Assembly: GCA_037445065.1 (NCBI GenBank)
Contig: JBBILD010000005.1
Span: 32,001-96,000, forward strand
Direction: 5' to 3'
DNA length: 64,000 nucleotides
Source of the DNA: Myxococcales bacterium
GTDB lineage: Bacteria; Desulfobacterota; Binatia; HRBIN30
The notes beneath the pieces are model-generated. The model was not told the DNA's origin, ran no database searches, and saw nothing but the letters and a program-made list of their open reading frames with translations. The position numbers and the translations under genes are program-made. How positions within the stretch are numbered: position 1 is the first letter of the stretch; every line of letters starts with the position of its first letter. Of the stretch, positions 1-64,000 are shown piece after piece.

Positions 1-1285
1 CGTCGCGTTGCGAACCGCCACAACGATTGGTCTTTGCTGCCTCACCCTGCTCTACTTTGCTGCGTTGCTTTGCAAAGAAACGGCGCTCGGTCTGCTCGCG
101 GTCTTACCCTTTCTCGACCGGACCCTCGGGCGCCCGTGGCAATGGCGACGCGAGATCCTGTTGCTCACTGCCACCGCATTCTACCTTCTTTTGCGAGCAG
201 CGAACATCGGCAGCGTGCTCGGGGGACACACGCAGGACCTCAGTCTGGACGCAACCCTCCCAGAGCTTGCTCGGGGCCTAGGGCTGTATTTGGCCCATGC
301 GTTCGTTCCTGGGCTCACGAATCCATATATGCCCGCCGTCCCTAGCTCCCCGGCCGTGGTCGTCGGCGCGATCGCGTGCCTCGCGCTGGGTGGACTGGCT
401 TGGGTGAGCGCCCCCGCAAACAAGAGACTTTTTGTTTTCTTTGCCGTTTGGTTTTTCTCTTTCCTCGGACCCGTGGCGCTGATCTTCTTTCGGAAGAGCG
501 CCACAACGCTGGTGGCGGACCGTTACCTCTACCTTCCATCCCTTGCTTCCTGCGCAGGACTGGTCTTGGCAATCACGGCCGTTATCTCTCGGCTTCCCTC
601 GCGGCCCCGCGCCTCGATTGCGCTGTGGGGCTTGCTTCTCACCGGAAGCGCCCTCGCAACTCTTTGGAAGGTCCCCGTTTGGCAGGATAACCTGTCCTTT
701 TGGTCCGCAGCTCAGGCGGCCGCTCCGCAGGACCCGATCGCAAACCGGGAACTGGGGCTAGCCGTTTTGGAGCGGGATCAGCCCAGCAAAGCCAAGCCCT
801 GGCTCGAAAAGGCGTGGAAGCTCAGCCGGACCGGGGAGGAAAAGGCCATGGCTGCCAGTAACCTAGCCTCGCTGTACCGACGGAGCGGGGACTTTGCCGC
901 TGCCGTTGCTCTCCTCCGGGATGCGATTGGATCAGCTCCACACCCCGCGCTTTTTCATAATCTCGGCATGACGCTGATGAGCGCCGCGGAACAGGCGCAA
1001 CGAGAGGGCCGCACCGCCGAAGTCGCCGCCAACGTGCTCGGTGCGCGTGACGCGTTTCAACGAGCACTCGACTTTTTGTCTTCTCCTCAGGCTTCTGCGT
1101 TCCGGCCGCTGTGGGACCCCGCCAAAACGCACTCCCTTTTGGGCCAAGTGTACTGGTCGCTCGGCCAGCGCGAGCGGGCTCGCGAGCACTTGCGCGCAGC
1201 ACTGCGACTGGCACCCACCGGACCGATCGCCGAGGCCACTCGCCGCTACTGGTCGCAAGCCTTTCCCGGAGAGGCTCTGCCCTGA
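1..1285 (+). CDS. TMTC-like multi-pass membrane protein with C-terminal TPR repeats (putative GT-C glycosyltransferase); 5' end lies outside the window
   Basis: Hydrophobic helices with LCKETA, ADRYLYLPS and WQDNLSFW motifs, then TPR-like helices (NLASLYRRSGDF, HNLGMTL, HSLLGQVYWSLGQ). The frame is open from the window edge. Confidence 0.7.
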   Translation, partial: VALRTATTIGLCCLTLLYFAALLCKETALGLLAVLPFLDRTLGRPWQWRREILLLTATAFYLLLRAANIGSVLGGHTQDLSLDATLPELARGLGLYLAHAFVPGLTNPYMPAVPSSPAVVVGAIACLALGGLAWVSAPANKRLFVFFAVWFFSFLGPVALIFFRKSATTLVADRYLYLPSLASCAGLVLAITAVISRLPSRPRASIALWGLLLTGSALATLWKVPVWQDNLSFWSAAQAAAPQDPIANRELGLAVLERDQPSKAKPWLEKAWKLSRTGEEKAMAASNLASLYRRSGDFAAAVALLRDAIGSAPHPALFHNLGMTLMSAAEQAQREGRTAEVAANVLGARDAFQRALDFLSSPQASAFRPLWDPAKTHSLLGQVYWSLGQRERAREHLRAALRLAPTGPIAEATRRYWSQAFPGEALP

Positions 1286-1731
1286 CACGCCAGCAGCAAG
1301 CGCTACATTTCAGTGTGAGACAGGTCTCAGGACCCAGCGAGCTCGCACTTGCGCTCTTCGTTCGCCGCCGTGTCTTCGTTGATGAGCAACGCATCCCCTA
1401 TGGGATCGAATTCGATACCGCAGACTGCGCCGCCCTTCATGCGCTGGCTTTGCGTGGAACGATGCCGATCGGCACAAGCCGCCTCCTCCTCACTGGGAAA
1501 AGTGCTCGAATCGGCCGTCTCGCTGTTCTGCCAACTGCGCGCCAGCTCGGCGTCGGTACGGCGATCCTCCAATTCTTGCTGCAACTCGGCCGGCGACACG
1601 GCGCAACGCACTTCCTCCTGCACGCCCAGCTCCCCACCTTGCCACTGTACTTGAGAGCAGGTTTTCACGTCACGAGCTCGGTCTTCTGGGAGGATGGCCT
1701 GCCTCACTGCCGCCTCGAGCGCACCGATTGA
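1282..1731 (+). CDS. GNAT family N-acetyltransferase (YjcF/ElaA-like)
   Basis: RRRVFVDEQ, ARIGRLAVLPTARQLGVG (acetyl-CoA motif A), LHAQ and LYLRAGF. The start is uncertain (CTG 1282 or GTG 1315). Confidence 0.85.
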   Translation: MTRQQQALHFSVRQVSGPSELALALFVRRRVFVDEQRIPYGIEFDTADCAALHALALRGTMPIGTSRLLLTGKSARIGRLAVLPTARQLGVGTAILQFLLQLGRRHGATHFLLHAQLPTLPLYLRAGFHVTSSVFWEDGLPHCRLERTD

Positions 1732-1756
1732 CTCACGAGCCAAAATTTCCTACTTG
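1728..1756 (+). promoter_or_regulatory. Putative sigma70 promoter of the iron operon
   Basis: TTGACT (1728-1733), 17-nt spacer, TACTTG (1751-1756). The -10 element is imperfect. Confidence 0.45.
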
Positions 1757-1766
1757 CAGGGAAACA

Positions 1767-1781
1767 TGAAAATGAGTTTCA
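1767..1781. promoter_or_regulatory. Fur-box-like 7-1-7 inverted repeat
   Basis: TGAAAAT-G-AGTTTCA is one mismatch from a perfect palindrome. It is an AT-rich island in GC-rich DNA, just downstream of the putative promoter and upstream of an operon ending in bfd-bfr. Confidence 0.65.
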
Positions 1782-1855
1782 AAATCGTAGGTGGCCCGCG
1801 CGGGGCTTTTGCCGGCGGAGAACAACACACCAAACCGTTGCGGAAGGGAGGACGT

Positions 1856-3235
1856 ATGCGACTTGCTTGTTGGGTGGTTGCACTGTTCGTGCTGGTCGGT
1901 GGATGGAGTCCACCTGCAGAGGGCCAATCCGGCTCAGGAAAGGACACCCTCAAGGAACTCCGTGAGGAGCAGGAGAGACTGCGTCGCGAACTGGAACGAC
2001 TCAAGCAGCAACTGGGTACACAGCGGGATGAGCAGAAACGGCTCCAGGAAATCGAGCGCAAGCAGACGATTGTCACGGACGAATTGCGGCGCTTGCGCGA
2101 AGCCTTTGTGCTTCCCGAAACCCGAGAGCTCAAGAGCTACTACGGTCTCGGCCCGGCGGCTTCGAAGGTGTACGGGCTCGAGCGCGGCCTCTCGATTGGT
2201 GGTTACGGAGAAGCGAATTTGCGAAGCGTCGTCGGCAATAAGGGTAGCGACAACGACGTGTTCGACTTTTTGCGCTTGGTTCTGTACGTCGGGTACAAGT
2301 TCAACGATTGGATCGTGTTCAACTCGGAAACGGAGTTCGAACATGCATCCACAGGCGAGAGTGGAGAAGTCTCGGTAGAGTTCGCCAATCTTGACTTCTT
2401 TCTTCATCAGATGGCGAACGTCCGCTTCGGCCTTGTGCTGGTACCGATGGGCTTCATCAACGAAGTGCACGAACCGCCGTTCTTCTTTGGGAACGTGCGC
2501 CCGCCAGTCGAGACGGTACTTTTGCCATCCACATGGCGGGCCAATGGGCTCGGGTTCTTCGGCGAAATCTTCCCCGGCCTCACCTACCGCACCTACGGCA
2601 TTACGAGCCTCGATGCAGCAGGGTTCCGCTCAAGCGGGATTCGAGGCGGCAGGCAGAGTGGCAGCCTAGAGCGGGCGGAGGATTTTTCCTGGGTCGGCCG
2701 CCTCGACTATTCGTTTCTACCCTCCTCATTCGTGGGCGTGTCTGCTTACGTCGGCGATCAAGGGCAAGGCCGTCTCTACGGACCGTCGGGATTACAAGAC
2801 GATGTCGGGGTTTTTACGCAAATCTACGAGGGCCACTTCCAACTTCGTTATCAGGGACTGGAGTTTCGCGCTTTAGGGACGGTAACCCTGCTCGACAACG
2901 CAACTCGCCTGAGCCTCGACCCGAGTATTAACCAACCAATCGGAAACCGGATGCTCGGCTATTACGCGGAGATCGGCTACGACATCTTGCCGCTGATCCT
3001 GCCCGGAACGACGCAATACCTCGCGCCTTGGTTCCGTTACTCGCACACGGACACGCAACAGAGCGTACCCTCGGGCCTAAGCGCGGACAATCGCCAGAAC
3101 CGCGACTACTTCGAAGCGGGATTGCAGTACAAACCCATCCCGCAGGTGGTGGTCAAACTCGACTACCGGAATCTGGACGCCGAGACTGGCACTCTTCCAG
3201 ACGAAATTCGCATCGGCGCTGGATTTGTTTTCTAA
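1856..3235 (+). CDS. Outer-membrane beta-barrel/porin-like protein with N-terminal coiled coil
   Basis: RBS GGAGG before ATG 1856, signal peptide, E/R/K/Q heptad-rich segment, alternating aromatic beta-strands (SIGGYGE, FNSETEFEH, EAGLQYKP) and C-terminal Phe (GAGFVF). Confidence 0.75.
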   Translation: MRLACWVVALFVLVGGWSPPAEGQSGSGKDTLKELREEQERLRRELERLKQQLGTQRDEQKRLQEIERKQTIVTDELRRLREAFVLPETRELKSYYGLGPAASKVYGLERGLSIGGYGEANLRSVVGNKGSDNDVFDFLRLVLYVGYKFNDWIVFNSETEFEHASTGESGEVSVEFANLDFFLHQMANVRFGLVLVPMGFINEVHEPPFFFGNVRPPVETVLLPSTWRANGLGFFGEIFPGLTYRTYGITSLDAAGFRSSGIRGGRQSGSLERAEDFSWVGRLDYSFLPSSFVGVSAYVGDQGQGRLYGPSGLQDDVGVFTQIYEGHFQLRYQGLEFRALGTVTLLDNATRLSLDPSINQPIGNRMLGYYAEIGYDILPLILPGTTQYLAPWFRYSHTDTQQSVPSGLSADNRQNRDYFEAGLQYKPIPQVVVKLDYRNLDAETGTLPDEIRIGAGFVF

Positions 3236-3238
3236 GTC

Positions 3239-3799
3239 ATGGAGCCTTTCCGCCGATCGCGGCTGCTCGAGGTGGTTCTGTTGGGGAGCTGGCTTACCGC
3301 CAGCTCCCCATTCCTGGTTTCGGCCGGTGTGCTGCACTCGCGTGATGAAGCACTCGCCATCGCCTTCCCAGACGCGGAGGAGATTCGGCCTCTCGACTTT
3401 TACTTGACGCCGGAGCAAAAGTCCGAAATCGAGCGCATTGCGGCAGCTAGCGTCGAATCGAATCTCATCACGGTGTACGCTGGACAGCGTAACGGTGCGC
3501 CCGCTGGCTACGCCTTTTTCGATACACACATCGTGCGTACACTGCCAGAAACGTTGCTCATTGTGCTTTCCCCGCGCGGAGAGGTAACGGGCGTTCATTT
3601 GCTCGCCTTCTACGAACCTCCCGAGTACGCACCACCGCAAGCTTGGTTCGAAAAATTCCGAGGTTGGAGCATGCCGGAGTCGGGCAATGCTCCACCAGAG
3701 GTAGCAGCGATCGCTGGTTCGACATTGTCGTCGCGAGCAGCCAATGCAGCGGTGCGCCGCGCCTTGGCAGTCTACCAAGTGCTGCTACGGCGGAGGTGA
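3239..3799 (+). CDS. Exported FMN-binding domain protein (RnfG/NqrC-type flavinylation substrate)
   Basis: Signal-like N-terminus and C-terminal AAIAGSTLSSRA, resembling the DxxSGAT flavinylation loop. It is in the same operon as apbE. Confidence 0.75.
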   Translation: MEPFRRSRLLEVVLLGSWLTASSPFLVSAGVLHSRDEALAIAFPDAEEIRPLDFYLTPEQKSEIERIAAASVESNLITVYAGQRNGAPAGYAFFDTHIVRTLPETLLIVLSPRGEVTGVHLLAFYEPPEYAPPQAWFEKFRGWSMPESGNAPPEVAAIAGSTLSSRAANAAVRRALAVYQVLLRRR

Positions 3800-3802
3800 G
3801 CG

Positions 3803-4327
3803 GTGCGCTTCGTGATCTCCGGGGAATGGACGCGCAACCGACTACTACGGGTCATCGTGTGGTGCTTCCTCGCTTACACCTTCGTGCTCTGGCTCACGAA
3901 CTTCGGATTGTACTTCAGTAAAATGGGCCTCAGCCCCAGCTCCGTTGCAAGCTATTACCGTGGCAACCAAGAACTGTTCCTGCAACCGAGATCGCTCCTC
4001 GGCCTCCTAGAGCAGCTTCACTTTCACAGTTTCGCCATGGGGATCTTGCTGCTCACCCTGACCCACCTCTTGCTTTTCGTTCCCATCTCGCTGTCCACAA
4101 AGGCCTGGGGCATTGCCGTCAGCTTCGCTTCGGCGCTTCTTGGAGAGGTTTCCGGCTGGGCCATCCGCTTCGTTCATCCTTCATTCGCTTATCTCAAAGT
4201 AGCTTCGTTCCTAGCACTACAGGGAACCTTGCTGTGGCTCATGGTGTGCGTGGCACGAGCGCTGTTCAGCCGCGCCCCGAGCGCGTATCCCGGTCGTGGG
4301 GCACCGCCGACATGGCCTGTCGAGTGA
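3803..4327 (+). CDS. Hypothetical 4-TM inner-membrane protein with His residues (possible heme b protein)
   Basis: Four hydrophobic segments; His73, His75 and His88 lie in or near helix 2. It is spaced 3 nt from the upstream gene and overlaps apbE. Confidence 0.7.
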   Translation: MRFVISGEWTRNRLLRVIVWCFLAYTFVLWLTNFGLYFSKMGLSPSSVASYYRGNQELFLQPRSLLGLLEQLHFHSFAMGILLLTLTHLLLFVPISLSTKAWGIAVSFASALLGEVSGWAIRFVHPSFAYLKVASFLALQGTLLWLMVCVARALFSRAPSAYPGRGAPPTWPVE

Positions 4328-5286
4328 TCCTCATGTTCGCCGCGGTATGTTTGTGTGCGCCGCACCTCGGTCAAGCGGCGAGCGCGCGCACAGGAGGTTT
4401 GGTGATGGGCACCATCCTCGACGTCGAAATCGAAGCTGCGACGCTGTCCGAGGCCCGTGACCTCGGTGCCCTCGCCCTTACCGTGGCCCGCCACTGGGAT
4501 GATGTGTTGAGCACCTGGAAAGCAGAGGCAGAGCTCGAACGGCTAAACCGACATGCGGGGACTTGGGTGCAACTCAGCTCTGACCTAGCGTGGGCAATCG
4601 AGCAAATGCGCGCCCTCTCGATCCAGACCCAAAATGCCTTCAATCCGTGCGTGGGGAGGTTTGTGCTTGGGCCAGCGTCGCATCCCACGCCGCCGCTCAT
4701 CCCCGAGTTGGGGAACGCCCTGGGCCTCCTGCAAGGAGCCGCGCGCGTGTCTGAGGATTGTCGCCTCGACGCTGGGGGAATCGGCAAAGGCATCGCACTG
4801 GATGCCATCGCTTCGGTTCTTTTGGCTCGCGGGGCACGGACCATCTTCCTCAACTTTGGGGGTTCGAGCCAAACGTTCGTATCGCGCAGCCCTGGGGCGC
4901 GCGTGGCGGTGGCACTGCCCCGCCTCAGCTCGAACGGATCCGCGGGAATCCTGTGGCTTCGCCAAGGGGCCGTTGGGACTTCACGTACCCCCGCCGAAGC
5001 GAGTTCCGGTGAGATTATAGACCCGCGTTCGGGCCAACCCGTCCAAGAAGCCCGCATGGCGACGGTCTGTGCCGCCAGCGCAGCAGAAGCAGACGCTTGG
5101 TCAACGGCAATCGTCGTTCTTGGGGACCAGGGCGTAGAGCTCGCGCAACGCGCCGGAATTTATGCCGTATTTCAGGACATGAGCACGTGGCGGGTTGGTG
5201 CACCTTTTTCTGACCGCGCCGCGACGGATCAAGCCGCTCCTCTTTTTGAGTGCGAATTCCAAGGATTCACAGGGGACCCCTCATGA
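4324..5286 (+). CDS. apbE: FAD:protein FMN transferase (ApbE family), divergent
   Basis: MGT, LDAGGIGKG, NFGG, IIDPRSG and ADAWSTA motifs. The GTG start overlaps the upstream TGA. Confidence 0.85.
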   Translation: MILMFAAVCLCAPHLGQAASARTGGLVMGTILDVEIEAATLSEARDLGALALTVARHWDDVLSTWKAEAELERLNRHAGTWVQLSSDLAWAIEQMRALSIQTQNAFNPCVGRFVLGPASHPTPPLIPELGNALGLLQGAARVSEDCRLDAGGIGKGIALDAIASVLLARGARTIFLNFGGSSQTFVSRSPGARVAVALPRLSSNGSAGILWLRQGAVGTSRTPAEASSGEIIDPRSGQPVQEARMATVCAASAAEADAWSTAIVVLGDQGVELAQRAGIYAVFQDMSTWRVGAPFSDRAATDQAAPLFECEFQGFTGDPS

Positions 5287-5525
5287 TCGTCTGCTTTTGC
5301 CACCGCCTTACCGAGGCGGACGTTGCGCGCTTCCGCTCGCTGGGTATCCGCGACTGGAAGAGCTTGGCTCGCCTCACCAAAGCGGGGAGCCGGTGCCGGC
5401 CCTGCCGCAGGGAGCTTGTCCGACTTCTCTCCCCCCAAAACAGCATCTCAAGCGGGGAGCAGCAGCTTGACTGCCTTCTCGAGAACCTGCAGAAGGATCA
5501 CCAAGTGGAGGCGGCGAAACCGTGA
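5283..5525 (+). CDS. bfd: Bacterioferritin-associated [2Fe-2S] ferredoxin
   Basis: MIVCFCH...AGSRCRPC (CxC...CxxC) directly upstream of bfr, with an ATGA overlap. Confidence 0.85.
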
Positions 5526-5992
5526 AAGGGAATCCGAAGCTCATCGAGCTGCTCAATGAGGTACTCACCGGCGAACTGACCAGCATCAATCAGTACTTTG
5601 TGCATGCGAAAATGTGCGAGAACTGGGGCTACCACCGCTTGTACGAGAGGATCCGGAAAGAATCGATTGACGAAATGAGACACGCTGATGAACTCATCGA
5701 GCGGATTCTCTTCCTCGACGGTGTACCGAACGTGCAAAGGCTGGGGAAAGTGCGCGTGGGAGAGACCGTACCCGAGCAGCTCAAGCTCGATCTCGCACTC
5801 GAGAAAGAAGCAGTGACTCGCCTAAACCAAGCGATTGCCTTGGCAGTGGAAGTAGGCGACAACGGCACGAGACACCTGCTCGAGTCACTGCTGAAAAGCG
5901 AGGAAGAACACATCGAGTGGCTTGAAGCGCAGCTCACGCTTCTCGAACAAGTTGGAGAGAAAAATTACTTGGCGCAGCAAATCCGTGATTAA
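5522..5992 (+). CDS. bfr: Bacterioferritin
   Basis: MKG...[28 protein letters not shown] (heme Met52), [11 protein letters not shown] and EEEHIEWLE. Confidence 0.97.
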
Positions 5993-6002
5993 CACTGGCG
6001 GT

Positions 6003-6524
6003 ATGCCGGTATTCACCTGCACGGTACCCTGTCCAGCTGGAGCCCTAATCGTTTCGGCCACACCCGTTTCGATCATCGCCGTCCACTGGTGCTCAGAGGA
6101 AGTGGGAGAATCGCCAGTTTCGCACTCCTCATGCGAGGGAGCGTCCAGCCCGAATCCCGTCCTTCTGCAGCGGGCCAGTGAAGAACTTCGTGAGTACCTC
6201 GCTTCTGCGCGCACCCGGTTCACGGTTCCCTGGTCCGTAAGCGGCACTCCGTTTCAGACGAAGGTATGGGAGGCCCTGTCCCGTGTGCCCTATGGGGCTA
6301 CGTGGAGTTACCGTGAACTGGCACAGGCCGTCGGCGCACCACGAGCGGTGCGGGCAGTGGCCAACGCAGTCGCTGCCAATCCCATCGCCATTATCCTTCC
6401 CTGCCATCGAATCGTGTGTTCGGACGGCACCTTGGGCGGCTACGCTGGGGGTGTGGCTCGCAAGCAATGGCTCTTGGACATGGAACGAAACCGACCCGTT
6501 CAGACGGCGAGTTCTTCCTCTTGA
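6003..6524 (+). CDS. ogt: Methylated-DNA--protein-cysteine methyltransferase
   Basis: GTPFQTKVW, PYGATWSY, RAVANA, PCHR active site and GGYAGG. Confidence 0.93.
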   Translation: MPVFTCTVPCPAGALIVSATPVSIIAVHWCSEEVGESPVSHSSCEGASSPNPVLLQRASEELREYLASARTRFTVPWSVSGTPFQTKVWEALSRVPYGATWSYRELAQAVGAPRAVRAVANAVAANPIAIILPCHRIVCSDGTLGGYAGGVARKQWLLDMERNRPVQTASSSS

Positions 6525-7426
6525 CCCAATGCGGCTGGCCCGCCACGGCGCCGGCCTTGTAGCGCTAACACCAGCAGGGTCAAAACGTACGGAAAAGCCA
6601 GCGACAACTGATAAGGGACTGCCCAACCGAGGGCCTGAACGTGGAACTGCAAGGCGGTCGCGAGACCGAACAGCAGAGCGCCACCGGCGATTGCAGAGGG
6701 GCGCCATCCGCCAAAGATGACCAAAGCTAGGGCGATGAACCCGCGACCGGCTGACATCCCTTCGATAAACGTGCGCGTGTACGCCAACACCAAATAAGCG
6801 CCGGCCAACCCTGCCAACGCCGCCCCAGCCACCACTGCTAGCACGCGTACCCGCGCCACGTTTACCCCCAAGGCCTTGGCTGCGGAAGGATTCTCCCCTG
6901 CCATGCGGCAGCGCAGGCCAGGGAGCGTGCGAAACAAAAACCAGCTCACTATGGGAATGAGAGCGAAAGCCAAGTAGCCGACCCATGGCTGATCGAAGAC
7001 AGCTCGCCCGAGCACGGGCAGCGTGGTAAGTCCTGGCACCGGTACAGACCCAAAACCCGGCACAACCAGTGCAGCGCCCGTGACACCGAACACAGCGCGG
7101 TAAACGACGCCGCTCGCCCCGAAGGCCAGCAGGTTTAACGCCGTTCCCGCAACAATCTGGTTTGCCCCCACACCAACGACCACGATCCCAAAGATCAGCC
7201 CGCAACATGCGCTGGTCGCGATCGCCGCAAGGAGCCCCCAACTGGGCGTCCCAGAGTGGAAGGCCGCAACGGCAGCGGCCAACGCACCAAGAAGAACGAG
7301 CCCCTCCACCCCTACGTTGATCACTCCGCTCCGTTCGACGATCAGTTCCCCCAGGGCGGCGAGCAACAAAGGGATTGCCATCACCACGGCCGTTTGCAGC
7401 AGGCTGCCGAGGAGCGTCGAGTCCAT
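6500..7426 (-). CDS. ABC transporter permease (nucleoside/simple-sugar type, BPD_transp_2)
   Basis: PLLLAALGELIVERSGVINVGVEG, GENPSAAKALGVNV and GRGFIALALVIFGGW. Confidence 0.9.
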   Translation of the reverse strand: MDSTLLGSLLQTAVVMAIPLLLAALGELIVERSGVINVGVEGLVLLGALAAAVAAFHSGTPSWGLLAAIATSACCGLIFGIVVVGVGANQIVAGTALNLLAFGASGVVYRAVFGVTGAALVVPGFGSVPVPGLTTLPVLGRAVFDQPWVGYLAFALIPIVSWFLFRTLPGLRCRMAGENPSAAKALGVNVARVRVLAVVAGAALAGLAGAYLVLAYTRTFIEGMSAGRGFIALALVIFGGWRPSAIAGGALLFGLATALQFHVQALGWAVPYQLSLAFPYVLTLLVLALQGRRRGGPAALGQEEELAV

Positions 7427-7676
7427 ACCGTGCCCGGTGATTAACTGCCTTCCGCAGGCCAGGCCAGAGTGCGCAGACCACCGTAGAGCTGTTCTGTCCA
7501 CCACAGGGCAGGTACGAGGCCTCGCGGCTTGCGCATACCGCCAGGCCTGCATCGGAACGGGGAATCTTCGATCAAAGGCACGCAGCCCAAGCTTGGCAGG
7601 TCAGCAGAACTGGGATAGACGACGTTGCTTCCAGCGCGAAGCGTTGGAGGCACGTGTGGAGGTTTGGCCCGAACGT

Positions 7677-9452
7677 ATGGATTGGACGCGAAATCAGCTT
7701 GCACAGGTACAGCTTCACGCTCGCCCCGAAAGCAGTGAAACCGAGCAGTTCGCTGTCCAAGAACTCGGCGCCTACCTGCATCGCCTCGCAGGGAGGCCAC
7801 AGCTGGTCCCACTCCCCTTGGAAGCCGACCATCCTGAAATTGTCCTCGGCGCGCCTTCGCAGGCAAGGCTCAGTCCTTGTCCCCAGCAGGGCTTCGCGAT
7901 CGAGATCACGGAAGATACCGTCACACTTCACGGACACACGGCGGCGGACCTCCTGCATGTCGTGTACGCGTTTTTGGAACAACTCGGCTGCCGTTGGTCA
8001 GTGCGCGGCCGTAGTGAAGAATTCGTACCTTCCACCACCGAGCGGTTCTCCCTTCGTTCGCAAACCTGGGGTGCATCGGGCATTCGCTTCGGCTTTTGCA
8101 GCGACTTAATCAGTTGGCATTACACGCAGCCTGCACTCTACGAGGAGCGGATTGGCGAGGACCGCGAACTGGTCGACTGGATGGCGAAAGTCGGGGCCTC
8201 GACGTTGTTTTTCATCCGCCACCCGTTCGACTCTCAAAATACGATTCCTGAACTCGTTCTGGAGTGCGGGCGCCGCGGGATTTCTGTCGAGCACGGCGGC
8301 CATATCGTGCCCTTACTCTTGCCGCGAGAACTCTTTTCGGAACATCCTGAGTATTTTCCTGTAGGGCCTGCTGGGGAACGCACAGGCCTCGGGAACGTCT
8401 GTGCGAGTCAGGCCGGCGCACTGGACACGATCGCCCGTAACGCCGTGGCTTGGGTGAGGGAGCTACCGAAGTCGCGCTTCTTTCACGTGTGGGGCGCTGA
8501 TCTGTGGAAGGGAGGGTGGTGTCACTGCCCCGGTTGCAGCCCGCTTTCGCCCCAAGACCAAAGCCTCAGGGTCTGCAACGCAGTCGCCGTGGCACTCTCA
8601 CGAGCAGGGTACAACGTGCCTGTGTGCTATCTCGCTTACCACGACACCATCGACGCGGAACTTCGGGAAACCCCAGCGGAGAACGTTTGGTGCGAGTTTG
8701 CGCCCCGCGAGCGTTGTTACGCCCACTCGATCGGCGACCCCGAATGCACGCGCAATCAGCGGTACTGGAGAGCTGTGCAAGGGTACGTGCAACAGTTTCG
8801 AGGCAGGGTACGCGTCTTCGAATATTACGGCGATGCCATCTTGTTCTTTGGTTGCGCCGCGCCGATTTCCCAAACGATCGAGGCAGACCTTCGCCAATAT
8901 CGCTCCTTGGGCATTGATGACGTCCTCATGCTTCAGTTCGGGAGCTACAGCCGATGGGCGTACGCGACCAATTTTCTGGCCTTCACCCGCGGGATCCATG
9001 CAGGGTCGCGGTCGAATGACCGGCCCCGGCCGGACTGGCCGGAGGCCGATGCGGAACTCATCGAGGGTTTGTTCCGGCTCGAGCCTCTGATTTGCCCCTT
9101 GCTATGCTACGGCGATGTGCGCTTGGCCCCGCGAGACCCCGAGCTGGCAGCCACGGTCGTACACTTGGTGTCTCGTACCCTTCCTCTCCTTGGTGCCATA
9201 GCCGACGATCTGGAAGCGCGCGGAACAGCCTCGAGCACCGCTCTCGCGCGGCTAGCGCGGTATACACAAACCGTCTTCGCGGGAGTGGAGCATGAAATTC
9301 GCACCGGGAGCCGAGTGCATTCGATTTATGCCGCAGCGCTAGAAACGTTACGAGCCGTGGATCACCGCTGGAAAGGGGTGTGGGGCGAGGTAGATCTGCC
9401 GACAATCCACAGCTTGTACGAGGGAGCGTTGTTAACCCTACCCAACGAATAA
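7677..9452 (+). CDS. DUF4838-like putative glycoside hydrolase
   Basis: N-terminal GH20/GH67-like domain (AVQELGAYL...LLHVVYAFLEQLGCRW), HPEYFP, WCHCPGC, YLAYH and FEYY. Confidence 0.65.
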   Translation: MDWTRNQLAQVQLHARPESSETEQFAVQELGAYLHRLAGRPQLVPLPLEADHPEIVLGAPSQARLSPCPQQGFAIEITEDTVTLHGHTAADLLHVVYAFLEQLGCRWSVRGRSEEFVPSTTERFSLRSQTWGASGIRFGFCSDLISWHYTQPALYEERIGEDRELVDWMAKVGASTLFFIRHPFDSQNTIPELVLECGRRGISVEHGGHIVPLLLPRELFSEHPEYFPVGPAGERTGLGNVCASQAGALDTIARNAVAWVRELPKSRFFHVWGADLWKGGWCHCPGCSPLSPQDQSLRVCNAVAVALSRAGYNVPVCYLAYHDTIDAELRETPAENVWCEFAPRERCYAHSIGDPECTRNQRYWRAVQGYVQQFRGRVRVFEYYGDAILFFGCAAPISQTIEADLRQYRSLGIDDVLMLQFGSYSRWAYATNFLAFTRGIHAGSRSNDRPRPDWPEADAELIEGLFRLEPLICPLLCYGDVRLAPRDPELAATVVHLVSRTLPLLGAIADDLEARGTASSTALARLARYTQTVFAGVEHEIRTGSRVHSIYAAALETLRAVDHRWKGVWGEVDLPTIHSLYEGALLTLPNE

Positions 9453-9478
9453 GACGTTTCTACACACCAGGCCCAATT

Positions 9479-11182
9479 ATGCGCAAGTGGTTGCGGAGAA
9501 CTCTGTTGCTTGCCGCTTTGCTGGCCTTGCTCGGCCTATGGTGGCAAGCTCATCGTGGGCCCGCCATTCCGGCGGGGTCGTTCGTGGTCTTTAAACTGGA
9601 GGGCCGCTACCCGGAGTCGCCGCCGGATGGCTTGCTGCGACGCATTCTGCTGGGGGGCGAGCGAAGCCTGATCGAGCTGCTCATGGATTTGCGCAAGGCC
9701 GCAGCGGATCCGCGCGTACGCGGGATCGTGGTTCGGTTGTCCTCGCTGGAGATCGGGTGGGGAAAAGCAGCGGAGATCCGGCAAGCTCTGCTCGAGTTCC
9801 GCAAAAGCGGGAAGCTGAGCGTGGCCTTCCTCGAGCAAGAACTCACGAGCAGTAACATGACCCACTACATCGCCAGTGCAGCGGACCGAGTTTACGTCAG
9901 CCCAGCGAGTAGTGCTCCCTTGTCCGGACTGGCCGCGCAGTATTTCTTCCTGGGAGGCCTGTGGGAGAAGCTCGACATCGAGCTTACCGTCGAAAAGCGA
10001 GCGGAGTACAAGACCGCGGGGGACGTTCTCGCTGGTCGCGAGATGACCGGCCCGCACCGGGAGATGGCGAACTCGCTGTTGGACAGCCTCACCCAAGAAT
10101 TCTTGCAGGGTATCGCCGTGGCCCGCTCGCTTCCCACCGAGCGACTGCGGTTTCTGGTTGAAGAGGAAGCTCCTTCTTCGTCGGAGGAACTGCTCCGAGC
10201 GGGCCTAGTTGACGGCAGCAAACACTGGGAAGACCTCCGCCAGGAACTCGGGGGGAGCGATGCTCGATTCATCGAAGAAGCAACTTACAGCCACGTTCCT
10301 CCCGAGCGGGTTGGCTTGCAAGAAGGGCCTTCCATCGCGGTCGTTTTTGGCAGCGGTCAAATCGTAGCTGGGGAGAGCCAGAGAGGCCCCGGGGGCGTCC
10401 TGCTTGGTTCTGACACCTTGCGCAAAGCGCTCGAGCAGGCGGCGGAGAGTGCACGAGTCCGCGCAGTCGTGTTGCGGATCGACAGCCCGGGTGGCTCAGC
10501 ACTCGCGTCTGACACGATCTGGCGAGCCGTGCGTGAGGTGAAGAAGCGGAAGCCAGTGGTCGTCTCGATGTCCGATCTAGCGGCTTCGGGCGGGTACTAC
10601 AGTGCAGTGGCGGCGGCGAAAGTGCTCGCCCAACCCACCACCCTTACGGGCTCAATCGGCGTCGTGCTCGCTCGTCCCAACATCCGCGGGTTTTTACAAC
10701 GGCTAGGCATTCAAACAGAGACGTTGACCCGCGGTAAGTTCGCCGCCTTGAATGATATCACCACACCTGTCGACGAAGCAGGCAAAGCACGGCTCGCAGC
10801 GGAGGTCGAGCGAATTTACGACTTGTTTATCCAGCGAGTTTCGGAAGGGCGGGGCCTACCCGTTGGCGAGATACGCGCGGTCGCTCGGGGGCGAGTCTGG
10901 ACCGGACAGCAGGCACTCGAGCGGCGTTTAGTGGACCAGCTCGGCGGGCTGTTCTCGGCGGTAGATGCTGCCAAAGAGCTTGCTGGAATCGAAACTTCCG
11001 CTCCCGTTCGTTTGGAATTCTTCCCTCGGGCAGCAAGCTGGGCAGAGCAGCTCGCGGAAATCTTTTCGAGTAGTGCGGTCGCTTCCTTGCCACGCCAACT
11101 CCGGGAACTGTCGCAGGCATTCCCTGCCAGCGAGGATTCAGGCCCCGCGCTCCTCATGCCCTGGCAGATTCATGTCCGCTAG
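9479..11182 (+). CDS. sppA: Signal peptide peptidase SppA (protease IV, long form)
   Basis: N-terminal TM, YKTAGD, LRIDSPGGS, SMSDLAASGGYY, TLTGSIGV and GRVWTG. Confidence 0.95.
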   Translation: MRKWLRRTLLLAALLALLGLWWQAHRGPAIPAGSFVVFKLEGRYPESPPDGLLRRILLGGERSLIELLMDLRKAAADPRVRGIVVRLSSLEIGWGKAAEIRQALLEFRKSGKLSVAFLEQELTSSNMTHYIASAADRVYVSPASSAPLSGLAAQYFFLGGLWEKLDIELTVEKRAEYKTAGDVLAGREMTGPHREMANSLLDSLTQEFLQGIAVARSLPTERLRFLVEEEAPSSSEELLRAGLVDGSKHWEDLRQELGGSDARFIEEATYSHVPPERVGLQEGPSIAVVFGSGQIVAGESQRGPGGVLLGSDTLRKALEQAAESARVRAVVLRIDSPGGSALASDTIWRAVREVKKRKPVVVSMSDLAASGGYYSAVAAAKVLAQPTTLTGSIGVVLARPNIRGFLQRLGIQTETLTRGKFAALNDITTPVDEAGKARLAAEVERIYDLFIQRVSEGRGLPVGEIRAVARGRVWTGQQALERRLVDQLGGLFSAVDAAKELAGIETSAPVRLEFFPRAASWAEQLAEIFSSSAVASLPRQLRELSQAFPASEDSGPALLMPWQIHVR

Positions 11183-11235
11183 GGCACAAGGCCTGTTGGG
11201 CGCAGCCCTTGGCCGGTAATCCAGTTGCTCACCGC

Positions 11236-12639
11236 ATGAACGCCGACGCCAAGCGCCGCACTTCGCAAACCCCGAGGGACCAGTCCGCCGGCGCCGGAGG
11301 ACTCCAGCTCCCACCGCTTTTCGCGCAGCGCCCGCTGGCCGCAGTCGTGCGCTTAGCCTTGCCAACCACTGTGGTCATGCTCGTAGCGGCTGCGTCGAAT
11401 ATTCTGTTCACGTACTACGTCAGCCGGCTCGGACCAGAGGCCATTGCGGCGGTTTCCCTGGTGTTTCCGCTTTCTCTCATCGCATTAACGTCGCTTGGGG
11501 GAGGGGTGGGCACAGGGACGGCTTCGGCTGTGGCCCGCTCCATCGGGGCCGGGCAGCTTCACGAGGCAGCCCTCACCGCAATCCATGCGACAGCTTTGTC
11601 GTTGTTCCTCGGACTCGGCTTTGCGGTACTGGTGTACGCGTCGGCAAACCAACTGTTCGCTCTGCTAGGTGGCCGGGGTGTTGTCCTGGAACAAGCGGTC
11701 CTGTTTGCGCGCTGGCTCTTTGCGGGTTCTGCGGTGGGCTTTGCTACCCAGGTCATCGACAGCGTTTTCCGCGCGCAGGCGAATGTTCGTACGCCGGCCC
11801 TGTGGTCTACGGTTTCGCTGGGATTGCAGGCCGCACTGACGCCTGTGTTTCTATTTGCATTCCGCCTAGGGCTTCCCGGCGCGGCCTTAGGCATGATCGC
11901 TGCGCAGGGCTTGACCCTGCTGCCGCGTATCGTGCACTTTACCCGTGGCCCCGGGCCCCTGTGCGTGGCCACGGTGCGGCTGCGCTGGTCGTACCGCTAT
12001 GTGCGCGAAATCTTACGCGGGGGGCTGCCGGCCTCGCTTTCCACCACGATCCACTACACCGGTTTCATGGTGCTGACCGGCGTGGTGGCCCGCTTCGGAG
12101 ACGCGTCCCTGGCAGCATACGGGCTGGCCACTCGCTTGGACTTTCTCCTCGTCTCCGTTGCCTTTGGTTTCGCTTCTGGGGTGCTGACGCTTGTTGGATT
12201 CGTCACCGGGGCCGGCCAAGCCAGTCGCGCTTGGCTGTATGTGCGCAGTGCCGGCCTCTGCGTCGGAGTCGTGTTTGCCGGGCTCGGTACGCTGCTGTTC
12301 CTGTGGCCCGACCTTTGGTTCGGGCTGTTCACTCGCGAGGCAAAGATCCTGGACACCGGTGCGCTGTATTTACGCTGGGTGGCGCCCTCTTATCCGTTTG
12401 TCGGTGCCAGCATGATTCTTGCGTTTGCGTTTCAGGGGCTCGGGAGGGCTAGCGTGCCAATGCTGTGGAACCTAGCACGAGCTAGCAGCGTGGTTTTCAT
12501 TACATCGCTCGGGGTCCGTTACTTACAGTGGAGCGAGAACGGCGTGTTCGCAGCCATCGCGGTCGCGAACACACTTTCGGCACTCGCGCTCGCATGTTTG
12601 TTTCGGATCGTTCTGCGCGCCTACCAGCCGAGCCGATGA
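11236..12639 (+). CDS. MATE family efflux transporter
   Basis: About 12 TM segments in two repeats; RLALP, LGPEAIAAVSLVFP and FGDASLAAYG. Confidence 0.9.
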   Translation: MNADAKRRTSQTPRDQSAGAGGLQLPPLFAQRPLAAVVRLALPTTVVMLVAAASNILFTYYVSRLGPEAIAAVSLVFPLSLIALTSLGGGVGTGTASAVARSIGAGQLHEAALTAIHATALSLFLGLGFAVLVYASANQLFALLGGRGVVLEQAVLFARWLFAGSAVGFATQVIDSVFRAQANVRTPALWSTVSLGLQAALTPVFLFAFRLGLPGAALGMIAAQGLTLLPRIVHFTRGPGPLCVATVRLRWSYRYVREILRGGLPASLSTTIHYTGFMVLTGVVARFGDASLAAYGLATRLDFLLVSVAFGFASGVLTLVGFVTGAGQASRAWLYVRSAGLCVGVVFAGLGTLLFLWPDLWFGLFTREAKILDTGALYLRWVAPSYPFVGASMILAFAFQGLGRASVPMLWNLARASSVVFITSLGVRYLQWSENGVFAAIAVANTLSALALACLFRIVLRAYQPSR

Positions 12640-12663
12640 GAACGGGCCGCTGGACACAAAAAA

Positions 12664-13743
12664 TCAGAGATAGTTCTGGGTGAGCAGATACTCAGCAACC
12701 AGCACCGCGCCTTTGGCCGCTCCCATCTTGGTATTGTGCGAAAGGAGCACGTACTTGATCCCGCGACCAAAAACCGCATCCGGCCTGAGACGCCCCACGT
12801 GAGTCGTCATTCCTCCGTCCGCCTCGCGGTCGAGCCGCGGTTGGGGCCGGAACGGATCCGTATGTACGGTGATCATTCGGCGTGGTGCGGAGGGCAGATC
12901 CAACTCCAGGAATTCCTTCCCGAATTCTTGAAATGCAGCGGCGGCTGCTTGCACAGTGCATTCCTCGCGGGTCCCAACCAGCACGGACTCCGTGTGTCCT
13001 TCGAGCACCGCGGCCCGGGTGCACGTGGCACTCATGGTCACGTCCGCGAGAGCGATGGCGTCGGCGTGCAGGCCGCCCAGGATTTTGGCTGTTTCCCGGA
13101 CGACCTTTTCTTCCTCTCCAGAAATAAACGGGATCAGGTTGTCGAGAATGTCCAACGCCAGCACCCCGGGGGAGCGACCGGCTCCGGAAATGCCTTGCAT
13201 GGAGGTCATCACCACGCGTTCCACGCCGAACCGGTCGAACAGCGGTTTCAACGTGATCACGAGCCCGGTGGTGGTGCAGTTGGGCAGTGGGGTGATGTAA
13301 CCTTTCCACCCGCGGCGCTGCCGCTGCACATCCAGCAGGCGCACATGCTGCAAGTTCACCGCGGGAACCAAAATCGGCACGTCCGGCTCATAACGGAAGG
13401 CAGAGGCCAAACTAATCACCGGCGTGGTGCGGGCGTACAGCGGCTCGATCTCGCGTGCGACGTCCGACTCCACGCAACTGAATATGGCGTCAATGCCGGA
13501 TACGTTCAGCTCCAGCGCATTGTGGACGGGTAGCCGCAGCACATGATCCGCCGGCTCTTCCGGACACCACCAGCGCCGGGCCCCGTTTTGCGGATCACGG
13601 ATCGCCTCCCCGTACGTCTTACCCGCCGAGCGCTCCGAAGCCGCCAACAGGACAATTTCGAACCACGGGTGGTTTTGCAACGCGACAACAGCTTGCTGCC
13701 CAGTGATCCCAGTCGCTCCTACAATGGCCACGCGCCGCTTCAT
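12664..13743 (-). CDS. asd: Aspartate-semialdehyde dehydrogenase (archaeal/fungal-like subtype)
   Basis: GATGITGQ, HPWF, ASERSAGKTY, PNCTT (catalytic Cys), QGISGAG, RPQPRLDR and HNTKMGAA. Confidence 0.9.
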   Translation of the reverse strand: MKRRVAIVGATGITGQQAVVALQNHPWFEIVLLAASERSAGKTYGEAIRDPQNGARRWWCPEEPADHVLRLPVHNALELNVSGIDAIFSCVESDVAREIEPLYARTTPVISLASAFRYEPDVPILVPAVNLQHVRLLDVQRQRRGWKGYITPLPNCTTTGLVITLKPLFDRFGVERVVMTSMQGISGAGRSPGVLALDILDNLIPFISGEEEKVVRETAKILGGLHADAIALADVTMSATCTRAAVLEGHTESVLVGTREECTVQAAAAAFQEFGKEFLELDLPSAPRRMITVHTDPFRPQPRLDREADGGMTTHVGRLRPDAVFGRGIKYVLLSHNTKMGAAKGAVLVAEYLLTQNYL

Positions 13744-13866
13744 TTTGCATCGCCTCGCTTGCACCGAGAGTCGATCAAGGTGCTAGGCAACGCAGACGCA
13801 TCCTGCAATCCGCGGCGGTTTCCAACATTGTTGACTGCATCCACGTTCATTAAGCATGGCGCGGCC

Positions 13867-14814
13867 ATGATCGAGGCAGAGGGTCTCACGAAGCGCTTCG
13901 GCACGTTCACCGCCATCGAGGGCGTAACTTTCCATGTCGAGGCGGGGGAAATCGTTGGCTTTCTTGGCCCGAACGGTGCGGGCAAGAGTACAACAATGAG
14001 GATCTTGGGGGGGGTCTTCCCTCCCACAGTTGGACGCGCATCTGTGGCCGGGCACGACGTGGTGCGCGACTCTCTGCGCGCTCGCCGCGCCCTCGGATAC
14101 TTCCCGGAGCGAGTGTCCCTGTACACAGACATGACGGTTTCGGAGTTTCTGGAATACTCGGCCGCAATCAAGCGAGTCCCACCTGCGCAGCGGGCCCGTG
14201 AACTCGGCCGGGTCATGGAACGATGCGGGGTGCAGCACATGGCCCATCGTCTCATCGGTACCCTCTCCAAAGGTTATCGGCAGCGGGTCGGGATTGCGCA
14301 GGCATTACTCGGGCAGCCGCCAGTACTGATCCTGGACGAGCCGACGGCCGGGCTCGACCCGGAGCAGGTCTCGGAGGTGCGCCAACTGATCCGCGAACTC
14401 AAGGGGCACAGCACCGTGATCTTATCCACTCATATCTTGCCGGAGGTGGAGGCCACGTGCGACCGCGTCATGATTATTAACAAGGGTCGAATCCTGGCGG
14501 TGGACACGCCCCGGAGGCTCAGCCAGCGGCTACAGCGGCTCTCCGAAATCCATGTCGAGGTGCGCGGTGCGGATGCAGCCGCCGCACGGTCGGCGTTGGG
14601 GTTGCTAGCCGGCGTGCTGTCGGTTGAGGTTTTGCACAACGACCGTGGCAACGTGACTCTGCGCGTGCACACTGAGCCGGATCGCGACTTGCGCGACCGG
14701 GTGGCCGAGGCGGTAATGAGTCGGGGCTGGCGGTTGCTCGAGTTGCGCCCCATCCAACTCTCGCTCGAGGAAATCTTTCTCAAGCTGGTCCACGAGGAGA
14801 GGGTCTCCGCATGA
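13867..14814 (+). CDS. ABC transporter ATP-binding protein (GldA-like)
   Basis: Walker A GPNGAGKST, LSKGYRQR, ILDEPT and H-loop STHIL. Confidence 0.93.
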   Translation: MIEAEGLTKRFGTFTAIEGVTFHVEAGEIVGFLGPNGAGKSTTMRILGGVFPPTVGRASVAGHDVVRDSLRARRALGYFPERVSLYTDMTVSEFLEYSAAIKRVPPAQRARELGRVMERCGVQHMAHRLIGTLSKGYRQRVGIAQALLGQPPVLILDEPTAGLDPEQVSEVRQLIRELKGHSTVILSTHILPEVEATCDRVMIINKGRILAVDTPRRLSQRLQRLSEIHVEVRGADAAAARSALGLLAGVLSVEVLHNDRGNVTLRVHTEPDRDLRDRVAEAVMSRGWRLLELRPIQLSLEEIFLKLVHEERVSA

Positions 14815-15563
14815 GTGCGGCATGGATTATTTGCAAACGTGAACTGCGCTCCTACTTTGGTTCCTACGTGGCGTATGTGCTCACTGGGCTCTTTCTGCTG
14901 TTAACCGGTGGTTTTTTCTACAGTTGGCTGCGGTACTTCATCTTGTTCGGCGGGTACGTCCTGCCCAGTGGCCTGTGGCAGCAGGTGTTCCTCGACATGC
15001 GCTACTGCACGATGATTGTTCTGCCCCTCGTGACGATGCGCCTGTTCGCGGAGGAGAAAAAGCTGGGTACGATCGAATTGCTGTGGACCTACCCATTACG
15101 GGATGGCGAGATTGTCTTAGGAAAGTTTCTTGGCGCCTGGATCTTCTACCTGTATATGCTTGTGCCAACGGTGGTGGGTCCACTGGTCTTTTACCAGTTC
15201 TACGCGTTCGATTTGAGCCCGTTTCTTTGTGGATACCTCGGGGTGCTGCTGCTGGGAACGGCTTTCCTGGCGTGCGGGATGTTCGTCTCCTCTCTTACGG
15301 AGAATCAGGTTGTTGCAGCAATGGGAACTTACGGGATCATCATTACCTTCTGGTACCTCACTTGGAACGAAGCCGTAGCCAGCATGGGTGTGATCGAGGT
15401 ACTGCTCAAGGTATCCCTGTTCGACCGCTTTCTGAACTTTGCACGTGGGGTTATCGACACCCAAGACATCATCTTCTTCGTCCTCTTCATCGCATTTTTC
15501 GTGTTCCTCACGCTTGAATCACTCGCCGCCCGCAAGTGGCGCGGAGTCGGATCGGCTTCCTGA
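14811..15563 (+). CDS. ABC-2 type permease (GldF-like)
   Basis: KRELRSYF, TMRLFAEEKKLGTIELL and VLGKFLG; 6 TM segments. Confidence 0.9.
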   Translation: MSAAWIICKRELRSYFGSYVAYVLTGLFLLLTGGFFYSWLRYFILFGGYVLPSGLWQQVFLDMRYCTMIVLPLVTMRLFAEEKKLGTIELLWTYPLRDGEIVLGKFLGAWIFYLYMLVPTVVGPLVFYQFYAFDLSPFLCGYLGVLLLGTAFLACGMFVSSLTENQVVAAMGTYGIIITFWYLTWNEAVASMGVIEVLLKVSLFDRFLNFARGVIDTQDIIFFVLFIAFFVFLTLESLAARKWRGVGSAS

Positions 15564-16945
15564 TGCGCTTTCGCAACCAAACGGTCTTGCACGTTGCCCA
15601 TTTGGTTCTGCAGATCGCCGTCGTTGGCACGACGTGCGGGTTCGCGTTGCTGCTTGCCGAACGTCACAACCGTCGTTTCGACCTGAGCCCGACCCAACGG
15701 TTCGTTCTCTCGGAGGCGGGCCGCAAAATCGCCCAGCAAATCGACCGCCCTGCGCAAATCATCGCGTTCTATACCCCGGACGAACCCGGGCAGCGGCGGG
15801 AGTTGTTCGACACGCTTGAGCTGTTCGCACGTGCGAATCCGTTGATTCGTTATCGCCTCGTAGACCTGAACCGTTCGCCGGCGCTTGCCCAGAATTACGG
15901 AATCTCGAACGCTGGTTCCGGAGTGCTTGAGCTGGACGGGCAGAGGGAAGTGATCCGCTTCCTCGACGAGGAAGGAATCGCCACCGCAATTTTGCGCCTG
16001 ACCCGACGAGGAGAGCGAACCGTCTGCTTTGTAACCGGCCATGGAGAACACTCCCCCTTCGACAATGATGAGCGACGCGGTTACTCGGAAGTGGGCAAGG
16101 CACTCGAGCGCGAGACCTTCCAGATCGAGGAACTCGAGTTCTTGCCGGCTGGGAGGATTGCCGAGCGGTGCCGGGTCGTGATCCTCGCCGGACCGACCCG
16201 ACAGTTTCTGCCTGGAGAGCTGGAATCGCTGCGCAGCTATTTAGCACAGGGAGGACAGGTCCTGCTGCTGGTCGACTCCGGAGCTCCGAATGACCTCCTG
16301 GCCTGGCTGGAACAGCAAGGGGCACGGGCCGGTCGAGACGTGGTACTGGACGAGCGCAATCGCCTGATCGGCATGGATCCTTCCGTGCTGACTGTTCCGG
16401 CGTTCAACAAGTCGGTGTTGCGAACCGATCTCGAGCCGGCCGTCTTCCCTGTCGCTCGGAGCATCGTCCCGACCGAGGAAGGGGACCGCTCGGGGCGTGT
16501 TCGTGTTTTGGCCCTGAGTAGCCCCGACAGTTGGGCTTACGTGGAAGATGGCCAGCTCCCAAACCGCGATGTGCGTTTTCGCCGTGGCAAGGACCAGCCG
16601 GGCCCGCTTCCGGTGGGGGTAGACATCGAATTTCCGGTCGCTAGCGGCGACCAGGTAGCCGGCCGGCTGATTGTTTTCGGGGATGCGGACTTTGCAACGA
16701 ACCTATCTTTGAACTGGCGCGGGAATAAGGACCTGTTCTTGAGCAGCGTTGGCCTTTTGGCCGAAGACCCGACGCTGGTGGCGGTCAGGAAAAAAGGCAT
16801 GCCGCGTGGCTCTGTGTCACCCATTTATCTCACAGAACGCCAGGATGCGCTCGTCTTCTGGACCGCTGTCGTGGTCGTTCCATCGCTGGTGGTACTGTTC
16901 GGCATCGTCGTGGCAACAACGCGCAGGCGGCGTGGATCGCGCTGA
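15563..16945 (+). CDS. GldG-like ABC transporter auxiliary component
   Basis: N- and C-terminal TM anchors, RFDLS, FVTGHGEH, GRLIVFGDADF and NKDLF. Confidence 0.88.
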   Translation: MRFRNQTVLHVAHLVLQIAVVGTTCGFALLLAERHNRRFDLSPTQRFVLSEAGRKIAQQIDRPAQIIAFYTPDEPGQRRELFDTLELFARANPLIRYRLVDLNRSPALAQNYGISNAGSGVLELDGQREVIRFLDEEGIATAILRLTRRGERTVCFVTGHGEHSPFDNDERRGYSEVGKALERETFQIEELEFLPAGRIAERCRVVILAGPTRQFLPGELESLRSYLAQGGQVLLLVDSGAPNDLLAWLEQQGARAGRDVVLDERNRLIGMDPSVLTVPAFNKSVLRTDLEPAVFPVARSIVPTEEGDRSGRVRVLALSSPDSWAYVEDGQLPNRDVRFRRGKDQPGPLPVGVDIEFPVASGDQVAGRLIVFGDADFATNLSLNWRGNKDLFLSSVGLLAEDPTLVAVRKKGMPRGSVSPIYLTERQDALVFWTAVVVVPSLVVLFGIVVATTRRRRGSR

Positions 16946-16957
16946 AAGACGCGGATC

Positions 16958-17539
16958 ATGAGCGGCAGATTTACGATCGTGGCTACCGCCATTCTCGTAC
17001 TCACGGCGGTTGTCTATTTCCTCGACCGTACGCCTGAACCGCCGCCGCGGCGTGTGGGTCTGCCGGGAGCCAGCACCCCCCGCCCCACCCTCCCTCCAGT
17101 CACGCCCATCGTGGGCATTAAGGCGGAGCGGTTCCGCAAACTGGTCTTGCGCATTGGCCCAGAAACGCGCGTGACGGAGCGCACGGGCAATGGGTGGTCT
17201 CACACGGACAGAAGCAGCCTCGTGGAGGATTTCGTGGCCGATTTAACCAGTTTGGGGGTGCTGGACCGGATCGCGGTCGAGAACGCTGATGCGCTGCAGG
17301 AGTACGGGCTACTCCCTCCCCAAGCAGTGTTAGAAATCCATACGCTCGACTCCGAGCGGCCGATCGAGGTCTATTTCGGCAATCTCAATCCGCCGGGAAC
17401 GAACCTGTACCTACGTGTTCCTCCGAGCCAGGACGTCCTCCTGGGTGGGGCACTCTTGAAATGGAGTCTAGAACGCACTTTTCAGGTTCTCCACAGCTCA
17501 GAGCCCAGCCCTGCGCCTATCCAGCGCACGAATTCCTGA
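16958..17539 (+). CDS. DUF4340-like periplasmic protein
   Basis: N-terminal TM, LQEYGLLPP and FGNLNP...YLR; it is the usual last gene of GldAFG-like operons. Confidence 0.7.
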   Translation: MSGRFTIVATAILVLTAVVYFLDRTPEPPPRRVGLPGASTPRPTLPPVTPIVGIKAERFRKLVLRIGPETRVTERTGNGWSHTDRSSLVEDFVADLTSLGVLDRIAVENADALQEYGLLPPQAVLEIHTLDSERPIEVYFGNLNPPGTNLYLRVPPSQDVLLGGALLKWSLERTFQVLHSSEPSPAPIQRTNS

Positions 17540-17616
17540 GGCGCTGAGGGTCACCCTCTCCCGCGGGCCAAAGATCTCCTCGGTCCCCACCTTCCACAGT
17601 TGCGGAAAACGAACAC

Positions 17617-17645
17617 TTGCGTCATAGACTCATTGAATCCATAAT
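17617..17645 (+). promoter_or_regulatory. Putative sigma70 promoter
   Basis: TTGCGT (17617-17622), 17 nt, CATAAT (17640-17645). Confidence 0.55.
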
Positions 17646-17671
17646 TGGTCGCACGCAACGGAGTCTCACCC

Positions 17672-17929
17672 GTGAAAGGCAAACCTACGATCAAATCTCT
17701 ACGAAAAGTCTACATCGATGTCGGGGGGCAACGCGTGGTCGCTTGGGAACCAAAGGATCCAGATCTTCGCTCCTTGGGTCGTTGGACTGACGCGCAAGCG
17801 CTCCTGCGCCGAATTGATGAGCTCGACAATCCCACTGCCGACGCCGCGGGCCCTGCCCGGCAGTGGCAGCAAGCGTGGCGTGGCCGCATCGCTGTAGCGG
17901 GCAAGGCAAAATCCAAGCGAGCGGCGTAA
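17672..17929 (+). CDS. Small hypothetical protein (85 aa, basic termini)
   Basis: GGAG RBS at 17660-17663, GTG start and its own promoter-like element. It fills otherwise empty intergenic space. Confidence 0.55.
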   Translation: MKGKPTIKSLRKVYIDVGGQRVVAWEPKDPDLRSLGRWTDAQALLRRIDELDNPTADAAGPARQWQQAWRGRIAVAGKAKSKRAA

Positions 17930-18101
17930 CCGGCAGCCATCCCGCGCCCGGTTTGGAGGGAGAGAACCAAGGGATCGGAACCGGCTGCTCGACGGCCGGT
18001 TGTGATCTGCGTTCCCGAGCGGAGGTGCGCTTCCGTAGCCGCGAGAGACAGGGGGGTTCGTTGCCCGCGCAGGGACTTCCCGTCTGCACGGCAAGCTCTG
18101 C

Positions 18102-18545
18102 TCACGAGCCCTGAGAGAGTTTGCGAATCAGCTCACTGGCCAGCTTCCCATCGAACCGACCTGCATAACGCTCGCGCAGCTTTTGCATGATCGGCCCGAT
18201 CTGGAAACCGCCGACTTCCTTCGCCAGGTCCCGAATCACTGCTTCCAACTGGTCCACAGAGAGTTCTCGCGGGAGGTACGATTCGAGAATCGCCTTCTCC
18301 CGTTCATTTCGCTCCGCCAGATCCTGCCGATTCGCTTGCCGCGCAAACTGTGCCGCCTCGGCCCGTTGGTTCGCCTCCTTCCGAAGAAGCTGGATGATGT
18401 CCGCTTCGCTCAGCGAGTTCACCATCCGCTGCACCTTGAGGTTCTTGATCGCGGTCATGACGCCGCGCAGTACCAGAACCTTCTCGGTCTCGCGGGCCTT
18501 CATGGCCCGTTGTAGGTCTGCCTGGAGTTGTTCTTCAGTGGGCAT
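18102..18545 (-). CDS. GatB/YqeY domain-containing protein
   Basis: AMKARE, LESYLPRELS, IGPIM and GRFDGK. Confidence 0.9.
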   Translation of the reverse strand: MPTEEQLQADLQRAMKARETEKVLVLRGVMTAIKNLKVQRMVNSLSEADIIQLLRKEANQRAEAAQFARQANRQDLAERNEREKAILESYLPRELSVDQLEAVIRDLAKEVGGFQIGPIMQKLRERYAGRFDGKLASELIRKLSQGS

Positions 18546-18564
18546 GAACCCCCTCCCGTTGGAG

Positions 18565-21024
18565 CTAGCGGAATAGCCGGCCCGGCAGGCTGGCGATGTC
18601 GAGGGCTGTGATGAGCCCGTTGCCATCAGCGTCCGCCCCTGCTGAGATCCGCACGGAGCCGCGCGCCGCGACATCTTCCACGCGAAGTACCAGCCGTTCT
18701 GAGATTTTCCTCGCCAACGCTACGCAATCCGACGCAGTCACACGGCCGTCACCATTGCCATCCCCGCGGAACAGCCCAGCCGCACGGATGTTTGTCAGCA
18801 CAGACATGGTGGGCGCGGGCGAAGTGGTAGCCGCAGCAGCATCGTATCGTCCATCGCCATCGAAATCTGCTGTGACGAGGCTCACCGGGCGCCGATTGAC
18901 ACCGGTCACATCAGCGCTTTGAAATGCTCGCGGATTTCCGCCACTGCGAAGGAACAAGCGGATACTGTTGTTGGTCTCCCCGGCCACCAAGACATCCGGG
19001 GCACCATCTCCATCCATATCTCGCGCCGCCACGGCGGCCGGAACCTCCCCAGCACCTACACTGAGGGGCCGCGTGATGGAATTCGGGAAACGACCGGTTC
19101 CGTCACCAAAGAACACGTTCACACCTGCGGGCTGCACAGTGCTGACTGCGATGTCGTCGAGGCCGTCGCGATCAAAGTCTGCCACCGCAATACTGCGAGG
19201 CCCGCCCGAAACGCCCAAAGACGTGGGAGTGCCAAATGTGCCATCCCCGTTCCCCAAGGCAATCGAAACATTGCTGGACGCGTTATTTGCGGTGACCAAA
19301 TCAGCAATGCCGTCCTGATTAAAATCTCCGACGTCCACTCCCAGCGGTAAGTCACCCACTTGGAAAGAGGTACGTGGCACAAACACCCCGCCAGGACCTC
19401 CGGAAAGGACTTGCACCACGCCTTCCCCGGAAACTTGCTGCCCAACGAGTGCAAGGTCGGTGCGCCCATCACCGTCGAAATCCCAAGCCACAGCAGCGTT
19501 CACGCTTCCAGCGGAGTGCCCAATGGGCGCTTTGTTCTCGAAGGAACCGGACTGATTTTGACGGAAAACACTCACCACCGCCGGGGACCGATTGATCAGC
19601 GCAAAATCGGCTCGCAAATCACCGTCAAAGTCGCCCGCCACCACGGCAATCGCGTCTCCGGCCGAAAGCAACTCTCGCGCAGCACCGAACCCGCCTGTTC
19701 CAAAAGACGAAAACACCCTTGCCCGCCCCACCTGCGCCCCTGCTCCCACTTGAGCGACAAGCGCATCCGAAAGCCCATCTCCCTCGAGATCGGCGACCGC
19801 CACCTGAACCGGGGCACCCGATAACGGCACGTTTTCCACGCCCGACAGTCTGCCGCCACCGAGACTGCGCAACACCGCAGCGCTGGGACTTGTCCCTCCG
19901 CCGCGCGTCAACCCCACCGCGTCCACACGGCCGTCGCCATCCAGATCACCGGCCAGCACTCCCAACGGCTCGGCGTCGGCCACAAAGGCACGGGCGGCCA
20001 GAAATCCGCCCTGCCCGTCACCACGCAGCACGGCGACATCGAAACTGAAATTGTTGGCGACCAGAGCGTCGAGCCGTCCATCCGCATCCACATCACCAAG
20101 TGCCAGCCCCCGCGGGGTTGCCGCTACCGCCCCCACCGGGAATTCTTGGGCTGCGGCAAAGTTCCCCCCTCCCACGTTTCGGATCACACTGACGCTGTCA
20201 CTGTTCCCATTGGTTAAGAGGATATCCAGCCGACCGTTTCCGTCCAGGTCCGCCAGCGCCACGGCATTGGGGGCCTGCCCGACCCCCACCCGGCGCAGCA
20301 GGGTAAACCCTCCGGCACCGTCGCCTCGCAGGATGTACACCTCGTCCGTGCCTTCATTGGCCACCGCAAGATCCACGCGGCCGTCTCCGTCGAGGTCCCC
20401 GGCCGCCGCCGAAGCCGAGCCGAAACCGGCGTCAAAAAGCTCCGGGGTGGGGGTGAACGACCCATCGCCGTTGCCGTACAGTACACGCCCCACCCCCGCC
20501 TGTTGGAGAGTATCGCCAACGGCAATCAGGTCCAACAACCGGTCTCGATTCAAATCCACCGCTACCAGGCTACGTGCAGAGAATGCCAGATCCAGCGAGC
20601 TGCCGAAGGAGGCGAAAGTTCCGTCTCCGATTCCTCGCCACAGACTCAACAAATTGGAGCTGTCGGCGATCGCAAGGTCGATCAATCCATCGCGATTCCA
20701 ATCGCCGCCGACCACCGCGGAAGGGATCACGCCCACAAGGTCCGTCGAGGGCCCGCTTACAAGCCGCCCGCCCTCAGACCCAAACAAAACGGTGAGGGAC
20801 TGGGCCTGGGAAAGGACCACTGCATCCAGCCTCCCGTCTGGCTGTCCGTTCGGGGATCCGACATCCGCCAGCACTCCGAGCCCCGTTGCATCGCTGGTCG
20901 TGCCCGGTAGCACGCTCAGCGAAGCCGCTCGAAACGTAGGCTGTGCCACACCGACCGCTGCGACTCCCATCCATAGGCTTGCAACCGCTACTGCCAAACC
21001 CGAAGGCAACGCTCGTCGTCCCAT
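18565..21024 (-). CDS. Secreted FG-GAP/VCBS repeat protein (14 repeats) with C-terminal dockerin-like module
   Basis: Signal peptide, 14 D-x-[DN]-x-D-G-x-x-D-like repeats, and terminal GDGNGDGRVTASD and ADADGNGLITALD. Confidence 0.85.
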   Translation of the reverse strand: MGRRALPSGLAVAVASLWMGVAAVGVAQPTFRAASLSVLPGTTSDATGLGVLADVGSPNGQPDGRLDAVVLSQAQSLTVLFGSEGGRLVSGPSTDLVGVIPSAVVGGDWNRDGLIDLAIADSSNLLSLWRGIGDGTFASFGSSLDLAFSARSLVAVDLNRDRLLDLIAVGDTLQQAGVGRVLYGNGDGSFTPTPELFDAGFGSASAAAGDLDGDGRVDLAVANEGTDEVYILRGDGAGGFTLLRRVGVGQAPNAVALADLDGNGRLDILLTNGNSDSVSVIRNVGGGNFAAAQEFPVGAVAATPRGLALGDVDADGRLDALVANNFSFDVAVLRGDGQGGFLAARAFVADAEPLGVLAGDLDGDGRVDAVGLTRGGGTSPSAAVLRSLGGGRLSGVENVPLSGAPVQVAVADLEGDGLSDALVAQVGAGAQVGRARVFSSFGTGGFGAARELLSAGDAIAVVAGDFDGDLRADFALINRSPAVVSVFRQNQSGSFENKAPIGHSAGSVNAAVAWDFDGDGRTDLALVGQQVSGEGVVQVLSGGPGGVFVPRTSFQVGDLPLGVDVGDFNQDGIADLVTANNASSNVSIALGNGDGTFGTPTSLGVSGGPRSIAVADFDRDGLDDIAVSTVQPAGVNVFFGDGTGRFPNSITRPLSVGAGEVPAAVAARDMDGDGAPDVLVAGETNNSIRLFLRSGGNPRAFQSADVTGVNRRPVSLVTADFDGDGRYDAAAATTSPAPTMSVLTNIRAAGLFRGDGNGDGRVTASDCVALARKISERLVLRVEDVAARGSVRISAGADADGNGLITALDIASLPGRLFR

Positions 21025-21168
21025 TCCCCTCTCTCCTGCAACTGGGGCCAGCCGGCCCACCGTTCTGGTGCACGGTGTCGGTCAGCACCGGCGATCGACC
21101 CGGCACGAGCGCCCATGCTTCCACGAAAGCCGCGCCAAGTAACCCGCTTACATAAAGGCGCCCCGTCT

Positions 21169-22968
<1,800 letters not shown>

Positions 22969-23038
22969 TGCAGAGCGAGGCCCCCAGCAAAACTAAAAGA
23001 AGAGGCTCGCTTTTGCCAATGCGACGACTGGCCCGCCG

Positions 23039-23962
23039 TCAGCGCAGCTGGCTGCGGAAAAACTCGACGGTGCGTTCCAGTCCGCTGCGCAAGTCTACTT
23101 GTGGCCGCCAGCCCAAGACCCGCTCTGCAAGAGCACTGTCAATGGCGCTCCGGCGCTGCTCCCCTGGCTTCGCGGGGCCGTGCTTCTCCGGCAGTCGCAC
23201 ACCCGTTACCTCGCACAACATCCGGAACAGCGTGTTCACATCCGTTTCGCGTCCGGTACCGAGGTTCAGCGGGCCGCAGTAGTCCGATTCGAGTGCGAGC
23301 AGGTTCGCCCGCACCAAATCGCCCACGTAAACGTAGTCGCGTGTCTGGAATCCATCGCCATGAATCACCGGCTGCTCCCCGCGTAACAGTTTCTCGGTAA
23401 AAATGGCGACGACACCGGCCTCGCCATGCGGGTTTTGCCGCGGCCCGTAAACGTTCGCGTAACGCAAACCGACCCATGAGATTCCGTACTGCACGGAGTA
23501 AAAATGCAGGTACCGCTCGCTGGCTAATTTGGCCACCCCATAGGGGCTCACCGGCTCGGTTCGGTGCGATTCGGGACAGGGAAACACATCCTGTTCGCCG
23601 TAAATGGCTCCTCCCGTCGAGGCGAACAACACCCGACGCAGTCCGCTCTCTCGCCCCGCCTCCATCAAATTGAGCAGCCCGAGGATATTGACAGAGGCAT
23701 CGAAGGCCGGATCCGCTACACTCCGACGCACGTCCATCTGGGCAGCGTGGTGGCACAACACTTCCGGCCGTTCCTGCCGAACGATTTCGCGCACCTCGGG
23801 TGCACGCACGTCCAGCTGGTAAAAGCGTGCGCGCTGGGGAAGGTTCTCCCTGCGCCCAGAAGACAAATCGTCAATCACGGCCACTTCGTGCCCTTCGCGC
23901 ACGAATGCCTCAGCAACGTGGGAACCGATGAAGCCGGCTCCGCCGGTCACCAAGATTCTCAT
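23039..23962 (-). CDS. UDP-glucose 4-epimerase-like extended SDR
   Basis: [22 protein letters not shown] and [10 protein letters not shown]. Confidence 0.9.
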
Positions 23963-24918
23963 GGAGCCTCCAAGCCAAGAAGCCTGCGAAAGTATTCGAT
24001 CGTGTAGGTCAACCCCTCCTCCAGCCCGACTTGCGGCTCCCACCCCAACAACGTTCGCGCGCGCGTAATGTCGGGCTGGCGGATATGGGGATCGTCTTTG
24101 GTGCGCTCGTCTTTCGGAGTTACAAATTCGATCGGCGAGCGCCCGCCCGTCAGCCGTTGCACCACCTTGGCGAACTCGAGCACGGTCATCTCCCGCGGAT
24201 TGCCCAGATTCACCGGCTCGACCACATCGGACTCGAGCACGCGCACCATGCCTTCCACCAAGTCGCTTACGTAACAGAAGCTGCGCGTGCGCGAACCATC
24301 GTCATACACGGTCAAGGGCTCGCCGCGCAGTCCCTGGGCGATAAAGTTCGTGACAACGCGGCCATCATCCGCACGCATTCGCGGCCCGTACGTGTTGAAG
24401 ATGCGAACGATGCGCGTGTCGATGCCGTGGTAACGGTGGTAGGCCATCGTCATCGCCTCGGCAAATCTCTTCGATTCGTCGTAAACGCCGCGCGGGCCGA
24501 TCGGATTGACGTTGCCCCAATACGTCTCAGGCTGGGGGTGAACTTGCGGGTCCCCGTACACCTCTGAAGTCGAAGCGAGTAAGAATCGCGCCTTGTGCTT
24601 GCGAGCAAGCCCGAGAGCCTTGTGGGTCCCTAGCGCCCCGACCTTCAAAGTCTTGATCGGTTCGCGCAAATAATCCACCGGGCTTGGCAGCGAGGCTAGG
24701 TGGAGAATCGCATCGAGGTGCCCGTCAATGTAAATGTACTCGGTCACGTCGTGTTTCACAAAGCGAAAGCGATCGTGCCCGGCCAAATGGGCAATGTTAC
24801 GCGGGTGCGAGGTGAAAAAGTTGTCCATGGCGATCACCTCGTGCCCGTCCGCCAGCAGGCGATCGCACAAGTGTGAGCCAATGAAGCCGGCACCGCCCGT
24901 GATCAGAATTCTAGCCAT
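23959..24918 (-). CDS. uxs: UDP-glucuronate decarboxylase (UDP-xylose synthase)
   Basis: [39 protein letters not shown] and DGRVV. Confidence 0.92.
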
Positions 24919-26231
24919 TAGGGTTTCACGGGCCGTCGCCCGATCGAATAGTACACAAAGCCGAGGGCGCGCATGTCTTCTGGGTCGTAAATGTTCCGAC
25001 CGTCAAAGATTACCGGGCGCTTCATGAGTTTCTTCATCCGTTCGAAATCCGGACGGCGAAATTCGTTCCACTCGGTCACTACAAGCAAAGCGTCCGCCCC
25101 GTTCAGTGCATCGTAGTTCACCCGGTGGTAGACGATGCGGTCGCCGAAGATCTTGCGTGCCTCGCCCAGCGCCTCCGGATCGTGCGCGTGTACCTCGGCA
25201 CCTTTGCCAAGCAGCGCCTCGATAATCGTAATCGAGGGAGCCTCCCGCATGTCATCGGTGCGTGGTTTGAACGCCAAGCCCCACACGGCGAAACGCATGC
25301 CTCGCAAGTAGTCTCCAAAGTGCTCCGTGACCTTTTCCACCAACGTGCGCTTTTGCCGCTCGTTGACTTCTTGCGCCGCTCGCAGCATGCGGAAGCTAAG
25401 CCCGTGTTCCTCCGCGGTGCGAATCACGGCCTGCACGTCCTTTGGGAAGCAAGACCCCCCATAGCCCACGCCGGGAAAGAGGAAGTGCTGTCCGATGCGC
25501 CGGTCAAACCCAACGCCACGACGCACGTCGTCAATGTTCGCTCCCACTTTTTCGCACAAGTTGGCAAACTCGTTCATCAGGGAAATACGAGCCGCGAGCA
25601 TTGAGTTGGCGCAATACTTGGTCATTTCCGCGCTTGCCGGGCTCATCACCAAAATCGGTTGCTCCGTACGCACGAACGGCTCGTAGAGTTCCTTCATCAA
25701 CTCAATCGCGCGCGCGCTATCCGCCCCGATCACCACTCGATCTGGCTTCATGAAATCTTCGATCGCAGCCCCTTCTTTCAGAAACTCCGGATTCGACACC
25801 ACGTCGAACGGGTGCACCGTCCGGGAGGCAACAATCTGGCGAATGCGTTCCGCCGTGCCCACGGGAACGGTACTCTTGGCCACGATCACGCGGTATCCAT
25901 CCATCGCCTCGCCGATTTCTGCGGCTACGCGCACCACCGCGCTCAAATCAGCGCTACCGTCGTCGCTTTGCGGGGTTCCGACCGCAATGAAGCACACCAG
26001 AGACTTGCGCACAGCGTCAGCCAAATCGGTGGAGAAGGACAGGCGTCCTTCCTCGAGATTGCGGCGAATCAACTCCGCCAGCCCCGGCTCATAAATCGGT
26101 ACGTGGCCCTGCCGGAGCCGTGCGATTTTCTCCGCGTCAATGTCCACGCAAATCACGTCATTGCCACTTTCGGCAAAGCACGTCCCGGCCACTAAACCTA
26201 CGTAACCCGTACCAACGACGCAGAGTTTCAC
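24918..26231 (-). CDS. ugd: UDP-glucose 6-dehydrogenase
   Basis: [35 protein letters not shown] and [11 protein letters not shown]. Confidence 0.95.
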
Positions 26232-26320
26232 GATCCCTCCTCAGCTCGAAGCGTAGAGTCTGGACTCGACAGCCGGGTAGCAAACAAAGCTACGAAGCAA
26301 GCAAACAAGGCGAGGCCGGT

Positions 26321-27283
26321 CTAGCCAGGGTGACTCGGCAAGTCAACGCGCCGTGCTAGCCGATAAATGGGCTTGCGCTGGGATTCGTGGTAGGTCCGCA
26401 CGAGCAGCTCCCCAAGCAATCCCATGGTGACGAACTGTAAGCCCATCAGCGTGAGTAAGATGCCGAGCCAAAGCAACGGGCGGTTAGCTAGCGGGTGGCC
26501 GAGCAGCAAACGCTGGAGCCCGAGATACGCGGTCAGTGCGAGGCCCGCAGCCCCGCAAACCACTCCAATCGAGCCAAAGATTTGAATGGGGCGTGTCGAA
26601 TAGCTCGACAGGAACTTTACCGTGATGAGGTCGAGCAAGACCTTCCACGTCCGCGACAGGCCATACTTCGACCTGCCGTAGCGGCGGGCTCGGTGGTGAA
26701 CCGGAATCTCTTGAATCCGTGCACCCAAGTCCTCAGCCAAGGCAGGAATAAAGCGATGAAGTTCGCCATAGAGGCGCAGGCCCTTGGCCACCGGCTGGCG
26801 TAAGACGCGCAGCGTGCACCCGTAATCGTGTAAGCGTACGCCGGTAATCCAGCCGATGAGCCGATTCGCCACCCACGAGGGCAGGCGGCGACTCCAGAAC
26901 GGATCCTGACGAGGGGTCCTCCACCCGTTGACCAGGTCGTACCCCTTTTCCAACTCGGCGAGCAGCCTGGGGATATCCCCCGGGTCGTTCTGCCCGTCGC
27001 CGTCCAGCGTGACAACGAACTCACCCCGCGCGTGATCGAAGCCCGCCGCTAGCGCCGCCGTCTGCCCGTAATTGCGGGCTAGATGCAAGACCGCAACGTG
27101 TGGATCCTGCTGCGCAAGCTCGTCGAGCAACGCCGCGCTGCCGTCGCGACTGCCGTCGTTCACATAAAGGATCTCGTACGGAAGCCCCAACGGCTGCACG
27201 GCCCGAACGATCTCCGCGTGCAGGGGGCGAAGGCTCTCCACTTCATTGTATACCGGGACGACGATGGAAAGCCGTACGCTCAT
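26321..27283 (-). CDS. GT2 glycosyltransferase (ArnC/DPM1-like, polyprenyl-phosphate acceptor)
   Basis: VVPVYNE, NDGSRD, RNYGQTAAL, DGDGQNDP and two C-terminal TM helices. Confidence 0.9.
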   Translation of the reverse strand: MSVRLSIVVPVYNEVESLRPLHAEIVRAVQPLGLPYEILYVNDGSRDGSAALLDELAQQDPHVAVLHLARNYGQTAALAAGFDHARGEFVVTLDGDGQNDPGDIPRLLAELEKGYDLVNGWRTPRQDPFWSRRLPSWVANRLIGWITGVRLHDYGCTLRVLRQPVAKGLRLYGELHRFIPALAEDLGARIQEIPVHHRARRYGRSKYGLSRTWKVLLDLITVKFLSSYSTRPIQIFGSIGVVCGAAGLALTAYLGLQRLLLGHPLANRPLLWLGILLTLMGLQFVTMGLLGELLVRTYHESQRKPIYRLARRVDLPSHPG

Positions 27284-28188
27284 GCTCCATTGAGGTCGGT
27301 CAAGCTCAGAAACTGCCGATAGCGCCGCTTGATTTGATCACGATCCAGCGTACGCAGACGACGCAGACCAAAGTCCTCGACCACAAACGAAGCCACGACG
27401 CTCCCGTACACGATCGCCCTGCGTAGGCTCGCCTCGGAACGATCGCGTAACTCGGCCAGCGCTCCCATGAAGGCGCCAGCAAACGCGTCTCCCGCACCGG
27501 TGGGATCGAACACCTCCTCCAGCGGGAAGGCGGGAACCGCAAACACGGAGTCGGCCGAAAATTGAATCACGCCGTACTCGCCGCGTTTGATGAGGACCCT
27601 CCCGGGTCCGAGTCGCAGCAGCCTGCGCGCAGCGCGCACCACGTTCGTCTCGCCGCTCAATAACCGCGCCTCTTCGTCGTTGATCACCAGTACGTCTACC
27701 TGGCCAAGCAGGCGCTCCAACGCTGAGCGCGAGCCAGTGATCCAGTGGTTCATCGTGTCGCACCCAACCCATCCGGGTGCGGTGAGTTGGCCCAGCACCT
27801 CGCTTTGCAGCTCCGGGTCAATATTCGCGAGAAACACGTACTGGGCGTCGCGATACTCCTCGGGGAGGCGAGGCCGGAAATCGGCAAACGCACCCAGGTC
27901 AAGCTCGAGCGTGTCCCGTTTGTTCATGTCCTCATGGTAGCGCCCGCGCCAGAAGCCGGTCCGCCCCGGGCGCACCTCAAGGCCCCGCAAATCAATCCCC
28001 CGCCTACGCAGGAACTCGCGTTCCTCCGGCGGGAAATCTTCCCCGACCGCAGCGACCATCTGCACCGGCGAAAAGAAACTGGCAGCGACCGAAAAATAGG
28101 TGGCGGAACCGCCCAGAGTCCGTTCAACTTTGCCATGGGGTGTCTCGAGGCTGTCCATAAAGACCGAACCAACAACGAGAATACTCAC
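27280..28188 (-). CDS. PfkB family carbohydrate/nucleoside kinase
   Basis: GGSATY, INDEEA and DPTGAGDAFAG. The GTG start overlaps the mtnP stop. Confidence 0.9.
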   Translation of the reverse strand: MSILVVGSVFMDSLETPHGKVERTLGGSATYFSVAASFFSPVQMVAAVGEDFPPEEREFLRRRGIDLRGLEVRPGRTGFWRGRYHEDMNKRDTLELDLGAFADFRPRLPEEYRDAQYVFLANIDPELQSEVLGQLTAPGWVGCDTMNHWITGSRSALERLLGQVDVLVINDEEARLLSGETNVVRAARRLLRLGPGRVLIKRGEYGVIQFSADSVFAVPAFPLEEVFDPTGAGDAFAGAFMGALAELRDRSEASLRRAIVYGSVVASFVVEDFGLRRLRTLDRDQIKRRYRQFLSLTDLNGA

Positions 28189-29063
28189 GTTCCACTCCTC
28201 CCTTGCTTGTTCCAGTACTTGCCGAGCAACGGCTGCAGGTCGTGGCGGACGGCCTCCGGAATCCGCCTCGCATCGGTAATCACCGCGTGCTCGAGGGCAG
28301 ACGCGCACGGGCAGGAGCGCTCGAACGGCAAGCGGGAGGCGGCACTGCCAACAATACGCCGTGCCATCGCTACGTTCTGTTCCAGAATTTTGAGCACGTC
28401 CAAGATGGCTACGTCCGCTTCTGCCTCGTGCCAGCAATCATAGTCGGTGGCCAAGGCTAAGGTCGCAAAGCAGATCTCAGCCTCGCGGGCCAACTTTGCT
28501 TCTTGCACGTTCGTCATCCCGATGACATCCGCTCCCCAAGAGCGGTACAGGTGCGACTCCGCGCGCGTCGAAAACTGGGGACCCTCCATGCATAAGTACG
28601 TACCGCCATCATGAACCGTCGCACCCTCCGCACGCGCTACTTCGACCAAGAGAGAGGAAAGCTTAGGACAGACCGGCTCGGCAAAGCTCACATGGGCAAC
28701 AACGCCATTGCCGAAGAACGTACTCGGGCGGCGGTAGGTTCGGTCAATGAACTGTCGGGGAACGACCAGGTGCCCCGGCGCAATGTGCTCACGCAGGCTT
28801 CCTACCGCGCCGACTGAGATCAGCCACTCTACGCCGAGCTTCTTCATGCCGTAAATGTTGGCGCGGAAGTTGATCTCCGAGGGGAGCAAGCGATGCCCTC
28901 GCCCATGGCGCGGCAAAAACACCAGATCGAGTTCGCCCAAGCGGCCTACCACATAGTCATCCGAGGGGTGGCCGAAGGGGGTAGCCATTTGTACCGAGCG
29001 TACGTCTTGCAGGCCCGGCAACTCGTAAAGCCCGCTGCCACCAATGACTCCGAGCGCGCGCAT
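28185..29063 (-). CDS. mtnP: S-methyl-5'-thioadenosine phosphorylase
   Basis: GVIGGSG, PRHGRGH, EGPQFSTRAES, GMTNVQEAKLARE and TDYDCW. Confidence 0.93.
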   Translation of the reverse strand: MRALGVIGGSGLYELPGLQDVRSVQMATPFGHPSDDYVVGRLGELDLVFLPRHGRGHRLLPSEINFRANIYGMKKLGVEWLISVGAVGSLREHIAPGHLVVPRQFIDRTYRRPSTFFGNGVVAHVSFAEPVCPKLSSLLVEVARAEGATVHDGGTYLCMEGPQFSTRAESHLYRSWGADVIGMTNVQEAKLAREAEICFATLALATDYDCWHEAEADVAILDVLKILEQNVAMARRIVGSAASRLPFERSCPCASALEHAVITDARRIPEAVRHDLQPLLGKYWNKQGRSGT

Positions 29064-29073
29064 GTTCTTCTCC

Positions 29074-30006
29074 TCAATCGCCTTGCACGATAGTCAGGCG
29101 GGGACCGATCTCGCACCGGAGCTGTCGCACCTCCGGAAGCAAATCGCCATCGATGGTGTAGGAAGTCTCTTGTTTGAATTCGACCAAAACCACTTGCGCT
29201 AGGTTGTCGTACAAGGTGGGAATGCGCAATGGACACCCGCTGCGCAGGTGGGGAAGCCGCGCAATCACATCCCGCGCCCTTACCCGCCCGGCCAGGCAGT
29301 GGAAAAAACCGCGCTTGCGGGTTGCCAAGTACGTTGCCGAGAAACCCAGCCCAATGTCTTCGATCGTACTGGCATACAAAACATTGTAATCCGACAATGG
29401 AACCCGCTCACCGTCGCAATCCACCGTTGCCCGGAAACCCTGCAGCAGCGAGTGGGCGAGCCGGCCGCCGACCAGGCCGGACGCAACCGCGCGCCCCAAA
29501 CACACGGCAGCGGCAACCGGCCCTCTACGCGCACCGCTGTAATACACCTGCAGAAAGTTCACGATCACTCCAGCACCGACCATGAAACCGTAAAAGTCCC
29601 CATTCACCCGGATCAGATGCCGCTCGGTCGTGCGCAGTGCTTCTCCAGCCCGGTAGCGGGAGACCACGCTGCGCAGCACTTGCTCGGGGCTGCCCGGACG
29701 AACGTTCACGGAGCGTGCAATCGTGTTCATGGAGCCCGCGCGCAGCGGCAAAAATGCCGGCAGAGTCTGCGCGCCAAAGGCTCGCACGAGCGCTGACAGG
29801 GCCCGGAAAAAACTCCCGTCTCCGCCGCATACGGCAACAAGATCCGCACCACACGTGCTGAGTAGTTGTGCAAATCGGTCCAACGCTTCCAAGGACTCTG
29901 GTTGTTCGACTAGGCCATCCCCACCCACGATCTTTCTCAGCGCTGGCAGACGCTCATCGCGGCCGCGATTTCGGCCTGCGTGCGGGTTCACGATGACTCC
30001 GATCAC
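29074..30006 (-). CDS. Diacylglycerol/sphingosine kinase family protein
   Basis: IVNPHAG, GGDGS, PLRAGSMNTIAR and IDGD. The start is approximate. Confidence 0.85.
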   Translation of the reverse strand: MIGVIVNPHAGRNRGRDERLPALRKIVGGDGLVEQPESLEALDRFAQLLSTCGADLVAVCGGDGSFFRALSALVRAFGAQTLPAFLPLRAGSMNTIARSVNVRPGSPEQVLRSVVSRYRAGEALRTTERHLIRVNGDFYGFMVGAGVIVNFLQVYYSGARRGPVAAAVCLGRAVASGLVGGRLAHSLLQGFRATVDCDGERVPLSDYNVLYASTIEDIGLGFSATYLATRKRGFFHCLAGRVRARDVIARLPHLRSGCPLRIPTLYDNLAQVVLVEFKQETSYTIDGDLLPEVRQLRCEIGPRLTIVQGD

Positions 30007-30037
30007 GAGTGGCCGTCCGTTCAAAAGGCGCGGGGTT

Positions 30038-31120
30038 TCAGACCTGCGCTTCCTTCGAGGCCCCCGCTGGGCGTGACAAAGCGAGCTGCCCACAGGCAGC
30101 CTGCACGTCTCTACCGCGACTCCGCCGCACGGTTGCCAACAAACCCCGGCTCAAGAGCCGCTCCTGAAACGCACGAACCGCGGCTTCAGTCGGGCGCCGA
30201 AATTCCACCCCTGGAAACGGATTCCATGGAATGAGGTTCACTTTCGCGCGTAAGCCGCGCAGCAACGTAGCAAGTCGCTCGGCATCTCCCATGGAATCAT
30301 TCACACCCGCCAGCAAAACATACTCGAACGTGATCCGCCGCCGTTGTGGCAGAGGCAGAGAACGGCAAGTGTCCAGCAGCTCCCGCAACGGGTAGCGGCG
30401 ACTAATCGGCATCAGTTGCGCTCTCTGCTCTTCGCTAGTTCCCGTGAGGGACACGGCGAGTTGCACCGGCGTTTCAGAAACCAAGCGCCGCATCTGGGGT
30501 AAAAGCCCCACGGTGGATACGGTGACGCGCCTCCCCGACAACCCAAAGCCCCATTCGGCCAAAAGCACCTCGATTGCTTGCAACAAACTGTCGTAGTTGG
30601 CCAGGGGCTCTCCCATTCCCATGAATACGACGTTGGTCAGGCGCTCTCCGGGATCCAAGTGTTCCAGGGCAACCAAGACCTGGGCCAAAATCTCTGCCCC
30701 ATGGAGATTCCGCCGCAGGCCGAGGCGGGCTGTGGCGCAAAACGCGCAGCCCATTCCGCAACCGACCTGGGACGACAAGCAGAGGGTGAGACGCGGGGCA
30801 TCTGGAATCAACACACTTTCCACCGCGGCCCCGTCTGGGAACGCTAGCAGCAGCTTGCGCGTACCGTCCCAACTCCGCTGCACCTCGACCCGTTGGGGAG
30901 CGAGCAGGAAAAAGTCTCGCTCTAGCGCCGCCCGCAGGCCGCGCGGTAGGTCGGTCATGCACGAAAAGGACTTGGCGCGCCGAGCGTAAACCCACGAGAG
31001 AATCTGTTGGCACCGATACGGTGGTTCGCCGCGGTCGGCAACCCACCGGCGCAGCGCAGCAGGAGTGAAGAGGATGCGACCGCCGCCCTCGGGCGCCTCA
31101 GTGGATCTCGGACTCCGCAA
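30038..31120 (-). CDS. rlmN: 23S rRNA m2A2503 / tRNA methyltransferase RlmN (radical SAM)
   Basis: [23 protein letters not shown] and AACGQL. The start is uncertain; TTG 31120 overlaps the 3' end of ndk. Confidence 0.93.
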
Positions 31121-31514
31121 AAAAGAAGCCGATTTCCCACCGTGCGGTGTCGGGGCCATCGGATCCATGCACAGCATTTTTCTCCACATCCGTGCCAAAG
31201 TCGCCGCGGATCGTGCCCGGCGGAGCTTTGCGAGAATCCGTCGGTCCCATGATCTCGCGGTTGCGAGCAATTGCGTTTTCACCCTCTAGCACCATGACCA
31301 GGACAGGCCCCGAGGACATGAACCGAACTAGGTCCTGGTAAAACGGACGTTCGCGATGAACCGCGTAAAACCGCGCTGCCGTATCGGGAGAGAGGTGCAG
31401 CATTTTCGCCGCGGCAATCCGCAAACCAGCGGCCTCGAAACGCCGCAGGATCTCGCCCATCACACGCTTTTGCACTGCGTCCGGTTTGATAATCGAAAGG
31501 GTTCGTTCGATCAT
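31098..31514 (-). CDS. ndk: Nucleoside-diphosphate kinase
   Basis: [20 protein letters not shown] and NAVHGSD. Confidence 0.98.
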
Positions 31515-31550
31515 TCCAATGTCCTCGCTTGTGAGAAAGGAGCCGGAGGC

Positions 31551-32441
31551 TCAGTTCAGACTCAGGCCACGGTCCTTCAAGGCCGTCAGCATAGTGCTCC
31601 CGAGTTCTGCCGGGCTACGGGCTACGTACATCCCCGCTGCCTCGAAGGCACGAAACTTTTCTGCCGCGGTTCCCTTCCCCCCTGCGATAATGGCCCCGGC
31701 ATGACCCATTCGTTTCCCCGGCGGAGCGGTGGCCCCAGCGACAAAACCCACCACCGGCTTGCTCATCCGTTGTTTGACAAATTCTGCCGCTTCTTCCTCC
31801 GCGCTTCCCCCAATCTCGCCAATGAGGATAACACCTTGGGTTTCGGGGTCGTTCTCGAACAGTTCCAAGATGTCAATGAACCCAGTGCCAGCCACTGGGT
31901 CTCCCCCAATTCCAACACAGGTAGACTGTCCCAAGCCGAGGCGTGTGAGTTGGTGCACCGCTTCGTATGTCAACGTCCCGCTCCGCGAGACCACCCCGAC
32001 CGTTCCCGGCCGGTGGATGTAACCAGGCATGATGCCGATCTTGCACTGCCCAGGGGTGATCACGCCGGGACAATTCGGGCCGATCAGGCGCGTTCGTCGT
32101 CCAGCCAGGTAACGCTTGACCCGTACCATGTCCAAAACCGGTATGCCCTCCGTAATGCAAACCACCAATGGCACGCCTGCGTCCGCCGCTTCCATGATGG
32201 CATCTGCCGCGAAAGCGGGGGGAACATAAATTACCGAGGCATTCGCACCCGTTTCCCGCACAGCCTGTTCGACAGTGTCGTAAATGGGGATTCCTTCGAA
32301 GTCCGTTCCTCCCTTACCTGGCGTCACCCCAGCCACCATTTGCGTGCCGTATTCCTTGCAAGCACGGGTGTGAAATTGGCCGGTCGCACCTGTAATCCCC
32401 TGCGTAAGAACGCGGGTGTTCTTGTCTACGAGAATGCTCAC
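31551..32441 (-). CDS. sucD: Succinyl-CoA synthetase alpha subunit
   Basis: [20 protein letters not shown] and MGHAGA (phospho-His). Confidence 0.98.
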
Positions 32442-32476
32442 CTTCTCAGCCTCTCCTCGAAAAAGCGCAGCGCGCG

Positions 32477-32505
32477 AAGCTAACGAGGGGCGTTCTGCAA
32501 GTCAA
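32477..32505 (-). promoter_or_regulatory. Putative sigma70 promoter for sucD-ndk-rlmN
   Basis: Minus strand TTGACT (32505-32500), 17 nt, TAGCTT (32482-32477). Confidence 0.6.
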
Positions 32506-32543
32506 CGGAAGGCTGCTGTGGAGGCGCGCAGCCCTTTACAGGA

Positions 32544-32900
32544 TCAAGCCGTGGTGCGTCCCGGCGCGTAGCGGATCACCTCGGCTTTTTCGAGCGTGAC
32601 TAGCCCGCCCCCACCGCTGGCCTCCAACATCTCTTCCAGCACCGGTAGGAATTGCTGGATTTTCTCCTCGCTGTCCACGATTTCGATGATGATTGGCAAG
32701 TCCTCCGAAAGCCGCAAGATGCGCGCGGTGTGGATGCGGCTTCCCGCGCCAAAACTCTCGATACCGCGCCAGGCCGTCGCGCCCGCGAGACCTAGTTCCC
32801 GCGCCTTATGCACAATGGCTTCGTAGAGTGGGTGGCCTTGGTAACGATCCGCCTCACCAATGAAGATACGAAGCAGCTTGCCTTCGCCAACGATTTTCAT
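32544..32900 (-). CDS. DUF190 family protein (PII-like fold)
   Basis: LLRIFIGEAD, LAGAT and LSEDLPIIIEIVD; located next to crcB. Confidence 0.9.
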   Translation of the reverse strand: MKIVGEGKLLRIFIGEADRYQGHPLYEAIVHKARELGLAGATAWRGIESFGAGSRIHTARILRLSEDLPIIIEIVDSEEKIQQFLPVLEEMLEASGGGGLVTLEKAEVIRYAPGRTTA

Positions 32901-32905
32901 GGCGC

Positions 32906-33280
32906 TCAGAAAACCCGACCCACAATGACACCAAGCCAAGTGGCGAGCAAACAGCCGGTGATGGTCCCGGCAACGTTCCACAGCGCCAGTTGCAGACTGC
33001 CCGAGGAGACGAGCTGCAGGGTTTCATAACTGAAGGCCGACATGGTCGTGAATCCTCCACAGACCCCCACTGCCAAGAACAGACGCAAGTCCGCACCAAG
33101 CCGGCCCCGCTCTAACGAGAGCGCAACGACGAAACCGAGTGCGAAGCTCCCCACGAGATTGACGGCGAGAGTTCCCGTCGGAAAGGCCCCGTTGGAGGCC
33201 CGTTGCACCCAGCCCGCCACCCAGTAGCGCAACAACGAACCGCACATACCCCCACACGCGACCAGAAACGAGCGCCACAC
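32906..33280 (-). CDS. crcB: Fluoride efflux channel FluC/CrcB
   Basis: LLRY, FPTGTLAVNLVGSF and GVCGGFTTMSAFSYE. Confidence 0.93.
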   Translation of the reverse strand: MWRSFLVACGGMCGSLLRYWVAGWVQRASNGAFPTGTLAVNLVGSFALGFVVALSLERGRLGADLRLFLAVGVCGGFTTMSAFSYETLQLVSSGSLQLALWNVAGTITGCLLATWLGVIVGRVF

Positions 33281-33307
33281 GGGCGAGCTACTCCCCCGAC
33301 ACCGTTT

Positions 33308-34252
33308 CTAGCCTTGCCCCTCGAGCCGCTGGCGCAGCCAGTCAACCGTCAGCCGCATCCCCTCTTCAAAGCCGACCACGGGGCGATAACCGAGCAACCG
33401 CATCGCCTTGTCAATCGACGCCTGCGTGTGACGGACGTCACCGGCGCGCGGCGGGGTGTGTTCAATGGACACCGGCCTGCCCACCAGCCTTTCCACCAGG
33501 CGTGCAATCTCAAGCACCGAGTGCCGCTCGTTACAGGCGATATTAAACACCTCGCCACCCACATTGGGTGCCTCAAAAGCAAGCAGGTTTGCCTGCACGA
33601 CATTGTCAATGTACGTGAAATCGCGCGACTGCTCCCCGTCGCCGTGAACGACCAGCGGCTCGCCGCGCAAGGCGGCACGAATGAACAGGGGCACAACGGC
33701 CGCATACTTGGACTCCGGACTCTGCCACGGGCCAAACACATTGAAGTAACGCAAACTCACCGTTTCTAGCCCGTAGAGCAGGAAAAACGTTCTGCAATAG
33801 TGCTCGGCCGCCAACTTGGAGACCGCGTACGGTGAAATCGGCGCCGGAGTCTGACCCTCTTCCTTCGGCAGCACCTGAGAGTCCCCGTAAACCGACGAGG
33901 ACGACGCATACACCAAGCGCTTCACAGTTCCTGCTTGGCGGGCGGCCACCAGCAGTCGCAGCGTGCCGTGGGTGTTCACCTCGTCCGTACTGAGGGGGTC
34001 GTCTACGGACCGGGGTACAGAGCGAAGTGCCGCCTGGTGGCTTACGTACTGGACGCCACGCAGGCAGCGCTCCAGCACGGACGGATCCCGCAGGTCTCCT
34101 TCAACCAGCTCGATCTGATCCCCAACTTCGGAGAGATTCTCGCGCCGCCCGGTGGAGAAATTGTCGAGCACTCGCACCTTCTCTCCTCGTGCCACGAGAG
34201 CACGGACGATATTCGAACCTATGAACCCTGCACCACCGGTCACCAGATACAT
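33308..34252 (-). CDS. Nucleotide-sugar 4-epimerase (WbpP/TviC-like)
   Basis: [35 protein letters not shown] and RYFNVFGP. Confidence 0.88.
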   Translation of the reverse strand: MYLVTGGAGFIGSNIVRALVARGEKVRVLDNFSTGRRENLSEVGDQIELVEGDLRDPSVLERCLRGVQYVSHQAALRSVPRSVDDPLSTDEVNTHGTLRLLVAARQAGTVKRLVYASSSSVYGDSQVLPKEEGQTPAPISPYAVSKLAAEHYCRTFFLLYGLETVSLRYFNVFGPWQSPESKYAAVVPLFIRAALRGEPLVVHGDGEQSRDFTYIDNVVQANLLAFEAPNVGGEVFNIACNERHSVLEIARLVERLVGRPVSIEHTPPRAGDVRHTQASIDKAMRLLGYRPVVGFEEGMRLTVDWLRQRLEGQG

Positions 34253-34389
34253 GCGTCCTCCTCAGTTCGGACCCAACTGACGGCGCTCTGCGCCGCCGGT
34301 CCTCCTACTCAACTTGCACTCCGTACGATCACCGCCGGCGCCTCCACCCAAGGAGCTTCGCTGCCTGCATCCGTGGACTTCCTTCCGCC

Positions 34390-35442
34390 TCACGTGCTCG
34401 GGAGAACCGACGCGGCATCCACCAAGGCAGGCGGCTCGAGTCTAGGTGGGGGCGCTTCTGGCCGCAACCAACGGGGAGCAAAGCGAACCAACCCCACGAG
34501 AAAGCCGCCCCCCCAGGCGAAGTGCATGACAAAGAACGCCGCGACGACATACGGCAACAGTCCCCAGCCGTGCCGCTTGCATACGGCCATCGCGGCGAAC
34601 AACGCTGCCGCCACGTACACTGCGAGAAGCGCAATTCCGCCGATTGCCATTTTCGGGTCCCACAGTCCACCGAAAAAAGCCCCGACCAAACTCGCGATGA
34701 AGGCAGGTGGGACAAAGTGACGCCAGCTCATTTGCCGCGGGTGTTTCTGCAAAACCCGGACTTTCCACACCCCATAATGAAAAAACTGCTGCGCCAAGGC
34801 GCGATACGTCTGCCGATTCTGGTAATGCGAGCGCATCGAGACGGTTAGAAACACCCGTCCCCCAGCCTTCCGCAAGCGGTAGTTGAGTTCGTCGTCCTGG
34901 TTACGCACCAGTTCTTCGTCAAACAAACCGATCCGCTCAAACGTCCGGCGTGGCCACATGCCCATGTACACCGTGTCTACCTCGCGATCCTCGCTGGCGA
35001 AGTGGAAGTACGCGCCGATTCCAAATGGCGAGTCCATGGCGCGCGCGATGGCTTCCGCCACACCTCCTCCACCCACGGTCCGCATGGGGCCACCAACGTT
35101 GTCGGCCCCGGTTCGTATCAAGGTTTCTACGCCTTGCCGTAGGTAATCGGGCTCCAAGGTCGTGTGCGCATCCACCCGTGCGATGATTTCTCCCCGAGCT
35201 GCGCGAATTCCGATGTTCATGGCGGTTGGCACGATGCGAGCCGGGTTCCGCAGCACGCGAATCCGATCCCCGTACCCGGCCAGAATCTCGAGCGAACGGT
35301 CGTCGGAGTCTCCATCCACCACTAATACCTCGAAACGGTCGCGCGGGTAATCCTGTGCCAACACCGAGTCCACACAACGCGCAATGTGCTTTTCTTCGTT
35401 GCGCATGGGAATCACCACCGAAACGAACGGCCAGCTTTTCAT
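34390..35442 (-). CDS. GT2 glycosyltransferase (ExoA-like)
   Basis: VIPMRNEE, RVDAH, FDEELVRNQDDELNYR and C-terminal TM helices. Confidence 0.9.
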   Translation of the reverse strand: MKSWPFVSVVIPMRNEEKHIARCVDSVLAQDYPRDRFEVLVVDGDSDDRSLEILAGYGDRIRVLRNPARIVPTAMNIGIRAARGEIIARVDAHTTLEPDYLRQGVETLIRTGADNVGGPMRTVGGGGVAEAIARAMDSPFGIGAYFHFASEDREVDTVYMGMWPRRTFERIGLFDEELVRNQDDELNYRLRKAGGRVFLTVSMRSHYQNRQTYRALAQQFFHYGVWKVRVLQKHPRQMSWRHFVPPAFIASLVGAFFGGLWDPKMAIGGIALLAVYVAAALFAAMAVCKRHGWGLLPYVVAAFFVMHFAWGGGFLVGLVRFAPRWLRPEAPPPRLEPPALVDAASVLPST

Positions 35443-36500
35443 CGGACCGCCTCGTCATACACCTGCATGGTTCGCTCTATCATTCGCCCCACGGAGAACT
35501 CACCCGCCCGCTGGCGTGCAGCCGCACTGGCTGCACCGTGCCGCCTCGGGTCGTCCAACAACGGCAAAGACGCTTCTACCCACGCTTGCGCTTCTCTTGA
35601 AGGAACCACAGTGCCGGCGACTGTTTCGCCGAGGAGCTCCCGCACTCCGCTCACGTCACTGGCGATCACCGGCACGCCGCATGCCATCGCCTCCAGGACA
35701 ACATTCGGCATTCCCTCCCACGATGACGTGAGCCAGAACAACGTCGCCTTTCTCAAGACTTCCTCGATGTCCGGTCGCTCACCCAAAAACTCCACCACGC
35801 CGCAGAGTCCGAGTCGCTTTTGCTCCAACTCCAGCGCCTCGCGCAGCGGGCCACTGCCAGCGATCGCAAAGCGAACCTCCGGCCGTAACGCGTGCAACGC
35901 GGCCGCGGCTTGCAAAAACAAACGATGGTTCTTCTGTTCGACCAAACGCCCAGCAGTTACAATCCATGGTGGATTCCCCGCTGGTTTCGGCGCTGGGGCA
36001 AATCGTTCGAGATCAATTCCATTGGGCACCACCCGAATCCTCTCCGGGGAAGCCCAGTAGGCGCGGGTGATAAAGCGCGCCACTTCTTCCGAATTTACGA
36101 GGATGCGGCGGCTTTGGCAGAATGCCCAAGCATTAGCCAAGCGGTTAGCAGGACCGTGCACTTTGCAGTTCCGAGCCGAGGTAACCAGGGCTAAGCCGCC
36201 TGCCCACTTCGCGGCCAGCGCTGCGATGGGGTTAGCGAGATACAGCCACGCGTGCACGATTTGGATTTCGTCTTCGCGGAAGGCTCTGGCGAGCTCATGG
36301 GTACGCCGCACTGCGCTGCCCGTGAGGACACGCATCGGAACCCCGGCGCGGACCAGTGGCGCGCCGTGGGGTTCCGTTTTTCTGGATAAAACGTACACGA
36401 ACGGCGCAAAGCGCTTGCGATCCATGCCCAGGGCGAGTTGCTGCAACTGCTGCTCTGCGCCCCCACGAGTAAGCTGGCCAATGACAAGTGCCACGCGCAC
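35439..36500 (-). CDS. GT4 glycosyltransferase
   Basis: GGAEQ, VVPNGID, GRLVEQKNH and EGMPNVVLEAMACG. The start is approximate. Confidence 0.92.
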   Translation of the reverse strand: MRVALVIGQLTRGGAEQQLQQLALGMDRKRFAPFVYVLSRKTEPHGAPLVRAGVPMRVLTGSAVRRTHELARAFREDEIQIVHAWLYLANPIAALAAKWAGGLALVTSARNCKVHGPANRLANAWAFCQSRRILVNSEEVARFITRAYWASPERIRVVPNGIDLERFAPAPKPAGNPPWIVTAGRLVEQKNHRLFLQAAAALHALRPEVRFAIAGSGPLREALELEQKRLGLCGVVEFLGERPDIEEVLRKATLFWLTSSWEGMPNVVLEAMACGVPVIASDVSGVRELLGETVAGTVVPSREAQAWVEASLPLLDDPRRHGAASAAARQRAGEFSVGRMIERTMQVYDEAVR

Positions 36501-36510
36501 AGGGGGTGTA

Positions 36511-37092
36511 TCAGGCAGAACTCCGCAGCGCCTGCGCAGCAAGTTCGGCTGGTTCTCTGGAAATATCATCCGGGCGCTCGCCTAGTACCCGCGCTGGTAC
36601 CCCACCGACAATGGCAAACGGGGGGACGTCTTTGGTGACAACAGCTCCGGCCGCCACGATCGCCCCTTGACCGATGCGCACCCCCTTCAAAACGCGCACG
36701 CCGCAACCGATCCACACGTCGTCCTCCACCACGATCGGTGCTGCGGTCTTTGGCTGGAAGCGAATCGGGATCCGGCGGGTCGCAAAGCCATGGTCTTCAG
36801 CGATTAAAGAACTGTTATGGGCAATCAACACGTTGCGTCCGATCGACAGCCCCCCGAAGCCATCGAGAAAGCAATTTTCACCGACCATACTGCCGCGGCC
36901 AATGCTGACCCCCTCCGGAAACCAAATCGTTACGTTATCACGGAACCACACCCACCCTTCGATGCGCCGTAAAAACAGCTTGAGCACCAACCAGCGCAAC
37001 ACGTCCCCACTCAACATCGGCAGGTACTTCACCAGGCCGTAGACCGTGTGAAACGTCAGGTACCAAAGCGCCGCGCGCCAGCTGACCCTCAT
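36511..37092 (-). CDS. Hexapeptide-repeat (left-handed beta-helix) acyltransferase
   Basis: VEDDVWIG, GVRIGQGAIVAAGAVVTKDVPP and GGVPAR. Confidence 0.9.
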   Translation of the reverse strand: MRVSWRAALWYLTFHTVYGLVKYLPMLSGDVLRWLVLKLFLRRIEGWVWFRDNVTIWFPEGVSIGRGSMVGENCFLDGFGGLSIGRNVLIAHNSSLIAEDHGFATRRIPIRFQPKTAAPIVVEDDVWIGCGVRVLKGVRIGQGAIVAAGAVVTKDVPPFAIVGGVPARVLGERPDDISREPAELAAQALRSSA

Positions 37093-37094
37093 GT

Positions 37095-37841
37095 TCAACT
37101 CCGCAGAGGCTTGCGCGCCAAACACAACAACGACACCCCCACCGGCAGATTCACCCGCCGCAAGATGGGCGCCTCGAACGCGAACAGGCGAGCGAGTGCA
37201 TTGTTGATTCGCCCGGGCTTGGTCATGGAAAAATCAGACGCCAGCTCTCCCTCCCGCTCCGGGACGATCCGGCGCGCCAGGCGGATGGCTGCCACCACCG
37301 GAAACAAGAACGAATTGAGATACGTCAAACGGCGCACCTCTAGCCCAGCCGCCTCGAACAGGAGACAGAACTCTCGCGCCCTGTATCGGCGTTTGTGATG
37401 GTTGATGACGTCCTGTCGGCCCCACATCCACGGAAAGGCTGGAACTGTCACCAACAAATGCCCTCCAGGGCGACACACCCGCGCCATTTCCCCCACGCAC
37501 CGACGGTCGTCGTCAATGTGTTCGACGAGATCGAACGCGGTCACTAAATCCACGGAATTGGAGGCAAACGGCAGCCCCACGACGTCGCCCTGGACCACAG
37601 GCAGGTGCGTACGCTCCCGTGAGTAGCGGGCGGCAGCCGGTCCCCGATCCAGGCCGACAACACGGCCAAAGCGAGAGAGAAACTGCAAGTTGGCCCCGGT
37701 TCCGCAGCCCAGGTCCAGAATCCGGGCTCCCGGCGCTAACTGCAGATCGCGCAACAGCGTACCAAAGATGGCTCTGCGGCCTTCGAACCACCAATGTACG
37801 GCTTCGATCTGCGCGTATTCTTCGTAAAAGGAACGCTCCAT
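37095..37841 (-). CDS. Class I SAM-dependent methyltransferase
   Basis: HWWFEGRR, ILDLGCGTG, DLVEHIDDD and HHKRRY. Confidence 0.9.
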   Translation of the reverse strand: MERSFYEEYAQIEAVHWWFEGRRAIFGTLLRDLQLAPGARILDLGCGTGANLQFLSRFGRVVGLDRGPAAARYSRERTHLPVVQGDVVGLPFASNSVDLVTAFDLVEHIDDDRRCVGEMARVCRPGGHLLVTVPAFPWMWGRQDVINHHKRRYRAREFCLLFEAAGLEVRRLTYLNSFLFPVVAAIRLARRIVPEREGELASDFSMTKPGRINNALARLFAFEAPILRRVNLPVGVSLLCLARKPLRS

Positions 37842-37849
37842 AATTCCGC

Positions 37850-38839
37850 TCAGCGCACTCGTGCCGCTGGCCGAGCTGTTTCGGCATCGTTCTCGAAGCC
37901 GACGGTCTCGCGTACCACGTACAGCGGCCGCCGCTTCACTTCATCGAAAATTCGACCGACATACTCGCCGAGGATTCCGAGCGAGAGGAGTTGCACGCCG
38001 CCGAGAAACAGCACCACGACCACCGTGGAAGTCCATCCTGCAATCATCTTCTCACCGTATAGGATACGCAGGCCGACCAAATAAACGATGAGGGCAAAGG
38101 CCACTGCACTGATGGCGAACCCCAGGTGAGTCGCCAGACGCAGCGGAACGAACGAGTAAGAAATCACTCCGTCGTAAGCCAGTTTGAACAACTTCCGCAG
38201 CGAGTATTTCGACTCGCCCGCGAACCGCTCTGCGCGGTCATACTCGAGGCCGATTTGCTTGAATCCCACCCAGGCGCGGATTCCACGTACAAAACGATTC
38301 CGCTCCGGCATGGCATTCAACTCGTCCACCACCCGGCGATCCATCACCGCGAAATCGCCAGCATCGAGAGGCATGTCCACGTAGGCTAGGGAGCGAAGCA
38401 AGCGGTAAAAAGCGAGATACGCCGTTCGCTTGAGCCAGCCCTCTTTGCGCGTCTTGCGAACGGCATAGACGACCTGATACCCCTCACGCCACTTGTCGAA
38501 CATTTTTGGCACGAATTCCGGCGGGTCTTGAAGATCGGCATCGATCACCGCAACCGCTTGCCCGCGGGCGTAATGGAGTCCGGCAGTCACTGCGGTCTGG
38601 TGCCCGAAGTTGCGGGAAAAGCTGATTACCCGAACGCGCGGATCGCGTTGCGCCAGAGCACGCAGGTCCTCGAACGAACCATCGGTGCTGCCGTCGTCAA
38701 CGAAGATCATTTCGAATGGCACCTTTAAGGTCTCCAGAGCCGCCGTTGCGCGCTGGTAAAAGGCCGGAAGGGTCTCATGCTCGTTGTACACAGGCACAAC
38801 CAGAGACAGTGTCGGGTTAGGAGCCATCGCCGGTTTCAT
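37850..38839 (-). CDS. GT2 bactoprenol glycosyltransferase (GtrB-like)
   Basis: DDGSTD, FSRNFGHQ, DADLQDPP, GDFAVMDR and two C-terminal TM helices. Confidence 0.92.
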   Translation of the reverse strand: MKPAMAPNPTLSLVVPVYNEHETLPAFYQRATAALETLKVPFEMIFVDDGSTDGSFEDLRALAQRDPRVRVISFSRNFGHQTAVTAGLHYARGQAVAVIDADLQDPPEFVPKMFDKWREGYQVVYAVRKTRKEGWLKRTAYLAFYRLLRSLAYVDMPLDAGDFAVMDRRVVDELNAMPERNRFVRGIRAWVGFKQIGLEYDRAERFAGESKYSLRKLFKLAYDGVISYSFVPLRLATHLGFAISAVAFALIVYLVGLRILYGEKMIAGWTSTVVVVLFLGGVQLLSLGILGEYVGRIFDEVKRRPLYVVRETVGFENDAETARPAARVR

Positions 38840-40578
38840 GGACTCGGCTTCCGCGTATACACCTCGATCGTCGGATTCAAGCTGTGGATGCGGAGATCCA
38901 GCCAAGTCCAACGAGCGAACACCGGCCCGACATCGTACCCTAACTCACCCGCCCGCAGTGCACGGAAGAACTCCCGCGCCAAGGCCGACTCCGTAAACAG
39001 CTGCTCTCCAGGGCGCCACGAACGAGCATACCGGCCTACCAAGCCTGCTTTGCCGCCACTACTGAGAACGACCAAGTCGGGCGAGCGAGCCCAAAAGCGC
39101 TCGATTTGCCGCTCCGCCAATGGCACTCGCACCACGGACCACCGCTTCGGGAAACGGGGCAGATAGGTTTCAGGTTGGTACACCTCCACTCGCTTTGCTT
39201 GGGTGCTGAAGCCCTGGAGCCAAGCTTCTGCGTCGTAGCGCGGGTCGCGCAACAGCAAGCGCACGACTTCCGCTCCAGGAGCCAGGCTCCACGCCAACCA
39301 GACACTCACCGCGGCAGTACCGATCCACGCCGGCAGGCCAGACCGGATGACGAGTCGGCTCACGGCTACGGCGAAGCCTCCCAAAGTTGCGGTTGCAACC
39401 CACAGCACGGGCAACGTGTAGCGAATAGGAACCAGCTCGAGCGCACGCAACGAACCTAAATAGTACGAGGCTGTCAGGGTGGCCGCCACAACGGCCAGGC
39501 GGGGGGCGCTGACCACCAGAGCAACCAGCCCCGCAAGTGCTAGCCATTTGCCACCTGGCGGAAGGCTGCGCGCTAGGCTGTCGCTCACCCTACCGAGCTT
39601 TGTCATCTCCTCTTGCCAAGTCACTGCTCGGGGCACACGAGTGAAAAATTGGTATGGCGCGTACCGCTGTCGGATCTCCTCAGGCAGTGTTCCCATCAAG
39701 AAGCGCCATCGGTTCCAGTACCCAGACGGATTCCACGCCACATTCGCCACTCCAACAGTGGTGCCGGCAAAGACGAGACCTGCCAGAGCAGCGTGGCGCC
39801 AAAGTGCGCGCGCGCAAAGCGTTCTGCCCGCCCTAGCTTCGATCAGCCAAACCAGCGGAACCGCCGCAAGAAAACCAATCCCCTGCTCTTTCGTCAGCAG
39901 CGCCATCGCGGCTGCCGCCCCAGCGACTGCGCTCGCTAACATGCTTCCGGAGCGCGCGCTGCGCAGCGCCGCCCACAGCGAGAGCATGAGCCAGAACAGC
40001 AGCGGGACGTCCACGTTTGACGTATGACTGTAAAACACAAACGGCGCGCTCCCAGCCAGAACCGAAGCTGCGAGCCACGCGGCAACATGAGGAAGGTACA
40101 GCGCCACCGTGGCGTACGTAAGCCAGACACAGCCCACCCCCAGCAGCGCACTCACGGCTCGGGTCACCAACGCTAGGACAGAGAGGCTCCACTCTGGGTT
40201 GCGGAAGCCGTGCGGGTACCGCGGTGAAGGTCGGCCTAGCTCTCCGGTCCAGCGCATCCACACTAGCACCGGAGCCTGAGCGGCGAGGAGCAGGTTGGGG
40301 TGTCCAACGGGGTACTTGAAATAAAACCAGCCCGAATTCCACGGTTCGCCGAACCAAACATGCCGGCCGACCGAAAGCGGGGTCAGCGGCTGTAAGGCGT
40401 CCGCAGCCCAAGTGCGGTTCCCGTTCGGCAGCCCCCAATGCAGGGCCACGACGTTGAGAGTGAGACTGGCAGCGAGGAGAAACCCCAACGCAAGGCGCTG
40501 CCGGCGGGATCCGGGTTGGACTCGGTCCGCGCTTTTCCTCGGCCTGAAGCCAACCTCTGCGCGCTCGGGGATCGTCAT
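38836..40578 (-). CDS. GT-C fold membrane glycosyltransferase (ArnT/PMT-like)
   Basis: Multi-TM; WGLPN...WAAD first loop, FKYP, NVDVP, LLTKEQG and RYTLP, plus a C-terminal periplasmic domain. Confidence 0.75.
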   Translation of the reverse strand: MTIPERAEVGFRPRKSADRVQPGSRRQRLALGFLLAASLTLNVVALHWGLPNGNRTWAADALQPLTPLSVGRHVWFGEPWNSGWFYFKYPVGHPNLLLAAQAPVLVWMRWTGELGRPSPRYPHGFRNPEWSLSVLALVTRAVSALLGVGCVWLTYATVALYLPHVAAWLAASVLAGSAPFVFYSHTSNVDVPLLFWLMLSLWAALRSARSGSMLASAVAGAAAAMALLTKEQGIGFLAAVPLVWLIEARAGRTLCARALWRHAALAGLVFAGTTVGVANVAWNPSGYWNRWRFLMGTLPEEIRQRYAPYQFFTRVPRAVTWQEEMTKLGRVSDSLARSLPPGGKWLALAGLVALVVSAPRLAVVAATLTASYYLGSLRALELVPIRYTLPVLWVATATLGGFAVAVSRLVIRSGLPAWIGTAAVSVWLAWSLAPGAEVVRLLLRDPRYDAEAWLQGFSTQAKRVEVYQPETYLPRFPKRWSVVRVPLAERQIERFWARSPDLVVLSSGGKAGLVGRYARSWRPGEQLFTESALAREFFRALRAGELGYDVGPVFARWTWLDLRIHSLNPTIEVYTRKPSP

Positions 40579-40615
40579 GAATTGGGGTGCCGGAAGCGCT
40601 TCCAAGGCAGTGACT

Positions 40616-41995
40616 TCACAAGACAGCCCCCATCTGTTCCAAGAAGGTTGGCAACAAGTCCACCAGCCGTTTCTCTCCCGTGTAACCGGTTACCACCGGA
40701 TCCGGTGCGCGGTACGCGTAGAAGCCGAGCGGGTGGTGATTGGCTCGGTCATAACCCAAATCGTTCTCTCGGCTCCAAAGCATACCGTCGCGAAAGGTGC
40801 CAAAGACGCGGCAGCGCAGCTCGTCTACGTACACAAACAGGTCAGGAGGAAAGCCCGTTACGTCCCGATACCTCTCTTCAGCGCTCCAGGCTTCTACGGC
40901 CAGGAGGTTTCCCTCGTCGTCGCGCAAAGTTGTCTGCAAGCCGCTCACAATTTCCCGCCGCAAGCGCGACAGATCTGCAGGATTTAGCCATCCGTCCGGC
41001 TCGCGCCCTCGCACGTTAAAGTACAGCCGACCGACATACCCTCCCTCCGCCCAGGCCACAGTGTGGCGCCAATCCACCGCGTTCGGATGCAATCCCGACC
41101 CTGGCTCAGGTGCCTCGCGCAAGCGCAGGTAGCCGTAACGAACCAACCATTCGTTCAAGAATACCCCACCGCGAAGCGGCTGCGCGCCGTGATCGGATAC
41201 GAGCCACAGATGAAAGTCTTCACCCAGCGTGTCCAACAGTAAGCCGAGTTCTTCATCGAGAAAGTGGTAAAAATCGCGGACCACCGAGCCACAATCAGCC
41301 TGTGCTCCGTCGCTGCCCACCCCCCAGAACATGTGATGCAGGCGGTCGGTCGCGATCTCGACCATCGCCACGACATCGAAACGACCCTGGGCTACAAGAT
41401 CCCGCGCGACCCGAAATCGAGCTTCGGTCATTTGTCGCAGCCACACCAGCCCCTGTTCTGGATCGCAGCGGCGAAAGTCGGGCAAATCAAACTGATAACT
41501 CGGAGCCAACGCGCGGATGCGCTCGCCTAGCTCCGGAGGATTCGTGAACGCTGCCGCTTGCGGCGGCGTAAGAAAGCAGCTCACCGCACAGCCGCGAACC
41601 GGCGGGGGCGGGTAGGAGGGAGGAATAGCGAGAAGCAGGCTCTCAGCACCCCGTTGTGCAGCGTGGTGCCACAGCATCGCTGGGGGCAACAGTTGCGAAT
41701 GCACGAGGCGCTGCTGCGCTGGGTGCGAACCAAACCGGTAGCGGAAACCATAGAGCCCCAGTTCCCCTGGGTCTTTGCCGCTGAACAAGCACGCCCATGC
41801 GGGAACAGTGATCGGGGGATCGCAGCTGCGCAGCTCCCCGAACGTGGCGCTCTGAAACACGCGGGCGAGGTTGGGAAACTCGTCGCGAGACCGAAGCAAC
41901 CATGGCCCCGGGGTTCCATCCAGGCCGATGATTACCAGCGGGCGTTTTTTCCTTGCCCCGCAGGCGGCCGAACCGGGCCGCCAGCCATCACTCAC
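40616..41995 (-). CDS. Alkaline-phosphatase superfamily protein (nucleotide pyrophosphatase/phosphodiesterase type)
   Basis: IIGLDG, PPITVPAW (Thr nucleophile), TDRLHH, SDHG and NHHPLG. Confidence 0.85.
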   Translation of the reverse strand: MSDGWRPGSAACGARKKRPLVIIGLDGTPGPWLLRSRDEFPNLARVFQSATFGELRSCDPPITVPAWACLFSGKDPGELGLYGFRYRFGSHPAQQRLVHSQLLPPAMLWHHAAQRGAESLLLAIPPSYPPPPVRGCAVSCFLTPPQAAAFTNPPELGERIRALAPSYQFDLPDFRRCDPEQGLVWLRQMTEARFRVARDLVAQGRFDVVAMVEIATDRLHHMFWGVGSDGAQADCGSVVRDFYHFLDEELGLLLDTLGEDFHLWLVSDHGAQPLRGGVFLNEWLVRYGYLRLREAPEPGSGLHPNAVDWRHTVAWAEGGYVGRLYFNVRGREPDGWLNPADLSRLRREIVSGLQTTLRDDEGNLLAVEAWSAEERYRDVTGFPPDLFVYVDELRCRVFGTFRDGMLWSRENDLGYDRANHHPLGFYAYRAPDPVVTGYTGEKRLVDLLPTFLEQMGAVL

Positions 41996-43257
41996 AACTT
42001 GCACAGCCAGGTCCAGAATTCCTTGTTGTACCGGTCTGGATTCCTCGCCAAGCGCACGCGGAACGAGAGTACCAAATCGTCCCAGATGCCCCCGAGCGCC
42101 ACTCCCTGGTAGACGAGCGTAGCGGGCCATTTGAGGCGCAGGTTCCACTGATTCGGCACACCGCGGTAGACCCAGTCCTTGTCGCGGGTAAAGTCCACAA
42201 CCCAGTCCCCACCATGAGGCCCATCCACAACCCACCAAGTTACGATGTTCACCCGTTTGGCAATGCTCGGGTCTGCGCTCAGCAACTCGGTAAAATAATT
42301 GTGAAACCGGTCGTACAGGTCGGCCGGCGCAGCGGGCTCAGCAGCGTAACGCTCCCGAATTTCCGACTCGTGTTGGGCGCTGAGTCGCTCGATCATCTCC
42401 ATGCGCCGGCTCCAATCCGGCGCGGGCTTGTACCGGCGAAGCGTCCCGTCAGGCTGCCAAACGTCACCTGGATTCATTTGCAAGCCCTGAACCTCGGGCG
42501 CCTGAACGGCAAGCCGTTCGATCGCCTCGGCAGGCGTGTTTACGTAATTTGGTGTGTTGAGAAACAGTTGCTCGGGGGCCAGCAAAGCGTAATTGCCGGC
42601 GGCAGGCACAGCCTGTTTGGCGCGCAACAAGCGCGCCCACGAAACAAATTCGTCCAAGTGGGCTTCTTTCGAGGCCAACCATCGCTCGATTTTGGAAGCA
42701 AGAGGAAACTCGAAGCAACCTGGGTACTGCGAAGCTCCAGTGAAAGTGAGAAAGGCGAGGTCAATGTTTTCCTCGCGGCCCAATCGCTCCAGGGTTGCGT
42801 CGTCCAAGTGGCAGTCGTTGACATTGAGGACGGTGTTGTCACGGTCCTTGACCAAAATGGCACTGTCGTCCCAAGGCCGGTCCGGCGGGATGAGCCGCAC
42901 AGTTAGGCCGCTGCCGTTGAGAGGAAATGTCTCGCCAAAAGGGAGTTCCCGAATCTTGGTGAAGCCCAGGTCGCGAATGCGTTGGGCAAAACGGCGCCGC
43001 CGGTACTGGGCAATGAGTATGGTGGCCGACTTGTCGAGCTGAGCAAGTGTCTGCGGATCGAAGTGGTCGGCGTGTTCGTGGGAAATGTAAATGTAATCGA
43101 TTTTGCCCAGGTCTTTGGGCCCAATCTCCAGCGGCGGGAAGTGCCACCACGCGTTGTGGTACGCCGGGTCGGTTAGCCACGGGTCCATCAGAATCCGAGT
43201 TCCACCCGACTCCATGATCATGCAAGCATGTCCGATGTACGTGACCGAAATTGCCAT
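41992..43257 (-). CDS. MBL-fold metalloenzyme resembling NamH/CMAH hydroxylase domains, without a Rieske domain
   Basis: GHAC, DPWL...AYHNAWWHFP, SHEHADH, DSAIL, NVNDC and FTGASQYP. Confidence 0.75.
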   Translation of the reverse strand: MAISVTYIGHACMIMESGGTRILMDPWLTDPAYHNAWWHFPPLEIGPKDLGKIDYIYISHEHADHFDPQTLAQLDKSATILIAQYRRRRFAQRIRDLGFTKIRELPFGETFPLNGSGLTVRLIPPDRPWDDSAILVKDRDNTVLNVNDCHLDDATLERLGREENIDLAFLTFTGASQYPGCFEFPLASKIERWLASKEAHLDEFVSWARLLRAKQAVPAAGNYALLAPEQLFLNTPNYVNTPAEAIERLAVQAPEVQGLQMNPGDVWQPDGTLRRYKPAPDWSRRMEMIERLSAQHESEIRERYAAEPAAPADLYDRFHNYFTELLSADPSIAKRVNIVTWWVVDGPHGGDWVVDFTRDKDWVYRGVPNQWNLRLKWPATLVYQGVALGGIWDDLVLSFRVRLARNPDRYNKEFWTWLCKL

Positions 43258-43266
43258 TGCTCCTCC

Positions 43267-44427
43267 TTACGCCGCCGCTGTCTGAAGTGTTTTGTGAACC
43301 CCCCGGCGCGCAGCCCAGTCGCAGTAAATCTCCTCCATCTTCTTCACCATCGCGTGCGCGGAAAATTTTTTCTCGACCACCTCCCGACCCAGCCGCCCCA
43401 TTTCCCGCCCGCGGTCGGGCCGGTCCAAAATCGCTTCGATGCCTCGCGCGAGCTTTGCCGAGTCCTTGGGAGGAACCAGCAACCCCGTGCTGCCCGCCAC
43501 GACAACCTCACCAGTGCCCCCTACGTCAGTTGCCACCACCGGCAACTCCATCGCCATGGCTTCGAGTAAAGCATTGGACATGCCCTCGTCGTGCGAGGAG
43601 AGCACGTACACATCGAAGGCCGACAAAACCTCAGGCATGTCCCGTCTGCGGCCGGTCAAGGTCACGTGTCCCTTGAGTCCCAAGTCGCGAATGCAGGTTT
43701 CCAGCTCGCCGCTTTCCGACACCTCGCCCACAATCATTCCGTGGACTTGCGGCCAGTGCTGGCGAACTGCCGCAATTGCCTCCAAGAATTCGACCACACC
43801 CTTCCGAATTCGCTGGCGGGTCACCGTCCCAATCACAATCCGATCGGCCCCGACCCCGAGGCGGGTCTTGTAATCCCCCGCAGGTAAGGGCCGAAACCGT
43901 CGCGTATCGATCCCGCTCGGGACAACGAACATCTTCTCCTTCGGGCACCCTTCGTGCTCATGAACAAAGTCGCGCACGGCCTCCGCATTCACCATCACCT
44001 GGTCTGCGAGGGCATTGGCAATTCTTGCCGCAAGCAACTCCGATCCGTGCAGCTCATGGCAACCGCGCGTACTGCAAAATACTACCGGTACCCGTGCCAA
44101 ACGCGCGGAAAGGGCGCCCACAAAGTTCGCGCGCAACAAGTATGCGTGAACCAGGTCGGGCTGCAGGCGGCGTAGCAGGACACTCGTGCCCGCCACTCGC
44201 CTTGCCAAACCGAAGCCTCGGAAACCGGCCCCCTTTGCAGGCGAGTAAATGGGCACGTCGAGCGCACGGACGTCTTCGAGCAGCGCGCCGCGACCACTCA
44301 GGCAGAGGAGCATCGGCTCGAAGCGCTGGCGATCGAGCAAGCGGAGTACTTGACACAAGTGGGTTTGGCTTCCACCCACCACCATCTCGTTAATGACGAA
44401 GGCGATCCGAAGCCGACCTGTGCTCAT
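43267..44427 (-). CDS. GT4 glycosyltransferase
   Basis: GGSQ, PSGID and EGMSNALLEAMAM. Confidence 0.92.
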   Translation of the reverse strand: MSTGRLRIAFVINEMVVGGSQTHLCQVLRLLDRQRFEPMLLCLSGRGALLEDVRALDVPIYSPAKGAGFRGFGLARRVAGTSVLLRRLQPDLVHAYLLRANFVGALSARLARVPVVFCSTRGCHELHGSELLAARIANALADQVMVNAEAVRDFVHEHEGCPKEKMFVVPSGIDTRRFRPLPAGDYKTRLGVGADRIVIGTVTRQRIRKGVVEFLEAIAAVRQHWPQVHGMIVGEVSESGELETCIRDLGLKGHVTLTGRRRDMPEVLSAFDVYVLSSHDEGMSNALLEAMAMELPVVATDVGGTGEVVVAGSTGLLVPPKDSAKLARGIEAILDRPDRGREMGRLGREVVEKKFSAHAMVKKMEEIYCDWAARRGVHKTLQTAAA

Positions 44428-44442
44428 CCCCACCGCTTCCCT

Positions 44443-47400
44443 TCAGAATGGCAACTGATGATAGCCCAGATCGACAGCACCCAGATCGGGCGTGCCGTTT
44501 GCCAGACTCGACCGCCCCCAAAGACCCAACTCCAACAACCCTCCGACACCCGCATCAACAGCCGGACTGCCTGGCAGCAACAGGTAGGCGACGCGAGCAG
44601 CGCAACCGACATCTCCCCACACGCATACAAATTGCGGCTCCGCCGAGATATCGAGTGGCAAGGTTTCCGCCTGACGCGAATAACCATCTGCGTTCAGGTT
44701 GGCTCCCCAAGGAACGAGGCGGCGACTACCCGCGAACAGAAACACTCCGGCGCCGTTGCGGGCCATGATATTGTTTGAAATCCGTAAGGACACAGCGGCT
44801 CGGTTCCGATCGACCGCTTGCACTGCACCTGCCCCGTTATCGGCAATCGTGTTGTTCAACAGTCGTATTAAAGAACCGCGGCGCCGAGCAGTCACGCGAA
44901 CTCCCCAGCCAGCGATGCCGCAAATCCGATTATTGATCAAGTCGGTGCGCTCGGCAGCGGAGACAATACCGTCGCCGGCTCCCGTGCAGACGGTACTGTC
45001 ACGCAGAGTAAAGCGGCGCGCTGCGGCGAGAACTCGGACCGCGGCCCTGTCGCTGTTCCGTAACTCCAAACCCTGCAGCGTGGCAGGTCCGAGGATCGTC
45101 AACCCTGGTGTGCCTCCGAAGTCGAACACCACAGCCCCGGCCGGCTGGGAGGTCAAGGCGCCACTCCGGTCACCGTAGATCAGCCACTCCGTCGCCGGAC
45201 TTCTAGCCCCACCGATGCGAAGAGACCCGACTCGATACGTCCCGGGTGCAATGACGGCCAACGATCTCCCCGAACCCCGCTCCAAGGCCGCAGCCAGGCT
45301 TCGGAAGGCGGAGGTGGGCGATCGCCCATCATTGCGGTCGTCGCCATCTGAGCGTACGAAGACTACCGTATCAGGTGGGATCGGATCCGAGCCAACGGGG
45401 TAGTGAAAGCCCGCATCAATCGCCCCCAAATCCGGAAAGCCCATCTCCGATGTGGTTCCAGCTGCCATCGCGTGTGCCTCGCCAGGGTCGAGATCCACGG
45501 CCGGGCTGACCACCTTAGCGGGCAGTTGTTGCAGCCGAAAATTGTCATCGGCAAATCCCGTGCTTCCCAAGACGGCGTCTTCTCCGGCTGGGTTCACGAA
45601 TAATGGATCGGCAACCAGATCCGAAGCGGAACGCGGCGTCGAGGCCGCGAAAGGAGTGGGACCGAACACCACGTTGAACCGGCTCACGTAGCCCGTCAGA
45701 GAGTTCGTTTCGACTTTGATTTGTGTTTGATTGGCGGCCACAATGTTTCTCTCGACCACTGTATCCGGAGCCGCACCATCAGCGCTGTTGACTCCCACCA
45801 GAATCCCGATGGCACCGTTTCCATACACCGTGTTGTTGGTCACCGTGGAGCCACGGCTCGCCTGCAACTGGATGCCTCCGGTGCCGTTCGCGTACACAAG
45901 GTTGTTCCGAATGGTCACGCTGTTGGCACCGTTGACCTCGATGCCTCGGCGCTCGTTCGAGAACACAACGTTATCAGCCACCAGCGCTCCGTCGGCGCCA
46001 GCGCGTATTTGAATCGCTGCGGTGCGCGCCCCGGTGACCGCGAAACCGCGCAGAGTCACCGGGCCGCCATTCACGATCACGAACCCCGTATCGAAGCCAC
46101 CCGCATCGATGAGAACCGGTCCGGGCGGATCACCAGTAAGCTCGCCTGTTGGATCTGCCACGAACGCCACGCGCCCACTAAAGTTTTTGATTCGGATATC
46201 CCCCTCACGGTACCGTCCCGGACCGACCACTATGGTCGTTCCCGCCACCGCGCGCTCGGTCAAGCTCCGGAGCGAAGCCACGGCGCTCTCCGGTGTGCGG
46301 CCATCCGCCGTGGCCGAACCCACCTCACGAACGAAGAGCGGCATGAAGGGGATGTTCAACCGAGCCTGTTGGCTGTCCGCCCCCCCGTAGTGAAAGCCCA
46401 CATCCACTCGACCGGTATCCAGCGTCCCGTCGGCCGAAGTGGACCCACCAATGCCAATAACCTCTGCATCGTCAGACCCCGCGTCCACGCCCGGACTGTC
46501 GGAGGGATGCCCGCTGCGGCGCTGCTGCAAGTGGAAATCGTCGTCGGCAAAGCCCAGGCCGCCCAGGATCCCATCAGGCCCTGCAGGGGAGACAAACAAT
46601 GGCTGCTCGAGGAGATCGAAGTCGTTGCGGCGAGTCTCCATCACATAGCCGTCCGGGTTCACGTTGAAGCCAGCAACGAAGTTGTCCATGGCTGAACGGG
46701 CTACTGCCATACCACCACCTACGTTTCCGGCGAAGATGTTGTTGAGGACCATGCCTCCTTCGATGCGGCCGGCCTCCGGCCCGTCGATCCGCAACCCGCG
46801 CAACTGGTTTGCATATACCGTGTTGAAGCTCACGACCGTGCGCACGCTCCATTCGCCACCGCTGCCGACTTCGATGCCCTCCCCTGCGTTGCCGTAAATC
46901 AAGTTGTTCCACACACGCACATCTTCGGTGGCACGCAATACAATTCCAGACTGGCCGTTACTCAGCACGCGGTTGTTTCCAACCTCTCCGCCACGCAGAG
47001 AGCGCAGAAACACACCGCTCGCGCCTGCCGATCGAACAATGTTCCGCTGCACAAACGCCGGCGTCGAGCCTGTACCTTCGATGACAATACCGCCTCCCAG
47101 ACCGCTTTCATGAACCTCGTTTTCCGCCACCGTGACGGTGCCTGAGGAAAACACTCGAACGCCGCCTTTCCCTGCACGCTCGATGCGGTTGCGCCGCACC
47201 CGCACCGAGCGAGTCGTGCGATCCGTCGCTGTCCTGACGGCGATGCCATACCCTTGCGGCAAGGAACGCAAGATTGACTTGCGCACCTCCGCCCGGGCGA
47301 CACTCCGGACAATAATGGCATCGTTCTGACTCACGTTGCTGATCTCGTTGCCGACGAGTCGCGCAGCTAGCGCGCTGCTCAGCACGATTCCTCCGGCAGG

Positions 47401-48756
47401 AAAATCGCTCACCCGGTTGCCCAGAAGGCGGAACAGACTGCGATCTGGGTTCCCTTCCACGGAGATGCCGACAGAGGAAGTCCCGCCGCTGACTCGGTTT
47501 CCAATCAGCGAGACCTCTTCCACGTCAACGATCCGCACTCCCGTGCCTCGTGTGGCGTTCACCTCATTGGCACGCACAACACTCCTGCCAGCATTCTCGA
47601 TCCGGATCCCGTTCGACCCGCAGGTGGCGATCCTGCTCGTTTGCAGGACAACGCTCGGCATCCCGGTCACAGCTAAGCAATCCGCCGCAGCGTCGCGAAT
47701 CTCATTCCCCTCCATCTCAACTCCGGCGAAACTTCCAACGTTAACGCCCCTTACGACCAAGCCAGCTGCAGCGGAGCGCTGCACCGAGTTCCCTTTGACC
47801 GTCACCCCGCCGGCAGCGCTCACCAGGATCCCGCTTTTGCCGTTGTCGGCGACCGTGTTGCCTTCTAAGCGCACATCGGTCACCAAGTCCTGGACCTGGG
47901 TCGGGTCCGGAGGGCCAATCTGAAGCCCCTCCTCGCGGTTCCTGGACAATTCAGACTTCAGGATGCTCACCTGCCGCGCCGCACGCACTCGCACTCCCTG
48001 GCCGCTACTCCCCACGACGCGACTGTCCTCCAACGACAACCTCTGCACTCCGGTCACCGCGACCCCCTGCGCCCCGCTTCCCTCCACACGGGAACCTAAG
48101 AATGTAACGGCGGTGTTCTCCCCATCGCCTTGCACGTTGATTCCCGTGCTCCCACTCCCCGAGACTGTGCAGCGTGCAATGGTCACCGCGCCACCGGCCG
48201 TGACGTCGAGGCCGCGTTTGGGTGCCTGCGCAACCGTTAACTCGAATAAGCCGATATCGCTGCTCGGCACCCCGTCACGGTCACTTCGCACTTGGACCGC
48301 AGCGTCACTGCCGCCGCGAATCTCGAAACCTCGGATCTCCACAAAACGTTTTCCCAACAACAAAAAGCCAGCGGCGTGCTCGGGCTGAGGGATGAGGCGC
48401 ACAGGGCCCGCAGAGTCGCCGGTGCGGGCGCCGCTTGTATCCGCCACGAACACCACCGGCCTGCCCGCAATTCCGCTGCGCGCCGGCGCGACGTCTCCTT
48501 CGAAGTACTCACCGGGACCGACCACCACGGTGTCGCCCGGGTTCTGCACCCGCTGGGCAGCAACACGAATGGAGCGCACCGCGGTTGCCGGACTCAAACC
48601 GTCCTGCTCATCATTGCCCGAGCTGCGCACATAGAACGTGGCCGCCGACGCACTGCCCGCCAGCAGGCAAACGACCAGCAAAGCGACGAGGCCGAGTAAC
48701 CTTCGCGTACGCCGGACCCCTTTTCCTGCCCGCCCACTCGTTCGCGAACGGTGCAA
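44443..48756 (-). CDS. Large secreted right-handed parallel beta-helix (pectin-lyase-like) protein with three tandem modules
   Basis: TTG start after AGGA, signal peptide ending ASA, many GI/N-x-I-x-x-N repeats, and triplicated N-cap (xxVRxxG..DGxxP) and C-cap (DxGxxDxGFHY) motifs. Confidence 0.85.
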   Translation of the reverse strand: MHRSRTSGRAGKGVRRTRRLLGLVALLVVCLLAGSASAATFYVRSSGNDEQDGLSPATAVRSIRVAAQRVQNPGDTVVVGPGEYFEGDVAPARSGIAGRPVVFVADTSGARTGDSAGPVRLIPQPEHAAGFLLLGKRFVEIRGFEIRGGSDAAVQVRSDRDGVPSSDIGLFELTVAQAPKRGLDVTAGGAVTIARCTVSGSGSTGINVQGDGENTAVTFLGSRVEGSGAQGVAVTGVQRLSLEDSRVVGSSGQGVRVRAARQVSILKSELSRNREEGLQIGPPDPTQVQDLVTDVRLEGNTVADNGKSGILVSAAGGVTVKGNSVQRSAAAGLVVRGVNVGSFAGVEMEGNEIRDAAADCLAVTGMPSVVLQTSRIATCGSNGIRIENAGRSVVRANEVNATRGTGVRIVDVEEVSLIGNRVSGGTSSVGISVEGNPDRSLFRLLGNRVSDFPAGGIVLSSALAARLVGNEISNVSQNDAIIVRSVARAEVRKSILRSLPQGYGIAVRTATDRTTRSVRVRRNRIERAGKGGVRVFSSGTVTVAENEVHESGLGGGIVIEGTGSTPAFVQRNIVRSAGASGVFLRSLRGGEVGNNRVLSNGQSGIVLRATEDVRVWNNLIYGNAGEGIEVGSGGEWSVRTVVSFNTVYANQLRGLRIDGPEAGRIEGGMVLNNIFAGNVGGGMAVARSAMDNFVAGFNVNPDGYVMETRRNDFDLLEQPLFVSPAGPDGILGGLGFADDDFHLQQRRSGHPSDSPGVDAGSDDAEVIGIGGSTSADGTLDTGRVDVGFHYGGADSQQARLNIPFMPLFVREVGSATADGRTPESAVASLRSLTERAVAGTTIVVGPGRYREGDIRIKNFSGRVAFVADPTGELTGDPPGPVLIDAGGFDTGFVIVNGGPVTLRGFAVTGARTAAIQIRAGADGALVADNVVFSNERRGIEVNGANSVTIRNNLVYANGTGGIQLQASRGSTVTNNTVYGNGAIGILVGVNSADGAAPDTVVERNIVAANQTQIKVETNSLTGYVSRFNVVFGPTPFAASTPRSASDLVADPLFVNPAGEDAVLGSTGFADDNFRLQQLPAKVVSPAVDLDPGEAHAMAAGTTSEMGFPDLGAIDAGFHYPVGSDPIPPDTVVFVRSDGDDRNDGRSPTSAFRSLAAALERGSGRSLAVIAPGTYRVGSLRIGGARSPATEWLIYGDRSGALTSQPAGAVVFDFGGTPGLTILGPATLQGLELRNSDRAAVRVLAAARRFTLRDSTVCTGAGDGIVSAAERTDLINNRICGIAGWGVRVTARRRGSLIRLLNNTIADNGAGAVQAVDRNRAAVSLRISNNIMARNGAGVFLFAGSRRLVPWGANLNADGYSRQAETLPLDISAEPQFVCVWGDVGCAARVAYLLLPGSPAVDAGVGGLLELGLWGRSSLANGTPDLGAVDLGYHQLPF

Positions 48757-48764
48757 GAAACATC

Positions 48765-48944
48765 CTAAAACAAAGTGTAAATGAACGGGCCCAGAGCAGA
48801 GCTGTGCGCGGTGATCAACAACCCGCCAAAAGCGAGCAACACGACCACCATGGGAATCAGCCACCAAAGCTTTCGTTCCCAAAGAAAGCCAATGAGTTCC
48901 CCAGCGATTCCGAGCCGGCTTCTCAAACCCTCAGTCACCCTCAT
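48765..48944 (-). CDS. DUF5989/SxtK-like small membrane protein
   Basis: 59 aa; FLWERKLWWLIP...GPFIYTLF, the typical partner of carbamoyltransferases. Confidence 0.85.
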   Translation of the reverse strand: MRVTEGLRSRLGIAGELIGFLWERKLWWLIPMVVVLLAFGGLLITAHSSALGPFIYTLF

Positions 48945-48960
48945 GCCGCATTTCTCCTTC

Positions 48961-50148
48961 TTACATGCTCGCGGAATTTGCAAGAACGAAACGGGAAATT
49001 GCCTCCGCGGCGACAGCGTGCCCAGCGGCCGTGAAGTGCCCATCGTACGGAAAGTGCAAGGGATCACCTGAACGGGCATGTGCCTCACGAAATGAGGAGA
49101 GCAGCTCCAAGCAAGGCACTGCCGCCCGCCCGCACCATTCGAGGACCGCTTGCTGCGGCGCTTCCAGCGCCCATGGCCGCCCCTTCATCGAGGGATAGGT
49201 CTCCAGGATGCGCATCCAAGAGGTGGGATCCGTTTGCTCGCGACCGGGAATCACAACCACCGCGAAGCGACTGCCGCGCGCCACACTCTCCCGGTAGAAA
49301 GCATTGAGCAGCCGTTCTGTCCGCCCCCATGCGTCGCTCCACGGCTCGGACCACGGGGAAGCATATACGTCGTAATCCGCTGGATATGGCTGTCTCTCCA
49401 TTTTGGCCTGGTGGCCATTTCGGGGGACAATTCCAAGCCGGGCCAGCCACTCATTTCCGTTCGGGTGCGCCTGAACCAACCGTTGCCGCAAATAGGCGAG
49501 TAAGCGAAAGCGATCCGACCAGGACGTTCCGACCCGCGGCGGTTTGGCCGACACGACGCGTCGTAGATCTCCGCGCTCGTCGTACTCTGGGCGCAGAGTG
49601 TCCTCGAGCAGCGGGCTGTTGTTCTTGATGTCATTGCCAGGATAAAAGCTCAGAAGCACCCAATCGGGAGCGTATCGAAAGCCTTCTTCTCGAAACCACA
49701 GGTACTCGCTTGCGGTGCCCCACCCGCTCACGCCGGCGCACACCACCTCGAAGCGCGCTGCGCCATCCCGATCAGCACCGCCTTGGCCGTTCAGCAGCGC
49801 CTCCAAGCGCCGGCAAAACGTCTGTTCGAGTGGGACATGCATTGCTTCGACAAACGAGTCCCCGATCACCAGTACGCGCTGCACGCCGGGAGGCTTCTCC
49901 CAATCTCGCTCGACGTCCCGCCAGCCGCGCGAGTTGATCTGCACAGGCACAACAAACTCGCGCTCTTCTTGAGTCCACCACCCCCGCTTGCCTGGTACTA
50001 AACGCGCTCCAAGCAACGGGTCCGGCCGCCAAAACCGATCCGGCACCAGATGCAGGGTGCGGACCGCGATCTCCAGCATCGCTGTTGCAAGGAGCAGTCC
50101 CAACGCAACAGCAAGCAAGGCGAAGGCAAGATCGCGCAGGCGACTCAC
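48961..50148 (-). CDS. SGNH/GDSL hydrolase-family protein with N-terminal membrane anchor
   Basis: Block I GDS, GVSGWG, GND and block V DGHF. Confidence 0.88.
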   Translation of the reverse strand: MSRLRDLAFALLAVALGLLLATAMLEIAVRTLHLVPDRFWRPDPLLGARLVPGKRGWWTQEEREFVVPVQINSRGWRDVERDWEKPPGVQRVLVIGDSFVEAMHVPLEQTFCRRLEALLNGQGGADRDGAARFEVVCAGVSGWGTASEYLWFREEGFRYAPDWVLLSFYPGNDIKNNSPLLEDTLRPEYDERGDLRRVVSAKPPRVGTSWSDRFRLLAYLRQRLVQAHPNGNEWLARLGIVPRNGHQAKMERQPYPADYDVYASPWSEPWSDAWGRTERLLNAFYRESVARGSRFAVVVIPGREQTDPTSWMRILETYPSMKGRPWALEAPQQAVLEWCGRAAVPCLELLSSFREAHARSGDPLHFPYDGHFTAAGHAVAAEAISRFVLANSASM

Positions 50149-51923
50149 GGCTTTCTGACAATGCAATGCCCGAGCACCAACGCGTCCATCCCGCTGCGCG
50201 CAAATGTGTTGAATGCGTTGGCTGGGCTCGTGACAATCGGTTCGCCCTTCAGGTTGAAGGAGGTATTCATCACAACCGGCACACCGGTGGCCTGCCCAAA
50301 ACGCTCGATCAACCGATAATACAGAGGGCTTTCGCTGCGATGCACGGCCTGCAAGCGGGCCGACGAGTCCACGTGCGTGATGGCAGGAACCACGGACCCT
50401 TGGCCGTCCTTCACTGGCACGACGTACAGCATAAAACGAGCCGGATAGTGCCGTGGCGCTTCTGGCAAATCGAAATAGCGCTCGGCCGCTTCGGCAAGCA
50501 CCGAGGGGGCAAACGGGCGGAAGGGTTCGCGGAACTTGATTTTCACGTTGACAATTTCCTTCATGTCGGCGCGGCGGGGGTCTGCCAAAATACTACGCGC
50601 CCCTAAAGCTCTCGGGCCCCACTCGAAGCGCCCTTGAAACCAACCTACGACGTGCCCAGCGACTAACTCTTCGACCACAGCGTCGAGCAAGCGGTCCTCG
50701 TCTTCATAAGTCTGGTAGGGCATACCGCAGCCTTGCACAAAAGACCGGATCGAAGCTTCGTCGAATTCCTCTCCCCAATACGCGTGTCGCATAACAAACG
50801 CTCGCGGATGGGAGAGAACCATATGGTGAGCCCACAATGCCGCGCCCAAGGCCCCACCACCGTCGCCAGCAGCAGGTTGCACAAATACCTCGCGCATCGG
50901 GGTTTCGCGGACGATTCGCCCGTTCGCAACGCTGTTCAGAGCCACGCCGCCAGCGAGGCACAAGCGGTCAATCCCCGTCAGGCGGTGCACTTCGCGCACC
51001 ATGGTGAGAACGATTTCCTCGGTAACGTGTTGAATACTGGCAGCCACGTCGGCGTAGTACTGGTTGCGGCGGGCCATTTCTTCATAGTTGGCGGGCTTGG
51101 GCTCGAAGTACGAGGGGTAACCTGAGCGCTCTGTAAAAAAGTGCCAGGACGGGTCGCGCGGTTCCCCGAATAGGTCGACGAACTTTTGGTTAAAGGTCTG
51201 TGTCGTCGAGTGATGGAACGAGAAATAGCTCATGTCGAGCCAGATCCCTCCGTCCGAGTCGACACGGACCAACTTGGCAACTTTGTCCACGTACTTGGGC
51301 TCGCCATACGGTGCCATCCCCATGACCTTGTATTCCCCCTCGTTCACTTCGAAGCCAAGGAAGGCCGTGAAGGCGCTGTACAGCAAGCCGACCGAATGGG
51401 GGAAATGAATCTCGCGCAGCAACCGGATTTGGTTGCCTTTGCCCACTCCCATGGTGGCCGTGGCCCACTCGCCGACCCCATCCACGGTCAAAATCGCTGC
51501 TTCCTCGAATGGCGAACAAAAAAAGGTGCTTGCTGCGTGGGACAAGTGGTGCTCGCTGAATAGGATCCGATCCGGAGGGGTGGCGAGTTCTTGGCGGATC
51601 AAGTTCTTCACCCAGAGCTTGTCCAACAACCACGTACTCATGGCGTCGCCGAACACCTTCCAGGTTTTTGGCACCGCCTGAAGCGCGGTCATGAGAATCC
51701 GCTCAAACTTGACGAATGGTTTCTCGTAAAACACCACGTAGTCCAGATCCTCACGCCGCAAACCTGCTTGCCGCAGGCAGAAGTCAATGGCGCGACGGGG
51801 GAAATCCGAGTCGTGTTTCTTGCGGCTGAAGCGCTCCTCCTCGGCGGCCGCGACCAGTTGACCATCCACCAGTAAGGCTGCGGCTGCGTCGTGATAGAAA
51901 CAGGAGATGCCCAAAATGTTCAT
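50145..51923 (-). CDS. O-carbamoyltransferase (NodU/CmcH/SxtI family)
   Basis: YHDAAAAL, EEERFSRKKHD, EHHLSHAAS, DGVGE, GEYKVMGMAPYG, GGVALN, EWGPRALG and NTSFN. Confidence 0.95.
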   Translation of the reverse strand: MNILGISCFYHDAAAALLVDGQLVAAAEEERFSRKKHDSDFPRRAIDFCLRQAGLRREDLDYVVFYEKPFVKFERILMTALQAVPKTWKVFGDAMSTWLLDKLWVKNLIRQELATPPDRILFSEHHLSHAASTFFCSPFEEAAILTVDGVGEWATATMGVGKGNQIRLLREIHFPHSVGLLYSAFTAFLGFEVNEGEYKVMGMAPYGEPKYVDKVAKLVRVDSDGGIWLDMSYFSFHHSTTQTFNQKFVDLFGEPRDPSWHFFTERSGYPSYFEPKPANYEEMARRNQYYADVAASIQHVTEEIVLTMVREVHRLTGIDRLCLAGGVALNSVANGRIVRETPMREVFVQPAAGDGGGALGAALWAHHMVLSHPRAFVMRHAYWGEEFDEASIRSFVQGCGMPYQTYEDEDRLLDAVVEELVAGHVVGWFQGRFEWGPRALGARSILADPRRADMKEIVNVKIKFREPFRPFAPSVLAEAAERYFDLPEAPRHYPARFMLYVVPVKDGQGSVVPAITHVDSSARLQAVHRSESPLYYRLIERFGQATGVPVVMNTSFNLKGEPIVTSPANAFNTFARSGMDALVLGHCIVRKP

Positions 51924-53146
51924 GTCGACTCTTGCTCCTTCCTAGCTCGGGCGTAAAACCGTTCGAGTTCTTCCACGTGCTTGGCTAACGAGAACCGCTG
52001 TTCCACCCATTGGCGCGCCGCACGCCCCAGCCGTTCCCGTTTTTCGCCATCGCGCACCAGGTCCGCAAGGCACTCAGCGAGAGCGGCCGCATCTCCTGGG
52101 CCAACGAGCATACCCGTGCGGCCAGTTTCGATGAGTTCCGGCACGCCCCCGGCAGCAGTAGCCACCACCGCTTTGCCCAACAGCATTCCCTCGAGGATCA
52201 CTCGACCAAAGGGCTCGGGTCGCACAGAGGTGTGAACGACGATGTCTAACGCGTTCACGAGGTCCGCCACGTCGGACCGGAATCCGGTCATCCGCACGAT
52301 GTCTCCGAGTCGTTCCCGCGCAACAAACTGCTCAATTGCGCGGTAGTACTCAGCACCGGCGCGGTGCACACCGCCAATCAAAGCACCGCGCAAGTTGGGA
52401 AAGCGCTCTCGCAATCGCGCCAAAGCCTGGACGAAGACAAGCTGCCCTTTCCACTCCTGCACATTGCCTACCACCCCCACCAATGGAGCCGCTGGATCCA
52501 CCCCCAATTCGCGGCGAACCTCCTGTGCGGGCCGGACCGGGTGGAAGTCCTGGGGGTCCACCGCATCGTAGATCACTGCGCAGTGGCGGTGCGTAATCCC
52601 ATGCTGCACGCAATGCTGTCGAACCGCCTCCGTCATGCAGATCAGGCCGGCAAGGCGCGGCGTGACCCAGCGCTCGCGAGCCGTGTACTTTTCGAAGCCT
52701 TTTACATGGCAAACCACTGGTACGCGCGCCAGGAGGCAGGCAAGAAGCGCATCGAAATTGGCTCGAACGCCGTTCCCAGCGTGCACGAGGTCGGGACGGA
52801 AGCGGCGCAAAATCGGAAGCAGCCGTAGGGCAGCCGGCAGGTCTTCCACCAACGTGCCCACAGTGCGCCGCGCGGCGAGCCGCACCTCACGCAGGCCACC
52901 TGCAGCAACAACACTTCGATATGGGCTCCAGGACTGCAGCCGGTGTTGTTTCGGCAAGCGCCGCCGCGACATATGCCAAACCTTTACCTGCAAGCGCTGC
53001 AGATCGGCTTCGATCGCCTTGGGCTCGTAAAGAACAATGCCGAGTTCATGCCCGCGCGGCCGGAGGCCCAAGATGCCGTGGTAGAGGCCGGTCAGCGAGC
53101 CACCGACGACTCCACCACTCGAGGCCTCCACAAACAAAATCCTCAT
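51920..53146 (-). CDS. GT4 glycosyltransferase
   Basis: GGS, WKGQ and EPFGRVILEGM. Confidence 0.92.
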   Translation of the reverse strand: MRILFVEASSGGVVGGSLTGLYHGILGLRPRGHELGIVLYEPKAIEADLQRLQVKVWHMSRRRLPKQHRLQSWSPYRSVVAAGGLREVRLAARRTVGTLVEDLPAALRLLPILRRFRPDLVHAGNGVRANFDALLACLLARVPVVCHVKGFEKYTARERWVTPRLAGLICMTEAVRQHCVQHGITHRHCAVIYDAVDPQDFHPVRPAQEVRRELGVDPAAPLVGVVGNVQEWKGQLVFVQALARLRERFPNLRGALIGGVHRAGAEYYRAIEQFVARERLGDIVRMTGFRSDVADLVNALDIVVHTSVRPEPFGRVILEGMLLGKAVVATAAGGVPELIETGRTGMLVGPGDAAALAECLADLVRDGEKRERLGRAARQWVEQRFSLAKHVEELERFYARARKEQEST

Positions 53147-53152
53147 AAAAGC

Positions 53153-54277
53153 TCAAACAAAGCGGCCAAAGCGGCTCGGTTTTCTTTCCAAAGAGGCCAA
53201 AATCGTGTTCATCACATCTTCGCAAGACCAATTCGGAGCCACCGACAGCTCGAAGCAACGGCTCGCTTCCACGAGCGAGGCGAGTTGTCGCTCGCGCTCC
53301 GCTACCAATCCAGACGGCGCCAGCTGTTCCCACACCGCGGCGAAGGCCCAGTAGCGGCGCAAGTCGTTGATGATCAGGTTTCCCGCGCTCAGCCACTGGT
53401 GCGCGAGCTTTGGCTCGATTGCCCGCATATACGTCCGTGCCCCTCGTCGCGGAAAGAGAATCGCAGTCACCTGCCCGCCCACGCTGCGTTTCTCCTGTGA
53501 CACGCGGAACCCGCGGCGGTCCAACAAGTATTTCTCCCCTAACGGAACAAGGATTTGCGCACGCGGTCCGAGCCAAGCCTGGCTCCGTCGGTCCAGCAAG
53601 ATCGGTTCGGGCACTGCTGTCACAGCCGTTGCGCGGTGCAGCACAAAGCTATCCGACAAAAGCCGGTGGCCGTCTTCCGCAGCCAGTGCAACCGCAAGTG
53701 TTGATTTCCCCACCCCGCTTGCCCCAGCCAAGAGTACCACTCCTAGCGGTGTCTCTATGCCCGCGGCGTGAATGGGATGGCCCAGCCCCCGCGTCTCGCT
53801 CAGCCACCAACAAGGGTAATAAACCAAGTACGAGACCAGCGTGGGGAAGCGGCGCCGCCGCCACTGCCGCACCTCGCGCCACCGAAGCACGCGACGGAGG
53901 CGGTCGGCCCCCCAGCTCCCCGCGACACGAAAGAAAAAGCGACCGACGACCTCCACTTGGTCAGCAGCAAAGCGAACTCGCAAGAACAGATCGCGCAAAT
54001 CGTCCACGCGGTACCAGTGCAAGGATCGCTCGCCAACGTACAGATCGCGGTCGACTCGCATCATCCCGGGCAAGTCCGGATGATCGGCCGGCCGCACTGG
54101 CTGCCCGTTGTGCCATTCCAGCCACGTGGAAAGGTCTGCCGGAAGGCGCACGTCTTCGCTCAACACGTCCTGCAGATGTTTTCGCGCGTAGTTGAGGAAC
54201 GGTTGATACGTCGTCTTGAGTTCGAAGGTAATGGAGCCGAGTTTTCCCTGCACTGCCTCCAAAGGGATGCCCCTCAT
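53153..54277 (-). CDS. HPr-kinase-like P-loop protein
   Basis: IHAAGI...VLLAGASGVGKST...LLSDS arrangement, typical of the HprK/PEPCK-like kinase fold. Confidence 0.65.
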   Translation of the reverse strand: MRGIPLEAVQGKLGSITFELKTTYQPFLNYARKHLQDVLSEDVRLPADLSTWLEWHNGQPVRPADHPDLPGMMRVDRDLYVGERSLHWYRVDDLRDLFLRVRFAADQVEVVGRFFFRVAGSWGADRLRRVLRWREVRQWRRRRFPTLVSYLVYYPCWWLSETRGLGHPIHAAGIETPLGVVLLAGASGVGKSTLAVALAAEDGHRLLSDSFVLHRATAVTAVPEPILLDRRSQAWLGPRAQILVPLGEKYLLDRRGFRVSQEKRSVGGQVTAILFPRRGARTYMRAIEPKLAHQWLSAGNLIINDLRRYWAFAAVWEQLAPSGLVAERERQLASLVEASRCFELSVAPNWSCEDVMNTILASLERKPSRFGRFV

Positions 54278-55737
54278 GCGTCACCCCCCTTGCGCGTGGA
54301 GAGTATGGCGAGGCCCCGAGCCACGAACGGAACTTGCCGAACCCAGCGAGCTAGCCATCGATTGCGCCGGGTAACGGCATCCAGCGTTGCACTGGCAATG
54401 AAGGCGACGTCCCCGCCACTGGGCAGCAACACCTCGCGCAACGCGATTCCTGACTCCGTCCGGAAGCGCTGAAGCAACAACGCCGCAGCAAACGAGTAGG
54501 CAATCGCAGTGGCGAGAGCCGCACCAACAATTCCGTAGCGGGGAATCAAAAACAAGTTGAGGCCAATGTTGGTCAGCAAAGCGAGGCCCCCAGCGAGCAC
54601 ATTGACTCCTTGTCGGTTGCGACTGGTAAAGTCTCTCGAAACGATGGTGAAGACCGCCATCGCCACCGCTCCGACGGCTGCAAAAGGCAAAGGCGCGGTG
54701 GCCTGGGCAAAAGCGCGCCCATACCAAAGCGGGATCAGGATCGGCCCGAACGCCACCACGGCGATCCCGCCACAACCCGTGAGTAGCACGGTTCGGCGGC
54801 ACGTTTGGGCCGTGACCCGGTGTACGTCTTGTTTGGGCAAGCCCGCCATCTTCGGGTACACAACCCACCCGACCGCCTGCGGGATTTCGAGAAGCATTTC
54901 GGTGAAATGCAGTGCCAAACTATAAAAGGCGGCCCGAGCCGGATCGAGGAAGTACGCGACGAGATAGACATCGCTGCGGAAGAGCAGGTGAGTGGTCAGA
55001 ATTTGCGTGTACGACTTTACCCCGAACCGAACTTGCCGCCTCAGCAAGCCCAAATCGGGCCGCAGACCAAAGGCGAGCCGGCGGCGAACCGAAATCAAAA
55101 GCGAGGCCACCACGGCAGTCGTTACGCCTGCATAAATCCACATCGCGACCCACAGGTCGAGCCGCCCGGTCCCCCAGGCCACCAACACGCCCAGCGCCAG
55201 TAAACCCGCGCCGGCCAGGCTGCGGCTATTGTAAAGAGAAAACTGACCCATCGCCTGCAGCACGCCCCAGAAAAAATTATCCAGCAAGAGCCACGGAAGC
55301 CGCCACAGACTCAAGGCGAATGCCCACAGGGGCAATCCCTTCAGGAAAGACGCAGAAAGCTCTTCTGCGAAACCCCACGTGAATGCCGCGCACACGAGGC
55401 TCAGGGTCACGGCCAATAAGAGCGAATTCGCCGCCACTTGGGCTAACGGCGCTCCTTCCCGGCGAACGCAATACACGTTCGCTTGCGTGATGCCCAGCTT
55501 GCACAGGGTCATCAACGTCGACGGCAGAAGCAGAGCGAGAGCCAAGAGCCCGCGGTCGTGAGGACCCAACCCACGCGCAAGCAGAATGCCCGTAATCATG
55601 CCGAGCGCGGCAACCCCCATCCGGGAGCCAAATAACGCCAGCATCTCGTGCGAGAGGCGTCTCATGGCGAACCCAGGGCTTTTTTCGGACCCGGAGCGCG
55701 AAGCTACCGGCGCGGCCGCTACGTTTCTTTCTGGCAC
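54274..55737 (-). CDS. Wzx-type oligosaccharide flippase (MOP superfamily)
   Basis: About 12-14 TM; LARGLGPHDRG, RSDVYLV and LIPRYGIVGAALAT. The start may lie slightly downstream. Confidence 0.88.
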   Translation of the reverse strand: MPERNVAAAPVASRSGSEKSPGFAMRRLSHEMLALFGSRMGVAALGMITGILLARGLGPHDRGLLALALLLPSTLMTLCKLGITQANVYCVRREGAPLAQVAANSLLLAVTLSLVCAAFTWGFAEELSASFLKGLPLWAFALSLWRLPWLLLDNFFWGVLQAMGQFSLYNSRSLAGAGLLALGVLVAWGTGRLDLWVAMWIYAGVTTAVVASLLISVRRRLAFGLRPDLGLLRRQVRFGVKSYTQILTTHLLFRSDVYLVAYFLDPARAAFYSLALHFTEMLLEIPQAVGWVVYPKMAGLPKQDVHRVTAQTCRRTVLLTGCGGIAVVAFGPILIPLWYGRAFAQATAPLPFAAVGAVAMAVFTIVSRDFTSRNRQGVNVLAGGLALLTNIGLNLFLIPRYGIVGAALATAIAYSFAAALLLQRFRTESGIALREVLLPSGGDVAFIASATLDAVTRRNRWLARWVRQVPFVARGLAILSTRKGGDA

Positions 55738-56462
55738 ACGATCATCCAGGTGTTGGCTCGGCGCCCCGGTAGCCGCTCCAGCGCCCCGATCAGCCAGCGA
55801 GCCAGAGGTTCCGCACGAAAGCGCAGGCGGTTCAGCCGCCGCTGAATCGGAAAATGCTTGAGCAACCCCTCGATCTCGATCACTCGGAACCCATGTCGGC
55901 TCAGTTCCTGTTCGGCTTCACCGGGCGCATAGAGTACGTCGTAAATGGGGTATTGCTCAACTCCGCGCTCGAGGCGGGCGGGAAGGCACACCTCGCGGTT
56001 CAAAGCGTCCAATACAAGGATCCCCGTTGGGCGAAGAAGCCTCCGGATCTCGCCGTACAAACGTGCTCGTTCTTCCTCACGAAAATGACGAATGAAGCGC
56101 GCTGTGTAAATCAGATCGAAGGTCTCGTCGCGAAACGGAAGGCAAAACGCATCCCCACGCAAAAAACTCCACGCTCGAGACTGGGTGCGCGCGGCAGCCT
56201 TGCGGAGCATGGGCAGGCTGGCGTCCACACCGACACCGAAGGAAAGACCTGTAACCTCCGCTGCGAGCCGGCCTGGACCACAGGCTAATTCCAGCACGGA
56301 GCGCGGCCGCAAGCGCCCAATGATGGAGTTCAAGTATGCTACCTGGCGACGATGCAGCAGGCCGTTCAGAGGTTGGCTCGTGCGCCGGTCCAGGTACGAG
56401 TCAACCACCTGCCGGTCTTGATAAAAAGCCTTGAGACGCTCGGGCTGGTGAATCGGGTCCAT
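55719..56462 (-). CDS. Class I SAM-dependent methyltransferase
   Basis: VLELACGPGR, GDAFCLPF, FDLI and LLRPTG. Confidence 0.88.
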   Translation of the reverse strand: MDPIHQPERLKAFYQDRQVVDSYLDRRTSQPLNGLLHRRQVAYLNSIIGRLRPRSVLELACGPGRLAAEVTGLSFGVGVDASLPMLRKAAARTQSRAWSFLRGDAFCLPFRDETFDLIYTARFIRHFREEERARLYGEIRRLLRPTGILVLDALNREVCLPARLERGVEQYPIYDVLYAPGEAEQELSRHGFRVIEIEGLLKHFPIQRRLNRLRFRAEPLARWLIGALERLPGRRANTWMIVCQKET

Positions 56463-56486
56463 AAGTTGTACTCAGCCGTTCCACGA

Positions 56487-57464
56487 CTATCCGACCGCCG
56501 TAACCGATGCAATTGCACCCTGAACGTCGTCCCGCCAACTCTCACGAGGCTTCCACCCCAGGTCACGGATGGCCGCCGAGCAGTCATAAAAAGCTCGGTG
56601 CGTAGCGCGGCAAACCTGGTGATAGGAAATGGGGCTACGTCGGCCAGCCAGCGCGAGTGCGTGCTCCGCTATCCATGCCGCCCCAGCCACCACTCGTACA
56701 GGTAAGTACACGGCCTGCCAATCCGCCCCCAAAGCGTGTTTTTGCACTTCCACCATCGCGCTCTGCGGTACATGCGCATCCACGATGGTGTATGCTCGGC
56801 CGATCACTCTTTCGTCCGCATTCAGCGCCAGGAGCGCGGCCTGGGCAACACTGTCCACGTGACTCAACGGCAAGGGGTAATCGCGGCGCGCGAGCAGCAA
56901 CCGATACCGCCTCCAAGCAATCACCTGCCGCGCCAGGGGCGGACGCCGCCCTGGACCGAACAACAGTCCAGGCCGTAACACCACTGCAGGAGCGCCCCTT
57001 TTCGCTTCCCATAACACCAGCCGATCGGCGGCCAGTTTCGAGCGGCTGTAATGCCCTCGCGCCCGCGACTCGCACTCATAAGAACCGGCTTCTGTAATCA
57101 CGGCCCCATCATCAGGCACATCAAAAACACTGAGGGAACTGACATGAACAAAGCGGCGCACCCCAGCGAAGCGGGCCGCATCCAGCAAACGGCCTGTGGC
57201 TCGAATATTGACCTCTGCAAACTCTTCCCAACTGCCACTGGTACTCACACGAGCCGCCGCGTGAATCACCGCATCCATTCCAACCACCGCCACCCGCGGT
57301 AAGGCTGGATCGACGAGGTCGCCAACCACCACTTCGAGGCCCATCCTGGCAAACGCCTCGTGCGCTGTCCGAGTCAGAACTCTGACACTGAGGCCCTGCG
57401 CGAGGGCGGTTCGCACCAGAGCCTGCCCTAAAAAACCAGCCGCCCCGGTGATCAGTACCTTCAC
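56487..57464 (-). CDS. NAD-dependent epimerase/dehydratase
   Basis: TGAAGFLG, HAAA, HVSS and YSRSK. Confidence 0.88.
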   Translation of the reverse strand: MKVLITGAAGFLGQALVRTALAQGLSVRVLTRTAHEAFARMGLEVVVGDLVDPALPRVAVVGMDAVIHAAARVSTSGSWEEFAEVNIRATGRLLDAARFAGVRRFVHVSSLSVFDVPDDGAVITEAGSYECESRARGHYSRSKLAADRLVLWEAKRGAPAVVLRPGLLFGPGRRPPLARQVIAWRRYRLLLARRDYPLPLSHVDSVAQAALLALNADERVIGRAYTIVDAHVPQSAMVEVQKHALGADWQAVYLPVRVVAGAAWIAEHALALAGRRSPISYHQVCRATHRAFYDCSAAIRDLGWKPRESWRDDVQGAIASVTAVG

Positions 57465-58519
57465 GCGGCCGCCTCCGCAGCGCGGCTCCCGCCTGCCACG
57501 CAGCGGTACAGCTCCTCTAACAAGGCAACCACCGCTCGCCCGTCCTCTGCCCGCACCGGGGGCTCCCGGCCTTCGGCCAAAGCCCGATAGAACTCTGCGA
57601 AATGCACTCCCATTCCCGGATAAAACCGCTGCCTTCCACGAACGAACTCCACAGCGTTGCGCACAGTGGCGAGCAAAAGTTGCCGCGCTTCATCCAAGTT
57701 GGGGAACACCTTGGCCAGCAACTTTGGAAGCTTCGGCATTCTGCGCACGACTAGTGTCATGTTGTTCAAGTTTACGAAGGCGGATGCCCGGGTTCCGTAA
57801 AGCACCACTACGTTCGCGATCGGCCGTGCTTGTGTGGACAGAGTCAGTTGGCAAAAGGCGCGTTGCCCCCGCAGCACAGCACGTAATTCTCGAAGACCAC
57901 CTTGCTCATCCCAATCCGCTGCAGCTTGGAGTTCGCGGATCTCGCCTACGAATCCGTGAGCCAAGTAGGCTGGGTGCGGCGCGGAATCAAAAACGGCCCC
58001 ACCGGGGAGTTCTGACTTCCAGACCTGCTCTTCGCCTTCCGCGCTACCCACGCTACAAAACACATCCACCCCCACCAATTCGCCAAGGGCGCCAGCGGAC
58101 AAGAGATGCCGCGCTTGGCGGATGACCGGGTCGAACCATCGGTTGTGATCCACGCTCAGCACCCGCCTTGTCTCACGTGCGACTTCCAGCATGCGATCAG
58201 CTTCTTCCGTGCTCACGGCCATCGGCTTCTCCACCAAAACGTTCACACCGGCGCGCATGAATTCGATGGCCAGGGCGGCGTGCGTCCGGGGAGGGGTCAC
58301 GATGTGAACGACGTCTGGCTCCAACGCACCCAGCATTTCCCGGATTTCTGCGCATGTGGGGACCTGCCAGCGCCGTGTAAACGCTTCCCGCGCACGTGGA
58401 TCCGCATCGCACCCCCCCACCAGCACCACCGACGGAAGAGCCCGCAGATAGGCGGCATGAACCTGTGCGATTCGCCCGCAACCAACGAGGGCGACTCGAA
58501 ATGGTTGGCGCTGGGCCAT
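57461..58519 (-). CDS. Gfo/Idh/MocA family oxidoreductase
   Basis: GCGRIA, EKPMA, DHNRWF and DSAPH. Confidence 0.9.
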   Translation of the reverse strand: MAQRQPFRVALVGCGRIAQVHAAYLRALPSVVLVGGCDADPRAREAFTRRWQVPTCAEIREMLGALEPDVVHIVTPPRTHAALAIEFMRAGVNVLVEKPMAVSTEEADRMLEVARETRRVLSVDHNRWFDPVIRQARHLLSAGALGELVGVDVFCSVGSAEGEEQVWKSELPGGAVFDSAPHPAYLAHGFVGEIRELQAAADWDEQGGLRELRAVLRGQRAFCQLTLSTQARPIANVVVLYGTRASAFVNLNNMTLVVRRMPKLPKLLAKVFPNLDEARQLLLATVRNAVEFVRGRQRFYPGMGVHFAEFYRALAEGREPPVRAEDGRAVVALLEELYRCVAGGSRAAEAAA

Positions 58520-58531
58520 CTCTCCAGAAAG

Positions 58532-59539
58532 TTACGCGGTTGCCCGCTGGCGTGTATGATTCTGCAACTGCTTTACGTTGTGGTAGACAGGATCGCCAAA
58601 GTCGCGAACCTTGCCGTTGCGCAGGAGTTCGTGAACCTCTCGAATCGCATCGTCCACGGTGTATTGCGGCACGAAGCCTAGACTCTCACGAATGCGGCGA
58701 AAGGACACGCGGTAACTGCGCCGGTCCTCCACCTGGTCGTAGGTTTCCACGACCGTACCCGGAATGTGAGCAACGACTTTGTCGGCGATCTGACCGACTG
58801 TGAAGTTCAGATGATCCCCTCCCACGTTGAAAATCTGCCGATTCACGCGCTCCGCCGGCGCTTCCACCGCGCGTACGAATGCGTCGGCCACGTCACGCAC
58901 GTGGATGTGAGGCCGCCACTGGTTTGCCCCCACGACCCGGATGCGACCCGTCACCGAAGCACGTGCGGAAATGGTGTTCACCATCAGGTCAAAGCGCATC
59001 CGCGGCGACAAGCCGCACACGGTGGACAGGCGCAAGATCACCACTTCTGGCCCGTCCTTTTCCTCCATGAGGACCTCTTCCGACATGATGCGGGTGCGCG
59101 CGTACAAGGAGACTGGGTTGAGCGGCGAGTTTTCATCGAGCCACTGGTCCCCGCTGGCCCCGTAAACGCTGCAAGAAGAAGCAAACACGATTCGTTGAAC
59201 TCTCGATTTGCGGCAAGCATCCAACAGCAGACGGGTCGATTCGAAATTGGTCATCAGCGCGACACGAGGATCCAAGTCGCAAGCCGCATCGCCGACCAGT
59301 GCCGCCAAGGCAACGACGGCACGCACGCCTTGCACCGCCTCGATCACGTCGCCGATGTGGCAAATGTCCCCGAACTTGGTCTTTAGGTGCGGGTTTCCGC
59401 GTAAGTCTGCGAGGCCGTGCTTCCCGTACAAGTAGTTGTCCAGAACTCGCACCTCGTAGCCGCGCTGGAGAAGCTGGCGGACAAGATGGGAACCAATGTA
59501 ACCAGCTCCCCCGGTGACCAAAATTGCATCCCGCTGCAT
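58532..59539 (-). CDS. NAD-dependent nucleotide-sugar epimerase/dehydratase
   Basis: GGAGYIGS, ASSCSVYG, YARTR (YxxxK is YxxxR here) and SPRMRFDLMVN; RBS GGAG present. Confidence 0.88.
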   Translation of the reverse strand: MQRDAILVTGGAGYIGSHLVRQLLQRGYEVRVLDNYLYGKHGLADLRGNPHLKTKFGDICHIGDVIEAVQGVRAVVALAALVGDAACDLDPRVALMTNFESTRLLLDACRKSRVQRIVFASSCSVYGASGDQWLDENSPLNPVSLYARTRIMSEEVLMEEKDGPEVVILRLSTVCGLSPRMRFDLMVNTISARASVTGRIRVVGANQWRPHIHVRDVADAFVRAVEAPAERVNRQIFNVGGDHLNFTVGQIADKVVAHIPGTVVETYDQVEDRRSYRVSFRRIRESLGFVPQYTVDDAIREVHELLRNGKVRDFGDPVYHNVKQLQNHTRQRATA

Positions 59540-59776
59540 CGCTCCCTCCCTAAAACCGAAATCTTCAATGCTCCTGCCGAGGTCGCGGGTCCCTCCCACT
59601 CAGAGCCGGCACGCGCTCACCGCGCGCAGCCCTAAATCCCGCCGGGTTACCCTGTGGTTGTCTTGGTGCAGACACATGCATTTGAACACGGTGGACCATC
59701 GCTGGTTTTCCCGGAACCTCAGCTACAGGCAGTGCCGATCCCATAAACTCGCTTAAAATGCAAGAACAAACGCAAC

Positions 59777-61249
59777 TTACCCGCCCAAAACAAACTCGGT
59801 TTCGCTTTCGTGGTCGTGGTGGCGCTGGTGACCTGAACTGCCGCTGATCCGCTTTAGCTGTTGAGCCAAATCGGTGACGTTTCTTTCGCGGTCAAAGTTC
59901 TCGATGACCCGCCTTCGGCCCGCTGCGGCCAAGCGAGTCCGTGTTACGGGGTGGTCCAATAGCTCGTCAATGGCCGTTGCAAGTTGCGCGGGATCGCCGG
60001 GCGGGACTAAGCGCCCATGAACGCCGTCTTCGATCAACTCGCGTATCCCTGGTAAAGCGCTGCTGACCACCGGGAGTTGCATGGCCATGGCTTCAACCAA
60101 CACGTTGGGAATCACGTCCTGGCGCCCAGCGCGCTCGACGATCGTGCTTGCCAAAACGAACACGTCTGCTTCCGCGTAGCGCAGTGCGGCACGTTCCTGA
60201 CTGAGCGCTCCGGTGAATTCCACTCGGTCGCGCACGCCCAGTTCCTCCGCCAATCGCTCCAGCGCACGCCGTTGCGGCCCGTCGCCGATGATGACGCAAT
60301 CGGCCTCATGCCGCATCTTGGCCAGAGCCGCGATCAGCACGTGGTGTCCTTTATAGATGCGCAGCGACCCGCAACTCACAATGCGGGCACGCGTGCCCAC
60401 CGTCTGTGGCTTCGGCCGCGGAGCGAAACGCTTCAAGTCCACGCCGTGATAGTTGACGAGCAGCCGCGCCTGCTGCCCGCCGCGCAAGCCGCGCAGGAAC
60501 TCTGCATTGACCCGCGCGCAGGTCACCACCAGTTCGGCTTCTCGCAGCTTTACTGGGAGTAAAATGGGCATCAAGTAAATGTCGTACGCATGCGCAGTGA
60601 AGCTAAAACGAATCCCGAACAGCCACTTGAGATAAAGCGCCACAGTCGTAGAAAACGTCGCCCAGTGAGCGTGTACCAATGCCACCCGCTCGTGCCGCAA
60701 AACCTCACCGAGAAACGCTGCCAGCGGCAGGAGCGCCAACGAGCGAAACAGGTAGACGGACGGACTGGTATTCACGACTTCTTCCAGGCGGCCCCTCCAA
60801 CCAGCCGAAGGGTAAACCTGCGCGCGCGAACCCCGCTGGCGGAGCAGATCCATCTCGCGGTCTTGCCTCCACTCTGCCAACACCCGCCGTACCACCCACC
60901 CGTACCGCCCCGGCAAAGAACGGAGGACTTGCAGGTTTGCCTTCCAAACCTCAGGCGCGAGCGGACTCGGGAGATACCGTACTCGCTCGAGGAGCGGCCT
61001 CGCCTCGGGCTGCTGCTTGCTCTCTGGAGCGGCTGGTTTGATCGAGTAAAAGCTCAGCGGTAAGCCGCGCTCTTGCAGGGCCAGTGCCTCCCACAGCACG
61101 AAGGTCTGGTGCAATACCGGGAAGGCTGGGTAGAGCATCGCGATCCGACCGCCGTCTGCTGCCTCGCACCGCGAGCCCCCAAAACCTGCATTCGCTGTTT
61201 GCGCTTGCTGTTGGCCAAACGAGTCGGTCCTACGCTCCCTCAGGGCCAC
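59777..61249 (-). CDS. GT4 glycosyltransferase (WcaL-like)
   Basis: HAHWA, SFTAHAYDIY, YHGVD and DVIPNVLVEAMAM. The start is uncertain. Confidence 0.88.
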   Translation of the reverse strand: MALRERRTDSFGQQQAQTANAGFGGSRCEAADGGRIAMLYPAFPVLHQTFVLWEALALQERGLPLSFYSIKPAAPESKQQPEARPLLERVRYLPSPLAPEVWKANLQVLRSLPGRYGWVVRRVLAEWRQDREMDLLRQRGSRAQVYPSAGWRGRLEEVVNTSPSVYLFRSLALLPLAAFLGEVLRHERVALVHAHWATFSTTVALYLKWLFGIRFSFTAHAYDIYLMPILLPVKLREAELVVTCARVNAEFLRGLRGGQQARLLVNYHGVDLKRFAPRPKPQTVGTRARIVSCGSLRIYKGHHVLIAALAKMRHEADCVIIGDGPQRRALERLAEELGVRDRVEFTGALSQERAALRYAEADVFVLASTIVERAGRQDVIPNVLVEAMAMQLPVVSSALPGIRELIEDGVHGRLVPPGDPAQLATAIDELLDHPVTRTRLAAAGRRRVIENFDRERNVTDLAQQLKRISGSSGHQRHHDHESETEFVLGG

Positions 61250-61258
61250 GAGTCCGAC

Positions 61259-62710
61259 CTACGACACCAGCGCTGCCGGCCCGGGGTTCACCACAGCGCC
61301 GTTACCGTTTCCGTGTGTCGCGGCCCCCAGCAGGGCGTGCAGAGCAGGCACAACGCGCACCTCCACACCATTTTGAGCGCAGATGCTCGCCACCTCCTCT
61401 GCGACGACCTGGCTCACGTCAGCCATGCAAAGGAACACGACGTCTACTTTTTCCGCGGAAAGAGCCAAGCCGAGTTCTGCGGTCCCACCCAAGACCCGCA
61501 CCCCATGGATGCGGCTGCCCCAGCGCTCTGCAGCCTCATCAATGAAGCCAACTGGGGAATAGGCAGACAGCGGCTCTTCCAGCAACGCTCGGCACATCTG
61601 CTCGCCGCCGAGACCAGTCCCCACGATCAGAGCTCGCTGCTTCTGCACCTGCCGAGAGCGAGGTTGGTGACGGAGCCAAGCACGCAAGGCGCCGCGCATC
61701 GCTCCCGAGAACAGCAAGAGCAAGGCCCAATCGATCAAAAAGACCGACCGTGGGTGATACTGCATTCCCAAGAAATACGCTGCGGCTGCAACAAGAACCG
61801 AACCCGCCGTCACCGCCTTGGCCAAGGTTAGGTAATCCCAGAGGCTGAAGTAGCGCAACATGCTTTGGTACACGCCGAAATACGCCGTGGTGAGCGGCCG
61901 CACGATGGCAATAAGAGCCAGCGTTTTAACCACGTAGCTGGCGGCTGGGATCTCCCAATCGAAGCGAATTGCCAATGCCAGCAAGTACGTACCCACAGCG
62001 AGTGCTATGTCCGCAAGCATTAGGGCAATCCGCTTCCGTCGCTGCCACAGGTAACGTGCTCGGATCGCGCCTCGCACGGTAGCCCAGGCCCCCCCGGCAA
62101 GGAACTTTACGTCTCCCCAAAAACTTTGGGTCCGCACGTATTCCAAGTCCCTCGCTAGTTTGTCGGGCAAAATATGCCGGATGTAGTATGCCTCGGTGTC
62201 CTTGAGCCCGTCCGGATACTGCTCCGTTTCATCGCGTCCATGAATTTGGCTCGGCCCGAAAATCCCCGGTTGGACAGACAAGACTTCCCTTTGCTCCGGG
62301 TTATAGAAGGCGACGAAATACGGGTCCTCGGGTCGCGGTCCGACGAAGCTCATTTCACCCCGCAGCACGTTGATCAGCTGGGGTAATTCGTCAATCTTGG
62401 ACCAGCGTAGAAACTTCCCGAAGCGAGTCACGCGAGGGTCCCGCTTCGTGGTCAAGCGGGAACCCATTTTATACGCTCCGTCCACCATGGTCCGGAACTT
62501 ATAAATCTCGAACAGTTGTCCGCCGCGGCCCACCCGCCGCTGTCGGAAAAACACCGGCCCCGGCGAATCGAGACGGATTAGAACTGCTACAACGGCAAAC
62601 AACGGGGCTAGCAAAATCAGTCCGAACAGTGCGAGCGACACATCCAGGACGCGCTTCGCTAAACGCCCGCTCGGTGTCATGCGCTGCGCGACACGCCACT
62701 GTTCGCCCAT
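61259..62710 (-). CDS. Priming phosphoglycosyl transferase (bacterial sugar transferase domain) fused to a C-terminal membrane plus Rossmann-like region
   Basis: [32 protein letters not shown] at the N-terminus, then 4 TM helices and [10 protein letters not shown]...VGFIDE. Confidence 0.9.
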
Positions 62711-62738
62711 CTCTCTACCTCCCGATGCGCTCCCGCTT

Positions 62739-63947
62739 TCAACGACGGCAGGCCCGCAGCACTGAGCGCAGCCGGTCTGCCACGTAAAAAACGTCTTGAT
62801 CCGTCAGAAGTGTGTAAAAAGGAAGCGAAAGAATCGTTTCGGAAGCATGCGAGGCAACAGGGAACTCCTCCGGTCGCAAACCGAACCGATTCCGATAATA
62901 CGAATGGCAGTGAAGTGGGATGAAGTGGACCTGGGTCCCAATGCCCTCTGCCTTGAGCAGTTCGATCAGTTCATCTCTGTGGATCCGCAGCCGTTCCGGG
63001 CGCAACCGAACGACATATAGATGCCAGGCGTGCTCGACGTCTGCACGGACCTGGGGCAGCTGCAGTTCGTCCACATCCCGCAAAGCCTCGGAATACAGAG
63101 CGGCCAAGGCTTGGCGACGCCGGTGGAACTCCGGCAAACGCCGGAGCTGCACCAGCCCAAGGGCCGCGGCGAGATCCGTCATGTTGTATTTGAACCCTGG
63201 GTACAGCACGTCGTAACGCCACGAGCCTTCGTTGCTGTACCGCCGCCAGGCATCACGGCTCATGCCGTGCAGCCGGCGAATTCGCACCCGCTCTGCCCAC
63301 TCCCCATTTGCGGTGGTCACCATCCCACCTTCGCCGGTGCACAAGTTCTTGGTGGCGTAAAAACTAAACGCCGTGAAATCGCCGATCGTTCCGATGCGCC
63401 GCCCCTTGTAAGCAGCTGGCAGGGCATGAGCGGCGTCTTCGATCACGACCGCTCCAGCCTGACGCGCTAAGTCCAAGAGCTCGTCCATCGGCGCCGGGTG
63501 CCCTGCAAAGTGCACCGGCACGATGGCTCGGGTACGAGGGCTAATCTTCCGCGCCACATCCGCTGGGTCCATGTTGAGCGTGTCTGGCGACACGTCCACC
63601 AGCACCGGTTGGGCCCCCGCGTGGATGATCGTGGCCGCAGTCGCAGTAAAGGTCAGGGTGCTGGTGATCACTTCATCCCCTGGTTGCAATTCGAGTGTAT
63701 CCAGGGCTAGGTGCAACGCAGCCGTACAGGAATTCACGGCCACCGCGTGCGGGCTTCCGATAAACTGGGCAAACTCCTGCTCAAACTGCTGGGTTCGGGG
63801 ACCAACGGTCACCCACCCGGACCGCAACGTCTCGACTACGGCTTGGATTTCGGCCTCACCGAGGTCCGGCCGGTAAAAAGGCACGGTGTGCCGCTCCCCG
63901 GAGTGCCAAACAGCGCTGTTTCCCGGTTGTTTGCTAGCCATGTTCAT
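62739..63947 (-). CDS. DegT/DnrJ/EryC1/StrS family PLP aminotransferase
   Basis: NSCTAALHL, EDAAHA, FSFYATKN (PLP Lys) and GEGGM. Confidence 0.95.
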   Translation of the reverse strand: MNMASKQPGNSAVWHSGERHTVPFYRPDLGEAEIQAVVETLRSGWVTVGPRTQQFEQEFAQFIGSPHAVAVNSCTAALHLALDTLELQPGDEVITSTLTFTATAATIIHAGAQPVLVDVSPDTLNMDPADVARKISPRTRAIVPVHFAGHPAPMDELLDLARQAGAVVIEDAAHALPAAYKGRRIGTIGDFTAFSFYATKNLCTGEGGMVTTANGEWAERVRIRRLHGMSRDAWRRYSNEGSWRYDVLYPGFKYNMTDLAAALGLVQLRRLPEFHRRRQALAALYSEALRDVDELQLPQVRADVEHAWHLYVVRLRPERLRIHRDELIELLKAEGIGTQVHFIPLHCHSYYRNRFGLRPEEFPVASHASETILSLPFYTLLTDQDVFYVADRLRSVLRACRR

Positions 63948-64000
63948 CTCTTCGCGTCGCGGACGTAACTCCGGTTCGCGGCCAGATCTCGAGACCTTGC

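Follow-up and report, generated by a model that had tools for sequence, protein, structure and literature searches.

A six-gene operon downstream of a putative Fur-type operator

The window, by which we mean the whole 64,000-nt stretch of DNA analysed here, carries six co-directional genes on the + strand between positions 1856 and 5992, joined by 3-nt gaps or 4-nt overlaps (possibly 16 nt at one junction). Together with the upstream region, the following features were delineated:

1767..1786, no strand assigned: putative Fur-type operator, made up of a palindrome (1767–1781) and a 19-mer (1768–1786)
1856..3235, + strand: outer-membrane porin-fold barrel of 459 aa (AF2 model and Foldseek), its ATG after GGAAGGGAGGA
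3239..3799, + strand: exported RnfG/NqrC-like FMN_bind protein of 186 aa (PF04205), 3-nt gap from the barrel gene
3803..4327, + strand: inner-membrane protein of 174 aa with four transmembrane helices (4-TM protein), PF27139 (Aq_1264_TM), 3-nt gap from the FMN_bind gene
4312..5286, + strand: ApbE-family FAD:protein FMN transferase (PF02424), starting at ATG 4312 or GTG 4324
5283..5525, + strand: Bfd, a [2Fe-2S] bacterioferritin-associated ferredoxin of 80 aa (PF04324), 4-nt overlap with apbE
5522..5992, + strand: Bfr, a bacterioferritin of 156 aa (TIGR00754), 4-nt overlap with bfd

A sequence-only reading had described a tight six-gene operon behind a palindrome, and the ORF list, the sequence and family scans confirmed this arrangement; the start given there, 1728, is that of the intergenic region, whereas the barrel gene itself begins at 1856. 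The identities proposed for the products (porin, FMN-binding protein, membrane protein, ApbE, Bfd and Bfr) were borne out by family scans and a structure match. As that reading had also stated, no member of the TonB-dependent receptor, Feo or FTR1 families was matched among the six operon genes in family scans, and FTR1 had no match in the whole genome (97.7% completeness).

The palindrome TGAAAATGAGTTTCA (TGAAAAT-G-AGTTTCA) occurs exactly once in the window; when up to three mismatches were allowed, four matches were found against 0.78 expected, one of them being its own reverse strand. By eye, it fits TGATAAT-N-ATTATCA, which we take to be the 7-1-7 repeat, at 11 of 14 positions. The 19-mer GAAAATGAGTTTCAAAATC at 1768–1786 agrees at 14 of 19 positions with what we take to be the classical Fur consensus, and the operator lies 70 nt upstream of the barrel ATG. 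A weight matrix for Fur-type sites was built from 13 orthologous sites and scanned over the 3.79-Mb genome. The window 19-mer scored 27.1 bits; just one other site exceeded 25 bits, and it ranked higher. A threshold of ≥15 bits returned 11 sites in the genome versus 7–8 in shuffles. The strongest site sits upstream of two genes without a visible iron link, and the third-ranked locus lies ~140 nt upstream of feoB. Furthermore, a box matching the consensus at ≥14 of 19 positions was located just upstream of a gene of the module described below in 17 of 20 related loci, compared with 0.6% of 807 control windows. The genome has two Fur-family genes; a simple scan for a sigma-70-type promoter at the box found none. 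The genome rank and the conservation across related loci uphold the earlier proposal of a Fur box, as a Fur-type site, and we infer that Fur, by binding this candidate operator, represses the six-gene operon.

The porin-fold barrel, the FMN-binding protein and ApbE

The AF2 model of the barrel protein (pLDDT 81) comprises a signal peptide, an N-terminal coiled coil (~residues 28–83) and 16 strands, as in general porins, with a constriction loop predicted from its position. Foldseek matched the model to OmpU, OmpC and OmpF (E 4.7e-13; TM-score 0.64–0.70 by target length), which share its fold and strand number; a long loop follows strand 5 where the constriction loop L3 is placed in such porins. 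The protein nevertheless differs from these porins in several respects: its identity to them is just 11–18%, it carries the coiled-coil extension, its loop and lumen residues are unusually conserved, and its gene is embedded among redox genes in one operon. The strand 5–6 loop is highly conserved, with the motif NE.HEPP..GN.RP, and 61 columns are invariant in an alignment of 37 sequences. There are at least 4138 homologues, nearly all without a Pfam family, and the OMP_b-brl match of the barrel itself was weak and under the cut-off (1.8e-5).

The FMN_bind protein matched PF04205 (1.9e-6, 28.9 bits; cut-off 22), and its residues 50–182 matched the RnfG chain 9eri_G (E 3.2e-6). The alignment with RnfG spans the whole periplasmic domain, and the FMN-carrying Thr of RnfG and NqrC is kept, predicted here to be Thr162 in I-A-G-S-T-L-S; G160, T162 and L163 are invariant in 19/19 sequences, the family motif being [IV]-T-G-[SA]-T-L. 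The passage of PMC8238504 that defines the flavinylation motif gives it as [S/T]GA[S/T], whereas the window protein reads A-G-S-T, with Ala in the first position, where at least 90% of the 19 sequences have Thr. Unlike RnfG and NqrC, the protein stands alone with a cleavable-looking signal peptide and has additional invariant residues (D95, H97, R100, E104, E126, Y130 and W136); nor does the cluster resemble Rnf or Nqr as a whole, since a family scan of it found no RnfD/NqrB, RnfA/E or RnfC genes.

ApbE matched PF02424 over its entire length (4.3e-37, profile positions 1–266 of 266). Its start is more likely ATG 4312, with a 16-nt overlap, than GTG 4324, with a 4-nt overlap, because the former yields the better signal peptide, MACRVILMFAAV...; by eye, both ApbE and the FMN_bind protein have signal-peptide-like N-termini. 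The operon co-encodes ApbE with a candidate FMN_bind substrate, the pairing that marks an ApbE-dependent extracytosolic flavinylation system, and covalent flavinylation of the FMN_bind protein by ApbE is predicted from these sequence features.

A four-helix membrane protein outside the published partner classes

Between these two genes lies that of the 4-TM protein, the GTG start of which agrees with the VRFVVTGEW starts of its homologues. The protein gave no match at E ≤ 0.01 against a Pfam library that lacks the PF27139 model; precomputed PF27139 annotation is found on all 120 homologues listed, including the 99%-identical cluster P0001, and on 99–100% of the members of the nearest Atlas clusters. 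The published flavinylation partner families (NapH-, MsrQ- and PepSY-like, DsbD, NqrB/RnfD-like and DUF4405) were matched at E ≤ 1 by 0/43 members of the PF27139 family. DUF4405 was additionally compared by hhalign (probability 0.9%), the other five classes by Pfam match alone. The claim that this protein lies outside the known flavinylation partners is upheld by these comparisons. The suggestion that it could be a new class holds in part: it matched no published partner class, but the family is already in Pfam, as PF27139, with no function assigned.

The AF2 model of the 4-TM protein (pLDDT 92.8) consists of four long helices. Searches with it returned nothing at E ≤ 0.001 in Foldseek and only generic helix bundles in VIA-align (Z ≤ 9.4), and among solved structures there was no informative match in fold or sequence. 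TM2 carries the conserved residues E70, H73, H75 and H88, and Y52, G54 and K100 are also conserved. Tandem forms of the protein (n = 17) divide these residues between their repeats: repeat 1 has H73 in 17/17 and E/D70 in 16/17, with H75 and H88 in 0/17 each, while repeat 2 has H75 and H88 in 17/17 each and H73 in only 3/17. This split of {E70, H73} from {H75, H88} suggests that the protein dimerises and assembles a site from residues of both subunits. A di-haem cytochrome b, with four His on two helices ~13–14 residues apart, was considered as a template and rejected; the 4-TM protein has three conserved His, all on TM2, although a site could still form between subunits. Since the tandem forms retain one H88, a classical bis-His di-haem wire is impossible in them.

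In four representative proteins (P0124, P0126, P0127 and P0167), a 4-TM domain, single or tandem, is fused to ApbE, with a fifth hydrophobic segment inserted ahead of ApbE. This additional segment would place both termini of the 4-TM domain in the cytoplasm, with E70, H73 and H75 near the periplasm. In P0171 the fusion partner is a DtxR metal-binding domain together with FeoA, and a C-terminal PilZ fusion occurs as well.

Conservation of the module and its iron-gene neighbours

The sequence-only reading had called for a neighbourhood survey of the barrel, FMN-binding, 4-TM and apbE genes, and these were found to co-occur, alongside iron genes. Of 21 related loci, all 21 have FMN_bind adjacent to the 4-TM gene and 20 have ApbE; the barrel is next door in 14 and absent there in the remaining 7. 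Among distant full-length matches in the same phylum, the order barrel, FMN_bind, 4-TM was kept in 8/8 loci, and ApbE lay inside the fetched stretch in 5 and not nearby in 3. The 4-TM family is present in 26/301 and 9/301 genomes of two phyla. In the second of these, where nine genomes carry the gene, six of the eight loci examined have the trio in the same order, and in a seventh the barrel is divergent and FMN_bind and ApbE stand beside a weak 4-TM match. The conserved unit is the barrel, FMN_bind and 4-TM genes, usually with ApbE; it is widespread and undescribed.

Across the 21 loci, neighbours include Fur (5/21), ExbB (8/21) and cytochrome c–FTR1 fusions (3/21; L002, L006 and L012). At L029 the gene order is barrel, FMN_bind, ApbE, 4-TM, FTR1; at L031 and L032 it is FeoB, DtxR-like, ApbE, barrel, FMN_bind, tandem 4-TM; and P19 and a Fer4_5 polyferredoxin lie near the module at L027. 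An iron role of the module is well supported, because elsewhere it adjoins Fur, DtxR, FTR1, cytochrome c–FTR1 fusions, P19, FeoB or ExbB–ExbD–TonB. The operon had been described as a complete chain for iron entry, reduction and handling, but it encodes no inner-membrane iron importer. As the modules of relatives adjoin FTR1, FeoB or P19, the module probably works with a separate importer, which here may be FeoB, encoded on another contig with a weak box of its own.

Relation to known flavinylation and iron systems

Fur-repressed clusters of ApbE, DUF2271 and PepSY have been proposed as assimilatory iron reductases (Meheust et al. 2021, PMC8238504), in a passage that cites Fur repression of such clusters for Caulobacter and Shewanella; an iron-responsive ApbE gene in Caulobacter also appears as a table entry in PMC3751524. 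The module resembles the PepSY-like (FoxB/VciB type)/DUF2271/DUF4198/ApbE clusters in combining ApbE with an exported flavinylated protein (predicted here) and a small His-bearing inner-membrane partner, and in its Fur repression (here suggested by the boxes) and iron-transporter or TonB neighbours. It differs from them in that its flavinylation substrate has an RnfG-like FMN_bind fold rather than DUF2271, its partner is Aq_1264_TM with four TM helices (0/43 members match PF03929 or PF16357), and it has a dedicated porin-fold barrel and lacks DUF4198.

Binding of haem b was demonstrated for small membrane proteins linked to flavinylation or ferrosomes by Huang et al. 2024 (bioRxiv 10.1101/2024.03.13.584918), whose model of FezC is a homodimer with haem sites between subunits. 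Like DUF4405 and FezC as portrayed there, the 4-TM protein is small, is encoded beside apbE and has TM-helix His among its most conserved residues. In DUF4405 proteins from this phylum, one helix bears a pair of invariant His at a spacing of 14 residues, comparable with H73/H75 and H88. The 4-TM protein, however, has no detectable homology to DUF4405 by hhalign, has four TM helices in its model rather than the six reported for DUF4405 in the same source, and its conserved His number only three, all on one helix and accompanied by a conserved Glu; that it binds haem is hypothetical.

A further comparison is with the P19/FTR1 (FtrABCD-type) clusters that include an FMN-binding gene. These likewise tie a flavinylated periplasmic protein to FTR1/P19 uptake, and some relatives of the module adjoin FTR1 or P19. 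In the passage of PMC8238504 that covers them, such clusters are described without a transmembrane electron-transfer component and as mostly Gram-positive. The module, unlike them, has a specific 4-TM partner and a porin, and the window contains neither FTR1 nor P19.

A proposed route for reductive iron acquisition

On balance, we think that the operon is Fur-repressed and that the conserved module made up of its first four genes serves reductive iron acquisition in the cell envelope. The dedicated 16-stranded porin, with its conserved constriction loop, would let iron species into the periplasm. Outside the cytoplasm, Thr162 of the exported RnfG-like protein would receive its covalent FMN from ApbE, and the resulting flavoprotein would convert Fe(III) to Fe(II). 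Its electrons would come via the 4-TM protein acting as a dimer, a supplier role that the sequence-only reading had also proposed for this protein. The cofactor or substrate site on TM2 would combine E70 and H73 of one subunit with H75 and H88 of the other, the E70/H73/H75 end facing the periplasm, and would most likely hold haem b fed by quinol. Fe(II) would then be imported separately, by FeoB here and by FTR1, cytochrome c–FTR1 or P19-type importers in relatives. Among these steps, we infer the direction of electron flow, the 4-TM cofactor and the substrate of the porin. More tentatively, and somewhat short of an even expectation, we propose that Aq_1264_TM is a new class of membrane redox/metal-site protein, with no relationship in sequence or fold to the PepSY, MsrQ, DUF4405, NapH, DsbD and Rnf/Nqr partners. 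With a site formed in trans from E70/H73 and H75′/H88′, it might serve as the electron or iron gate of an undescribed envelope-spanning iron-acquisition route (porin, flavinylated RnfG-like reductase and 4-TM dimer).

The same residues could instead line an inner-membrane path for Fe(II), the 4-TM protein being a small oligomeric permease or channel in which E70, H73 and H75′ form a 2-His-1-carboxylate-type site at the periplasmic mouth and H88 an inner station. The flavoprotein would then reduce Fe(III) at the entrance with electrons from elsewhere, such as soluble periplasmic carriers. A Glu and three His on one TM helix, split into {E70, H73} and {H75, H88} in tandem forms, would suit metal coordination, and FTR1 is missing from both operon and genome. 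The fusions to cytoplasmic C-terminal DtxR metal-binding and FeoA domains, and to PilZ, resemble the gating domains of transporters, and the cytochrome c–FTR1 fusions beside the module in 3/21 loci are a possible electron source. We nonetheless consider a permease unlikely: FeoB is already in the genome, and in relatives dedicated importers (FTR1, FeoB, P19) adjoin the module, making a second permease redundant there. Moreover, Foldseek, VIA-align, sequence and Pfam searches revealed no similarity to any known metal transporter, and a permease leaves the 4-TM–ApbE fusion unexplained.

Electrons could also run in reverse. The module would then, in the manner proposed for FtrB/FtrD of FtrABCD systems, take them from Fe(II) oxidised in the course of FTR1/P19-type uptake, and the flavoprotein and 4-TM protein would relay them to the quinone pool. 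The proximity of FTR1 (L029), cytochrome c–FTR1 fusions (L002, L006, L012) and P19 with a Fer4_5 polyferredoxin (L027) is consistent with this, as are the FMN-binding genes with an undefined redox role noted for P19/FTR1 clusters in the corresponding passage of PMC8238504. That direction appears improbable, however, as this genome has no FTR1 and, at other loci, the module is accompanied by FeoB, which imports Fe(II). Flavins with a low midpoint potential, furthermore, oxidise Fe(II) poorly. Very unlikely in our judgement is a purely accessory role for the 4-TM protein, as a FAD exporter for the periplasmic transferase or a scaffold for ApbE and its substrate. Such a role would account for the four 4-TM–ApbE fusion proteins, and we know of no route by which FAD reaches periplasmic ApbE in most Gram-negative bacteria. 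Yet the 4-TM gene tracks FMN_bind better than ApbE (21/21 versus 20/21 related loci; 8/8 versus 5/8 distant loci), and the family is missing from most ApbE-bearing genomes, its presence in the two phyla being 26/301 and 9/301. To our knowledge, its His/Glu pattern is also unlike that of known flavin transporters.

Flavinylation-based extracytoplasmic electron transfer is a recently recognised theme. Membrane partners of five or six kinds appear in published surveys, which offer no explanation for many ApbE clusters. The module, read as a reductive iron-acquisition system, is a candidate further kind, bringing its own outer-membrane channel and a clear iron regulation suggested by the Fur-type boxes. 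It occurs commonly among groups that have received little study and are mostly uncultured: Binatia-like bacteria, Acidobacteriota and, by the Atlas, others. If correct, the proposal would explain how such bacteria acquire iron without siderophore receptors and would assign functions to PF27139 and to a porin family numbering thousands of members, both uncharacterised so far. The repeat asymmetry of the tandem forms lends itself to a precise and inexpensive test, by mutation, of the mechanism of the 4-TM protein.

Bfd and Bfr as lineage-specific additions

Bfd matched PF04324 (2.2e-7, 31.5 bits; cut-off 26), and its translation shows the cysteines Cys4, Cys6, Cys38 and Cys41. Bfr matched TIGR00754 (5.8e-63, 211.6 bits; cut-off 125.55), and Met52, Glu18, Glu51 and His54 are present in its translation; we take the roles of Met52 and of the ferroxidase Glu and His residues, and their numbering, to be those of E. 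coli Bfr. By Pfam, Bfr and Bfd each occur in 1 of the 21 related loci, and tblastn detected neither in the 8 distant loci. The two genes had been counted as part of the system, but they fall outside the conserved unit and are a lineage-specific addition to the module. In this lineage they would have been joined to its 3′ end by translational coupling, which would put iron storage and mobilisation on the same transcript. Cells usually produce storage ferritin under ample iron supply, which makes a Fur-repressed promoter a physiologically unexpected place for bfr, and for the same reason bfd–bfr may possess a promoter of its own.

Operon organization

Six closely packed genes make up the operon, and family scans confirmed the names that a sequence-only reading had given to four of the products (the FMN-binding protein, ApbE, Bfd and Bfr):

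1856–3235, + strand: porin-fold barrel, from the ORF list and the sequence; Pfam gave only a sub-threshold OMP_b-brl match
3239–3799, + strand: FMN-binding protein; FMN_bind at 28.9 bits (cut-off 22)
3803–4327, + strand: 4-TM protein; no match in the family scans
4324–5286, or from the ATG at 4312, + strand: ApbE; family scan 4.3e-37
5283–5525, + strand: Bfd; Fer2_BFD at 31.5 bits
5522–5992, + strand: Bfr; bacterioferritin TIGR00754 at 211.6 bits

The tight packing described in that reading was reproduced, with successive junctions of +3, +3, −4 (or −16), −4 and −4 nt, and so was the absence of a TonB-dependent receptor, Feo or FTR1, none of which was matched by any of the six genes in the family scans. 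The upstream gene, which encodes a GNAT acetyltransferase, stops at 1731, and the palindrome TGAAAATGAGTTTCA (1767–1781) lies in the 124-nt gap behind it. A simple scan for promoters and terminators detected no terminator within the operon or behind bfr. An O6-methylguanine-DNA methyltransferase (MGMT) gene lies at 6003–6524 on the + strand (PF01035, 8.4e-34; start at 6003 picked by eye); since it begins about 11 nt past the bfr stop codon and no terminator separates the two, it may be a seventh gene of the operon transcript. The order Bfr then MGMT recurs in the related locus L012.

Conservation of the gene set and its neighbors

Gene neighborhoods were compared in three sets of genomes. The first consisted of 21 species-representative genomes found with the 4-TM protein of the window. 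The 4-TM gene is immediately preceded by FMN_bind in all 21 and followed by ApbE in 20 (the exception being locus L022), and the barrel is adjacent in 14, while Bfr appears in 1/21 (L012) and Bfd in 0/21 by tblastn and 1/21 by Pfam (L018). Neighboring genes in this set, annotated from crude gene calls that small genes may escape, include Fur (5/21), cytochrome c–FTR1 fusions (3/21) and a divergent ExbB (8/21), accompanied by ExbD and TonB (7/21 each). Genes for LOG-like, HAD, FGGY-kinase and FAD-oxidase proteins are found repeatedly farther downstream, which we take as plain synteny.

The cross-phylum context rests on searches of 301 sampled genomes per phylum. In the GTDB phylum of the window, the 4-TM gene was present in 26/301 genomes; 13 of the 25 other matching genomes were fetched, comprising eight full-length and five weak or partial matches, and the remaining 12 of the 25, as well as G403, were left out. 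The order barrel, FMN_bind, 4-TM holds in 8/8 full-length matches, with ApbE within the fetched stretch in 5/8. Locus L029 reads barrel, FMN_bind, ApbE, 4-TM, FTR1; L031 and L032 read FeoB, DtxR-like regulator, ApbE, barrel, FMN_bind, tandem 4-TM; and in L027, P19 and a Fer4_5 polyferredoxin lie a few genes from the module. In the phylum of L022, labeled Acidobacteriota, 9/301 genomes carry the 4-TM gene and 6/8 of those examined hold the trio in the same order; in a further one (G584), a divergent barrel accompanies FMN_bind and ApbE by a weak 4-TM match, and the last (G320) has no module genes.

Weak, partial 4-TM matches were treated as a separate subfamily and excluded from the module counts. 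None of the five fetched same-phylum genomes with such matches carries module genes. G145, G280, G120, G130, G252 and G320 were rejected as module members: their matches cover only the C-terminal half or have E values of 1e-16 to 1e-21, and lie among other neighbors with no module genes.

From these counts, the conserved unit is the barrel, the FMN-binding protein and the 4-TM protein, usually with ApbE. It is accompanied by iron regulators and by three distinct types of iron importer. The expectation that these four genes stay together beside iron genes was thus borne out; it did not extend to Bfd and Bfr, which are rare elsewhere and are restricted to this lineage. In the window, bfd and bfr form a translationally coupled pair.

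Several loci showed further features. The cytochrome c–FTR1 proteins (840–903 aa; L002:1073–3595, L006:2819–5422 and L012:1173–3884) combine two cytochrome c domains with an FTR1 permease, and their genes immediately precede the module; in one study, cyanobacterial fusions of this type are reportedly called cFTR1. L008, from a MAG labeled Nitrosopumilus, carries a bacterial FMN_bind, 4-TM and ApbE set with Binatia-like neighbors and a 4-TM protein 68% identical to that of the window; the contig was probably mis-binned into an archaeal MAG. In L018, a second, longer ApbE-family gene (2250–3872, − strand; 540 aa, ApbE domain 46–317) is divergently oriented upstream of the barrel; this locus also has an ApbE downstream of the 4-TM gene, and a Bfd gene follows at 7517–7801.

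A Fur-type box precedes the module

The 19-mer at 1768–1786 agrees with the classical Fur consensus at 14/19 positions. Matches of at least 14/19 occur within 262 nt of the presumed first gene in 12 of the 20 related loci with upstream sequence, whereas 807 control windows taken from these loci reach that score in only 0.6% of cases, and most of these control matches are in fact at module promoters whose position had been misassigned (L002, L003, L004, L010 and L012). In all, a box stands directly upstream of some module gene in 17/20 loci. L006 has an identical core, TGAAAATGAGTTTCAAAATC, and in many loci TTGAC(A/T), the consensus −35 hexamer, lies ahead of the box; at the window box itself, the simple promoter scan found no sigma-70 promoter.

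A weight matrix built from 13 of the related sites was then scanned over the whole 3.79 Mb genome (GC 62.9%), which encodes two Fur-family proteins (C15:13367 and C22:14942). At ≥15 bits, 11 matches were obtained versus 7–8 in shuffles, and only two sites exceeded 25 bits: the window box (27.1) and a site on contig 3 (30.0). The next-ranked locus is an overlapping pair of 17.4 and 16.8 bits at G000:C4:177787–177811 in the genome of the window (L026:3288–3312 in the fetched locus), about 140 nt upstream of feoB. Predicted Fur-type control of the operon is well supported by the sequence comparisons.

The feoB gene (L026:3430–5553) encodes a 707-aa FeoB, likely the Fe(II) importer of this genome. 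The 30.0-bit site, at G000:C3:155567–155585 (L025:4068–4086), precedes by about 445 nt two paralogous genes (L025:4531–5706 and L025:5744–6772) whose products, of 391 and 342 aa, look secreted; neither has a Pfam match at E ≤ 1e-5, and the pair may represent unrecognized members of the iron regulon.

The barrel and the FMN-binding protein

An AlphaFold model of the barrel from 37 sequences (pLDDT 81) comprises an N-terminal coiled coil followed by 16 strands, and Foldseek placed it with the general porins OmpU, OmpC and OmpF (E 4.7e-13); a comparison with PDB sequences returned only coiled-coil noise. The barrel is conserved to an unusual degree: the 37 sequences (41–86% identity) share 61 invariant columns, concentrated in E158-x-E160-x-E162-H163 and in the long strand 5–6 loop (N202, H205, E206, R215 and E219), which lies where porins have their constriction loop. 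At least 4138 proteins belong to the family, and hardly any of them has a Pfam assignment. DUF3570 is described in PMC8238504 as a flavinylated substrate of outer-membrane type; assignment of the barrel to it was rejected, as the Pfam scan gave no PF12094 match. One barrel gene (L020:4067–5371) contains a single in-frame stop, which could reflect a pseudogene, a sequencing error or the choice of coordinates, and was kept out of the alignment.

The FMN-binding protein is RnfG-like across its whole mature part (9eri_G, E 3.2e-6). G160-x-T162-L163 is invariant, and the predicted flavinylation motif reads A-G-S-T in the window protein versus T-G-[SA]-T in most relatives. D95, H97, R100, E104, E126, Y130 and W136 are also invariant, beyond what flavin attachment needs, and could form a putative substrate site. 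A complex prediction of this protein with the 4-TM protein (score 0.02, mark 0.32) weighs neither for nor against their pairing.

The 4-TM protein belongs to a family without assigned function

Clustering at 90% yielded 850 homologs of the 4-TM protein, and all 120 of those listed carry a precomputed assignment to PF27139, named Aq_1264_TM in the Atlas; at 50% identity, 406 cluster representatives were found at E ≤ 0.001. The key membrane component of the module thus belongs to a family without assigned function, and no paper on aq_1264 turned up in a full-text search. The earlier suspicion that the protein lies outside the known flavinylation partners held up, with 0 of 43 diverse members matching the Pfam families of published partners; a profile–profile comparison with same-phylum DUF4405 proteins gave a probability of 0.9%. 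The structure model (pLDDT 92.8) shows four long helices; a further helix, short and amphipathic, lies in the first loop. Foldseek found nothing in the PDB at E ≤ 0.001 (Bacillus subtilis haem A synthase, at E 2.2, is not meaningful), the family profile matched no PDB sequence, and a wide VIA-align search returned only generic four-helix bundles (Z ≤ 9.4), which fall under the helical-bundle background and rule out no family.

Among the 43 members, G54 is invariant and Y52, E70, H73, H75, H88 and K100 occur in at least 90%; H125, which the sequence-only reading may have counted, is not conserved. Fusions of the 4-TM domain to ApbE (representative proteins P0124, P0126 and P0127, and the tandem P0167) have a charged linker and a fifth hydrophobic segment ahead of ApbE. 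This places the C-terminus of the 4-TM domain in the cytoplasm, and hence E70, H73 and H75 at the periplasmic end of TM2, with H88 13–15 residues deeper.

In 17 representatives with two 4-TM domains in tandem (for example P0131 and P0148), a form that also occurs within the same module (L031 and L032), the conserved residues are split between the repeats. E/D70 is retained in repeat 1 (16/17) and variable in repeat 2, and H73 is present in 17/17 first and 3/17 second repeats. Conversely, H75 and H88 are found in 0/17 first repeats, where position 88 is mostly Ser, Gly or Ala, and in 17/17 second repeats. On the simplest reading, single-domain proteins would be dimers with two equivalent sites, each combining E70 and H73 from one subunit with H75 and H88 from its partner, and duplication would have left only one site in the tandem forms. 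TM2 helices of the two subunits are predicted to pack against each other, so that H73 faces H75 of the partner. A classical bis-His di-haem wire is ruled out in the tandem forms by this split.

Proposed function and relation to known systems

Méheust et al. 2021 (PMC8238504) describe five classes of flavinylation-associated membrane partners, several tied to iron assimilation; the iron-linked cases include Fur-repressed PepSY, DUF2271 and ApbE clusters. The same authors note P19/FTR1 clusters with an FMN-binding gene but without a membrane electron-transfer part. Huang et al. 2024 (bioRxiv 10.1101/2024.03.13.584918) describe haem-b proteins of the DUF4405 and FezC types and model FezC as a homodimer. 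The words porin and bacterioferritin each have 0 occurrences in the main text of the former, and neither is mentioned in the available text of the latter; literature searches on the Fur regulon with ApbE, and on iron and flavin in Binatia, found nothing on the module. Although we propose that it works like these systems, by sequence it is a member of none. Judged from these comparisons, the module is real, conserved, predicted to be iron-regulated and so far undescribed in the main text of PMC8238504, whose cluster tables may hold it unnamed.

We consider it somewhat probable that the operon encodes a Fur-repressed reductive iron-acquisition module. The porin would admit an iron species, ApbE would flavinylate the RnfG-like protein, the resulting flavoprotein would reduce Fe(III) with electrons delivered through the 4-TM dimer, and a separate importer would then take up the Fe(II). 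Counting against this scheme are the lack of any homology found between the 4-TM protein and known cytochromes, the departure of the window's flavinylation motif from the consensus at one position, and the odd placement of bfr behind an iron-starvation promoter. The operon described in the sequence-only reading is confirmed as an observation, and its interpretation as an iron-acquisition chain is supported in part; Bfd and Bfr drop out of the conserved unit.

The conserved residues of the 4-TM protein would accommodate a single haem close to the periplasmic face, with H73 and H75 of the partner subunit as ligands, and H88 would then belong to a second cofactor or to a quinol site; they fit a 2-His-1-carboxylate metal site plus a metal path just as well. 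The metal site would suit a 4-TM protein that is itself the route for Fe(II), which we regard as unlikely; this genome also encodes FeoB. The FTR1 genes beside some modules bring to mind a module that would act as the sink for electrons released when Fe(II) is oxidized during FTR1-type uptake; no FTR1 was matched in the window's own genome, and this role seems improbable to us. Fusion to ApbE would also fit an accessory of that enzyme, for example a flavin exporter, to which we give very little credence; ApbE usually, rather than always, accompanies the trio.

Other fusions of the 4-TM domain were also found. P0171 joins it to a C-terminal DtxR metal-binding domain and FeoA, and P0137 to PilZ, which suggests that cytoplasmic metal or c-di-GMP gates the domain's activity in some lineages.
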